A program made the position numbers and the translations under genes. 42,466 nucleotides of DNA, from positions 1 to 42,466 of the forward strand of contig CAYICB010000007.1 of NCBI GenBank assembly GCA_964361825.1. Direction: 5' to 3'. The notes below the pieces were generated by a model. That model did not search any database. It was not told the DNA's origin and worked only from the letters and a program-made list of their open reading frames with translations. Below are positions 1 to 42,466 of the stretch, one piece after another. How positions within the stretch are numbered: position 1 is the stretch's first letter; the number at the start of each line of letters is the position of its first letter. The stretch comes from an uncultured Candidatus Saccharibacteria bacterium. Lineage in GTDB: Bacteria > Patescibacteriota > Minisyncoccia > Phycocordibacterales > JACOZG01.

Positions 1-20
1 CAACCATCACCAACTTAACG

Positions 21-3000
21 ATGATCAATGCCACCTCAACCAATGCCACTACCACTAACTTCGCTATCTCTGGTCTCGCCACGGCAGCTGGCACCTTCCT
101 TGCTATTAACCCCAATGGTCAAGTGATTGCGACTTCTACTCCCGCTGGTGCTGTTTCTTCGGTCTCGAATGCTAATGGCACCCTCACCATCAGTCCCACC
201 ACCGGTGCGGTAGTTGCTTCTCTCAATCTCGGCAATGCCAACTCTTGGACGGCTCTTCAATCTTTCGCCAATGCTTCTTCTACTCTTTTCTCTAATACCG
301 GCACGGCATATTTCGGCGGCACGGCCACTTCCACCTTCGACACGGCTGGCAACCTTAACCTCGCTTCAGGCGCCGCATATTCCATCAATGGCAGCAGTGT
401 GCTAAACGCTACAACCTTGGGTTCAGGTGTTACCGCTTCTTCACTTACTAGTGTCGGCGCTTTAACCTCTCTTCAACTTGATTCTGCCTCCACTGGCGTT
501 AATTTGGATACCGATGGTGATGGGATGCTTATTCTTCTCGGCACCTCTACGGGTAGTGACGAAGATTTACGAATCAATCTTGATGACACCTCCAATGTGG
601 TTGAGTTTACTTCATCCACTGGTGTAACCGAAGCCCGCTTTTCTAGCATCGGCCTTCTTTCCACTGCCTCATCAACGATTGGTGGCGGCACGGTAACCAC
701 TGGTCTTACGGTGAGTGGCACCGCTACTACCAGCCTTGATTTGGTAGTGCTTGGCCAAGATATTCAACTTGGTTCGACGGGCGTTAAGATGACCGATGAT
801 GGCGACGGCGCGATTACTTTCTTGGGTATTAGCACGGGCAGTGATGAAGATTTACGAATCAATCTCGACGACACATCCAATGTGATTACGATGGATTCTT
901 CGACTGCTGCCACCGCCCTGCAGTGGCTCGGTACCTCTGGCTCTGCCGCTTCGTTCCAAATTGGAGCCAATGGTGTAACATTATCTGATGACAATGATGG
1001 CGCCCTTACGATTACGGGAGCGGGGACTGGACAAGACGAGAACTTAATTCTCAACTTTGACGATGTTTCCAATAGCGTGGGGCTGTCTTCAGGTTCTGGC
1101 GTGACCGGGCTTGATTTTGGTTCTATTGGCGCCGACTTTGATTCTTCGACCGTCACGCTCTCTAGTTTATCGGGCACGATTGCCCACACCTTTACCGGTA
1201 ATACCACTGATGCCCACACTATTACGGCCTCGTCTCTCACTTCTGGTTCCGCCTTAGTTTTAACTGGCCCCTCTGGTACCGGCGTGGGCGTAACCGATGC
1301 TTTGATCAAAGTGAGCGGCAGTGTGTATGATGTGGGGACTTCGGGCGGTCTTATTTCGAGTAATGCTTTATTGGCGGCCGAAAATGGGACCCTTACTTCG
1401 AGTAATATTTATGCTTCATCCACTTCGGTCGTTAGTGGCCAAACTGGTTATGGTGTTTACAACAAGCTCAATTCGACCGTGGTCAACTCATCTCTTGGCC
1501 AAAATCTTTATGGGATGTATAACAATGTCACTAAAACCGGCGCTGATAGTAATGCCACCGCGGTGAATGTTTACGGTCTTTACAATACGGTTTCTAATAC
1601 TGGCTCGGGTGGCACGGGGGCTAAGAGTACTTACGGCGGCTATTTTACGGCCACTGGTGATACCGGAGCGGTCTCCACTGCTTATGGCGTGCGATCGGCC
1701 GCGGCGAGTGCTGATATCACCTACGGTGGACATTTTACTGCTTCTGGCAGTGGCACCATAAATTATGGCTTATACTCTACCGCTTCTGGTGCCACAGCAA
1801 ATTATGCTGGCTACTTTGATGCCGGAACGGTGTATGTGGCTAATGATTTACTGGTAGATACTGGTGAGTTGGGTGTGGGCTCCTCTACTCCTTATGCCAA
1901 ACTTTCGGTGACCAATACCGGTTCTATTCCCTCCTTTATTGTCGAAGATTCGACCTCACCAGACACTACGCCGTTTATTGTAACCGCAGCTGGTGATGTG
2001 GGTATTGGTACTACCACGCCATGGCGAACATTTTCCGTAAACGGCACCGTGAGTTTTGTGGGTTTGACTTCTAATACCGGCGCCGCCACTGCCTCTATTT
2101 GTTTGGGATCAACCAATGAAGTTACACGCAATACCCAAAATGAAACCTGCGTGGCTTCCTCGCAAAGATTTAAGCACAACATCGTCTCTTTGCCCCCCGG
2201 TTCTGGTTTAACTGACATTATGGATCTTCGGCCCGTCACTTTTGAATATAATGACGATGTGGGCATGCCGGGGGTGCGTTATGGTTTTATTGCTGAAGAG
2301 GTTCAGCAGATAGATGATCTTTTGGTTGGTTATGATGAGGATGGTTTAGTCCACAGCGTTCGTCATCTAAGTATTATTCCTTTGATGACACAGGCCATTC
2401 AAGAACTTAAAAACCAAGTTGATACCCTCCAGCTCTTGGTGGATGGTGGCGGGGTGGCGGGATTGAGTTTGAGTGCGCCGCTTCAGGTGAGTCAATTAAC
2501 CGTGGGCGAAATTATCGCTCTCGATGGAGAGAAAGTTACTTTCAATAACGATGTGGTGGTGCTTGGTCGGCCATACTTCAATGCCGATACCGGTGGTTTT
2601 GCCGAGATAAAGCAGGGTGATAGGGAGGTCGTCGTGACCTTTGATCAAGAATATGCGGCAGAGCCAGTGGTCAATGTTACTCTAGCCGCTGATGAGAATG
2701 ATGAAGAAGAAATTTTTGATGCCGATATTCGTTATTTGGTAATTGAGAAAGAGGTGACTGGCTTTACCATTAAGCTCAATCGTAATGCGCCAGAAGATCT
2801 AATGTTTAATTGGATTGCTTTGGCGATTAAGAACCCGCGCACGGTAAGTTCGGTGTCCGAGGTAATTGAGGGGTTGACTTTGCCAGACGATAACAATGAT
2901 AATAATGGTGGCGGTGGCGATAATTCCACACCAGAACCACCCGCCGAAGAACCACCAGTTGAGGAGCCAGAATTACCTCAGCCAGAGGCTGATCCCGTGC

Positions 3001-3143
3001 CCGACGATCCGGCAGGCGGGGCGCCTCCGGCGGAAGCCGAAGAACCACCACCGACAGAGGATCCGGCGCCCGAAGAGGAAGAACCGCCGCCGGCGGCCGA
3101 GGAGCCACCACCAGCAGATAATCCTACCGAAGAAACACCATGA
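21..3143 (+). CDS. Large Ser/Thr/Gly-rich surface or fibre-like protein with peptidase S74-type intramolecular chaperone domain and acidic Pro-rich tail; probably 5'-truncated by the window edge
   Basis: SSQRFKHNI...LRPVTFEYN...YGFIAEEV...IIPLMTQAIQEL resembles the S74 chaperone pattern; GDVGIGTTTP motif; frame is open upstream of 21. Confidence 0.7.
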   Translation: MINATSTNATTTNFAISGLATAAGTFLAINPNGQVIATSTPAGAVSSVSNANGTLTISPTTGAVVASLNLGNANSWTALQSFANASSTLFSNTGTAYFGGTATSTFDTAGNLNLASGAAYSINGSSVLNATTLGSGVTASSLTSVGALTSLQLDSASTGVNLDTDGDGMLILLGTSTGSDEDLRINLDDTSNVVEFTSSTGVTEARFSSIGLLSTASSTIGGGTVTTGLTVSGTATTSLDLVVLGQDIQLGSTGVKMTDDGDGAITFLGISTGSDEDLRINLDDTSNVITMDSSTAATALQWLGTSGSAASFQIGANGVTLSDDNDGALTITGAGTGQDENLILNFDDVSNSVGLSSGSGVTGLDFGSIGADFDSSTVTLSSLSGTIAHTFTGNTTDAHTITASSLTSGSALVLTGPSGTGVGVTDALIKVSGSVYDVGTSGGLISSNALLAAENGTLTSSNIYASSTSVVSGQTGYGVYNKLNSTVVNSSLGQNLYGMYNNVTKTGADSNATAVNVYGLYNTVSNTGSGGTGAKSTYGGYFTATGDTGAVSTAYGVRSAAASADITYGGHFTASGSGTINYGLYSTASGATANYAGYFDAGTVYVANDLLVDTGELGVGSSTPYAKLSVTNTGSIPSFIVEDSTSPDTTPFIVTAAGDVGIGTTTPWRTFSVNGTVSFVGLTSNTGAATASICLGSTNEVTRNTQNETCVASSQRFKHNIVSLPPGSGLTDIMDLRPVTFEYNDDVGMPGVRYGFIAEEVQQIDDLLVGYDEDGLVHSVRHLSIIPLMTQAIQELKNQVDTLQLLVDGGGVAGLSLSAPLQVSQLTVGEIIALDGEKVTFNNDVVVLGRPYFNADTGGFAEIKQGDREVVVTFDQEYAAEPVVNVTLAADENDEEEIFDADIRYLVIEKEVTGFTIKLNRNAPEDLMFNWIALAIKNPRTVSSVSEVIEGLTLPDDNNDNNGGGGDNSTPEPPAEEPPVEEPELPQPEADPVPDDPAGGAPPAEAEEPPPTEDPAPEEEEPPPAAEEPPPADNPTEETP
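500..1080 (+). repeat. Three internal ~30-aa repeats in the surface protein
   Basis: DGDGMLILLGTSTGSDEDLRINLDDTSNVV / DGDGAITFLGISTGSDEDLRINLDDTSNVI / DNDGALTITGAGTGQDENLILNFDDVSNSV; first two also share DNA (gaagatttacgaatcaatct). Confidence 0.8.
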
Positions 3144-3496
3144 ATAAAAAAATTGCTATCACTTTAATCATTCTTGTATTATTGGGGGCCACGGCTTATT
3201 TTTTGAGCAACCTGTTTCGGGTGGAGGTGGATTCTGACTCGGTAGTGGCGGCCAGTGAGGTGAAGGGGATCGTGGAGCGTGTGAGTAAAATTGCGGTCTT
3301 ACCAGAGGGAGAGAATCCGGTGGTGGCGACGGTTAATGATTTGCGACCATTGGCCGACAAACCATTTTTTAAAAATGCTCAAATTGGTTACAAACTCTTA
3401 ATTTATGAGCAGGCCGGTAGGGGGATTCTCTATGATCCCGCTAGAAACAAGGTGGTAGAAATGGCCACCATTAGCCTTGGCAATTTGCCAGAATAG
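3140..3496 (+). CDS. Hypothetical membrane-anchored protein
   Basis: N-terminal hydrophobic helix; ATGA overlap with upstream gene. Confidence 0.75.
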   Translation: MNKKIAITLIILVLLGATAYFLSNLFRVEVDSDSVVAASEVKGIVERVSKIAVLPEGENPVVATVNDLRPLADKPFFKNAQIGYKLLIYEQAGRGILYDPARNKVVEMATISLGNLPE

Positions 3497-3512
3497 GTTA
3501 AAATTATCGCCT

Positions 3513-3965
3513 ATGGAAACACAAATAAATAATGAGGTGGGGCAAAAGAAGGCGGGGATTTGGTGGATAATTCTATTATTAGTCATTGTGGTAGTAGCCG
3601 GTGGTTGGTGGTGGGTTAATGGCGGCTCCTTCTTGGGTGGAGCTTCGAGTAAGTATCAGGCCGTCTTTTTGAGTAATAATCAAGTGTATTTTGGTAAATT
3701 GAGTAATTCCAACTCTAATTACCCTAAGTTAACCGATATTTATTATTTGCAGGTGGCGCAACCGCTCCAGCCGAGTCAGCCAGCCAATAATATCAATTTA
3801 GTGAAGCTGGGTAATGAGCTCCATGGGCCGTCTGATGGGATGAAGATCAACCGCGACCATATTTTGTTTGTCGAAGACCTTAAAGCTGATTCGCAAGTGG
3901 TGCAAGCCATTGAGCAATATAAGAAGAACCAAGCCGCTCCTGCGACCCCCGCCCCAACGCAATAA
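3513..3965 (+). CDS. Hypothetical single-pass membrane protein (start likely ATG 3513)
   Basis: TM helix then YQAVFLSNNQVYFGKL...LVKLGNELHGP. Confidence 0.75.
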   Translation: METQINNEVGQKKAGIWWIILLLVIVVVAGGWWWVNGGSFLGGASSKYQAVFLSNNQVYFGKLSNSNSNYPKLTDIYYLQVAQPLQPSQPANNINLVKLGNELHGPSDGMKINRDHILFVEDLKADSQVVQAIEQYKKNQAAPATPAPTQ

Positions 3966-3968
3966 TTG

Positions 3969-4697
3969 ATGAATCTAAGAGAAGTTTTGCAAGAGAAATC
4001 GGCCGCCCATCCGAGCGTGATTGGTGAGATTTTGGCGAGTCCGGATATTCGCGACCAGTTTGTGCTTAAGCTTACTTACCATAGCAATAAGATTGAGGGC
4101 AGCACGCTTTCGGAACCAGAAACCGCGGCGATTATTTTCGACAATGTGGCTTTGCCCGATCGGACTTTGGTTGAGCAACTCGAAGCCAAGAATCATCAAA
4201 CAGCCTTACTGGCGATGTTTGATCGGGTGTCGAGCAAGGCGGCGATTGATGAAAAGTTTATTCTCAAGCTCCACGGGATCTTAATGAACGGCATTAGGCC
4301 TGATGCGGGCGTTTATCGCTCACATGCCGTGCGGATTGTGGGTGTGGATTTACCGACGGCAAATTATCTTAAAATTCCGGATTTAATGCCGGAACTTTTT
4401 GCAGAAATATCAGCTAAGGCCGAAGATATTATAAATTTGGCGGCCAAGATTCATGCTCGCTTTGAGCAAATTCATCCTTTTTCCGATGGTAATGGTCGCG
4501 TGGGGCGACTCTTGATGAACGCCATGTTTCTTGTGGCCAATCTTGCGCCAGCTATTATCCGGGCTGAAGAGAAGCGCCAATATTATGATCACTTGTATCA
4601 AGCCCAAACCAAAGAAGAGTTTACCCCGCTCGCCGATTTCTTTGCCACCAGTATTCTCGAAGGTTTCCAAATTTTGGACCGAACCGATCACCAATAA
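3969..4697 (+). CDS. Fic family AMP-transferase with N-terminal autoinhibitory motif (class II-like)
   Basis: HPFSDGNGRVGR catalytic motif; SNKIEG matches (S/T)xxxE(G/N). Confidence 0.92.
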   Translation: MNLREVLQEKSAAHPSVIGEILASPDIRDQFVLKLTYHSNKIEGSTLSEPETAAIIFDNVALPDRTLVEQLEAKNHQTALLAMFDRVSSKAAIDEKFILKLHGILMNGIRPDAGVYRSHAVRIVGVDLPTANYLKIPDLMPELFAEISAKAEDIINLAAKIHARFEQIHPFSDGNGRVGRLLMNAMFLVANLAPAIIRAEEKRQYYDHLYQAQTKEEFTPLADFFATSILEGFQILDRTDHQ

Positions 4698-4699
4698 AA

Positions 4700-4770
4700 T
4701 TGTTTGACATCGGATGTCACACAAAATAATTTGCAACACATTAGAACGATCGTTCTTATCTGTTGCAAAT
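4700..4770. repeat. Nested palindromes / inverted repeats
   Basis: tgacatc-g-gatgtca; atttgcaaca (4729-4738) / tgttgcaaat (4761-4770) enclosing the perfect palindrome agaacgatcgttct (4743-4756). Confidence 0.75.
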
Positions 4771-4790
4771 CATAATTTGGACAAAAAAAG

Positions 4791-4819
4791 AAAACCCCAA
4801 GCGAAAACTCGGGGTTTTT
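4791..4819 (+). terminator. Probable intrinsic terminator after fic
   Basis: aaaacccc...ggggttttt stem with flanking A and T runs. Confidence 0.6.
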
Positions 4820-4839
4820 GTTACAATTTACTGGTTAAG

Positions 4840-6153
4840 GTGATTAAAAATTTAACTCGTTTTTTGTTTTTGGCTCTTGGTTTAGTAATTTTTGCTGTGA
4901 GTTTGCCTTTGGTGGGCGCGCAGGAGTTTAGTTCTACTGATTTTAAAATTCTGGATCCGGTGTTGGCACCTTCGGGCTTTTCGAGCTCCACTGATTTTCA
5001 GTTATTTTCTAGTTTGGCCGAGCTGGCGATTGGCACGAGCACGGCGGCGAGTTTTAATCTCGGCGCCGGCTTCCTCTTTTTTCCGCAGGTGGATACACCG
5101 GCGGTTTCGGCCACGGCGGGGGTGCAAGAGGTGGCTCTCTCGTGGACGGCTTCCACGGGTTACCTTGGCTGGACAGTTTCTGGCTACGATGTGGGACAAG
5201 CCACGGTAAGTGGTGGCCCATACACTTACACCAGTCTTGGTAATGTTACAAGTAACACGCGCACGGGCCTCACCGCTAGTACCGCGTACTATTTTGTGAT
5301 TCGACCGCTCGACACCTTCGATAATGCCTTAGCGACTTCGACAGAAGTAACTGCCACGCCTACGGCACCAGCTGGCGGTGGCGGTGGCGGAGGTGGTGGT
5401 GGCGGTGGTGGGAGCAGTGATACGAGCGTAAAATTATCTGGGCGCGCTTATCCCTTGAGTCAAGTAACGGTGCTTAAAGATGGCCAAATCGCCATCACTA
5501 CCATTGCCGGTCCAGATGCTAAGTTCAGTGTAACTTTAACCAATCTTAATGCTGGGAGTTATATTTTTGCCGTTTATGGAGAAGATAATTCTGATCGGCG
5601 TTCGGGTCTTTTTACCTTTCCTCTCACTTTAACGAGCGGTGCTTCCACCGAGATTGGTGGGATTATTTTGGCCCCAACTATCGCGATTGATAAAACCGAA
5701 GTGCGGCGCGGCGATGACATTGCCATTTTTGGTCAAGCTCAAGCCACTTCTACCATTACGATTGCAGTAAATTCAGAGCCAGAATACTTTGCCACCACCA
5801 CGGCTGATGTGGATGGAGTTTATCTTTATAATTTTGATACTGCCATTTTAGCTTTGGGCGACCACTCCACTAAGGCTAAGTCGCGGGTGGGTAATGAGGT
5901 GAGCGCTTTTAGTCCTTCGCTCGCTTTTGCGGTGGGCGTCCAAAATGTGCCCACACCCGGCGCGGGTTGCCCGGCTCGCGCTGATCTTAATGATGATTGT
6001 CGCGTTAATTTGGTTGATTTTTCTATTGCGGCCTATTGGTATCACCGGCCCTTTTTGGCCGAGTTTGCGGTTAAGGAATTGGCCAAGCTCAATGGTGACG
6101 GGCAAATTAATTTGGTCGACTTTAGTATCATGGCTTATTATTGGACGGGCTAA
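4840..6153 (+). CDS. Secreted FN3/Ig-like protein with C-terminal dockerin-like duplicated EF-hand (start likely GTG 4840)
   Basis: Signal peptide; LSW...Y.V...TGLTASTAYYFVIR FN3 pattern; poly-Gly linker; DLNDDCRVNLVDFSI and LNGDGQINLVDFSI. Confidence 0.75.
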   Translation: MIKNLTRFLFLALGLVIFAVSLPLVGAQEFSSTDFKILDPVLAPSGFSSSTDFQLFSSLAELAIGTSTAASFNLGAGFLFFPQVDTPAVSATAGVQEVALSWTASTGYLGWTVSGYDVGQATVSGGPYTYTSLGNVTSNTRTGLTASTAYYFVIRPLDTFDNALATSTEVTATPTAPAGGGGGGGGGGGGGSSDTSVKLSGRAYPLSQVTVLKDGQIAITTIAGPDAKFSVTLTNLNAGSYIFAVYGEDNSDRRSGLFTFPLTLTSGASTEIGGIILAPTIAIDKTEVRRGDDIAIFGQAQATSTITIAVNSEPEYFATTTADVDGVYLYNFDTAILALGDHSTKAKSRVGNEVSAFSPSLAFAVGVQNVPTPGAGCPARADLNDDCRVNLVDFSIAAYWYHRPFLAEFAVKELAKLNGDGQINLVDFSIMAYYWTG

Positions 6154-6158
6154 ATTAC

Positions 6159-6944
6159 ATGGCGAAATTATATTTTATTGAAGAAGGGAGTCTGGTAAAG
6201 CTATTGATTGATTCTCCGGATCAGAAAATTAATTCTGTGGCGGGAGAAATTGAGCTTGCGGCTGGAGCCAAATTTGAGCAAGTTTTTGACGCCAACTCCC
6301 TCATTAGTTTTTGGGTTGATAAACCCCCACTCCGCCAAGGCTCCGCGGGGCAAAACAATAAAATAATTTTTTCGGGAATTATTCCCGGTGGTTATCAGGG
6401 TACTGGTGGGCAAATTTTAGCTTTGCAAATTAATTCCGTGATGCAAGGTTCGACCTCAAAAACCCAAAACCCAAGGTCGAACCTTAAAATTTCTAATCCC
6501 CAAGTTCTTCTCCACGATGGTCTCGGCACCGCGATTCAAGTCGAAACACCAGTTTTTAGCTTCATTCCTAGTGAAATCATGGAGCTAAATGACAATATCC
6601 CACCAGAAGTTTTTCGACCAGAAATTTCGACCGAGGCGAGTGTTTTTGCGGGGCAAAAGTTTTTGGTTTTCCAGACCCAAGATAAGCAAACTGGCATCGA
6701 TCATTACGAGGTAAAGGAGGGCTTGTGGGGCGAGTGGTTGCCAGCCGAGAGTCCGTATTTATTGCAGCAGCAAAAATTTTTTCTCAAGGTAGCGGTGCGG
6801 GCCGTAGATTTGGCCGGCAATGTGCAAGTAGCCACGAGGTTTTCCCCCACCGGCGTTTATCTTTCTTTGGCTCTTGGCGCTATAATTGTGGTAAGTCTGT
6901 GTCTATGGTTTTTCAAAAGAAAAAAGTCTATCTCGCCGTTTTAA
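6159..6944 (+). CDS. Cohesin-like domain protein with C-terminal TM anchor
   Basis: INSVAGEI...SLISFWV..P...IIFSGIIPGGYQG pattern shared with the next gene; C-terminal TM plus basic tail. Confidence 0.6.
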   Translation: MAKLYFIEEGSLVKLLIDSPDQKINSVAGEIELAAGAKFEQVFDANSLISFWVDKPPLRQGSAGQNNKIIFSGIIPGGYQGTGGQILALQINSVMQGSTSKTQNPRSNLKISNPQVLLHDGLGTAIQVETPVFSFIPSEIMELNDNIPPEVFRPEISTEASVFAGQKFLVFQTQDKQTGIDHYEVKEGLWGEWLPAESPYLLQQQKFFLKVAVRAVDLAGNVQVATRFSPTGVYLSLALGAIIVVSLCLWFFKRKKSISPF

Positions 6945-8623
6945 TTAGCTTCGGTTTCTTTTTGCCGGCGCCGCTTTTGGCTGCGGTTTTATCTGTTTCG
7001 CCTAGCGCTAGTACTTACACCGTTGGTCAAACCTTTGTTGCTTCCATTCGGGTGTCGAGCGCTGACCGCGCGCTTAATGCGATTGCTGGTACCGCCACTT
7101 TCCCTGCCGATAAATTGGAGGTTTTGAGTGTTAATAAAACTGGCTCAATCTTGAATTATTGGATCACCGAGCCGGCGGCCACAGCGGGTCAAATTAAGTT
7201 TGAGGGCGTGGTGCCCAATCCGGGTTTTATTGGCGCCTCGGGCGCGGTGTTAAACATTACTTTTCGCGCTCGGGCCGCGGGCGAGGCGCCGGTGACTTTT
7301 TCTACCGGTTCGGTGTTGGCCAATGATGGTTTGGGCACCGAGATTTTAACCGGGATGTTGCCGGCCACTTTTGCCATTAGGCCGGCGGTGGTAGCGCCAC
7401 CACCCGATCTCTCGGCCACGCCGGCGGCTGACTTTGCGCCGCCAGCGCCTGAGGTTACCTCCACCACGCACCCCGACCCCGCGAGTTGGTATAGCCACAA
7501 TGATCCCACTTTTGCGTGGAAGCTCGGCCCCAGCATTGATGCCGTTAATATTTTGGCCGATAAAAATGCCACCTCTAATCCCGGCACCAACTCTGATGGT
7601 TTACTAAAAACTTATCAATACGACGATGTGGCCGATGGTGAATGGTTTTTCCACATCCGTTTGCGCAATAGCGAGGGTTGGGGCGGAATTACGCATTTCG
7701 GTTTCAAAGTTGATACCACCAAACCGGAATCATTGACCCTTAAGCTCTTGCCCCGCACTGACCCTAGTGATCCGCGACTGGCCGTGGAGGTGCTGGCGAG
7801 CGATCGTTTATCGGGAATTGATTATTATGAGTTTAGTCTCGATAATGAGACGCCAATTACTTGGCGGGATGATGGCACGCAGCAGTATCGGTTGGTGGCG
7901 GCTTCGGGCGAGCACACGCTTTTGGTTAAGGTTTATGATAAGGCGGGTAATTATTTGGCCGAATCACTTAAGTTTGATGTAGATACTTTGGATCCGCCAC
8001 GCCTCACTGATTATCCCAAAGAGGTTGTTGTTGGTGAGGCACTCGCCGTGGGCGGAGAGACTTACCCCGAGGTTACCGTTAATCTGACTTTAGAGAGTGA
8101 AGGTGGGGAGAAAATTACTTTTAGTACCCGGAGTAATCGGTTGGGTAAATTTATCGCTACGGCTGACCGCAAACTTAAAGAAGGAATTTATAACTTGTCG
8201 GCTTATGTTACCGATGATCGTGGGGCGCAAAGCGCGGCGTCATCGGCAATTGCTATTCCGGTAGTTTTGCCCCACTTTTTGAAATTTGGCTTAAATACGA
8301 TTAATGCTTTGGCGGTTTTTGTGCCGATTTTGGCCATGCTTTTGCTGATTATCTTTTTGGTGATTTATAGTTGGCACAAGGTTTCGGGTTTGCGGCGACG
8401 AGTAAAGAAACAGAGCCGCGAGGCGGAAGAGGCGGTGCGGCGCGCTTTTGACCTGCTCCATGGTGAGGTGGTAGATGGGGTGATGCGCTTGGAGACGGCG
8501 CGGGATAAACGAGAACTTACCAGAGAAGAAAAATCAATGTTACGGCAATTCAGAAAGATTCTCACTGATGCCGAAAAGTATCTAGAAAAAGAAATTATGG
8601 ACATCGAGAAGGAGGTAGAATAG
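6905..8623 (+). CDS. Secreted cohesin-like plus Ig-like domain protein with C-terminal TM (start likely ATG 6905)
   Basis: Signal peptide; LNAIAGTATFPADKLEV...IKFEGVVPNPGF...VLANDGLGT; TATAAT at 6881. Confidence 0.65.
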   Translation: MVFQKKKVYLAVLISFGFFLPAPLLAAVLSVSPSASTYTVGQTFVASIRVSSADRALNAIAGTATFPADKLEVLSVNKTGSILNYWITEPAATAGQIKFEGVVPNPGFIGASGAVLNITFRARAAGEAPVTFSTGSVLANDGLGTEILTGMLPATFAIRPAVVAPPPDLSATPAADFAPPAPEVTSTTHPDPASWYSHNDPTFAWKLGPSIDAVNILADKNATSNPGTNSDGLLKTYQYDDVADGEWFFHIRLRNSEGWGGITHFGFKVDTTKPESLTLKLLPRTDPSDPRLAVEVLASDRLSGIDYYEFSLDNETPITWRDDGTQQYRLVAASGEHTLLVKVYDKAGNYLAESLKFDVDTLDPPRLTDYPKEVVVGEALAVGGETYPEVTVNLTLESEGGEKITFSTRSNRLGKFIATADRKLKEGIYNLSAYVTDDRGAQSAASSAIAIPVVLPHFLKFGLNTINALAVFVPILAMLLLIIFLVIYSWHKVSGLRRRVKKQSREAEEAVRRAFDLLHGEVVDGVMRLETARDKRELTREEKSMLRQFRKILTDAEKYLEKEIMDIEKEVE

Positions 8624-8632
8624 AGTTAGGCG

Positions 8633-9940
8633 ATGATTGTTTGGCGAGACTATTTTAAGGGTAAAAAGATCACGCTGATGGGTCTCGGACTCCTCGGTCG
8701 GGGGATTAATGATGCCAAATTTTTGGCGGAAATGGGGGCGGAATTAATTGTGACTGATTTGAAAACGGCCGAGCAACTTGAAACTTCGCTGAAACAGTTA
8801 AAGAAATATTCCCAAATCAAATTTGTTTTAGGTGAACACCGGTTAGAGGATTTTAAAGATAGGGATTTTATTCTTCGGGCTGCCAATGTGCCGCTCGGCT
8901 CAATTCATCTAGCGGAAGCGCGAAAAAATGGGATTCCTATTAAAATGGATGCTTCGTGGTTTGCGGAACTTGCGCCAGCCGGAGTGACTCTAATTGGAAT
9001 TACTGGTACGCGCGGCAAGAGCACCACGACGCAAATGATTTATGAAATTCTTACCCAAGGTCACCGTGTTTTTTTGGGCGGTAATGTTAAGGGGGTGGCG
9101 ACCCTACCTTTGCTCAAGAAGGTGAAAACCGGCGATATTTTGGTGCTTGAGCTTGATTCGTGGCAACTCCAAGGTTTTGGCGAAGAGCAAATTAGCCCGC
9201 AAATCGCGGTATTCACTAACTTTTTTCCCGATCACCTCAATTATTATAAGGGCGACATGAAACAATACTTGGCCGACAAAGAAAACATTTTTAAATATCA
9301 AAAAGCTGGCGACACCTTAATTCGAGGTGAGAGCGTGGAGAAATTACCGAAGAGTTGGAAGCTCAAAGTTTTGGGCGAACACAATCGCGTTAATGCCGCT
9401 TGCGCGGTGGCGGTGGCAAGAGCGCTTAAAATTCCGGAGAAGATGATTAGAAAAACAATGGAGAATTTTACCGGTGTGGCGGGGCGCTTAGAATTAATTA
9501 GAACGAAGCACGGGGTGAAGTATTATAATGATACGACCGCCACGAGTCCGGAAGCGGTGATCGTGGCGCTCCAAGCGCTCGGTGATCCAAAGAAAATTAT
9601 TCTGATCGCTGGTGGCGCAGACAAGAACTTTCCGGAAGAAAGTGTCGCCAACTTAGTTAATAAATTACTTACGGTGAAGCAAGTAATTCTCTTGCCGGGT
9701 ACAGGGACGGAAAAAGTCAAAAGGCAAAAGTCAAAAGGCAAAAGTGAAAGTCAAAAATCAAAATTCGCAGAAGTTAAAAGTTTGGCGGAAGCGGTAAAAG
9801 TGGCTCAAAATAAGGCTAAAACTGGCGACACGGTAATTCTTAGTCCCGGCTTCGCCTCCTTTGGTCCGCCTCCCGGTGGATTCAAAAATGAGTATGATCG
9901 CGGCGCGCAGTTTAATAAACTCATCAAGCAATTGAAATAA
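8633..9940 (+). CDS. murD: UDP-N-acetylmuramoyl-L-alanine--D-glutamate ligase
   Basis: GITGTRGKSTT P-loop; LELDSWQL; NFFPDHL; YYNDTTAT; LSPGFASF..FKNEYDRG. Confidence 0.93.
   Translation: MIVWRDYFKGKKITLMGLGLLGRGINDAKFLAEMGAELIVTDLKTAEQLETSLKQLKKYSQIKFVLGEHRLEDFKDRDFILRAANVPLGSIHLAEARKNGIPIKMDASWFAELAPAGVTLIGITGTRGKSTTTQMIYEILTQGHRVFLGGNVKGVATLPLLKKVKTGDILVLELDSWQLQGFGEEQISPQIAVFTNFFPDHLNYYKGDMKQYLADKENIFKYQKAGDTLIRGESVEKLPKSWKLKVLGEHNRVNAACAVAVARALKIPEKMIRKTMENFTGVAGRLELIRTKHGVKYYNDTTATSPEAVIVALQALGDPKKIILIAGGADKNFPEESVANLVNKLLTVKQVILLPGTGTEKVKRQKSKGKSESQKSKFAEVKSLAEAVKVAQNKAKTGDTVILSPGFASFGPPPGGFKNEYDRGAQFNKLIKQLK
9712..9766 (+). repeat. Heptamer tandem repeat (AAAAGTC/AAAAGGC) inside murD
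   Basis: aaaagtc aaaaggc aaaagtc aaaaggc aaaagtg aaagtc aaaaatc aaaattc, encoding KVKRQKSKGKSESQKSK. Confidence 0.8.
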
Positions 9941-9970
9941 AAAAACCGCCCCCGTTGGTGTTGGGGGCGG
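9939..9970 (-). terminator. Intrinsic terminator between convergent genes
   Basis: ccgccccc/gggggcgg stem preceded by A7 (U-tract on minus strand). Confidence 0.75.
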
Positions 9971-9992
9971 CGGCGATTTCTGAACTGGACAC

Positions 9993-10928
9993 CTAAGAAG
10001 AATTTACGACCAAGACCCCATTCCTACTTGGCTTACCGCTTCTGGCTTCGCAGTGCCACAATAGTTTATTGGCGGGCGAACAGTCAACAGACCTGTCAAA
10101 ATAGGCATCCTCATAGATATTGATGGGCGAAAACTTTAAAGTTATTTCCCATCTATTTTTTCCGTAGTAGGTAAACTGCTTGGAAATTATGGTTTCCAGA
10201 CACAGCTGGCCGTACACCGGATCGTCAATCAAACAGTTTCCCCACCGCGAGATTACTTTTTCTAGTAGTTGCAAATTGTGCTCGCCCATATGTGGTGGGT
10301 AGTGAGATTTGTCGTCGAGAGGGCGTACATTGAAGGTGGGGAGATAGAAGTGTTTCGTTGGCAGTCCACCGAAAACTTTTACCTCAAGAGGATAACGACG
10401 GTGCTGATTGGCGCACTGGTTACTTAGGAGTTTAATCATCTCCTCGATCACCGACTCGTGATCTTGACGACAAACGAGGCGGGGATCATTGGGGGGGAAA
10501 CGGACGAGGTTAAACAGACTTGCTTTGGCTACCACCAAATCCCAATTGCGCTTATTTCTGGCCACGATAATTGGCTCATCACCGAAGGGTGCGAAATAGG
10601 CGGCATTAGGCTGGAGCAGGAGCCCATTGATGTTTGGTCCGTAATAAATTGGCAGGTGATGGTTTTTGTCCGATGATAACCACACAAACTCTTCTGGTGT
10701 GGCCACAATCGAGTTTTCGTCGGTTGTGTCTGGTAGATACAACCTTTTGGCTCCAGTGTTTTTGGCTATTTCAACAATGGTTCTGATTTGATCCACATGT
10801 AGTCCCTTTTTGTTTGGTGACCAATTGGTTGGGGCACCAAACAGGCAAACCGTTGGTCCAGAGCTTTGGCCGAAAGGGCGGAGTTGTACCATGCTGCTGT
10901 TGCAAACTTGAGTGACATTCAGTCGCAT
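9993..10928 (-). CDS. Divergent YfiH/PgeF (LACC1-like) fold protein, catalytic motifs degenerate
   Basis: NGLLLQPNAAYFAPFGDEPIIVA...VVAKAS aligns with DGL..ADC.P....HAG; C-terminal LWHCEARSGKPSRNGVLV; SD aaaggag upstream. Confidence 0.5.
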   Translation of the reverse strand: MRLNVTQVCNSSMVQLRPFGQSSGPTVCLFGAPTNWSPNKKGLHVDQIRTIVEIAKNTGAKRLYLPDTTDENSIVATPEEFVWLSSDKNHHLPIYYGPNINGLLLQPNAAYFAPFGDEPIIVARNKRNWDLVVAKASLFNLVRFPPNDPRLVCRQDHESVIEEMIKLLSNQCANQHRRYPLEVKVFGGLPTKHFYLPTFNVRPLDDKSHYPPHMGEHNLQLLEKVISRWGNCLIDDPVYGQLCLETIISKQFTYYGKNRWEITLKFSPINIYEDAYFDRSVDCSPANKLLWHCEARSGKPSRNGVLVVNSS

Positions 10929-11007
10929 TTTTTCTCCTTTCGTTGATTGGAAAAGAACACCAGACCTTATTCTTGGCTAAAATGGGTTTTTTGGCAAGCG
11001 CGGAGAG

Positions 11008-11054
11008 AAAAAAACCGCCCGGGCGCCACTCCAGTGTGGAGCGTGCTCGGGCGG
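11008..11054 (-). terminator. Intrinsic terminator of the 11073..11957 gene
   Basis: ccgcccgggc...gctcgggcgg long stem with A7 on the left. Confidence 0.7.
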
Positions 11055-11072
11055 GAGGTTATTGCTTTCTGA

Positions 11073-11957
11073 CTAATCTTGAGGGGGGTTGATCAGAAGA
11101 ACCGCGTTTGATTTTTCTTGTCTTTTCTGACCTTCCCTTACATGACTGTGCCACAAATGTTGGCCACTTTCATCAACATCACACACGGGGGAGTGTTTGG
11201 TGATTTCAATATTGCAGTTGGCTAAACCGCAGTGTCTCATTTCCCGGCGGATTAAATGTCTCAGCCTGATGCCACCGGAGACTGATTTTTTGAGACAACC
11301 TTCATGCCAACCCACCTTGATCCTCTCAAGTAATCGTTGGTTTTTGGTGCCATAAACCGGATCGGTGGGACTGTAAACAAAGTGTCCACCACGAATGCCG
11401 AGAATTATCCCCCCGCTCAAATCCTCAGCTAGAATTCCTGAATTCTTGTGTTTGTGTCTCAGAAGGGTGTTCACCGCACTTCTTACCACACTTTCAACCC
11501 CAGTTTTTTCTGGATTGTCTGAAACGATTGACCGCAATCCGGCGCGGAAGAAAGCGATGCCTTTAATGTGCGGGTGGGCCACATAACAAGCAGCGCAATC
11601 AGCCACGCGAATCAAAGCGGCTTCTCCGGGGAACACGATGACCCCTTCAGCCGCTAGATCAGTGTAAACAGTCACTTTTCTGATGTTGAATTTTTGGTGG
11701 AAAGCAGTTTTGCAGTCAATGATCAGTCGATTGAAACGCGCGGTGTTTGGTCTGAGTAGGGTGTGTATACCACATTGCTCAAGAAGGGTTGCTATCAAAC
11801 TCAAACCTTCAGGATTGTCTCCGGGTGGTATATGCACCCGTGTGCCGAAAAGGTGGATTGATGCTCCGTGTCGTAGCCCCACCATCTTTGACAGAGTTTC
11901 TTGAGCACAAACTTTAGACATGGTTGTCATCTGCTTACTCCTTTTCATAAACAACAA
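11073..11957 (-). CDS. Divergent YfiH/PgeF (LACC1-like) family protein
   Basis: EGVIVFPGEAALIRVADCAACYVA...IAFFRAGLRS resembles DALIT..ADC.P...HAGWRG; LWHSHVREG resembles FFSYRR. Confidence 0.62.
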   Translation of the reverse strand: MLFMKRSKQMTTMSKVCAQETLSKMVGLRHGASIHLFGTRVHIPPGDNPEGLSLIATLLEQCGIHTLLRPNTARFNRLIIDCKTAFHQKFNIRKVTVYTDLAAEGVIVFPGEAALIRVADCAACYVAHPHIKGIAFFRAGLRSIVSDNPEKTGVESVVRSAVNTLLRHKHKNSGILAEDLSGGIILGIRGGHFVYSPTDPVYGTKNQRLLERIKVGWHEGCLKKSVSGGIRLRHLIRREMRHCGLANCNIEITKHSPVCDVDESGQHLWHSHVREGQKRQEKSNAVLLINPPQD

Positions 11958-12019
11958 AGATCTCCTTACTCTGTTTTTTACCCTACCATTTTATCATTAA
12001 TTAGTCTATCATTCGTTCA

Positions 12020-13267
12020 ATGAAGGTCCATTTTATTGGTATTGGCGGCATTGGGGTGTCGGCGATTGCGCGGATGATGTTGGGCGAAGGGAATCCGCCA
12101 GTTGGCGGAGTAAGCGGTTCGGATGCTTCGCCCTCGCCAATTACGGCAGAGCTGACCAAGCTTGGGGCAAAAATTTTTGTAGGCCAGAAAGCCGAAAATA
12201 TTTCGGCTGATTGTGATTTGGTCATTCATACCATCGCGATTCCGGAGACTAATCCGGAGTTGAGGCGCGCGCGAGAGTTGGGGATTAAAACACAAACTTA
12301 CCCCGAATTTTTAGGCCAACTCTCGCGCGAAAAGTTTACCATTGCGGTGGCGGGGACACACGGGAAAACCACGACAACGGCGATGATCGCCAAGATTCTT
12401 CTCGATGCTGGGTTTGATCCCACGGTGATTGTGGGCAGTTTGCTTAAAGAAACGCAGAGCAATTTTATTGCCGGAAAGAGTAAGTATCTGGTGGTTGAGG
12501 CTTGCGAATATCGGCGCTCTTTTCTTAATCTTTGGCCGAAGATTCTGGTGATTACAAACATTGATAATGACCACCTCGATTATTATTTGGACATGTCTGA
12601 CATCCACAAGGCTTTTGCGGAACTTGCAGCTAAAGTTCCGGCTGACGGGAAGGTGATTACGGCTAAAGAATATGAGCAAGTGCCAGTAGATTTTAAGCTA
12701 AAGGTGCCCGGCGCGCATAATGTGCAGAATGCCCAAGCCGCCTTGGCTGTGGCTACTGCCGTGGGTATTGAGCGAAGCCTCGCCGTGAAGGCGCTCGAAG
12801 AATTTGCTGGTACTTGGCGGCGCTTTGAGTTTAAGGGAAAAACCCCCTCGACTTCGCTCGGGGCAGGCGGCGTTTTAGTTTACGATGATTATGCTCATCA
12901 CCCCACGGCGATTCGCGCCACGCTTAAAGCGGCGCGAGAATTGGCGGGTGAGAAAAAAGTGATTGTTGTTTTCCAACCCCATCTTTATAGTCGAACCAAG
13001 CATTCTTTTGCTGATTTTGCCACAAGCTTCGGCGACGCTAATTTGGTGATTGTCGCGCCAATTTATGCCGCGCGGGAACCATTTGACCCCAGTGTGGATA
13101 GTGAAAAGTTGGCTGAGGCGATTAACCAGCAAAGTCAGAACGCGATTTATCTCGCTAATTTTACCGAGATGAAACAGAAGATTTTGGCCACAGCCAAGGC
13201 TGATGATTTAGTTTTTACCATGGGCGCGGGCGATATTTACCATTTGGCCGATGATTTGCTAAAATAA
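12020..13267 (+). CDS. murC: UDP-N-acetylmuramate--L-alanine ligase
   Basis: HFIGIGGIGVS; AGTHGKTTTT; EACEY; NIDNDHLD; DDYAHHP; FQPHLYSRT; MGAGDI. Confidence 0.95.
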   Translation: MKVHFIGIGGIGVSAIARMMLGEGNPPVGGVSGSDASPSPITAELTKLGAKIFVGQKAENISADCDLVIHTIAIPETNPELRRARELGIKTQTYPEFLGQLSREKFTIAVAGTHGKTTTTAMIAKILLDAGFDPTVIVGSLLKETQSNFIAGKSKYLVVEACEYRRSFLNLWPKILVITNIDNDHLDYYLDMSDIHKAFAELAAKVPADGKVITAKEYEQVPVDFKLKVPGAHNVQNAQAALAVATAVGIERSLAVKALEEFAGTWRRFEFKGKTPSTSLGAGGVLVYDDYAHHPTAIRATLKAARELAGEKKVIVVFQPHLYSRTKHSFADFATSFGDANLVIVAPIYAAREPFDPSVDSEKLAEAINQQSQNAIYLANFTEMKQKILATAKADDLVFTMGAGDIYHLADDLLK

Positions 13268-13273
13268 CCCGCA

Positions 13274-13429
13274 ATGAATCGTAATAAAAACTGGACGAAT
13301 GTCTTTTTTGGGATTTTGGTAATGGTTTTGCCGTTTTTGGGTTTTCCGGATTGGACCAAAGACTGGTTATTTCTCGCTTTTGGCTTGATTATTACTCTGG
13401 TGGCACTTTCGAGCCAGCGAACAATTTGA
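13274..13429 (+). CDS. Small two-TM membrane protein (51 aa, below the ORF-track cutoff)
   Basis: MNRNKNWTNVFFGILVMVLPFLGFPDWTKDWLFLAFGLIITLVALSSQRTI*; exactly fills the gap between murC and the next gene. Confidence 0.7.
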   Translation: MNRNKNWTNVFFGILVMVLPFLGFPDWTKDWLFLAFGLIITLVALSSQRTI

Positions 13430-13430
13430 G

Positions 13431-14570
13431 ATGAGGGCTTTTACCCTAGTGGCGACCGTGTTGCTTGGTGGAGCGCTGGTCGCCATTTTTTTGTTACCCA
13501 GTTTTCCTGGCGCGGTGTATGAGGCACCGGAGGCACCTCCTTTGGTGACGACGCCACTGCCCGTTTTGCCAGTAGAACCACCGGTCACCCATTTGCTTAC
13601 GCCGGAGCCACTTAAAGCGATTTATATGACCAGTTGGGTAGCGGGGACTAAATCAATTCGCGAGAAGTTGGTAAAAATTATTGATGACACCGAGCTCAAC
13701 GCCCTCGTGATTGATATTAAGGATTACACCGGCCAAAATGCGCTGACCGATGGTCGGATGCCGGATATTAAGGAGTTTATTAGAACTCTCCACGAGAAAG
13801 AGGTTTATGTGATTGGCCGAATTGCCGTGTTTCAGGACCCACTTTTTGTTAAAGAGCGACCGGAGCTCGCGGTAAAGCGCGCGAGCGATGGTGGCGTGTG
13901 GAAGGATCGCAAGGGGATTACTTGGCTCGATGCGGCGGGCGAGGAAGCGTGGGAGCGCGCGGTAACATTAGCGCGCGAGTCGTATGCCCTTGGTTTTGAC
14001 GAAATTAATTTTGATTATATTCGCTTTCCGTCCGATGGTGATATGGAAGATATTGCTTACCCATTTTATGATAAAACCATGACCACCAAGCCAGAAGTTT
14101 TGCGCCAGTTTTTTGCTTACCTCGACAAAGAGTTGAGTGATTTGCCTTTGCCGATCTCGGCCGACCTTTTTGGTCTCACCACGAGCGCGAAAAGTGATTT
14201 AGGGATCGGGCAAATTTTAGAAGACGCCGCGCCGCACTTCGACTATATTGCGCCAATGGTTTATCCGTCGCATTTCGCCGCGGGTTTCGAGGGTTTTAAA
14301 AATCCGGCCGCTAATCCGTATGAAGTAGTAAAATATTCAATGGACGAGGCGGTTAAGAAACTAACATCAACGACCACCCCCGCCTTCGCTTCTGCTTCGG
14401 CGAGGCAAGGCAAACTCCGCCCGTGGTTGCAAGACTTCGATCTTGGTGCCGACTACACTGCCGACATGGTCCGCGCCCAAATAGAAGCCACTTACGATGC
14501 CGGCCTCACCTCGTGGATGCTCTGGGATCCGAGTAACAAATACACAAGAGACGCCCTTGACGAAGATTAA
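13431..14570 (+). CDS. Putative glycoside hydrolase (DUF4015-like TIM barrel), membrane-anchored
   Basis: LNALVIDIKD; GFDEINFDYIRFP; PMVYPSH; LRPWLQDF. Confidence 0.8.
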   Translation: MRAFTLVATVLLGGALVAIFLLPSFPGAVYEAPEAPPLVTTPLPVLPVEPPVTHLLTPEPLKAIYMTSWVAGTKSIREKLVKIIDDTELNALVIDIKDYTGQNALTDGRMPDIKEFIRTLHEKEVYVIGRIAVFQDPLFVKERPELAVKRASDGGVWKDRKGITWLDAAGEEAWERAVTLARESYALGFDEINFDYIRFPSDGDMEDIAYPFYDKTMTTKPEVLRQFFAYLDKELSDLPLPISADLFGLTTSAKSDLGIGQILEDAAPHFDYIAPMVYPSHFAAGFEGFKNPAANPYEVVKYSMDEAVKKLTSTTTPAFASASARQGKLRPWLQDFDLGADYTADMVRAQIEATYDAGLTSWMLWDPSNKYTRDALDED

Positions 14571-14584
14571 AAAATGTGTATTCT
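14557..14584 (+). promoter_or_regulatory. Candidate sigma70 promoter for the effector gene
   Basis: TTGACG-16 bp-TATTCT. Confidence 0.4.
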
Positions 14585-14643
14585 GTATGGTGGCGTGGTT
14601 GTTGTTTGAAAGAAAATTGAGTTCTAGAGAAAGATGGTGCTAA

Positions 14644-16365
14644 ATGATGGTATTGGTAGCAGAGAAGGAACGAAGTGCTGATACTGTCGTTCCCGTTCCT
14701 AATGTGGTGGAGATCGTTGACTACCGCGTGGTGGAAACCGAAATTCATTTGACGGGTGGCCCGCGGGTGCAAACAATCAAGAATTGGATCACCCGCGTGG
14801 GCCGGGCCGAAGCTGAAGCGATGCGAATGCTCAAGGAGTATTTACGGATTCAGAAAGTCGAGATTACAGATGAAGATGGCGAGGTCGAGGAAAAAATCGT
14901 TCGCGCCGAACTTTATCTTCCCTGTGTTGATCCGGCAAAACTGGTTGCGGCTCGTGAATTGATTAAGCCCGATAGAGTTAAAACGACTAACGATGAGCTT
15001 GGTGGGAATAAAGAATTGAGCCCAGCCGCGCTGGCTCGCCCTAAGTATCTCAATTCGTATCATTTGGTTGAGATTGTTGAAAAAACAGGCGAGGTGCCAG
15101 TCTTGCGTTTCGTTTTACTTGAGACATACAGTTTCGAGGTTGAGATCAAGCGTGGGCCGAAAAAGGGTGAGAAGAAAACAGTGAAAACCTCGGTTCACAT
15201 TGAGGTGACCAAGGCACTCCAGCGACTCATTACGAGTTGGCTGGCGCCACCACTTTTCAAGACCTTGCCGGCCAAGTTTAAGGATGGTGCGGCGCAAGAA
15301 GTGGCCCAATCGCTCGCTTCTCACTTGGGAATCCAAGAGAAGGCCGACCCGACCCGTCCCGATATTGGTTTCCCTTCCTTTGATCAAGCAGATCCGCGAC
15401 TTTGCGATCAGTCTAAACCACTTCAGCATCAGCCCCTGCGTTTTACTGGTAGTGGTGATGTGACGGTCTTCCGCCGGATTTGGAATGATCCGCACACGCA
15501 AGAGCGTTTACCCGGTCTCTGGGCCGCTATCCCGCTCGACCATGTTGAGACTTGGTGGCACAAGAAATTGGCGGAATTCACCCCACTTCCCATTTGGAGT
15601 GGCGCGAGTTTAACCACCCCCAAGGGCAAGCCCAAGAACCTAATGCTCGTGCCACTCTCTATCCGTCACGGTTGGGAAATCAAACGATTTTGTGAACTGT
15701 CGTCTGATTTAGAGAATCTTGATCATGGTCGTTTGGTGCGGACTCTAAGCGGTAAGGAATTTAAGCCCTGTTGGTCCTTGTTGGTTCGGCGGGGTGATAG
15801 GTTCTTTATCCAACTTGTGCTCAAACGCGAGGTGGAAATTCCGTCTCGGCCCAACACTTGCGGAGTGCATATCGCCTTGACCAAAGAACCGCATGGTTGG
15901 AGTATCAAGCTCCACTGGGCTTGCGATGATCAAACTGGAGAAATTCTGCTTGAGTATCCGGGTCAAGTGTGGAGACGAAATCGCGACAAGGAAGGCAACG
16001 CCTTATCTGGTGGGAGCCTTCATCCGATGTTCGACCATCGGGAAAAGCGTCGGGATAATGCTTGCGTGGCGGCGCTTAAACTGGTGGCCATCGCCAAGCG
16101 CCTTAATGCCAATCTCTATCTGGAGGATGTAAAAGGTAATAAGAAGCGCGGTCAAGGCCAACCGGGAGGAACCTTGGCGACAAGGTTTAACCACGCTTCC
16201 ATTGCTGAAATCGTTCAACAAAAGGCGGTTGATGGTCGCGTTTGCGTCGAACTGGTGCCGGGTTTCAAGTTGTTGGAAACGGGCATTAGAGACTTGTCGC
16301 CTTCAGAGAAGGCTGGGGTCATTGCCAGTCTGGGTCTAGAAAGGAGAAAGAAAAAGGAGGAATAA
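14644..16365 (+). CDS. Compact type V (Cas12/TnpB-like) CRISPR effector with degenerate RuvC, probably nuclease-inactive
   Basis: WSLLVRRGDRFFIQLVLKREVE followed by CGVHIA (RuvC-I, His409 for Asp); LYLED (RuvC-II, E494); FNHASIAEIVQQKAVDGRVCVELVP (TnpB-like helix-strand); terminal helix KAGVIASLGL; adjacent to cas1, array and anti-repeat. Confidence 0.75.
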   Translation: MMVLVAEKERSADTVVPVPNVVEIVDYRVVETEIHLTGGPRVQTIKNWITRVGRAEAEAMRMLKEYLRIQKVEITDEDGEVEEKIVRAELYLPCVDPAKLVAARELIKPDRVKTTNDELGGNKELSPAALARPKYLNSYHLVEIVEKTGEVPVLRFVLLETYSFEVEIKRGPKKGEKKTVKTSVHIEVTKALQRLITSWLAPPLFKTLPAKFKDGAAQEVAQSLASHLGIQEKADPTRPDIGFPSFDQADPRLCDQSKPLQHQPLRFTGSGDVTVFRRIWNDPHTQERLPGLWAAIPLDHVETWWHKKLAEFTPLPIWSGASLTTPKGKPKNLMLVPLSIRHGWEIKRFCELSSDLENLDHGRLVRTLSGKEFKPCWSLLVRRGDRFFIQLVLKREVEIPSRPNTCGVHIALTKEPHGWSIKLHWACDDQTGEILLEYPGQVWRRNRDKEGNALSGGSLHPMFDHREKRRDNACVAALKLVAIAKRLNANLYLEDVKGNKKRGQGQPGGTLATRFNHASIAEIVQQKAVDGRVCVELVPGFKLLETGIRDLSPSEKAGVIASLGLERRKKKEE

Positions 16366-16380
16366 ATTTGTTCCTTCTCC

Positions 16381-16417
16381 GTCCTCCGAGGCAAGCAATT
16401 GCTTCGGGGGACTTTTT
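16381..16417 (+). terminator. Intrinsic terminator between effector and cas1
   Basis: 14-bp stem gtcctccgaggcaa/ttgcttcgggggac (two GU pairs), GCAA loop, then T5. Confidence 0.85.
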
Positions 16418-16435
16418 GTGCTTGATTTTGGGTTA

Positions 16436-17191
16436 ATGGAAAAAATGAAGGAAGTTTACCATGATCCAGTTTTGGTAAGGGCACAAATTGTGTTTAGTGA
16501 TAGCGCGGCTGGTTTAGAAACTGCCAAAGAAATCATTAAAACTAAGATAAAAAACTCCCGACTTTTGCTTACTGTTTATGCTCGCTCGCCGCGGCGCACT
16601 GGTTCTGATCAGGCTAGTATTATTCAAACTATCGTAGGAGAAATGTGGCGCTGGGAGCAATTAGTTGTGGGGGCCGAGACTAAAGCCAGAACTTTCCAAC
16701 TTGAGGCTCTGGCCGCCAAGGATTATTGGGAGGCGGTACGAGTAATTTGTTATCAGGTCGAAGATTGGCATCGCGTGTATCCTCATGCCACCGATGTTTT
16801 AAGTATCCTGTTAAACACCGGTTATGTGGCTTTGGGGCGGAAAGTTAAAAAGATTTTATTAGAGTCTGGTTTGCTCTTAGAATTTGGCATTTTGCACGGT
16901 AAGAATTCTCGGTTGCCCTTGATTTACGATGTGATGGAAATCTTTCGTCAACCGGCGGTAGATGCGGTGATTATGCCGATTTTTTCGCGTCGACCTAAAA
17001 GTGGGGTAGAGAAGGGGAGCAGAGAATTTAGAAAAGCTATTGCTCTGATGATTGAGCGTTGGCAAGAAAGGTTTTTATACAATGGACGGAAAGAAACCAT
17101 GGAAAGGATTTTGTTTTTAGAAATTTGCCAACTCAAGCGGGCGATTGTAGAAGAAAGACCGTGGAAGCCAATTCTAACATCTGTAAGTTAA
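16436..17191 (+). CDS. cas1: Cas1 integrase homolog, helical catalytic domain only (~250 aa)
   Basis: AKEIIKTKIKNS; QLEALAAKDYW (E); DVLSILLNTGY; EFGILH (H); LIYDVMEIFR (D/E); spacing matches the Cas1 E-H-D triad. Confidence 0.88.
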   Translation: MEKMKEVYHDPVLVRAQIVFSDSAAGLETAKEIIKTKIKNSRLLLTVYARSPRRTGSDQASIIQTIVGEMWRWEQLVVGAETKARTFQLEALAAKDYWEAVRVICYQVEDWHRVYPHATDVLSILLNTGYVALGRKVKKILLESGLLLEFGILHGKNSRLPLIYDVMEIFRQPAVDAVIMPIFSRRPKSGVEKGSREFRKAIALMIERWQERFLYNGRKETMERILFLEICQLKRAIVEERPWKPILTSVS

Positions 17192-17197
17192 AGCAAG

Positions 17198-17222
17198 AAA
17201 AAAGCCACCCATTAAGAGTGGC
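17198..17222 (-). terminator. Terminator of the minus-strand CRISPR transcript
   Basis: Minus strand GCCACUC-uuaau-GGGUGGC-UUUUUU; the stem is complete (with a GU pair) only on this strand. Confidence 0.75.
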
Positions 17223-17247
17223 GATTTGTTCAAAAAAGAGCTTTGTG

Positions 17248-25568: not shown

Positions 25569-27503
25569 ATGATGCAAATTGTGCTTCATGAATTCAATAT
25601 TCTGATGGATCAGAAAGTTTACTTGCCGAATGTGTCTGGAATGTTGCGTGCGTACGCAGAATCAATCCCGGAGATTAGAAAAGGCTATCAATTTGCGCCG
25701 TTCCTCTTCGTTCGAGGGAAACCTGATTCGATTGTTGCACAATGGGATTCTCCGTCAGTCCTCGCCTTCTCTTCTTCCATGTGGAATCATCAACTGAATC
25801 TAACATTGGCGGCTCGTGCCCGCCAACTCTTTCCCGATGCACTAATTGTATTTGGTGGGCCACATCTTCCCACGGTAATCGAACAATTTTTTGTTGAATG
25901 CCCCTTTGTTGATGTGGCAGTTTTAGGGGAAGGAGAAGTTGCTTTCGCTGAAGTCTTACTTGTCCACGCAAAGAAAGGGGATCTAGCTACGGTTTCGGGA
26001 ATTGCTTTTCGATCTCCGGCAACCGGCAAAGGTGTTCGCACTCAGCCTGGAAAATTGGTAGATCTGAATGAACTCCCATCTCCCTATCTGGCTGGGTATT
26101 ATGATGACGCACTTTCTTCTAGAGGAGGGATGGAGTATCAAGTAATCCTGGAGACTAATCGTGGCTGCCCCTTTCGGTGCTCTTTTTGCTATTGGGGTAA
26201 CGGTGAGGCCAAGGTCAGACAATTCGATCTTGAGCGACTTCGACGTGAGATCGGCTGGCTCGCCGATAAAGAGATTCCCTATGTTTTTGGAGCGGATGCT
26301 AACTTCGGCATGATTCCTAGAGACAGGGAAATTGCCGAACTGTTTGCTGAGGCGAAAAGAAGTCGAGGGTGGCCCCGTAAATTCAGGGTTTGTTACGGGA
26401 AGAACGCAGCTGACAGAGTTTTCGATACTGCCAGGGTTTTGGAAGATAATGATCTTAGTAAAGGAGTGACGGTGTCCTTCCAAAGTACGGACCCAGAGAC
26501 ACTTATTCAGATAAACCGTAAGAATATTAAGCTTGAGGTGTATCGGGATTTGCTTAGACGATACCGTCAGGCTGGAATGAGGGTTTATACTGAACTAATA
26601 CTCGGTTTACCTGGTGAGACATACGAAAGTTTCTCGCGAGGAATCGAAGAAGTATTTCAGGCGGGGTTGTATGATCAAGTGGGGATATTTTTGTGTCAGG
26701 TATTACCCAACACAGAGATGGACTTCGAAGATTATCGTCGTAAACATAGAATTGAAACACGACGATTGGAACTTGTTGAGACACACTCCGTTCGACGATC
26801 ACCTGGTGAGGTCACAGAGTACGAAGACATTGTTGTCTCAACCAGAACAATGCCACTTACGGACTGGAAGCGAGCCGCTACTCTAGCTTGGATGGCCCAA
26901 ACACTGCATGGTCAGAAACTCGGTTTTTTTGTAGCTCTATACTTGTTCCAGCGTTTTGGTATAAAGTATACAGAACTGTTTGAGTATTTGATTGAAAGAG
27001 GTCAAGCTGCTAATTTTCCAATTTTCTCAAGAGAAATTACTAGGTATAGAGAGTACTTAGATGACCTGTTGTTGGGTAGACCACAGTGCGTCTTTCTCGA
27101 TGAGTTTGGGGAAATTTCATGGCAGACGGAAGAGGTGACCTTTCTTCATTTGTGTCACAACCCAGAGATGTTTTACGCCGAATTGGAAGAACTTGTGGGG
27201 CAACTGATTTCTCGTCGTGGAATTGAGTTTTGTCGCGACGAGTTATCTCAAGTGATTAAATACCAATTTGCCAGAATTTCCAGCCTGAATCTTGGCAAGC
27301 CAGAGTCGTATTTTTTCACTTACAATATCCCCCAGTATTTTGATTCACTGTTGAACGATGGTTCTTGTGAACTTATTGCCAAAGATCAAGAAATGCGAGT
27401 TCGTGTTATTGATTATGGCAATGACCCAAAAGAGTTTGCCCGTCAGGTGATTTGGTTCGGTCGTCGTGACTGTCGAACCCTCGAAGAGGTCACGTGGAAA
27501 TAG
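25569..27503 (+). CDS. Cobalamin-binding radical SAM protein
   Basis: IVFGGPH; GEGE; ETNRGCPFRCSFC (CxxxCxxC); DANFG; ILGLPGET. Confidence 0.9.
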   Translation: MMQIVLHEFNILMDQKVYLPNVSGMLRAYAESIPEIRKGYQFAPFLFVRGKPDSIVAQWDSPSVLAFSSSMWNHQLNLTLAARARQLFPDALIVFGGPHLPTVIEQFFVECPFVDVAVLGEGEVAFAEVLLVHAKKGDLATVSGIAFRSPATGKGVRTQPGKLVDLNELPSPYLAGYYDDALSSRGGMEYQVILETNRGCPFRCSFCYWGNGEAKVRQFDLERLRREIGWLADKEIPYVFGADANFGMIPRDREIAELFAEAKRSRGWPRKFRVCYGKNAADRVFDTARVLEDNDLSKGVTVSFQSTDPETLIQINRKNIKLEVYRDLLRRYRQAGMRVYTELILGLPGETYESFSRGIEEVFQAGLYDQVGIFLCQVLPNTEMDFEDYRRKHRIETRRLELVETHSVRRSPGEVTEYEDIVVSTRTMPLTDWKRAATLAWMAQTLHGQKLGFFVALYLFQRFGIKYTELFEYLIERGQAANFPIFSREITRYREYLDDLLLGRPQCVFLDEFGEISWQTEEVTFLHLCHNPEMFYAELEELVGQLISRRGIEFCRDELSQVIKYQFARISSLNLGKPESYFFTYNIPQYFDSLLNDGSCELIAKDQEMRVRVIDYGNDPKEFARQVIWFGRRDCRTLEEVTWK

Positions 27504-27512
27504 GAGGTGCTT

Positions 27513-27546
27513 AAAAGGCGGTGTCCAAACACCGCCTTTTCTTTTT
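27513..27546 (+). terminator. Intrinsic terminator
   Basis: aaaaggcggtgt-ccaa-acaccgcctttt then T-run. Confidence 0.85.
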
Positions 27547-27594
27547 GATTGTCAGTAATTAGTCGCTGTGTTAACCTTTAATTACCATACTTAC

Positions 27595-28176
27595 ATGCCC
27601 AAGGATGATTGGAAAAAAAATACAATTGTCAACCTGTTTTCTGCCAAGAAACTCTGGCCTTTCAAGGGGGGTGAGATAGTTTCTATTCTTGATGTCGCTT
27701 GCGGCCTTTCTCTAAAGTCAAAATTTATTCCGGCTCAAATTCGCGTCGGTGTCGATATTTATGAGAAATATTTTGATCATATTGAGTCGAATGTACCGTA
27801 TGTCGTGATAAAGCATGATGTCCGAAGATTGTCAGATATCTTTGTTCCAAAAAGTTTTGATTTAGTTATAGCCTTAGATGTAATTGAGCATCTTGAAAAA
27901 GCCGAATCACTTAGCATGATTAAACAGTGTGAAGCAGTCGCAAAAAAAGCGGTGGTTTTAGAGACTCCCGAAGGATATGTTCCCCAGGATATAGACATAT
28001 TGGGTCATGGTGGGCATGAATATCAAACACACCGATGTGGGTGGGAAGAGAAAGAACTTCAAGATCTCGGGTACAATGTTTTTTCGAGAGACTATGTTAT
28101 GAGTGATGTAAAAAGATTTTCAAAGCATAAGGTAGATCCACACATTAAATTACTGGAGGCAATAAAATTTTTTTAG
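27595..28176 (+). CDS. Class I SAM-dependent methyltransferase-like protein
   Basis: ILDVACG; FDLVIALDVIEHL. Confidence 0.8.
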   Translation: MPKDDWKKNTIVNLFSAKKLWPFKGGEIVSILDVACGLSLKSKFIPAQIRVGVDIYEKYFDHIESNVPYVVIKHDVRRLSDIFVPKSFDLVIALDVIEHLEKAESLSMIKQCEAVAKKAVVLETPEGYVPQDIDILGHGGHEYQTHRCGWEEKELQDLGYNVFSRDYVMSDVKRFSKHKVDPHIKLLEAIKFF

Positions 28177-28180
28177 AAAT

Positions 28181-29137
28181 ATGGCAAGAGTACTAATTAC
28201 TGGTAGTCGGGGGGTGATTGGATCATGGTTAACTGAGGTTCTCACAGAGAGGAAACACCAAATTTTTGGTATTGATCTGACCCATGATTTGGGTGAAATA
28301 GGGTGGGAACACACAATGTCTAAGGGGGATTTTTATTATTCTCGTTGTGATGTTGCTGATTTTAGACAACTGGAAAGGGTTTTCGAAAAGGCTGGACCAT
28401 TTAACTTTGTTTATCATTGCGCTGCTGAATTTGGTCGCTGGAACGGAGAAGATTTTTATGAGCAAGTTTGGCGCTCGAATGCCATCGGAACTAAGAATAT
28501 TATTAGGTTGCAAGAACGGTTGGGTTTTAAATTAATCCACTTCTCTTCCTCTGAAGTTTATGGAGATTTTGATGATGTTATGCACGAGAGTGTGATGGAC
28601 AAACATGAGATCAAACAAATGAATGATTACGCTCTTTCTAAATGGGTTAATGAACAACAGATTAGGAATTCAGCGATTAAGCACAAAACAGAAACAGTGA
28701 TAATTAGACTTTTTAATACTTACGGTCCAGGGGAGTGGTATCATCCATATCGGAGTGTAAATTGTAAATTTTGTTACCATCTCTTGCATGGTATACCGAT
28801 TGTTGTTTACCGCGGGCATTCTAGGACCTCTACTTATTTAGAAGACACAGCGAACGCCTTGGCAAACATAATCGACAACTTCATTCCTGGTGAAATTTAC
28901 AACATTGCCGGTGGTGAAGAACATGATATTGAACTTCTCGCTGATTTGACCAGACAACATTCAGGAGCAAAGAAATCATTGATCAAATTCCAAGACTCTG
29001 AAATTTTGACAACTAAAAGTAAAAAAGTTGATGCTAGCCGTGCGGCGAAACACCTTAAATTGAAACAAACGGTGGGGTTAGAAGAGGGGATTAAGCGTAC
29101 CATCGAGTGGATGAAAAAATATTATCGAATTAGTTAA
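28181..29137 (+). CDS. NAD-dependent sugar epimerase/dehydratase
   Basis: ITGSRGVIG; SSSEVYG; YALSK; RLFNTYGP. Confidence 0.9.
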   Translation: MARVLITGSRGVIGSWLTEVLTERKHQIFGIDLTHDLGEIGWEHTMSKGDFYYSRCDVADFRQLERVFEKAGPFNFVYHCAAEFGRWNGEDFYEQVWRSNAIGTKNIIRLQERLGFKLIHFSSSEVYGDFDDVMHESVMDKHEIKQMNDYALSKWVNEQQIRNSAIKHKTETVIIRLFNTYGPGEWYHPYRSVNCKFCYHLLHGIPIVVYRGHSRTSTYLEDTANALANIIDNFIPGEIYNIAGGEEHDIELLADLTRQHSGAKKSLIKFQDSEILTTKSKKVDASRAAKHLKLKQTVGLEEGIKRTIEWMKKYYRIS

Positions 29138-29142
29138 AATTT

Positions 29143-30252
29143 GTGTTTTTCTTCAGAAAAAATAAGCCCAATTTCGCGGTCATTCTTGGAACAAGACCAA
29201 ATTTTGTCAAAGCCGCCCCCTTTTTTCGGCGCGCTGTTAATCATCCGAACTTTAAGTTTACAGGGATTCATACGGGGCAACATTTTGATCAACAGATGTC
29301 AAAGATATTCTTTGACGAACTGGATATACCTCAACCAGAAATTACTCTGGAGATTGGGGGCGATAAGCATACAGAAAAAATTGGGAGAATGTTTGATTCT
29401 ATCAAGGATGTATTTAAACAAAATAAATTTGACGGGGTGGTAGTCTTTGGTGATGTTAATTCCACCTTGGCTGGAGCGTTGGCGGCGGTTAAAAGACAAT
29501 TGCCTCTTGTACACATTGAGGCTGGGCTACGTAGCCATGATCGTCGCATGCCGGAAGAGATTAATCGGGTAATTGTTGACCATCTGTCCGATTTGCTTTT
29601 TGCCTCCGAACCATCAGCGGTAGAAAATTTACATCGAGAGGGGGTAAAAGACAAAAAAATTAATTTGGTCGGAAACATTATGATTGAATCTCTCGAAATA
29701 TATCGAGATAAAATAGATCAATCAAAAATTTTGAATGAACTAGTTTTAAAACCGAAAAGCTATATTCTAGCCACCATCCACCGTCAAGAAAACACCGACA
29801 GTCCAATTCAAATAAAAAAAATTTTGGATTTATTGTCCGGCTTAAGTAGAAATGTAAAAATAATTTTGCCACTACATCCTGGGACAAGAAAACGAATTAC
29901 CAGTTATGGTTTAGATGAGTTGCTTAATCCGTTTAAGGTGATTGAACCGTTGGGCTATTTTGATTTCATGAAGTTAGTTAAATCGAGCTTGGGAGTAGTG
30001 ACTGATTCAGGGGGGATTCAAGAAGAAACATCCCACTTGGGAGTTCCCTGCGCCACACTAAGAGATAATACTGAACGTCCAATTACCCTAGAACTTGGTT
30101 CTAATAAGTTGTGTCCTGTCGAACAGACTAGCTCGGAGGAAATTTTTAAACATCTTAACCGAAGTGATTTCTTGCCCCACAATATTTCACTGTGGGACGG
30201 ACATGTTTCGGAGAGAATTTTTAAAACACTACAAACATGGTTCCACAGATGA
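29143..30252 (+). CDS. wecB: UDP-N-acetylglucosamine 2-epimerase (non-hydrolysing)
   Basis: GTRPNFVK; HTGQH; HIEAGLRS; MPEEINR; TDSGGIQEE; TERP. Confidence 0.93.
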   Translation: MFFFRKNKPNFAVILGTRPNFVKAAPFFRRAVNHPNFKFTGIHTGQHFDQQMSKIFFDELDIPQPEITLEIGGDKHTEKIGRMFDSIKDVFKQNKFDGVVVFGDVNSTLAGALAAVKRQLPLVHIEAGLRSHDRRMPEEINRVIVDHLSDLLFASEPSAVENLHREGVKDKKINLVGNIMIESLEIYRDKIDQSKILNELVLKPKSYILATIHRQENTDSPIQIKKILDLLSGLSRNVKIILPLHPGTRKRITSYGLDELLNPFKVIEPLGYFDFMKLVKSSLGVVTDSGGIQEETSHLGVPCATLRDNTERPITLELGSNKLCPVEQTSSEEIFKHLNRSDFLPHNISLWDGHVSERIFKTLQTWFHR

Positions 30253-30629
30253 AGCAAATAAACCTTTTTGTTCTTGGCGGGGCGGTTTCTTTTTTAATAA
30301 ACATAGTCACGACTTTTTTTCTCGTTGACTTTCTTGGTTTGTGGTACTTAGCATCGTCAATTATTGGTGCGGTCGTTAGTTGGTCAAGTTTTTTCTTGTT
30401 TAATCGTTTTTTCACTTTTTCTCACGACAATCTCCCAAACCTCTGGGGGGCGTATATTAAGAATATGTCGTTCTATGCGTTATCGTCCCCAATAGGTTTT
30501 TTCGCCATTTATTTTTTGACATCTGTTTTAGGACTACACTACTTGTTATCTGTGACCTTAGTGGCGGGAGGAATGTCAGTAATTAGTTTTTTCTTTAGCA
30601 AATTTTTTGTTTTCAATCATCTAGATTAA
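30249..30629 (+). CDS. GtrA-family membrane protein
   Basis: Four TM helices; FNRFFTF and SKFFVF ends. Confidence 0.75.
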   Translation: MKQINLFVLGGAVSFLINIVTTFFLVDFLGLWYLASSIIGAVVSWSSFFLFNRFFTFSHDNLPNLWGAYIKNMSFYALSSPIGFFAIYFLTSVLGLHYLLSVTLVAGGMSVISFFFSKFFVFNHLD

Positions 30630-30632
30630 TAT

Positions 30633-31307
30633 ATGAAAGCAGTTATTTTAGCCGCAGGCAGAGGGAGTAGGATGAGACCATTGACGGATAAAATTCCCAA
30701 GCCGTTGGTGGAAATTTATGGGCGAAGCTTCCTAGAACATATCGTTGAATCTCTCACAGATTTTGTTGACGAAATAATAGTGGTCATTGGTTATCGCGGT
30801 GACCAAATTAAAGATTTCCTTATTAAAAAATACCCTAAAATATCTTTTAAATTTGAGAGGCAAGAAACACTGAACGGGACCGGGCCGGCCCTATTGTTGA
30901 CCAAGAAATATTTTTTTGACCGCGAGCGTTTTTTTATTGTTTACGGTGACGAACTCTTAACAAAACAAGATGTTGAACATTGTTTAACTCATAAATTCAG
31001 TTGGCTGTGTCGACATTTCAATCAACCCCAAAATTCAGCAGTAATAACCTTAGACAAAGAGGGAAGAATTTCGTCGATTGCTGAAAAGCCTAAAATCCCA
31101 ACTTCTAATTTAGTTGCTGGTGGTTTAATTTTAACTAGCGCTGATATTTTTAATTATCAAACAAATGTTCACCACAAAGAAGAAGTGTATCTTACCGACA
31201 TGATGTCCGGGTTTATTGATGACAATGATGTATATTCGATTCAGGGAGTTGACGAGCTCTCTTTTTCGACAGTTGAAGATGTTGACAAGGTTAACAATAG
31301 AAAGTAA
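30633..31307 (+). CDS. Sugar-phosphate nucleotidyltransferase
   Basis: AVILAAGRGSRMRPLTDKIPKPL; YGD; EKP. Confidence 0.9.
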   Translation: MKAVILAAGRGSRMRPLTDKIPKPLVEIYGRSFLEHIVESLTDFVDEIIVVIGYRGDQIKDFLIKKYPKISFKFERQETLNGTGPALLLTKKYFFDRERFFIVYGDELLTKQDVEHCLTHKFSWLCRHFNQPQNSAVITLDKEGRISSIAEKPKIPTSNLVAGGLILTSADIFNYQTNVHHKEEVYLTDMMSGFIDDNDVYSIQGVDELSFSTVEDVDKVNNRK

Positions 31308-31310
31308 TCT
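31282..31310 (+). promoter_or_regulatory. Candidate sigma70 promoter for the second radical SAM gene
   Basis: TTGACA-17 bp-TAATCT. Confidence 0.6.
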
Positions 31311-31370
31311 GACGAAGGAGTCTGTGAAATCTACGATTAGAGAATAGCTCTTTGAAAGGGAGAAATCTCG

Positions 31371-32897
31371 ATGCTAAATAGAAATCGTGTATTATTGGTT
31401 TACCCCCCGAATCAGCTCATGGAAATTGAAACCCCACGACCAGATGGATCTCTGGGGCCGCTGTATTTAGCTGGGGCCTTGGAGCTGGCAGGATTTTCTG
31501 TCGATGTGCTGGATGCTTCTGTGGGAACGGCGGACGACTCTCTGGAGGAGACTTTTTACCGGAGTGTTAAGTTACCCAATGGTCTCACGCGAATCGGTAT
31601 GTCTCCAGATCGAATTGCCGAAGTAGTATCGACAGGGGAGTATGGTTTGGTTGGAATTAATTCAAACTTCACTCCTCAAACCAGAATGGCGCTTGAAGTC
31701 GCTTCCATCGTTAAGTCGGTTGATCCCAGTATCTTAGTGGTGGCCGGAGGTGTCAACGCCCGTAATTCGCTCAACAGGTTCTTTGCTGAAGGCAATGTTG
31801 ACCAAATTTGCCTGACCGAGGGAGATCGAATCTTTCCCATGATTGCCCAAACTTGGCGGCGTAAAGAAGACCTTCGGCATTTATACGGGGTTGCATTTCA
31901 AGATGGAGCTGGACAGATCGTGCGTAAATCAGCAAGGCCAGGAGACGTAGTCATTGATCTAGATGATCTACCCTTCCCCACTTGGGAGAAGTTGCCGTTT
32001 GGACATTATGATAAGATTTCCTCACCGCACGGCGTTTCAGCTGAAAAACAAAAACGTTATGCCCCGATCATGACCTCTCGGGGGTGTCCCTTCCGATGTT
32101 CCTTCTGCCACATCTCCGTCGAAAAAAGTATGGTGGGAGAAGTCGGAGACATTGGTTCACTTCGTCTCAAGTCAGTGGGAAGAGTGATCGAGGAAATCAA
32201 TCGACTGAGAGAACTCGGTGTAGAAAAAATCTTTTTTGAAGACGACAGTCTTTTGGCAAAAAAGGAACGAGTTCGACAAATCTTCAGCTCAGTGGTTGGT
32301 TGCGGTCTAAGCATCGCTGACGTCAACGGAGTAAATCTGGTTCATTTCCTGAAACGAGAGAATGGTCGTCTGGTAATCGACGTTGAGTATCTTGAGCTGT
32401 TGGCTGAATCAGGTTTTAACCAGATCGTTTTTCCCGTCGAGTCTGGCTCTCAGCGTATTTTAGACAAGTACGCAACAGCTAAACTTAATCTGAGAACCCT
32501 AGATGTCGTTGAGTTGGTGCGGTTAGCTAGACGGGCTGGGATAGTTTGTCCAATCAACATGATGATTGGTTTCCCCGATGAAACAGAAAAAGAGATGCGA
32601 GAGAGTATTGCCCTGGCGAAAAGACTGGTTGAGGCGGGGGCTGAGTACTGCACGTTTTTTATCCCGATCCCTTTCCCGGGTAGTAGTTTGTTCGAAACGG
32701 CTATTGCTGGAGGAAATCTCGATCGAGATTTTGATCCGGATAGTCTTAACTGGAAAAATGCAGTAATGAGGAATACCACTGTTCCAGCCGAACGCATTAT
32801 TGAAATACGCGATCAGGCGTGGCGAGAGGTGAACACAGCCCAACATGTAGCCATGCGCCTACAGGCAAGCATCGGGACTCGTTGGCAAGACAAATGA
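31371..32897 (+). CDS. Cobalamin-binding radical SAM protein
   Basis: SLGPLYLA; VAGG; TSRGCPFRCSFC; FEDD; ESGS; MIGFPDET. Confidence 0.9.
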   Translation: MLNRNRVLLVYPPNQLMEIETPRPDGSLGPLYLAGALELAGFSVDVLDASVGTADDSLEETFYRSVKLPNGLTRIGMSPDRIAEVVSTGEYGLVGINSNFTPQTRMALEVASIVKSVDPSILVVAGGVNARNSLNRFFAEGNVDQICLTEGDRIFPMIAQTWRRKEDLRHLYGVAFQDGAGQIVRKSARPGDVVIDLDDLPFPTWEKLPFGHYDKISSPHGVSAEKQKRYAPIMTSRGCPFRCSFCHISVEKSMVGEVGDIGSLRLKSVGRVIEEINRLRELGVEKIFFEDDSLLAKKERVRQIFSSVVGCGLSIADVNGVNLVHFLKRENGRLVIDVEYLELLAESGFNQIVFPVESGSQRILDKYATAKLNLRTLDVVELVRLARRAGIVCPINMMIGFPDETEKEMRESIALAKRLVEAGAEYCTFFIPIPFPGSSLFETAIAGGNLDRDFDPDSLNWKNAVMRNTTVPAERIIEIRDQAWREVNTAQHVAMRLQASIGTRWQDK

Positions 32898-32919
32898 TTC
32901 AAGGAGAAAATGGAATCTG

Positions 32920-32950
32920 GGACGGGATAATCATCCCGTCCTTTCTTTTT
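32920..32950 (+). terminator. Intrinsic terminator
   Basis: ggacgggat-aatc-atcccgtcc followed by tttctttt. Confidence 0.85.
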
Positions 32951-32978
32951 CTCGTATTTTTTGTATATTTAGATCGAC

Positions 32979-33911
32979 ATGAACAAGATATCAGTGATTG
33001 TTCCAATTTTTAACGAAGAAAAACTGCTAAAAGAATTACACACACGCCTCATTGAGGCAATGACAAAGTTTAATTCATCATTTGAAATTATTTTTGTCAA
33101 TGACGGTTCATTGGACAAAACAGGGGAGGTGGGGAAAAAGATTCCTTCTCTGACCATAATTACATTGCAACGTAATTATGGTCAAACAGCAGCCTTAGAT
33201 GTGGGGATTAGTCACGCTACAGGTGATATCATCGTATTAATTGACGCCGATCTTCAAAATGATCCACAAGACATTGGTTTATTGTTAGGTAAAATAAATG
33301 ACGGCTATGATGTGGTTGTTGGTTGGAGACAAGGAAGAAAAGATCATTGGATTAGAAAACTTTTTTCTAAATTAGCCAATATGATTGCGCGTAAATTACT
33401 TGATTTGGACATTCATGATTTTGGCTGTGGTCTTAAGGTGTATCGAAGTAAGTTTATAAAAGATTTTCCCCTCTGGGGGGAGTCTCAAGTATTTCTCCCT
33501 GCGGTAGCAAAGCAACGAGGGGCAAAAATTATTGAAGTGCCAATTCCTCATTATCCGAGAGAGGTCGGGGTTTCCAAGATCAAGATCATGAACATGGTTA
33601 AGGGGATCTTTGATCTTTTGGGGATTGTCTTTTTTGTTCGTTATGCCGCTAAACCACTCCGGTTTTTTGGTGGTTTAGGATTGATTTCTGGAATATTGGC
33701 AGCCATCTCTTTTATTGTGGCGATAGTCCTACGAATACAGGGAATATTAAATTTCACAGAAACACCACTACCCGTGGTTGGTACATCGTTTACAATTTTG
33801 TCGGTTTTACTATTTATGATCGGATTTTTAGCTGAAATGTTGTTGCGTTTGCATTATACCCTAACAAAATCTTCGCCCCACCTGATCAAGGAGATCAAAA
33901 TAAATAAGTAA
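32979..33911 (+). CDS. GT2 polyprenol-phosphate glycosyltransferase (ArnC/GtrB-like)
   Basis: VPIFNEE; VNDGS; RNYGQ; IDADLQNDP; two C-terminal TM helices. Confidence 0.9.
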   Translation: MNKISVIVPIFNEEKLLKELHTRLIEAMTKFNSSFEIIFVNDGSLDKTGEVGKKIPSLTIITLQRNYGQTAALDVGISHATGDIIVLIDADLQNDPQDIGLLLGKINDGYDVVVGWRQGRKDHWIRKLFSKLANMIARKLLDLDIHDFGCGLKVYRSKFIKDFPLWGESQVFLPAVAKQRGAKIIEVPIPHYPREVGVSKIKIMNMVKGIFDLLGIVFFVRYAAKPLRFFGGLGLISGILAAISFIVAIVLRIQGILNFTETPLPVVGTSFTILSVLLFMIGFLAEMLLRLHYTLTKSSPHLIKEIKINK

Positions 33912-33912
33912 A

Positions 33913-35898
33913 ATGAAAACAATCCCCAAGGTAATTCTTATTGGAGCCGGGAGATTTGGGAAAAATCATCTAAGGATCCTCTCAGATTTCCATGCCAAAG
34001 GATTGATTGAGTTGATTGCTGTAATTGTTAATAAAGAAAAAAATGTACAAAAATTATCTTCCAAGATATTTTTTCCTGTTTTTTCTAAGATATCAACTGG
34101 TTTATTAAAAACAGTAGACGCGGTTATTATTGTCACACCAAGTAATACCCATTTTAAACTTACAAGCCGTTGTATAAAATTTTGTGATGTTTTTGTGGAA
34201 AAACCACTCACAGAAGACAGTAAACAAGCAAGGAAATTAATTAAATTGGCAAAAAAAAATAACAACAAATTAATGGTTGGACACATTTTTAGATTTCATC
34301 CGGCGATTGGGGTGATTAAAAAATTACTCAACAAAAGATCGTTACCGGTGAGTGTGGACGGATCATTTATAAGTCCGATAAAAACTTGGCGCGGAGAAAA
34401 GCCGGCGTTTGAAGAGTTGCATTGGTGGGATATGATGGATTATTTTTTTAACTCAAAAGTTCGTAAGGTTTGGTCAAGTGGGGGGGAAAGCTTCATAAAA
34501 ACAAGTATAAGGTATTCAAATAACATTGATGCCAATTTTAATCTGGGTTGGCTTGGAGAGGTCAAAGAAAGATTGTTGAAATTTAATTTCAGTAAAGAAA
34601 GTATTACCGTTGATTTTCAAGCCGGGACTGTTGTTCTTAAGGGGGGAAAAACAAACAAAAGTTTTACTTGTTCATCGGTTAAGGAACCATTAAGATCCGA
34701 ACTTGAGACCTTTTTAAAACTAATCAGTAATGGCAATATATCATATCCGAATGGAGGCGTAGGGGAGAGGATTGTTGGTGTTGCAAGTTCAGTGATTAAA
34801 AGTTCGGATCACAACAAAAACATCGTGGCAGTAATTGGTGGCGGTATTTTTGGGGTTACAACAGCCATTGCTCTGAGTGATGATTTTAAAGTAACTCTTT
34901 TTGAAAAAAATGAGGATCTAATGTTGGAAGCCACTCGTCTAAATCAATATCGGCACCATTCGGGTTATCATTACCCACGTAGCTCAGAAACAGTTCGAGA
35001 AATTATTAACGCCACAAAGGATTTTGACGAGTGGTATGGAAAGGCGGTAAGGTATGATTTTGAAAGCTATTATTGCGTGGCGAATAAAAACTCCCTAACT
35101 TCCAAGAAAGATTTCATTAAATTTTGTTCGAATTTTGATCTCCCGTGTAAAGATGTTGTGCCAGATGGTAAAATAATAAATAAAGATAATATTGATGGTT
35201 GTTTTAGTGTAAATGAGGGAATATACAACTACAAAATTTTGTTTGACATTATTACAAAAAAAATAAAAGAGAAAAAGATAATTTTAAAATTAAACACCCC
35301 AATAACTAATTCCGAATTAATGTCTGATGGCAAAAAGAAATTATATTTTGCAGACGGCCATAAGGAAAAAAATGAAAGTTTTGATTATGTAATTAATTGT
35401 ACCTATTCCAATTATAACTTATTACCCAATTGGCTTGGCTTTGCTAAAAAAGAAATTGAACTCAGACTCAAGGAATTTATTTTGATTCGTATCCCAAAAC
35501 AACCGCCATTTTCAGCAACGATTGTAGATGGTCCATTTGCGACTGTTGTGACCACTGGGGAGGATGAATTGTTTACTTTCGGTGATGTCCCCCTGTCTAT
35601 TAGAGCAGTGGGTGATGGACGAAGGGGGGACGGAACCATTTTGAAAAAACTACCGAAATATTCTCTCTGGGAAAACATGAGAGATAGGTGTAAGAGATGG
35701 TTTCCTATTTTAGATAAGGCTGAGTATGTTGAGTCGAGGTACTCGGTTTTACCAATCGATAAGTCATCTCAGGAGAATGATTCTCGCCTCAGTGAAGTGA
35801 CTTATCATGGGTTTGGTTGCTACTCAGTTCTTGGTGGAAAAGTAATTACAAGTGTCACAACAGGTAAGGATATTTTAAAAAGAATAAAAAATGAATAA
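33913..35898 (+). CDS. Fusion of Gfo/Idh/MocA oxidoreductase and FAD-dependent oxidoreductase
   Basis: GAGRFG...VFVEKP...VGHIFRF; second Rossmann VIGGGIFG; HSGYHYPRS. Confidence 0.8.
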   Translation: MKTIPKVILIGAGRFGKNHLRILSDFHAKGLIELIAVIVNKEKNVQKLSSKIFFPVFSKISTGLLKTVDAVIIVTPSNTHFKLTSRCIKFCDVFVEKPLTEDSKQARKLIKLAKKNNNKLMVGHIFRFHPAIGVIKKLLNKRSLPVSVDGSFISPIKTWRGEKPAFEELHWWDMMDYFFNSKVRKVWSSGGESFIKTSIRYSNNIDANFNLGWLGEVKERLLKFNFSKESITVDFQAGTVVLKGGKTNKSFTCSSVKEPLRSELETFLKLISNGNISYPNGGVGERIVGVASSVIKSSDHNKNIVAVIGGGIFGVTTAIALSDDFKVTLFEKNEDLMLEATRLNQYRHHSGYHYPRSSETVREIINATKDFDEWYGKAVRYDFESYYCVANKNSLTSKKDFIKFCSNFDLPCKDVVPDGKIINKDNIDGCFSVNEGIYNYKILFDIITKKIKEKKIILKLNTPITNSELMSDGKKKLYFADGHKEKNESFDYVINCTYSNYNLLPNWLGFAKKEIELRLKEFILIRIPKQPPFSATIVDGPFATVVTTGEDELFTFGDVPLSIRAVGDGRRGDGTILKKLPKYSLWENMRDRCKRWFPILDKAEYVESRYSVLPIDKSSQENDSRLSEVTYHGFGCYSVLGGKVITSVTTGKDILKRIKNE

Positions 35899-36436
35899 GG
35901 CAGTATTTTTCGATCGGGACGGCACAATAAACGACCTTGTCTATCGGGGAGGAAATTGTCGGGTAATGGGGAAAAAAGTGTGTTATACGGCCCCGTGGAA
36001 ATTTTCTGAGTTAAAGATCAAATCGGGGGTTGTCTCGTTTCTAAATCGTTTAGGGCGGGAAGGATTTTTGCGTATAATAATTACCAATCAGCCTGATTTA
36101 GAATATAAAACACTCAATATTGTTGAGCACAAAAAAATAATTAGTTATCTTAAAAAAATGCCGATAGACGATATTTATGTTTGTCCTCATGGACGCAATC
36201 AAAAATGTTTATGTCGTAAGCCAAAACCAGGTATGATTTTAGAGGCAGCAAAAAAATGGAAAATTAATCTGGGCGAATCTTTTTTTATCGGTGATAGTTT
36301 AACCGATATTCAAGTTGGGAAAAATGTTGCTTGTAAAACAATTTTTATTAAAAAAAATATTGATGATGAATGTTTGGAGGCTGATTTTATCGCACGGTCT
36401 ATCGTCGAGGCAGGGAAGATTGTTTTTTTCAACTAG
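35891..36436 (+). CDS. gmhB: HAD-IIIA heptose-bisphosphate phosphatase-like
   Basis: FDRDGTIN; TNQ; CPH...CLCRKPKPG; IGD. Confidence 0.8.
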   Translation: MNKAVFFDRDGTINDLVYRGGNCRVMGKKVCYTAPWKFSELKIKSGVVSFLNRLGREGFLRIIITNQPDLEYKTLNIVEHKKIISYLKKMPIDDIYVCPHGRNQKCLCRKPKPGMILEAAKKWKINLGESFFIGDSLTDIQVGKNVACKTIFIKKNIDDECLEADFIARSIVEAGKIVFFN

Positions 36437-36506
36437 AAAATAAGGTTGATACTTAATTGTTTTGGACATTTGCCCCCTACTCTGCTATGTTTGATTGGAA
36501 ACAGAC

Positions 36507-37493
36507 ATGAACTCACCTATAATTTTAGTACGTGTCCCGTTCAGAATTTCTCTCGGTGGTGGGTCAACAGATCTTCCGTCGTATTACAAAAAATACGGAG
36601 GTTTTGTGTTTGGTGTAGCCATTAATCTCTACATGGATATTTTAATAAAAAACACGAAATCGGATAATTTAATCCATGTTCATTATCGTCAATTTGAGTC
36701 AGTTGATCACCCGAAAAAGGTTGAACACGAGTTGGCGAGGGAGGCTTTGCTGGCTTTGGGGATCAGAGACTCAGTGGCTATTTCTTTTAAAGCAGATACT
36801 CCGGCGGGGACGGGTTTGGGTTCATCTGGGGCATGCACAGTTGCTCTCCTCAAGGGGCTTAGCGTTTTCTCTGGGAATGAAATTAGTAATAAGATTGCGG
36901 CAGAAAAATCTTTTTTTATTACTCAGAAACTGGGATTACCAGATGGGCCACAGGACCCCTATCTTTGCTCAGTGGGTGGATTTACAGTTTTAAATATAGA
37001 TAAAGATGGAGAAATTGAAATAATTAAACCACGGATAAAAAAAGAAATTAGTAAAAATTTTTTTGATAACACACTATTTTTTTATACTGGGGTTAAACGA
37101 GATAGTTCAAAAATTCTTGCCGCCCAAGATCATAAAAAAGCTTTGGAACTTAAACACCAAACTAAAAACATTGGTTTGGAAATATACAAATCCTTCGAGA
37201 CTGGTAATCTTGAATCATTCGGACCACTTCTTGATGAACACTGGAAAATAAAAAAGGAAATGTCGGGGAATATCTCCAACCCCGTTTTCGACGGTATTTA
37301 CAATAAAGCGAAAAGAGCCGGGGCATTAGGAGGAAAAATAATGGGGGCCGGAGGAGGAGGCTATTTTATGTTTTACTGTGGATCAAAAAAGAGCAAAGAT
37401 AATGTTCGACAGGCTTTAAAATCTTTTGGGATGAAAGAGATGTTTTTTGACGCAGACCTGTTGGGGGCTAGGCATAAAATCATTAGTTTTTAA
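36507..37493 (+). CDS. hddA: GHMP kinase, D-glycero-D-manno-heptose-7-phosphate kinase-like
   Basis: PFRISLGGGSTD; GTGLGSSG; QD; GGKIMGAGGGG. Confidence 0.8.
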   Translation: MNSPIILVRVPFRISLGGGSTDLPSYYKKYGGFVFGVAINLYMDILIKNTKSDNLIHVHYRQFESVDHPKKVEHELAREALLALGIRDSVAISFKADTPAGTGLGSSGACTVALLKGLSVFSGNEISNKIAAEKSFFITQKLGLPDGPQDPYLCSVGGFTVLNIDKDGEIEIIKPRIKKEISKNFFDNTLFFYTGVKRDSSKILAAQDHKKALELKHQTKNIGLEIYKSFETGNLESFGPLLDEHWKIKKEMSGNISNPVFDGIYNKAKRAGALGGKIMGAGGGGYFMFYCGSKKSKDNVRQALKSFGMKEMFFDADLLGARHKIISF

Positions 37494-37609
37494 AGACGGG
37501 GCTAGTGGCCACCAACCTTACTGGTTTGTTGGCATAATTAATTTTATTTGTCAAACTTGTCTAGTTTGGAGGTGTGGAGTAGCATTACTCTTATTGTCCT
37601 ATTTTGCCC

Positions 37610-38227
37610 ATGAAATTTTCCCAGAAGTTCCTGTTTCAAGTCAAACAAGTAGCCGATCAGTTTGATCTGGATTCTATAGAAAGGACGGTTGATGAGTTGG
37701 TAGCAGTGCGGGCGCGATGGGGCAGATTATTCATCCTTGGAGTCGGTGGCAGTGCGGCCAACGCTTCCCACGCGGTAAATGATTTTAGAAAAATTTGTGG
37801 CTTCGAGTGTTATGCACCCACCGACAATGTCTCAGAATTGACAGCTCGCACCAATGATGATGGTTGGGCGAGCGTCTTTTCTGAATGGTTAAAAGGGAGT
37901 AAAATTAATGCGCGAGATGGACTTCTGATCTTCTCTGTCGGTGGGGGTGATCTGGAGAAAAATGTTAGTTCCAATCTGGTGGGGGCTATACAACTAGCTC
38001 AAGAAGTTGGGGCGACAATTGTTGGCGTAGTCGGGCGTGATGGTGGTTATACTGCCAAAGCTGCCAACGCTTGCGTTATTATACCGGTTGTACACCCAGA
38101 CCATGTGACACCTCACGCCGAGGCCTTCCAGGCGGTGATTTGGCATTTATTTGTGTCACATCCAAAACTAAAAGTCGGTAAGACCAAGTGGGAAAGCGTT
38201 ATGTATAAGGGAAAAAATAAAAAATGA
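37610..38227 (+). CDS. gmhA: SIS-domain phosphoheptose isomerase-like
   Basis: GVGGSAANASH; TARTNDDG; GRDGG; HAE. Confidence 0.75.
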   Translation: MKFSQKFLFQVKQVADQFDLDSIERTVDELVAVRARWGRLFILGVGGSAANASHAVNDFRKICGFECYAPTDNVSELTARTNDDGWASVFSEWLKGSKINARDGLLIFSVGGGDLEKNVSSNLVGAIQLAQEVGATIVGVVGRDGGYTAKAANACVIIPVVHPDHVTPHAEAFQAVIWHLFVSHPKLKVGKTKWESVMYKGKNKK

Positions 38228-38958
38228 AATTATTTATTGATACTGCTAATTTGGGGGATATAGAAAAAGCGTTTGAACGTGGCATCGTACGAGGGGTAAC
38301 AACTAACCCCTCTTTATTAGCGAAAGAGCCGAAAGTTGAGTTTGAAAAACACATCTCGAAAATAGTTAACTTAATCAAAAAATACGATAGCGGGGCCCAT
38401 CTGAGTGTCGAGGTTTTTTCTCAAGACAGTAAGGAGATTTTGCGTCAGGCACGAAGGTTTAAAAATTTTTTTAAGTTGCCCTCACTAAGCGTTAAGGTTC
38501 AAGTTGGCTGGGACGAGCTGGAAATAATTCACCGATTATCAGAAGAAGGAGTTTCAGTTAACTGTACCGCTTGTATGACTGTTGGCCAAGCAATTCTTGC
38601 GGCTCAGGCTGGAGCAAAATTTGTTAGTTTGTTTTGGGGGAGAATTAGAGATGGCAACAAGGATAATAAATTTAAGGCTCAATATGAGCAGTCAATAAAA
38701 GACCGAGTTCTTAGTGAGGAGGATTTTGACCCAGCTACTGTTGTCAAAAAGACGAGAGAAATAATCGATCGGCAAAAAATTAAATCAGAAATTATTGTCG
38801 GTTCAATTCGAGGAGCCAAGGATATAATTGATGCTGGTATGGCTGGAGCTCACATTGTCACTGTCCCCCCAAAATTTTTTCCCGTCATGGCTTCACATTT
38901 TAAAACTACCGAGGTTGTGAATCAGTTTCTTTCTGATTTTGCCGGCTGGTTAAAATAA
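38224..38958 (+). CDS. Transaldolase / fructose-6-phosphate aldolase family
   Basis: LFIDTAN; GVTTNPSL; VNCT; VSLFWGR; GSIR. Confidence 0.88.
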   Translation: MKLFIDTANLGDIEKAFERGIVRGVTTNPSLLAKEPKVEFEKHISKIVNLIKKYDSGAHLSVEVFSQDSKEILRQARRFKNFFKLPSLSVKVQVGWDELEIIHRLSEEGVSVNCTACMTVGQAILAAQAGAKFVSLFWGRIRDGNKDNKFKAQYEQSIKDRVLSEEDFDPATVVKKTREIIDRQKIKSEIIVGSIRGAKDIIDAGMAGAHIVTVPPKFFPVMASHFKTTEVVNQFLSDFAGWLK

Positions 38959-38966
38959 ATTTTTTG

Positions 38967-39833
38967 ATGGTCGATTCTTCATTGTTACAATGTTTACAGT
39001 GTGGAGGAGCTCTGAGAAAACTGGGGGGTGCGGTTGTGTGTAAAAAATGTGAACATTTGTATCAAATGGACGGTGAAACAATTATATTTAGAAAACCTGC
39101 ACCCGATCGGCTTCGAGTTATCTCTTCGTTGAACCAGCGTGACAGTATCATTTTGTGGATTAAATCCCAAGTAAAAAAGAACCCGTTTTTGTTTGACATT
39201 CTAAATCTCTGGTCCGGTGCTTTTATTGGGTTGTCTGCCAAAAAAGTGGTTAGTGGTTTTAAGGAGGGGCAGGTGGTTTTGAATCTTGGTTCTGGTGTTA
39301 AGAAGGTTGGCCCAGGGGTCATAAATGTTGATTATGATAAATTTCCAGGAGTTGCGGTTGTGGCCGATGTCTGCTCTTTGCCGTTTAAAAACAATAGCAT
39401 TGATGTCATTATTGCCGAATCATTACTAGAACATCTCCCACAACCAGAGGTTGCGGTGGCTGAAGTGTGCAGAGTGCTAAAGCCACGGGGTGTCTTTTAT
39501 GTGGTGACACCGTTTATGTTGGGGTATCACGCTTCTCCTCGTGATTATTATCGCTGGACGGAATTTGGCATGCGTGAATTACTAAGCTCTTTTAGCGTTG
39601 AGATTTCCGGGTCAGCCTGGGGACCGACCACCGCCCTAACTTCTATGCTTGGTAATTGGTTGGCTATCATCTTTTCGTTTGGTCACTCGCTTTTGTATCA
39701 AATTTGGTTGGCCATATTCATCTTTATTTTTGGCCCAATTACCTATCTCGATTATATTGTTGGTAAACATCCTCGGGCGACTGATTACTCACATGGGTTA
39801 TATTTTGTTGCCAGAAAAAACGTTGTCACATGA
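38967..39833 (+). CDS. SAM-dependent methyltransferase with N-terminal CxxC...CxxC knuckle
   Basis: VLNLGSG; LLEHL; RVLKPRG; DYYRWT. Confidence 0.85.
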   Translation: MVDSSLLQCLQCGGALRKLGGAVVCKKCEHLYQMDGETIIFRKPAPDRLRVISSLNQRDSIILWIKSQVKKNPFLFDILNLWSGAFIGLSAKKVVSGFKEGQVVLNLGSGVKKVGPGVINVDYDKFPGVAVVADVCSLPFKNNSIDVIIAESLLEHLPQPEVAVAEVCRVLKPRGVFYVVTPFMLGYHASPRDYYRWTEFGMRELLSSFSVEISGSAWGPTTALTSMLGNWLAIIFSFGHSLLYQIWLAIFIFIFGPITYLDYIVGKHPRATDYSHGLYFVARKNVVT

Positions 39834-41494
39834 GCTCGTGGAAAAATTTTTTTGACTCCAAATATTTATTTATCCTGGGCTTAGTTGCCTGTTTTTCGTT
39901 ATATTTTATTTTTAATTACAATCTGGGGGTCGGTGCTCTAAGTAGTGATGTGTGGGGTTATCAATTTTTGGAAATCCAGTCTCGGTATCATCATTGGGGT
40001 GATGTTCCTCCTTCTTACAATCAATCAGAACTATATTTAGCTTTCCCCCTCTTCTATTATCTGAATCCTGGGTTGGACAGCGGGTTGTGGAGCTATCACC
40101 TTTTATCCATTGTGGTAATTGCTGCAACATATTTGATTAGCGGGTTGGTGGCTTACAAGATTTTTCGTTCTTGGTGGATTGCCGGTCTAGTGGGGGTTTT
40201 GGTTTTGATCCCTAGGTTTATTTTTCCAACCAGGATGGGGTTTTTAGATTTATCCAGTTTGCGTGGCAACATCTTGGCTGCGCCGTTTTATTTTTTGCTC
40301 AGTTATTACTGGATAATTTATGGAATAAAATCTCAATGGCAAAACATTGGGTTGGGGGTTTTGGCTGGTTTTTTGATCTATGTTTATCCTCCTGTGGGCG
40401 CCATTACAGTATTTTTTTTCTGGTTGACCGCCTTGGTAATTTATCGTTTTTACAAATGGAAACCATTGGCTGTTTTTGCGCTCGTGTATTTGGTGGCGGC
40501 CGCACCCTTTTGGTTGAACCACGTTATTAATCCGGCTACTGGGATGTTAGACCAAACCACGGGGTTGTCGGCCGAAGAAATTTTATTACAGTCAGAAATT
40601 ATTCAGTACAAATTTCGTGGCAGTGGATTTTTGCAAACGGTTGATTTTGCTGAAATTAAGCGATCGGTTTGGGATGGATCGGTTTTGGTGTTGCTTTGGG
40701 TGTTGGGCGTGTGTTTGGTAAAAAGATATAAGTCACAGATAACGGAAGAACAAGCTAGGGTGAGTTTTATTACCAACTGGTTCATTGCCTTTAACTTAAT
40801 CTTTATCTTTGTGATCGAGGTGACTAATTATTTTTTTATCACACGTGGTGGCTTACCGATTTTTGTTGACCACTTGCGACCAGTACGAGCGGTGGGTTAT
40901 GTTTTAATCATGCAAGCAGCCATTTTTGTTTATTTATGGCATCGTTTTTTCTCTCGACGATGGATTGTTTTTTTGGTAATTGTTTGGTTGGTTTTTGGAC
41001 CATTAAGATTTTCTGCTCCCCTTGTTAGGTCGGTGGTTAGGGCAGTTGTTCCGGAATCAATTCGAGAAAAATATAATTTGGCACCGGTAATAGGATCGTC
41101 GGATGAATTAAAATTTGAGAATGTTTTAGCTGCGGCCGAATGGGCAAGAAAAAACTTGTCCGCAGAAGCAAAAGTTTTTGTTTTCTCCGGCAATCAACAG
41201 GACTTTGCTTTTAAGTTTTTTAGTCGGCACAACACCAATTTAACCAATAAGGAGGGCTCAATTTGGGTTACCGCCGGATTTTATAATAGTAAACATTGGT
41301 ATGATGAGCGTCGGCGGTACCAAGAGGTGGTTGAATCAGCACAGAGTTTTGAAGAAATTGTCATTTTTGCTCAAGAGCTTGATTCCACACATATGCTGGT
41401 TCCTCGCGGACCGTACTGGCAATTATGGACCACATTTAGCGAAACCCTTCCGGTTTTGTATGAAAACTCTGACTATGTAATCATTAAATTATGA
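39830..41494 (+). CDS. Polytopic membrane protein, possibly GT-C-like
   Basis: Roughly 10-12 hydrophobic helices and a soluble C-terminus; glycan-cluster context. Confidence 0.55.
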   Translation: MSSWKNFFDSKYLFILGLVACFSLYFIFNYNLGVGALSSDVWGYQFLEIQSRYHHWGDVPPSYNQSELYLAFPLFYYLNPGLDSGLWSYHLLSIVVIAATYLISGLVAYKIFRSWWIAGLVGVLVLIPRFIFPTRMGFLDLSSLRGNILAAPFYFLLSYYWIIYGIKSQWQNIGLGVLAGFLIYVYPPVGAITVFFFWLTALVIYRFYKWKPLAVFALVYLVAAAPFWLNHVINPATGMLDQTTGLSAEEILLQSEIIQYKFRGSGFLQTVDFAEIKRSVWDGSVLVLLWVLGVCLVKRYKSQITEEQARVSFITNWFIAFNLIFIFVIEVTNYFFITRGGLPIFVDHLRPVRAVGYVLIMQAAIFVYLWHRFFSRRWIVFLVIVWLVFGPLRFSAPLVRSVVRAVVPESIREKYNLAPVIGSSDELKFENVLAAAEWARKNLSAEAKVFVFSGNQQDFAFKFFSRHNTNLTNKEGSIWVTAGFYNSKHWYDERRRYQEVVESAQSFEEIVIFAQELDSTHMLVPRGPYWQLWTTFSETLPVLYENSDYVIIKL

Positions 41495-42466
41495 CTTTTC
41501 TTTTTGTGGCGCCGCGTTATCACACTAATTTACATTTCCAGATTAAAGCCCTGGTTGATCACGGTCACCTCGTCCATTTTTGGAGTTTATATCGTGGGGG
41601 GGCAGAATACTACGAAGCCGTGGTGCCCAAGGTTCTTGGTTTTTCCTCAACCTTTCTTTTTTTAAATCGTCTGTTTAATTCTAGTGGTGGGCGCTTAATA
41701 AAAAACAATTTTGAGCTTAAATATGGCTACCCGCCGCTTTTTGACTTGCTTCGTCGGCAAGCTCTTCTCAAACCGGAGGTGGTCGTCATCAAAAATATTG
41801 CTAGTTTGTATTCTTTAATTGTTGCCGCGTTTGCCAAGCTTTCTGGTTCGCGTGTAATCTTTTTAGTGCAAATTCCAAAACATCGTTCTAAGACCAAAAG
41901 TTTTTCGGTGTTTTTGGTTGGTTGTCTTTTTGGTGCGAAAGTGATCACTCCTGTGCTCGGTGAGACTAGTTTTAAAAATAAAAACGATAATTTAATTTAT
42001 ATTCCATTTAGTTATCCTGGAGTAACAATTCTCCCGGCGCGTTTTGTTTCTGGTTCGGTTAAAATTATCTGCGTTGGTAAATTTCAAGAACGTAAAGATC
42101 AGTTATCTTTGGTTGAAGTCTTAAACACACTAAAAAACAAACACGATTGGCGCCTAACTTTGATTGGTCAGGATGATGAAGAGATTTATATCAAAAAAAT
42201 GCATCAATATATTACTATCCACAATTTAGCCAACTTAATTACTGTCAAAACTGATTTACCTTGGGAACGGGTTCAAAAAGAGTATGCCGCCCACGATCTG
42301 TTTGTCTTACCCAGTTATCTTGAGGCGGCGTCTTGTGCTGTATTGGAGGCGATGGCTCACGGCTTACCCGTTTTGACCTCAGACGATAATGGCACCATGT
42401 GGTATGTGCGACCTGGAGTTAATGGTGAACATTTTCGGGCCAGAGATAAATTGGATTTGTTGACCA
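41491..42466 (+). CDS. GT4 glycosyltransferase, running off the window end (absent from the ORF track)
   Basis: MTFLFVAPRYH...VGKFQERKDQ...LFVLPSYLEAASCAVLEAMAHGLPV; no stop before the end. Confidence 0.85.
   Translation, partial: MTFLFVAPRYHTNLHFQIKALVDHGHLVHFWSLYRGGAEYYEAVVPKVLGFSSTFLFLNRLFNSSGGRLIKNNFELKYGYPPLFDLLRRQALLKPEVVVIKNIASLYSLIVAAFAKLSGSRVIFLVQIPKHRSKTKSFSVFLVGCLFGAKVITPVLGETSFKNKNDNLIYIPFSYPGVTILPARFVSGSVKIICVGKFQERKDQLSLVEVLNTLKNKHDWRLTLIGQDDEEIYIKKMHQYITIHNLANLITVKTDLPWERVQKEYAAHDLFVLPSYLEAASCAVLEAMAHGLPVLTSDDNGTMWYVRPGVNGEHFRARDKLDLLT

Follow-up and report, generated by a model that had tools for sequence, protein, structure and literature searches.

A miniature type V CRISPR effector with a non-canonical RuvC site and a self-matching array in a lineage of CPR bacteria

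Closest described systems

Transposition, silencing and transcription control are uses of RNA guidance that came to light through naturally nuclease-deficient class 2 effectors (Cas12k, Cas12c, Cas12m, TldR and dCas12f), each of which added a new one. Cas12k (subtype V-K), of about 600-650 aa, has a naturally inactive RuvC domain, works with ribosomal protein S15 (titles of PDB entries 8bd5 and 8rdu) and has arrays with one homing spacer. Cas12f, or Cas14 (V-F), is miniature and has a TnpB-like fold. The characterised Cas12f enzymes possess a D-E-D triad and a zinc finger and cut DNA. In Cas12c (V-C) and Cas12m (V-M) the canonical RuvC triad is retained and serves to process crRNA. Both effectors are reported to protect by binding DNA without cutting it (10.1101/2021.12.06.471469, PMC11013384), and V-C and V-D loci carry Cas1 without Cas2 (PMC6977970). 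TldR and dCas12f-sigma-E are described as having deteriorated RuvC motifs and as having lost the C-terminal ZnF/RuvC segment; they keep RNA-guided DNA binding, target host genes and use a single fixed guide without Cas1 or an array (10.1101/2023.11.30.569447).

In this paper we describe a locus from an uncultured Candidatus Saccharibacteria bacterium, found in a window (the whole stretch of DNA analysed) of 42,466 nucleotides. The window gene encodes a type V CRISPR effector of miniature size and Cas12/TnpB fold, and belongs to a rare CPR (Patescibacteria) lineage. What is new here is the presence of self-matching arrays beside an effector family with a non-canonical RuvC site. In our literature search an effector with a conserved motif I His, an adaptation gene and arrays in which about half of the spacers match housekeeping and surface genes of the host were not found together. 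The host of the window is an ultra-small groundwater bacterium.

Like Cas12k, the window effector of 573 aa is non-canonical in its RuvC domain, and a homolog of ribosomal protein S15 is encoded directly upstream of the effector in the loci of seven relatives. In contrast to Cas12k, the window has Cas1, a self-matching array and apparently no S15-like gene. The latter was not found in the window genome by tblastn (best E 0.065) or by a profile search, which was negative but matched no control. The four annotated neighbour genes (DUF4015, MNT, HEPN and VirD4/TraG-like) include no tnsB, tnsC, tniQ or other Tn7-type gene, which differs from Cas12k CAST elements. There is also no sequence-level match to the PDB: phmmer against all chains, including the ShCas12k entries, gave only two matches, both at chance level. 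The effector resembles Cas12f in its small size and TnpB-like fold (Z about 14), but it has neither the D-E-D triad nor the zinc finger and matches 0 PADLOC families at E<=1. The PADLOC model PDLC01689 (Cas12f / CAS-V-F) does match three relatives, P0058, P0002 and P0015, at E 1.9e-213, 3.1e-68 and 1.8e-61, and the window effector is tied to these three through the family HMM only.

The deteriorated RuvC domain and missing zinc finger are shared with TldR, whereas the Cas1 gene and the multi-spacer array distinguish the locus from TldR and dCas12f-sigma-E. For Cas12c and Cas12m, the abstracts of the two reports do not mention self-dominated arrays. The lineage may correspond to V-U24, a candidate subtype of a 2023 survey (Altae-Tran et al., PNAS). 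V-U24 combines a non-canonical RuvC-I with a small 'HTH' protein, and the present family combines a non-canonical RuvC-I with a small helical partner in relatives; a motif I His, S15 homology and self-targeting are not mentioned in the passages of the survey consulted.

The effector and its locus

The main features of the locus, by position in the window, are:

14644..16365, + strand: effector gene, 573 aa, Cas12/TnpB fold (ORF, AF2 model, structure searches, relatives)
16381..16412, + strand: terminator-like hairpin (14 pairs) and T-run, directly 3' of the effector stop
16418..17191, + strand: short Cas1, 257 aa, without N-terminal domain (PF01867, TIGR00287, 4n06 alignment)
17233..17615, + strand: CRISPR array of five 38-nt repeats plus the 3' 24 nt of the first copy, with 5 spacers of 30-32 nt
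17736..17760, + strand: terminator-like hairpin 3' of the array
17947-17919, - strand: promoter-like site flanking the array
17222-17204, - strand: terminator-like site flanking the array
17948-18816: MNT/HEPN toxin-antitoxin pair (Pfam), inside the 4.2-kb indel
14571..18815: indel of 4.2 kb in the comparison with a genome of the same genus

The AlphaFold2 model of the effector is confident along its whole length (mean pLDDT 87.5, pTM 0.85). Foldseek returned 48 PDB matches at E<=1e-3, and among the matches listed all are Cas12 or TnpB; the closest structures by both Foldseek and VIA are Cas12e, Cas12f, Cas12k and TnpB. The top VIA match is Cas12k (Z 15.6, rmsd 3.4, 346 aligned residues, with 13-15% identity in the structural alignment), and Cas12f and ISDra2 TnpB are within about 1.5 Z of it. 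Residues 25-570 align with Cas12k, Cas12f and TnpB at Z 14-15.6, showing the bilobed fold with the C-terminal RuvC domain present, while residues 403-572 by themselves match RuvC resolvases of bacteria (Z 13, with 132 residues aligned). The initial annotation had proposed superposition of the RuvC part as a check; the protein matches the TnpB/Cas12 fold, and this part alone the RuvC fold. No Pfam or NCBIfam family matches the effector, and the ESM Atlas gave generic TnpB-like clusters only. By HMMER we found 74 relatives, the nearest about 42% identical. Across four metagenome runs from two studies the effector shows no sequence variants.

The open reading frame of 573 codons is intact and followed by its own terminator, as had been annotated. 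The gene order is effector, short Cas1 and CRISPR array, with only 52 nt between the effector stop and the cas1 start. The Cas1 protein matches PF01867 with 75.4 bits (cut-off 22.3; profile positions 81-253 of 283) and TIGR00287 with 90.8 bits (cut-off 71.7; positions 85-324 of 327), and its alignment with 4n06 begins at chain residue 95. The N-terminal beta-domain, which would take up roughly the first 80-90 residues, is missing. Three stretches that we take to be the Cas1 catalytic motifs (LEALAAKDYW, ILHG and DVME) align with 4n06. In relatives, too, the effector gene is followed by a homologous short Cas1 gene, for example in G767 (242 aa). A Cas1 homolog is adjacent to the effector in nine of the 17 distinct loci, and arrays are likewise present in nine. 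Six loci have neither, five of them on contigs of 2.7-5.4 kb and the sixth (L014, genome G100) on one of 19.9 kb. The order of effector, Cas1 and array is repeated in L028, L033 and L034, with a similar layout in L036, and this shared order marks the family as a rare CRISPR-Cas lineage of CPR bacteria.

The indel contains the effector, cas1, the array and the MNT/HEPN pair. In the same-genus genome (G310) this CRISPR segment is absent and the VirD4-like gene lies 42 nt after the DUF4015 gene. Five repeats folded no better than shuffled sequences (z from -1.8 to +0.8). Terminator-like sites are found on both strands at the array. One contig of metagenome run X1 runs straight from 17369 to 17509, leaving out spacers 3 and 4.

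The RuvC site in the window protein and in its family

The residues of the RuvC site map to the following positions:

15868..15870, + strand: H409 codon, RuvC motif I Asp position (alignments)
16123..16125, + strand: E494 codon, kept RuvC motif II Glu (alignments)
16261..16299, + strand: residues 540-552, a 13-residue linker at the site of the zinc-finger (TNB) CxxC...CxxC of relatives (model, tail alignment)
16300..16308, + strand: P553-S554-E555, with P553 in the canonical motif III Asp column (last-helix alignment)

Most of what the initial annotation had claimed about this site is borne out. It had read a His for Asp in motif I and a kept Glu in motif II. In our alignment, on which the numbering was checked, motif I is C406-G407-V408-H409-I410-A411 with H409 in the Asp column, and motif II is L491-Y492-L493-E494-D495. 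In the model, H409 lies on a strand (404-415) and E494 on another (489-495), which is preceded by a helix (466-486). The annotation had also counted about 14 residues between VELVP and the last helix and no zinc finger. The model has 13: the strand V535-E536-L537-V538-P539 leads into a short helix at residues 540-545, and the last helix spans 553-572; after E494 there is no CxxC pair, hence the zinc-finger/TNB insertion is absent. For motif III the annotation was right in part. When the column is placed by anchoring the last helix at its ..V-I-A end, the stretch R549-D550-L551-S552-P553-S554-E555-K556-A557 puts P553 in the Asp column, so that there is no canonical Asp, but D550, which had been named as the nearest acid, is not conserved among relatives. 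E555 lies two residues past P553, and Glu is the commonest residue of that column in the family (20/65). The effector therefore has H409, E494 and P553 where Cas12 has D, E and D, and lacks a complete canonical triad. In RNase H-fold enzymes the motif I Asp contacts both metals. Judged from its sequence, the RuvC site of the effector cannot perform canonical two-metal DNA cleavage.

The same substitutions recur among relatives of about 25-40% identity, which is more than would be expected by chance. His occupies the motif I column in 44 of 67 sequences and Ser in 10, followed by Thr (5), Ala (3) and Leu (2), while Phe, Ile and Asp occur once each. The only Asp belongs to a borderline canonical TnpB-like match at E 1.6e-5. 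The initial annotation had held that its reading would suffer if close homologs all retained D-E-D, and had suggested a conservation check at H409 and E494; Asp is found in motif I in only 1/67, against His in 44/67, and Glu in motif II in 51/65. The motif III column is Asp in 16 of 65 relatives, including clade A and the Taylorbacteria locus, giving an H-E-D site, and in P0073, a borderline relative, His occurs together with a canonical D-x-N-A-A-x-N-I motif. In 18 of 65 relatives the CxxC pair is absent and the zinc finger lost, and in the family tree, built by FastTree, relatives without zinc finger form old clades. The clade of the window effector comprises 11 rows with 100% support. His and Glu have been lost repeatedly within it: six of the 11 members, still full length, have neither residue (FG, SQ, AL, LG, LG and IG in their place). 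The window effector itself is on a long terminal branch (1.14). Across the aligned proteins, loss of the motif I Asp is an old family trait and not a single lesion. Since His and Glu are strongly conserved, the pocket may carry out some other chemistry.

Self-matching spacers and the proposed function of the effector

Most of the array matches the genome that carries it:

17339..17577, + strand: spacers 2-5, all four matched perfectly and over their full length at other sites in the own genome

The matches of spacers 2-5 are at C1:11266-11296, C1:12057-12087, C1:96539-96570, C5:48647-48677 and C10:29007-29037. We counted a spacer as self-matching at >=90% identity over >=29 nt and compared each array with its own genome only; for the window genome, 'self' is defined by a single metagenome bin of 18 contigs. 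The target contigs of spacers 4 and 5 have depths of 7.7 and 7.5 in one metagenome run, versus 6.9 for the locus. In the window genome four of five spacers match, all perfectly. All four do so in G767 (two perfectly), five of six and two of nine in the two arrays of G780, two of six in G811 and none of four in G678. The five genomes together have 17 self-matching spacers out of 34, of which 12 are perfect, and three genomes besides that of the window, from two other clades, possess self-matching arrays. G255 was left out of the count; its arrays are degenerate and match only other arrays.

The spacers are directed at genes of the chromosome, among them gatA (562 bits) and dnaK (965 bits) as well as genes for enolase, heptose epimerase and VWA/PKD surface proteins. 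The window array matches surface-protein paralogs, gatA and a PKD protein, with one target intergenic, and the arrays of relatives match dnaK, eno and cell-envelope sugar genes. An exact-match scan of IMG/VR for viral targets of spacers 1 and 2 found none. No shared PAM was seen on either side of 15 self protospacers (two from the second G780 array left out). A review (PMC6990116) cites a 2010 survey in which 0.4% of all spacers were self-targeting, and reports a drop in the plasmid-derived share of acquired spacers from 68% to 4% with cleavage-dead Cas9. A non-cutting effector would be expected to produce such a pattern in the present arrays. With half of the spacers self-matching, a DNA-cutting effector is hard to reconcile with these arrays.

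We suggest, with a probability of about 0.62, that the effector is a naturally non-cutting RNA-guided DNA binder. It would assemble with crRNAs from the adjacent array and the complex would bind matching DNA without cutting it. The mini adaptation module, consisting of Cas1 only and presumed active, would supply spacers. As targeting would be non-lethal, spacers from the own chromosome would not be purged and could come to dominate the array. Binding to self genes may serve a CRISPRi-like regulation or be a neutral side effect, and non-self spacers may confer immunity by blocking their targets instead of cutting them. The initial annotation had favoured a binding-only function over decay, and the family-wide loss of the Asp, the full-length clade members without the pocket and the self-matching arrays agree with a non-cutting protein that has not simply decayed. 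Intact reading frames, the shared locus order and the old, family-wide loss argue against simple decay, and the six members of the window clade that are intact without His and Glu point to a core function independent of the pocket.

Several observations count against the binder reading. The conservation of His (44/67) and Glu (51/65) is too strong for a pocket without a role, and in 16 of 65 relatives the motif III column still holds Asp. Firm binding that blocks gatA, dnaK or eno should carry a cost of its own. The S15-like partner of the seven relatives' loci is apparently missing beside the window effector, and the long branch of the latter raises the question whether it is a degenerating member. 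The self matches, moreover, are defined within a metagenome bin. Given that no PAM is shared, the self matches could also be unbound and harmless for that reason alone.

If binding is true, this would be a natural system writing its own CRISPRi guides, in bacteria with genomes of about 0.7-1 Mb and few conventional regulators. A tentative and rather doubtful extension is that the lineage is an adaptive self-directed CRISPR system, with heritable and programmable gene regulation instead of immunity. With Cas1 as the sole integrase component, the array would be built from stretches of the own chromosome, and the non-cutting Cas12-like protein, in most members together with a dedicated S15-like RNA-binding subunit, would use these to bind the own genes, leading to tuned expression or marked loci in these genome-reduced episymbiotic bacteria. 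The S15-like gene would turn the host-factor dependence of Cas12k on S15 into a dedicated subunit, and could help to explain the recruitment of ribosomal proteins by guide-RNA scaffolds. At 573 aa and without zinc finger, the effector is a compact candidate DNA binder.

Another possibility, which we regard as unlikely, is that the RuvC pocket is rearranged and not dead, so that His409 and Glu494 would still be catalytic together with an acid close by (E555 here, Asp in relatives). Pre-crRNA processing, cleavage of ssDNA or RNA, or nicking would be candidate activities, none of them causing lethal double-strand breaks in the chromosome. The retention of His and Glu across relatives of 25-40% identity fits such a pocket, as do the motif III Asp of clade A, the Taylorbacteria locus and the other H-E-D members, and the pairing in P0073. 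It is questionable whether a site without the motif I Asp, which generally binds both metals in RNase H-fold enzymes, would still be catalytic, and six of the 11 clade members are intact without His and Glu. Moreover, the H-E-D forms of G767, G780 and G811 also have self-matching arrays. In the relevant section of Altae-Tran et al. 2023, conserved substitutions in RuvC-II and RuvC-III are taken to imply retained activity, but the rearrangements described there concern these two motifs only.

It is distinctly improbable that the locus is a non-functional relic in this genome, in which an inactive, reduced effector would leave self spacers added by Cas1 unselected against. This could explain why three features, namely zinc finger, motif III Asp and S15-like partner, are gone from the window copy, why it sits on a long terminal branch, why no PAM is seen beside self protospacers, why essential genes are among the spacer targets and why the 4.2-kb segment is absent from the same-genus genome. 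On the other hand, the 573-codon frame is intact with its own terminator, the effector model is confident throughout, the residues of the Cas1 catalytic motifs are kept and the effector does not vary in four metagenome runs from two studies. The relatives without zinc finger form old clades, and self-matching arrays are also present in three further genomes, which belong to two other clades.

That the effector targets RNA by crRNA-mRNA pairing instead of DNA is very improbable: the genic spacers of the window (sp2, sp3 and sp4) are all sense on the + strand, so that a crRNA from the minus strand, on which promoter-like (17947-17919) and terminator-like (17222-17204) sites flank the array, would be antisense, but spacer orientation is mixed versus the longest ORFs in G767, G780 and G811, with dnaK and epimerase sense and enolase and glycosyltransferase antisense in the relatives' arrays, and one of the window targets is intergenic.

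The RuvC site of the effector and its relatives

The window genome amounts to 704 kb in 18 contigs, a size typical for CPR/Patescibacteria, and is rated 100% complete; the window is one entire contig of 42.5 kb. The DNA runs bearing the locus are groundwater metagenomes. The effector gene and its 3' flank are as follows.

14644-16365 (+): effector ORF, 573 aa, with the RuvC anomaly in its C-terminal third
16381-16412: hairpin of 14 pairs with a T-run, directly 3' of the effector gene

The effector matched none of the Pfam, NCBIfam and PADLOC models or PDB sequences. The initial annotation, made from the sequence alone, had described a His in place of the motif I Asp, a retained motif II Glu and a missing zinc finger. 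These features are borne out by the family alignment, on which the numbering was verified: motif I reads C406-G-V-H409-I-A, motif II reads L-Y-L-E494-D495, no CxxC pair was found downstream of motif II, and 13 residues separate the fifth strand (V535-E-L-V-P539) from the last helix. For motif III, the canonical Asp is indeed gone, but D550, which had been named as the nearest acid, lies within a variable loop. The Asp column is occupied by P553, followed by S554 and E555, when the V-I-A helix end of the effector is anchored on N-I-A of two canonical TnpB-like sequences.

From 66 family sequences, AlphaFold2 gave a model of high confidence (mean pLDDT 87.5, pTM 0.85). Its elements run in the RNase H order, from strands 404-415, 418-428 and 434-438 through helix 466-486, strand 489-495, helices 507-530 and strand 535-539 to a short helix at 540-545 and the last helix at 553-572. 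Foldseek gave 48 PDB matches at E<=1e-3, and all among the matches listed are Cas12 or TnpB entries. In the VIA comparison Cas12k chains come top (Z 15.6, rmsd 3.4, 346 aligned), in a tie within about 1.5 Z with Cas12f and ISDra2 TnpB, and the segment 403-572 taken by itself superposes on bacterial RuvC (Z 13, 132 aligned).

A word-indexed search turned up a single relative of the effector. With a profile of two sequences, an exhaustive HMMER scan yielded 74 cluster representatives at E<=1e-3, 59 of them at E<=1e-30. We aligned the 71 relatives of at least 200 aa with MAFFT. The motif I column holds H 44, S 10, T 5, A 3, L 2, F 1, I 1 and D 1 (n=67), the motif II column E 51, H 5, G 4, V 2, D 1, Q 1 and L 1 (n=65), and the motif III column P 18, D 16, G 7 and H 5; a CxxC pair after motif II is missing from 18 of 65 relatives. 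D-E-D is thus not what the relatives retain, as a motif I Asp occurs in 1/67, namely P0072, a 410-aa canonical TnpB-like match at E 1.6e-5. Judged from the alignment, the RuvC substitutions are a trait of the family. A FastTree phylogeny of 54 full-length members, from which the doubtful P0066 and P0071 and rows shorter than 500 aa were dropped, has three clades, and the zinc-finger-less state requires at least five changes on it. The clade of the window protein has 11 members and 100% support, and 10 of these lack the zinc finger. The motif I His is kept in five (four HE, one HD), and both residues are gone in the other six (FG, SQ, AL, LG, LG, IG).

Short Cas1 and arrays that match their own genome

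The adaptation features of the window and the genomic sites matched by its spacers (sp2 to sp5, on contigs C1, C5 and C10) are listed here.

16418-17191: Cas1, 257 aa (PF01867 75 bits, TIGR00287 91 bits)
17233-17615: CRISPR array of five identical 38-nt repeats plus a first copy with the 3' 24 nt only, and five spacers of 30-32 nt
C1:11266-11296 and C1:12057-12087, also 28/31 at C1:13970-14000: sp2, at codons ~25-35 of three tandem paralogs
C1:96539-96570: sp3, in a gene for a PKD-domain protein
C5:48647-48677: sp4, at the 3' end of gatA (TIGR00132, 562 bits), with gatC upstream
C10:29007-29037: sp5, ~90 nt past an ABC1-kinase gene

The Cas1 proteins of this lineage are short, with ORFs of 242-257 aa (a second example lies at L016:7836-8564) in which profile matches start from position 76-85 on and the N-terminal domain is missing. 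Aligned with 4n06, the window Cas1 retains the E, H and D/E motif residues, which we take to be the Cas1 catalytic motifs. No cas2 or cas4 was found beside the Cas1 genes of the lineage. V-C and V-D provide a precedent for adaptation by Cas1 without Cas2, as outlined in PMC6977970.

Four of the five window spacers have perfect full-length BLAST matches in their own genome, and a second, independent genome search gave the same four. The sequence around the matched sites is unique rather than repetitive. In one metagenome run the depth is 7.7 for the sp4-target contig, 7.5 for the sp5-target contig and 6.9 for the locus. The sp2 target paralogs have 245, 258 and 625 aa, and a VWA domain in the largest is the one Pfam family found in them. 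Within the region C1:9484-14000 (L018), sp2 matches a conserved N-terminal stretch (FEAHVINVTARIENAL) common to at least three tandem paralogous genes, and a fourth neighbour has an 18/20 nt match to sp2.

Self matches (at least 90% identity over at least 29 nt) were also found in the relatives. In G767 all four spacers match, two perfectly (a heptose epimerase and a GT4 glycosyltransferase gene) and the others to enolase (94%) and dnaK (90%), the latter with all three mismatches at third-codon positions. G780 has 5/6 in its first array and 2/9 in its second, the Taylorbacteria MAG G811 has 2/6 and G678 has 0/4. Over the five genomes, 17 of 34 spacers match, 12 of the 17 perfectly; G255, which has array-to-array matches only, is left out. 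In a 2010 survey summarised in PMC6990116, self-targeting accounted for 0.4% of all spacers, and according to the same summary the bias against chromosomal spacers disappears with a cleavage-dead Cas9. Given as residues in the three motif columns, the effectors beside self-matching arrays are H-E-P without a zinc finger in the window, H-E-D without one in G767 and G780, and H-E-D with one in G811. Relative to the genes they match, spacers are uniformly oriented in the window and of mixed orientation in the relatives, and no PAM was apparent in the flanks of 15 self protospacers from the window genome and the relatives.

The most economical reading is that the effector would be a non-cutting DNA binder guided by crRNA, and that Cas1 would supply spacers which autoimmunity does not filter. 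The loss of cleavage proposed initially is supported by the family-wide loss of motif residues and by the arrays that match their own genome; DNA binding by the effector we infer. Such binding could repress self genes, be a neutral by-product or, through the non-self spacers, provide a silencing type of immunity. An unlikely alternative is that the RuvC pocket catalyses some other reaction, such as crRNA maturation, as His and Glu are conserved across the family and H-E-D forms exist. The six clade members without His and Glu are still 548-623 aa long, and the core function of the family thus survives total loss of the pocket residues. At the level of the family, the earlier view that the protein is not decaying is supported. 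The reduced state of the window copy speaks for a relic in this particular genome, a reading we consider improbable.

A terminator-like hairpin at 17204-17222 (-), between cas1 and the array, and a promoter-like site at 17919-17947 (-), with 10/12 matches and beyond the array, mean that the array could be read from either strand. In metagenome run X1, a 98-nt contig of depth 6.65 joins 17369 to 17509 and skips spacers 3 and 4, which points either to a variant array or to repeats collapsed during assembly. Spacer 1 of G780 (L017:2516-2552) resembles the reversed T-arm and acceptor end of a tRNA gene, and its genomic match is 93% over 30 nt.

An S15-like partner and comparison with known systems

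The ORFs surrounding the effector gene were listed for eight loci. In seven, an ORF of 84-130 aa lies directly upstream, often overlapping the effector start codon; none was picked out in L035.

L033:7633-7893, L036:4011-4304, L030:237-626: S15-like ORFs
L014:11430-11681 (-), L013:10970-11227 (-), L015:10923-11306 (-), L016:10502-10780 (-): S15-like ORFs

The seven are homologous to one another (pairwise E 5e-19 to ~1e-2), and four match Pfam Ribosomal_S15 below the gathering cut-off (E 3e-5 to 0.17). A profile built from them matches PDB uS15 (best E 2e-6), and S15 proteins make up 59 of the 60 profile matches listed, with the S15 chain of 8rdu, a V-K CAST assembly, among them. On these matches, we regard the upstream ORF as a homolog of ribosomal protein S15. 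In the window just 73 nt lie upstream of the effector, and tblastn and profile searches found no S15-like gene in the window or the rest of its genome, an absence that is weakly supported.

Cas12k is closest to the effector in fold and inactive RuvC, and the S15 link of V-K is echoed by the S15-like gene of the relatives. Unlike Cas12k, the window effector has no Tn7 genes among the four neighbours annotated, and it showed no sequence-level similarity to Cas12k. The PADLOC CAS-V-F (Cas12f) model PDLC01689 matches relatives (best E 1.9e-213), though not the window protein; part of the family is therefore already under V-F in curated profiles. V-U24, described in Altae-Tran et al. 2023 as having a non-canonical RuvC-I and a small partner termed 'HTH', may be this family; the active-site section of that paper covers rearrangements of RuvC-II and RuvC-III only. 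TldR, as described in 10.1101/2023.11.30.569447, has the same RuvC erosion and zinc-finger loss and retains RNA-guided binding, but lacks the arrays and Cas1 that the window locus has. Titles and abstracts from literature of limited coverage contained no lineage with His for Asp in RuvC-I, no S15-like cas-linked gene and no self-dominated type V arrays. The lineage may be placed among the naturally nuclease-deficient type V systems, and its self-matching arrays and S15-like partner gene make it noteworthy.

Distribution and layout of the loci

Among 401 sampled genomes of the order, 4 carry the family (one a weak match); the figures are 5 of 401 for a sample of the phylum and 3 of 41 for another order, and all include the query genome. 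Loci were added from four genome contigs and seven metagenome contigs, labelled Saccharibacteria, Taylorbacteria and two 'Gammaproteobacteria' bins, those two on contigs below 3.5 kb. We counted 17 distinct loci, with L009 and L027 being the same contig and L028, L033 and L034 near-identical. The short Cas1 homolog adjoins the effector gene in nine, mostly directly downstream, and a CRISPR-like array is present in nine. Six have neither; five of these are on contigs of 2.7-5.4 kb and the sixth, L014 of G100, is on one of 19.9 kb. The repeats have a C-rich 5' end in common across loci. The family is a rare CRISPR-Cas lineage.

The family was not found in G310, a complete genome of the same genus, where a DUF4015 gene is followed after 42 nt by a VirD4-like gene. 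This spacing defines an indel in the window.

14571-18815: 4.2-kb indel with effector, cas1, array and an MNT/HEPN toxin-antitoxin pair, between DUF4015 and VirD4/TraG-like genes

In G678 an inverted duplication (L015:8323-8850, 11514-11900; G678:C10:32203-32279) flanks the effector gene and takes in the array end, and cas1 is a fragment only, a 118-aa ORF, which suggests that this locus is inverted or rearranged. The arrays of G255 (L013:11362-12419), beside a zinc-finger-bearing relative, keep only ~22 nt at the repeat 5' end (GTCCCCAACCTNTTCTCAAAA), and no Cas1 was found in that genome. Window positions 18816-42466 hold the VirD4/TraG-like coupling ATPase gene and then a long same-strand gene run with a G+C of 0.36-0.45, compared with 0.47-0.50 upstream; the first few kb of this region are conserved in a same-genus genome.

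Follow-up and report, generated by a model that had tools for sequence, protein, structure and literature searches.

We found that an open reading frame in the window (the whole 42,466-nucleotide stretch of DNA that was analysed) encodes the catalytic domain of Cas1 alone, with its catalytic residues intact, an assignment that we consider confirmed. The protein belongs to a real and old family, which we call mini-Cas1, and is not the product of a local deletion. On balance we favour, by a modest margin over doubt, the reading that it is a working member of this monophyletic family, a mini-integrase that needs no Cas2 and supplies a nuclease-dead CRISPR system with samples of self DNA.

Cas1 is the hallmark of CRISPR adaptation. 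To our knowledge, all described integrases keep both Cas1 domains and nearly all need Cas2. A literature search that covered main texts outside subscription journals returned no report of a Cas1 without its N-terminal domain, and we regard the mini-Cas1 family as previously undescribed.

Results

A Cas1 gene reduced to its catalytic domain

The mini-cas1 frame (Table 1) encodes 257 amino acids when read from a GTG and 251 from the ATG at 16436, which is the probable start. Its product matches the Pfam profile Cas_Cas1 (PF01867; E 5.6e-21, 75.4 bits against a cut-off of 22.3) and TIGR00287 (8.7e-26, 90.8 bits against a cut-off of 71.7), and is also recognised by the PADLOC Cas1 models. Because the two matches begin at profile positions 81 (81-253 of 283, Pfam) and 85 (85-324 of 327, TIGR00287), the N-terminal domain, which fills the first ~80 profile positions, has no counterpart in the protein, in agreement with an earlier reading of this DNA from sequence only that had described the N-terminal beta-domain as absent. 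An HMM of that domain, built from the N-terminal regions of 29 full-length Cas1 proteins (positive control 7.8e-20), likewise gave no match to the protein (P0001). There is also no space for such a domain upstream, since the effector gene stops at 16365 and the hairpin that follows occupies the gap, much as the sequence-only reading had argued from the terminator seen there.

Table 1. Features of the mini-cas1 locus, with positions counted in the window.
Feature	Position	Strand	Basis or description
Effector, 573 aa, Cas12f/TnpB-like	14644..16365	+	phmmer link to P0005, Atlas look-alikes
Terminator-like hairpin between effector and cas1	16381..16412	+	14-pair stem, 4-nt loop, then TTTTTG
mini-cas1 (Cas1 catalytic alpha-helical domain alone)	16418..17191	+	Family matches, 11 invariant residues
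Hairpin 3' of cas1, reads as a minus-strand terminator	17204..17222	-	7-pair stem, then TTTTTTCTTG
CRISPR array, 6 repeats of 38 nt, 5 spacers	17233..17615		Array structure
Spacers 1-5	17271-17300, 17339-17369, 17408-17439, 17478-17508, 17547-17577		Lengths 30, 31, 32, 31, 31 nt
Conserved non-coding stretch beyond the last repeat	17616..17947		Aligns across six genomes of the host's bacterial family

Residues E96, H160, D171 and E174, which we take to be the catalytic (metal-binding) positions of Cas1, sit in the segments LEALAAKDYW, GILHG and YDVMEIFRQ, and these align with the solved Cas1 structure 4n06 from Archaeoglobus fulgidus; the E-H-D triad had thus been correctly read as intact. An AlphaFold2 model of the protein (pLDDT 92.9, pTM 0.90) is helical throughout except for one beta hairpin. 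The chain stops short of the C-terminal W-x-H tail that most of its relatives carry, and is one of three among 29 members that have no such tail at all. This missing tail, the RuvC-degraded effector of Cas12f/TnpB type and the spacers copied from self are three points that the sequence-only reading did not contain.

Other adaptation parts were sought in the source genome, which comprises 704 kb and is estimated to be 100% complete. Its only Cas1 match is mini-cas1 itself. Searches for Cas2 with PF09827 and PF09707 returned 0 matches, and the six-frame translation contained no match to the N-domain HMM at E <= 10, so that the absence of Cas2 noted earlier extends to the whole genome and no N-domain is supplied in trans. 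One borderline match to the Cas4 family (C1:48840-49199) is distant from the CRISPR locus, where mini-cas1 is the sole adaptation gene. Weak PF09827 matches in sister genomes were rejected as Cas2; they fall in multi-copy frames of ~190-225 amino acids away from the CRISPR loci and reach only from profile position 2 to positions 35-46 of 74. Neither the source genome nor G022 holds one.

An old family with an invariant active site

A protein search of 1.84 billion representatives with mini-Cas1 yielded 1015 matches. Among them, 136 rows had a near-complete Cas1 catalytic domain, and 43 of these 136 had fewer than 45 residues before it. In a tree of 131 rows, the source protein fell in a single clade of 33 (SH-aLRT 97), of which 31 are short forms of 213-286 amino acids without the N-domain; the N-domain HMM matched one of the 33 clade rows versus 96 of 118 other rows. 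Although the 29 aligned members share only 24-44% identity, 11 residues are invariant in all 29 (K43, E96, D126, Y136, L139, G157, H160, D171, E174, R177 and D182), and the active site is thus under selection. A short conserved leader, x-I-R-A-Q-x-x-Y, further marks the family. Between cas1 genes dN was 0.46-0.61 with dS saturated, and a dN/dS ratio is therefore not computable; word-based homolog searches recovered barely any relatives (2 matches each).

Related loci from the candidate phyla radiation (CPR) repeat the layout of a Cas12f-like effector, mini-cas1, a short array and a conserved non-coding stretch, and no cas2 was seen in them. Mini-cas1 or its remains occur in 7 of 31 genomes of the host's bacterial family, none of which has another Cas1, and the effector occurs in 6 of the 31, all within those 7. 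The two genes are also paired in the distant loci L042 (a Candidatus Uhrbacteria MAG), L043 and L111/L113, and arrays adjoin mini-cas1 in L042, L043, L109, L111, L112 and L115. The sequence-only reading had anticipated that full-length cas1 and cas2 in homologous loci would speak for a recent deletion or misassembly here; instead, these loci carry mini-cas1 of the same length and no further Cas1. Since they do, and since the catalytic residues are invariant, the first of the three options that it had left standing (a minimal integrase, a repurposed partner of the effector or a relic) is now favoured, and the third holds for some of the sister genomes.

A Cas12f-like effector that has lost its nuclease residues

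The effector (P0002) has no match in Pfam or NCBIfam. By phmmer it resembles P0005 (E 4.3e-30, 25% identity over 96% of the query), which matches the PADLOC Cas12f model PDLC01689 at 3.1e-68; the same model recognises the effectors of L043 (1.7e-49), L042 (1.8e-43), G022 (2.5e-10) and G018 (9.3e-06). P0002 itself has no PDLC01689 match and is tied to Cas12f only through P0005 and through ESM Atlas features and structure, which lead to TnpB/Cas12f1-like clusters.

In all seven aligned effectors the column of the RuvC-I aspartate is occupied by H, T, S, F or L, with H in the source protein, and in alignments with solved TnpB and Cas12f proteins the aspartate of the G-I/V-D-L-G motif stands opposite H, T or S. 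The zinc ribbon/TNB domain is absent from the four effectors of the host's bacterial family, and the last RuvC segment (RuvC-III) is missing in the family as well. The nuclease residues were lost long ago, and the effectors have this loss in common. Without the RuvC-I aspartate, the ribbon and RuvC-III, the effector probably binds DNA and leaves it uncut.

Arrays filled with copies of host genes

Spacer lengths in the array are 30-32 nt, as the sequence-only reading had counted them, and across mini-cas1 loci repeats range from 35 to 38 nt and spacers from 29 to 35 nt; nothing that could act as a ruler for 30-35-nt spacers was identified. In the repeat nearest cas1, the 5' half has degenerated. 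Each of spacers 2-5 is matched perfectly and over its full length at another place in the source genome; spacer 1 has no match there. Including this genome (G000, 4 of 5), 17 of 21 spacers across six genomes match self (G019, 3/4; G008, 3/3; G022, 3/3; G496, 4/4; G497, 0/2), and each genome has spacers different from those of the others. The spacers thus appear, from these matches, to have been taken from each host's own genome.

The matched sites are chromosomal and mostly within housekeeping genes, on either strand, and include those for an amidase/GatA-like protein, enolase, seryl- and glutamyl-tRNA synthetases, ClpB, RNase R, a penicillin-binding protein (PBP) and PilM. Contigs bearing the targets and contigs bearing the locus were of similar depth in groundwater runs. 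Across 15 protospacers, no base reached more than 7 of 15 at any position within 6 nt, and hence no PAM was seen, nor was there a strand bias (relative to the ORF that each site overlaps, 8 are sense and 7 antisense). A T at -4 with a pyrimidine at -3, present at 7 of 15 sites on the opposite strand, was picked out by eye, post hoc and uncorrected, and we do not claim it.

With at most 5 spacers, the arrays are tiny, and acquisition must therefore be rare at best. No base differences were found at the locus in contigs of four groundwater runs. The sole hint of array variation is one 98-nt groundwater contig that skips spacers 3-4, a weak observation that may have arisen through misassembly at the 38-nt repeat.

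Beyond the array, the conserved non-coding stretch contains a hairpin at ~17670-17715 and a second hairpin, both with compensatory changes. Its plus strand has two sites that resemble terminators (17627-17642 and 17736-17760), and its minus strand has one that resembles a promoter (17947-17919). The stretch could serve as a leader, as a scaffold or tracrRNA-like RNA, or as both. Rfam gave no credible family for it, the single match being a chance microRNA hit below threshold, and a search of the stretch for a clear anti-repeat found none; a candidate with 8 of 9 pairs by eye in the source genome failed in G019 and was dropped.

Discussion

A model for Cas2-independent sampling of self DNA

In the reading that we favour, the N-terminal beta domain would have been lost once in the mini-Cas1 family, and purifying selection would since then have kept the gene, in CPR bacteria, as the one adaptation component of a small system resembling type V-F. 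Two copies of the protein would pair through the short conserved leader and the first helix, and E96, H160 and D171 (E174) would catalyse the two transesterifications that insert 30-35-bp fragments beside a repeat. Insertion would proceed without Cas2 and without PAM selection, with fragments drawn mainly from the cell's own chromosome. We propose that such self-derived spacers would be tolerated because the effector, which has no RuvC-I aspartate, zinc ribbon or RuvC-III segment, could bind its targets but not cut them. The integrase activity itself is a prediction, for which the evidence is indirect and consists of self-derived spacers, peculiar to each genome, where mini-cas1 is the sole Cas1 gene.

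Pairing is predicted in silico. The predicted homodimer scored an ipSAE of 0.45 versus 0.00 for the best control, a model score that may borrow from solved Cas1 dimers, with a partner pLDDT of at least 86 and runs agreeing in at least 61% of contacts; 20 of 30 solved homodimers attained this level, as did 1 of 23 single chains. The modelled interface comprises residues 13-17, 20-21, 24 and 153-165. Canonical Cas1 relies on the N-domain for much of its dimer contact, which counts against a dimer that lacks it.

Alternative explanations

An alternative that we hold to be improbable is that the family was once functional and that the source gene, or the whole locus, is now drifting to loss with old spacers in its array, the gene being intact only because little time has passed. 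The locus is indeed patchy and decaying in the host's bacterial family, where cas1 is truncated or disrupted at 4 of 7 loci, at one of them because the contig ends there. G018 and G012 retain only C-terminal cas1 fragments of 117 and 111 amino acids; the G022 gene has lost residues 134-203, and with them H160, D171 and E174 of the catalytic centre; the effector has an in-frame TAG stop in G008 and is a fragment in G012; and G001, a complete genome of the same genus, has neither gene. The missing tail of the source protein and its unmatched spacer 1 point the same way. Against this, the source gene keeps all 11 invariant residues in an open frame of 257 codons, a 99%-identical copy on another contig differs by 2 substitutions only, four of the five spacers are still perfect matches, and in G019 both genes are intact, with the C-terminal tail in place. 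Perfect self-matches are nonetheless no proof of present activity, because the three G022 spacers match their own genome at 100% although its cas1 has lost the catalytic centre.

Rather less probable still is that mini-Cas1 integrates only together with an obligate partner, a protein that replaces both the N-domain and Cas2 and sets the 30-35-nt length, for which the Cas12f-like effector or a host DNA-bending factor would be candidates. Such a partner would account for the uniform spacer length of 29-35 nt without Cas2 and, were it the effector, for its invariable company with cas1 or its remains in the host's bacterial family and for the recurrence of the pair in distant loci; however, in L109 mini-cas1 lies between two arrays with no effector match in the 5 kb downstream, and G018 and G022 retain the effector without a working cas1.

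That mini-Cas1 is not an integrase and acts as a DNase, or in a structural role, for the RuvC-dead effector at guide-matched sites would agree with Cas1 proteins being metal-dependent nucleases and with catalytic residues conserved while the RuvC site degraded, but we consider it very unlikely, because 17 of 21 spacers correspond to chromosomal genes of the host, including those for tRNA synthetases, enolase and ClpB, where guided cutting should be lethal, and because spacers that differ in every genome imply that something inserts them.

Significance

If active, a conserved family of Cas1 proteins consisting of the catalytic domain only would be the smallest natural spacer integrase, and it would make one ask how spacer length is fixed in the absence of a Cas1-Cas2 ruler. 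A long-dead Cas12f derivative beside arrays made almost wholly of host-gene copies points to CRISPR kept for a use other than defence in very small genomes, and the locus offers a concrete, testable case for the old question whether cells ever turn CRISPR adaptation on their own DNA. A bolder reading, to which we give limited credence, is that of a self-sampling CRISPR, in which a PAM-free, Cas2-free mini-Cas1 would write host DNA into the array and the dead effector would bind the host genes so recorded. Were it true, these CPR bacteria would possess a heritable, re-programmable means of tuning or marking their own genes, a natural, self-updating form of gene repression by a dead effector (CRISPRi) in place of immunity. 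An integrase of ~250 amino acids and an RNA-guided DNA binder of ~575 would also have practical appeal because of their very small size.

Comparison with known systems

With canonical Cas1 (PF01867, TIGR00287; 4n06), mini-Cas1 shares the alpha-helical catalytic domain, the E/H/D(E) motifs and an adjoining CRISPR array; it differs in having no N-terminal beta domain (~80 profile positions), a genome without Cas2, and the leader and, mostly, the tail that mark its own family. Types V-F1 to V-F3 carry cas1-cas2-cas4 adaptation genes, whereas the system described here has mini-cas1 alone, and its effector, unlike Cas12f of type V-F, has no intact RuvC triad and no zinc ribbon/TNB.

Cas1 of types V-C and V-D keeps both domains and is found with short repeats, 17-19-bp spacers and Cas12c or Cas12d as the effector; a Cas1 without Cas2 in a type V locus is what they have in common with ours. 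A Cas1-only 'mini-integrase' of these types, in which Cas1 alone can integrate, was reportedly described by Wright et al. in 2019 (Molecular Cell). The longer repeats and spacers measured here and the Cas12f-like effector set the present loci apart.

TldRs use a single fixed guide RNA, and we know of no array or Cas1 associated with them, in contrast to the multi-spacer array and adaptation gene found here. Described as TnpB-like nuclease-dead repressors in the part of the report available to us (bioRxiv 10.1101/2023.11.30.569447), they would share with our effector a TnpB-derived, RuvC-inactive, RNA-guided mode of binding DNA at host genes, which is here predicted. Exapted CRISPR-Cas12f homologs are reported to drive RNA-guided transcription (PMC13472631), and the sections of that text consulted mention a nuclease-dead, CRISPR-associated Cas12f cluster that resembles ours in its C-terminally truncated Cas12f with part of the RuvC site gone, its adjoining array and its guides matching the host genome. 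The example given there comes from Chitinophagaceae and has a promoter as its target, whereas our hosts are CPR bacteria with targets mostly inside genes on either strand, and its text does not mention Cas1, whereas mini-cas1 is present here.

A fragmented CasY locus with self-targeting spacers in Roizmanbacteria, for which a regulatory role has been suggested, is likewise a CPR system with Cas1 and no Cas2, many self-targeting spacers and a disabled effector, as far as the portion of that account consulted goes (PMC6509639). Its Cas12d was recently frameshifted, its 5'-TA/TG PAM is kept and its Cas1 is not described as truncated in that portion; in the mini-cas1 loci, by comparison, no PAM was seen and the effectors have in common that their nuclease residues disappeared long ago.

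A conserved Cas1 variant without the N-terminal domain

P0001, the 257-aa product of the cas1 gene in the window, represents a new, conserved Cas1 variant (mini-Cas1). The Pfam Cas_Cas1 profile matches it at E 5.6e-21 over profile positions 81-253 of 283 only, TIGR00287 matches with 90.8 bits (cut-off 71.7) over positions 85-324 of 327, and its residue 26 aligns with residue 95 of the solved Cas1 4n06, confirming the absence of the N-terminal domain reported by the sequence-only reading. The catalytic triad is likewise intact, as had been claimed: E96, H160, D171 and E174, whose motifs we take to be the Cas1 metal site, are all invariant in an alignment of 29 family members (24-44% identity to P0001), together with K43, D126, Y136, L139, G157, R177 and D182. 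An AlphaFold2 model from this 29-row alignment (pLDDT 92.9, pTM 0.90) is helical with one beta hairpin. P0001 terminates ahead of a W-x-H tail that a pattern search finds in 22 of the 29 members and that, by eye, is wholly missing in just three (P0001, P0029 and P0031).

Searching 1.84 billion representative sequences with HMMER, we obtained 1015 hits, the best of which are nearly all 240-280 aa long and begin to match inside their first 30 residues. Among 136 rows with a near-complete Cas1 catalytic domain, 43 had fewer than 45 residues ahead of this domain, 38 appeared full-length and 55 were fusions, mostly of ~750 aa. A quick IQ-TREE run on 131 rows, which is not a thorough tree search and left out five rows with a catalytic domain cut at the N-terminus (P0016, P0017, P0030, P0032 and P0125), placed 31 short rows in one clade of 33 (SH-aLRT 97), supplying the same-length homologues that the sequence-only reading had proposed to seek; the remaining 7 short rows, dispersed among fusion proteins, are probably gene fragments. 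An N-domain HMM (29 N-terminal regions) matched 1 of the 33 clade rows versus 96 of 118 others, the exception being the 307-aa, long-branched P0055 (E 6.8e-4). For the proposed check on selection, the cas1 genes of the window's genome and two family genomes (G019 and G008) were compared: dN is 0.46-0.61, and dS is saturated. Taken together, the clade, the HMM counts, the invariant residues and the dN values indicate that the N-domain was lost once, and that the remainder and its active site were kept across deep divergence.

The window's genome (estimated 100% complete) holds a single Cas1 match, no Cas2 by PF09827 or PF09707, and nothing at E <= 10 in a six-frame search with the N-domain HMM (positive control 7.8e-20), so that both the claimed lack of Cas2 and the suggested search in trans ended without a missing partner. 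Partial, weak PF09827 matches occur in 12 of 31 genomes of the same GTDB family, none in the window's genome or G022, spanning profile positions 2 to 35-46 of 74 only and lying in multi-copy frames of ~190-225 aa distant from CRISPR loci. A borderline Cas4-family (PD-(D/E)XK) match (22.4 bits, 273-aa frame) is also distant from the CRISPR locus.

Formation of a mini-Cas1 homodimer is supported by a complex predictor, whose score may lean on solved Cas1 dimers: ipSAE was 0.45 versus 0.00 for the best control, with partner pLDDT of at least 86 and at least 61% of contacts common between runs, a mark that 20 of 30 solved homodimers attained, as against 1 of 23 single chains. According to the prediction, the interface comprises the conserved short leader with the first helix (residues 13-24), together with loop 153-165.

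Locus organization and related loci

The window corresponds to contig C7 of the 704-kb genome (18 contigs, CPR-like gene content) and carries the locus between murC/DUF4015 and an MntA-HepT pair (NCBIfam E 1.3e-22 and 2.3e-26). A terminator-like hairpin upstream of cas1 and the tight 30-32-nt spacers described from sequence were both recovered (Table). The non-coding stretch after the array is conserved, with counterparts in five related loci (L010, L011, L012, L005 and L013), and contains two hairpins that each show compensatory changes, one of them GGGG-Y-GGTGAG ... CTCACC-R-CCCC; the stretch has no family in Rfam and may be tracrRNA-like, a leader or both. The order murC, DUF4015, effector, cas1, VirD4 recurs in G018 and G012, where the VirD4/TraD-like ATPase is 72-77% identical. 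The two-ORF GT4 arrangement further downstream may stem from a frameshift or represent a split gene.

Table. Coordinates of the locus, its spacer targets and related features (window coordinates unless a contig or locus is named; C1, C5 and C10 are contigs of the window's genome, G000)
Feature	Coordinates	Strand	Remarks
Effector ORF (P0002)	14644-16365	+	573 aa
Terminator-like hairpin	16381-16412	+	14 pairs; between effector and mini-cas1
mini-cas1 ORF (P0001)	16418-17191	+	257 aa
Second hairpin	17204-17222		3' of mini-cas1
CRISPR array	17233-17615		6 x 38-nt repeats; spacers 30, 31, 32, 31, 31 nt
Spacers 2-5	17339-17577		self-matching
Spacer 2-5 junction, run X1	17369/17509		139 nt omitted
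Non-coding DNA	17616-17947		~330 nt, after last repeat
MntA (nucleotidyltransferase antitoxin) and HepT (RNase toxin)	17948-18816		immediately past CRISPR locus
VirD4/TraD-like coupling ATPase	18816-20417		adjoins CRISPR locus; counterparts L012:6114-7694, L005:1-572
GT4 glycosyltransferase halves	20421-21484		separate overlapping ORFs: Glyco_transf_4 (20421-20954), Glycos_transf_1 (20942-21484)
Spacer targets	C1:11266-11296, C1:12057-12087, C1:13970-14000, C1:96539-96570, C5:48647-48677, C10:29007-29037
Secreted-protein genes	C1:8601-14072		four in tandem
Cas4-family match	C1:48840-49199		borderline
Weak PF09827 matches	G030:C1:89903-90016, G008:C7:23046-23159, G018:C1:8770-8889		examples
LexA gene	L042:2893-3510, L043:2635-3252		~1 kb from effector
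Y-family polymerase gene	L042:9674-10879		after array
Inverted arrays	L109:36-345, L109:1215-1608		flank cas1

Mini-cas1 or its remains occur in 7 of the 31 family genomes, none of which has another Cas1. Relatives of the effector are found in 6 of the 31, all within these seven; the seventh mini-cas1 locus is situated at the end of its contig. Across 401 genomes sampled from the whole class, the remaining Cas1 matches are in open frames of 319-362 aa, two fragments excepted. A one-genome-per-species scan added two loci, in a Candidatus Uhrbacteria MAG (L042) and a Patescibacteria MAG (L043). In both, mini-cas1 is followed by an array and preceded by the effector, which is encoded on the other strand; their LexA and polymerase neighbours may be plain shared synteny. 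Metagenomes yielded five more (L109, identical to L110; L111/L113, 99% identical across their overlap; L112; L115; L125), none matching the N-domain. The effector lies immediately upstream of cas1 in L111/L113; in L109, the 5 kb downstream yielded no effector. In place of the full-length cas1 and cas2 that the sequence-only reading had considered for homologous loci, we thus found mini-cas1, and no cas2 was seen in either the MAG or the metagenome loci.

A Cas12f-like effector

The link of the effector P0002 to Cas12f is indirect, as it has no Pfam or NCBIfam match. It is related to P0005 (E 4.3e-30), and the PADLOC Cas12f model PDLC01689 matches P0005 (3.1e-68), L042 (1.8e-43), L043 (1.7e-49) and, weakly, the G022 and G018 effectors. 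A profile of the longer effectors matched solved TnpB/Cas12f chains (9nzp, 1.5e-05; also the 8j1j, 7wju and 9nzo groups), and in the Atlas, P0002 most resembles TnpB/Cas12f1-like clusters (score 0.95, TM 0.45-0.54). The aspartate of the TnpB/Cas12f G-I/V-D-L-G motif aligns with H, T or S in the effector family (H in P0002, segment CGVHIAL), and in all four effectors of the window's GTDB family the CxxC...CxxC ribbon is absent, as is the segment expected to carry the last RuvC aspartate. Based on these alignments, we read the effector as a probable natural nuclease-dead Cas12f derivative.

Spacers copy the host genome

Each of spacers 2-5 of the window is matched perfectly, and over its full length, elsewhere in the same genome. 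Spacer 2 matches two tandem secreted-protein paralogues, 72-75 nt into the reading frame, and, at 28 of 31 positions, a third paralogue with a VWA domain. The four tandem genes, one with a VWA domain, have a common N-terminal signal segment followed by an FEAHV-I/L-NVTA motif, and the stretch coding for this motif is the exact site of the match. The target of spacer 3 is a PKD-domain surface protein; that of spacer 4 is the 3' end of an Amidase-family, GatA-like gene, and that of spacer 5 a site adjoining an ABC1-kinase gene.

Such matches were found in five of six genomes, for 17 of 21 spacers: 4/5 in the window's genome, 3/4 in G019, 3/3 in G008, 3/3 in G022 (all on the locus's own 296-kb contig), 4/4 in the Uhrbacteria genome G496 and 0/2 in the further genome G497. 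The spacer sets differ in each genome, with targets including enolase, seryl- and glutamyl-tRNA synthetases, ClpB, RNase R, a penicillin-binding protein, PilM, a beta-CASP RNase and ABC transporter parts. Fifteen target sites showed no bias towards either strand (8 sense, 7 antisense), nor any PAM or flanking consensus over 12 flanking positions (no base above 7/15). Four groundwater runs contained the locus and target contigs at 99-100% identity and similar depth. In run X1, a 98-nt contig links spacer 2 to spacer 5, omitting spacers 3-4, and is either a population array variant or a product of assembly across the 38-nt repeat.

A model for mini-Cas1 function

Most likely, mini-Cas1 is a putative integrase that works independently of Cas2 and serves a nuclease-dead Cas12f-like system in which host-derived spacers are stored, which favors the minimal integrase among the three options of the sequence-only reading. 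Host-derived fragments of 29-35 nt have been inserted separately in each lineage, with the mini form, the sole Cas1 in these genomes, as the candidate enzyme. Self-derived spacers would be tolerated because the effector could not cut; a cell would not survive guided cutting of its tRNA-synthetase or enolase genes. The self-directed guides could possibly serve gene regulation or be a neutral by-product of unselective uptake. Strong repression seems unlikely, since many targets are essential genes, hit mid-gene and on either strand.

Counting against this model, and in line with the relic option for some family genomes, the system is decaying in the window's GTDB family. Cas1 is down to 117 aa in G018 and 111 aa in G012, that of G022 lacks residues 134-203 (H160, D171 and E174 among them), and the G008 effector has an in-frame TAG; mini-cas1 and effector are both missing from G001, which is complete and belongs to the same genus. 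The absent W-x-H tail of P0001 and the small size of the arrays, which hold at most 5 spacers, also weigh against the model. Despite its broken cas1, G022 retains three spacers with 100% self-matches, implying that perfect matches outlast Cas1 and are no proof of current activity.

Comparison with published systems

A full-text search of the main text of openly accessible papers turned up no Cas1 family that lacks the N-domain; the V-C mini-integrase is reportedly the subject of an earlier paper. In Roizmanbacteria, self-targeting spacers are described alongside a freshly fragmented CasY (PMC6509639). A CRISPR-associated nuclease-dead Cas12f cluster with C-terminal truncations has also been described (PMC13472631); the text of that paper makes no mention of Cas1, whereas the effector in our genome sits beside mini-cas1.
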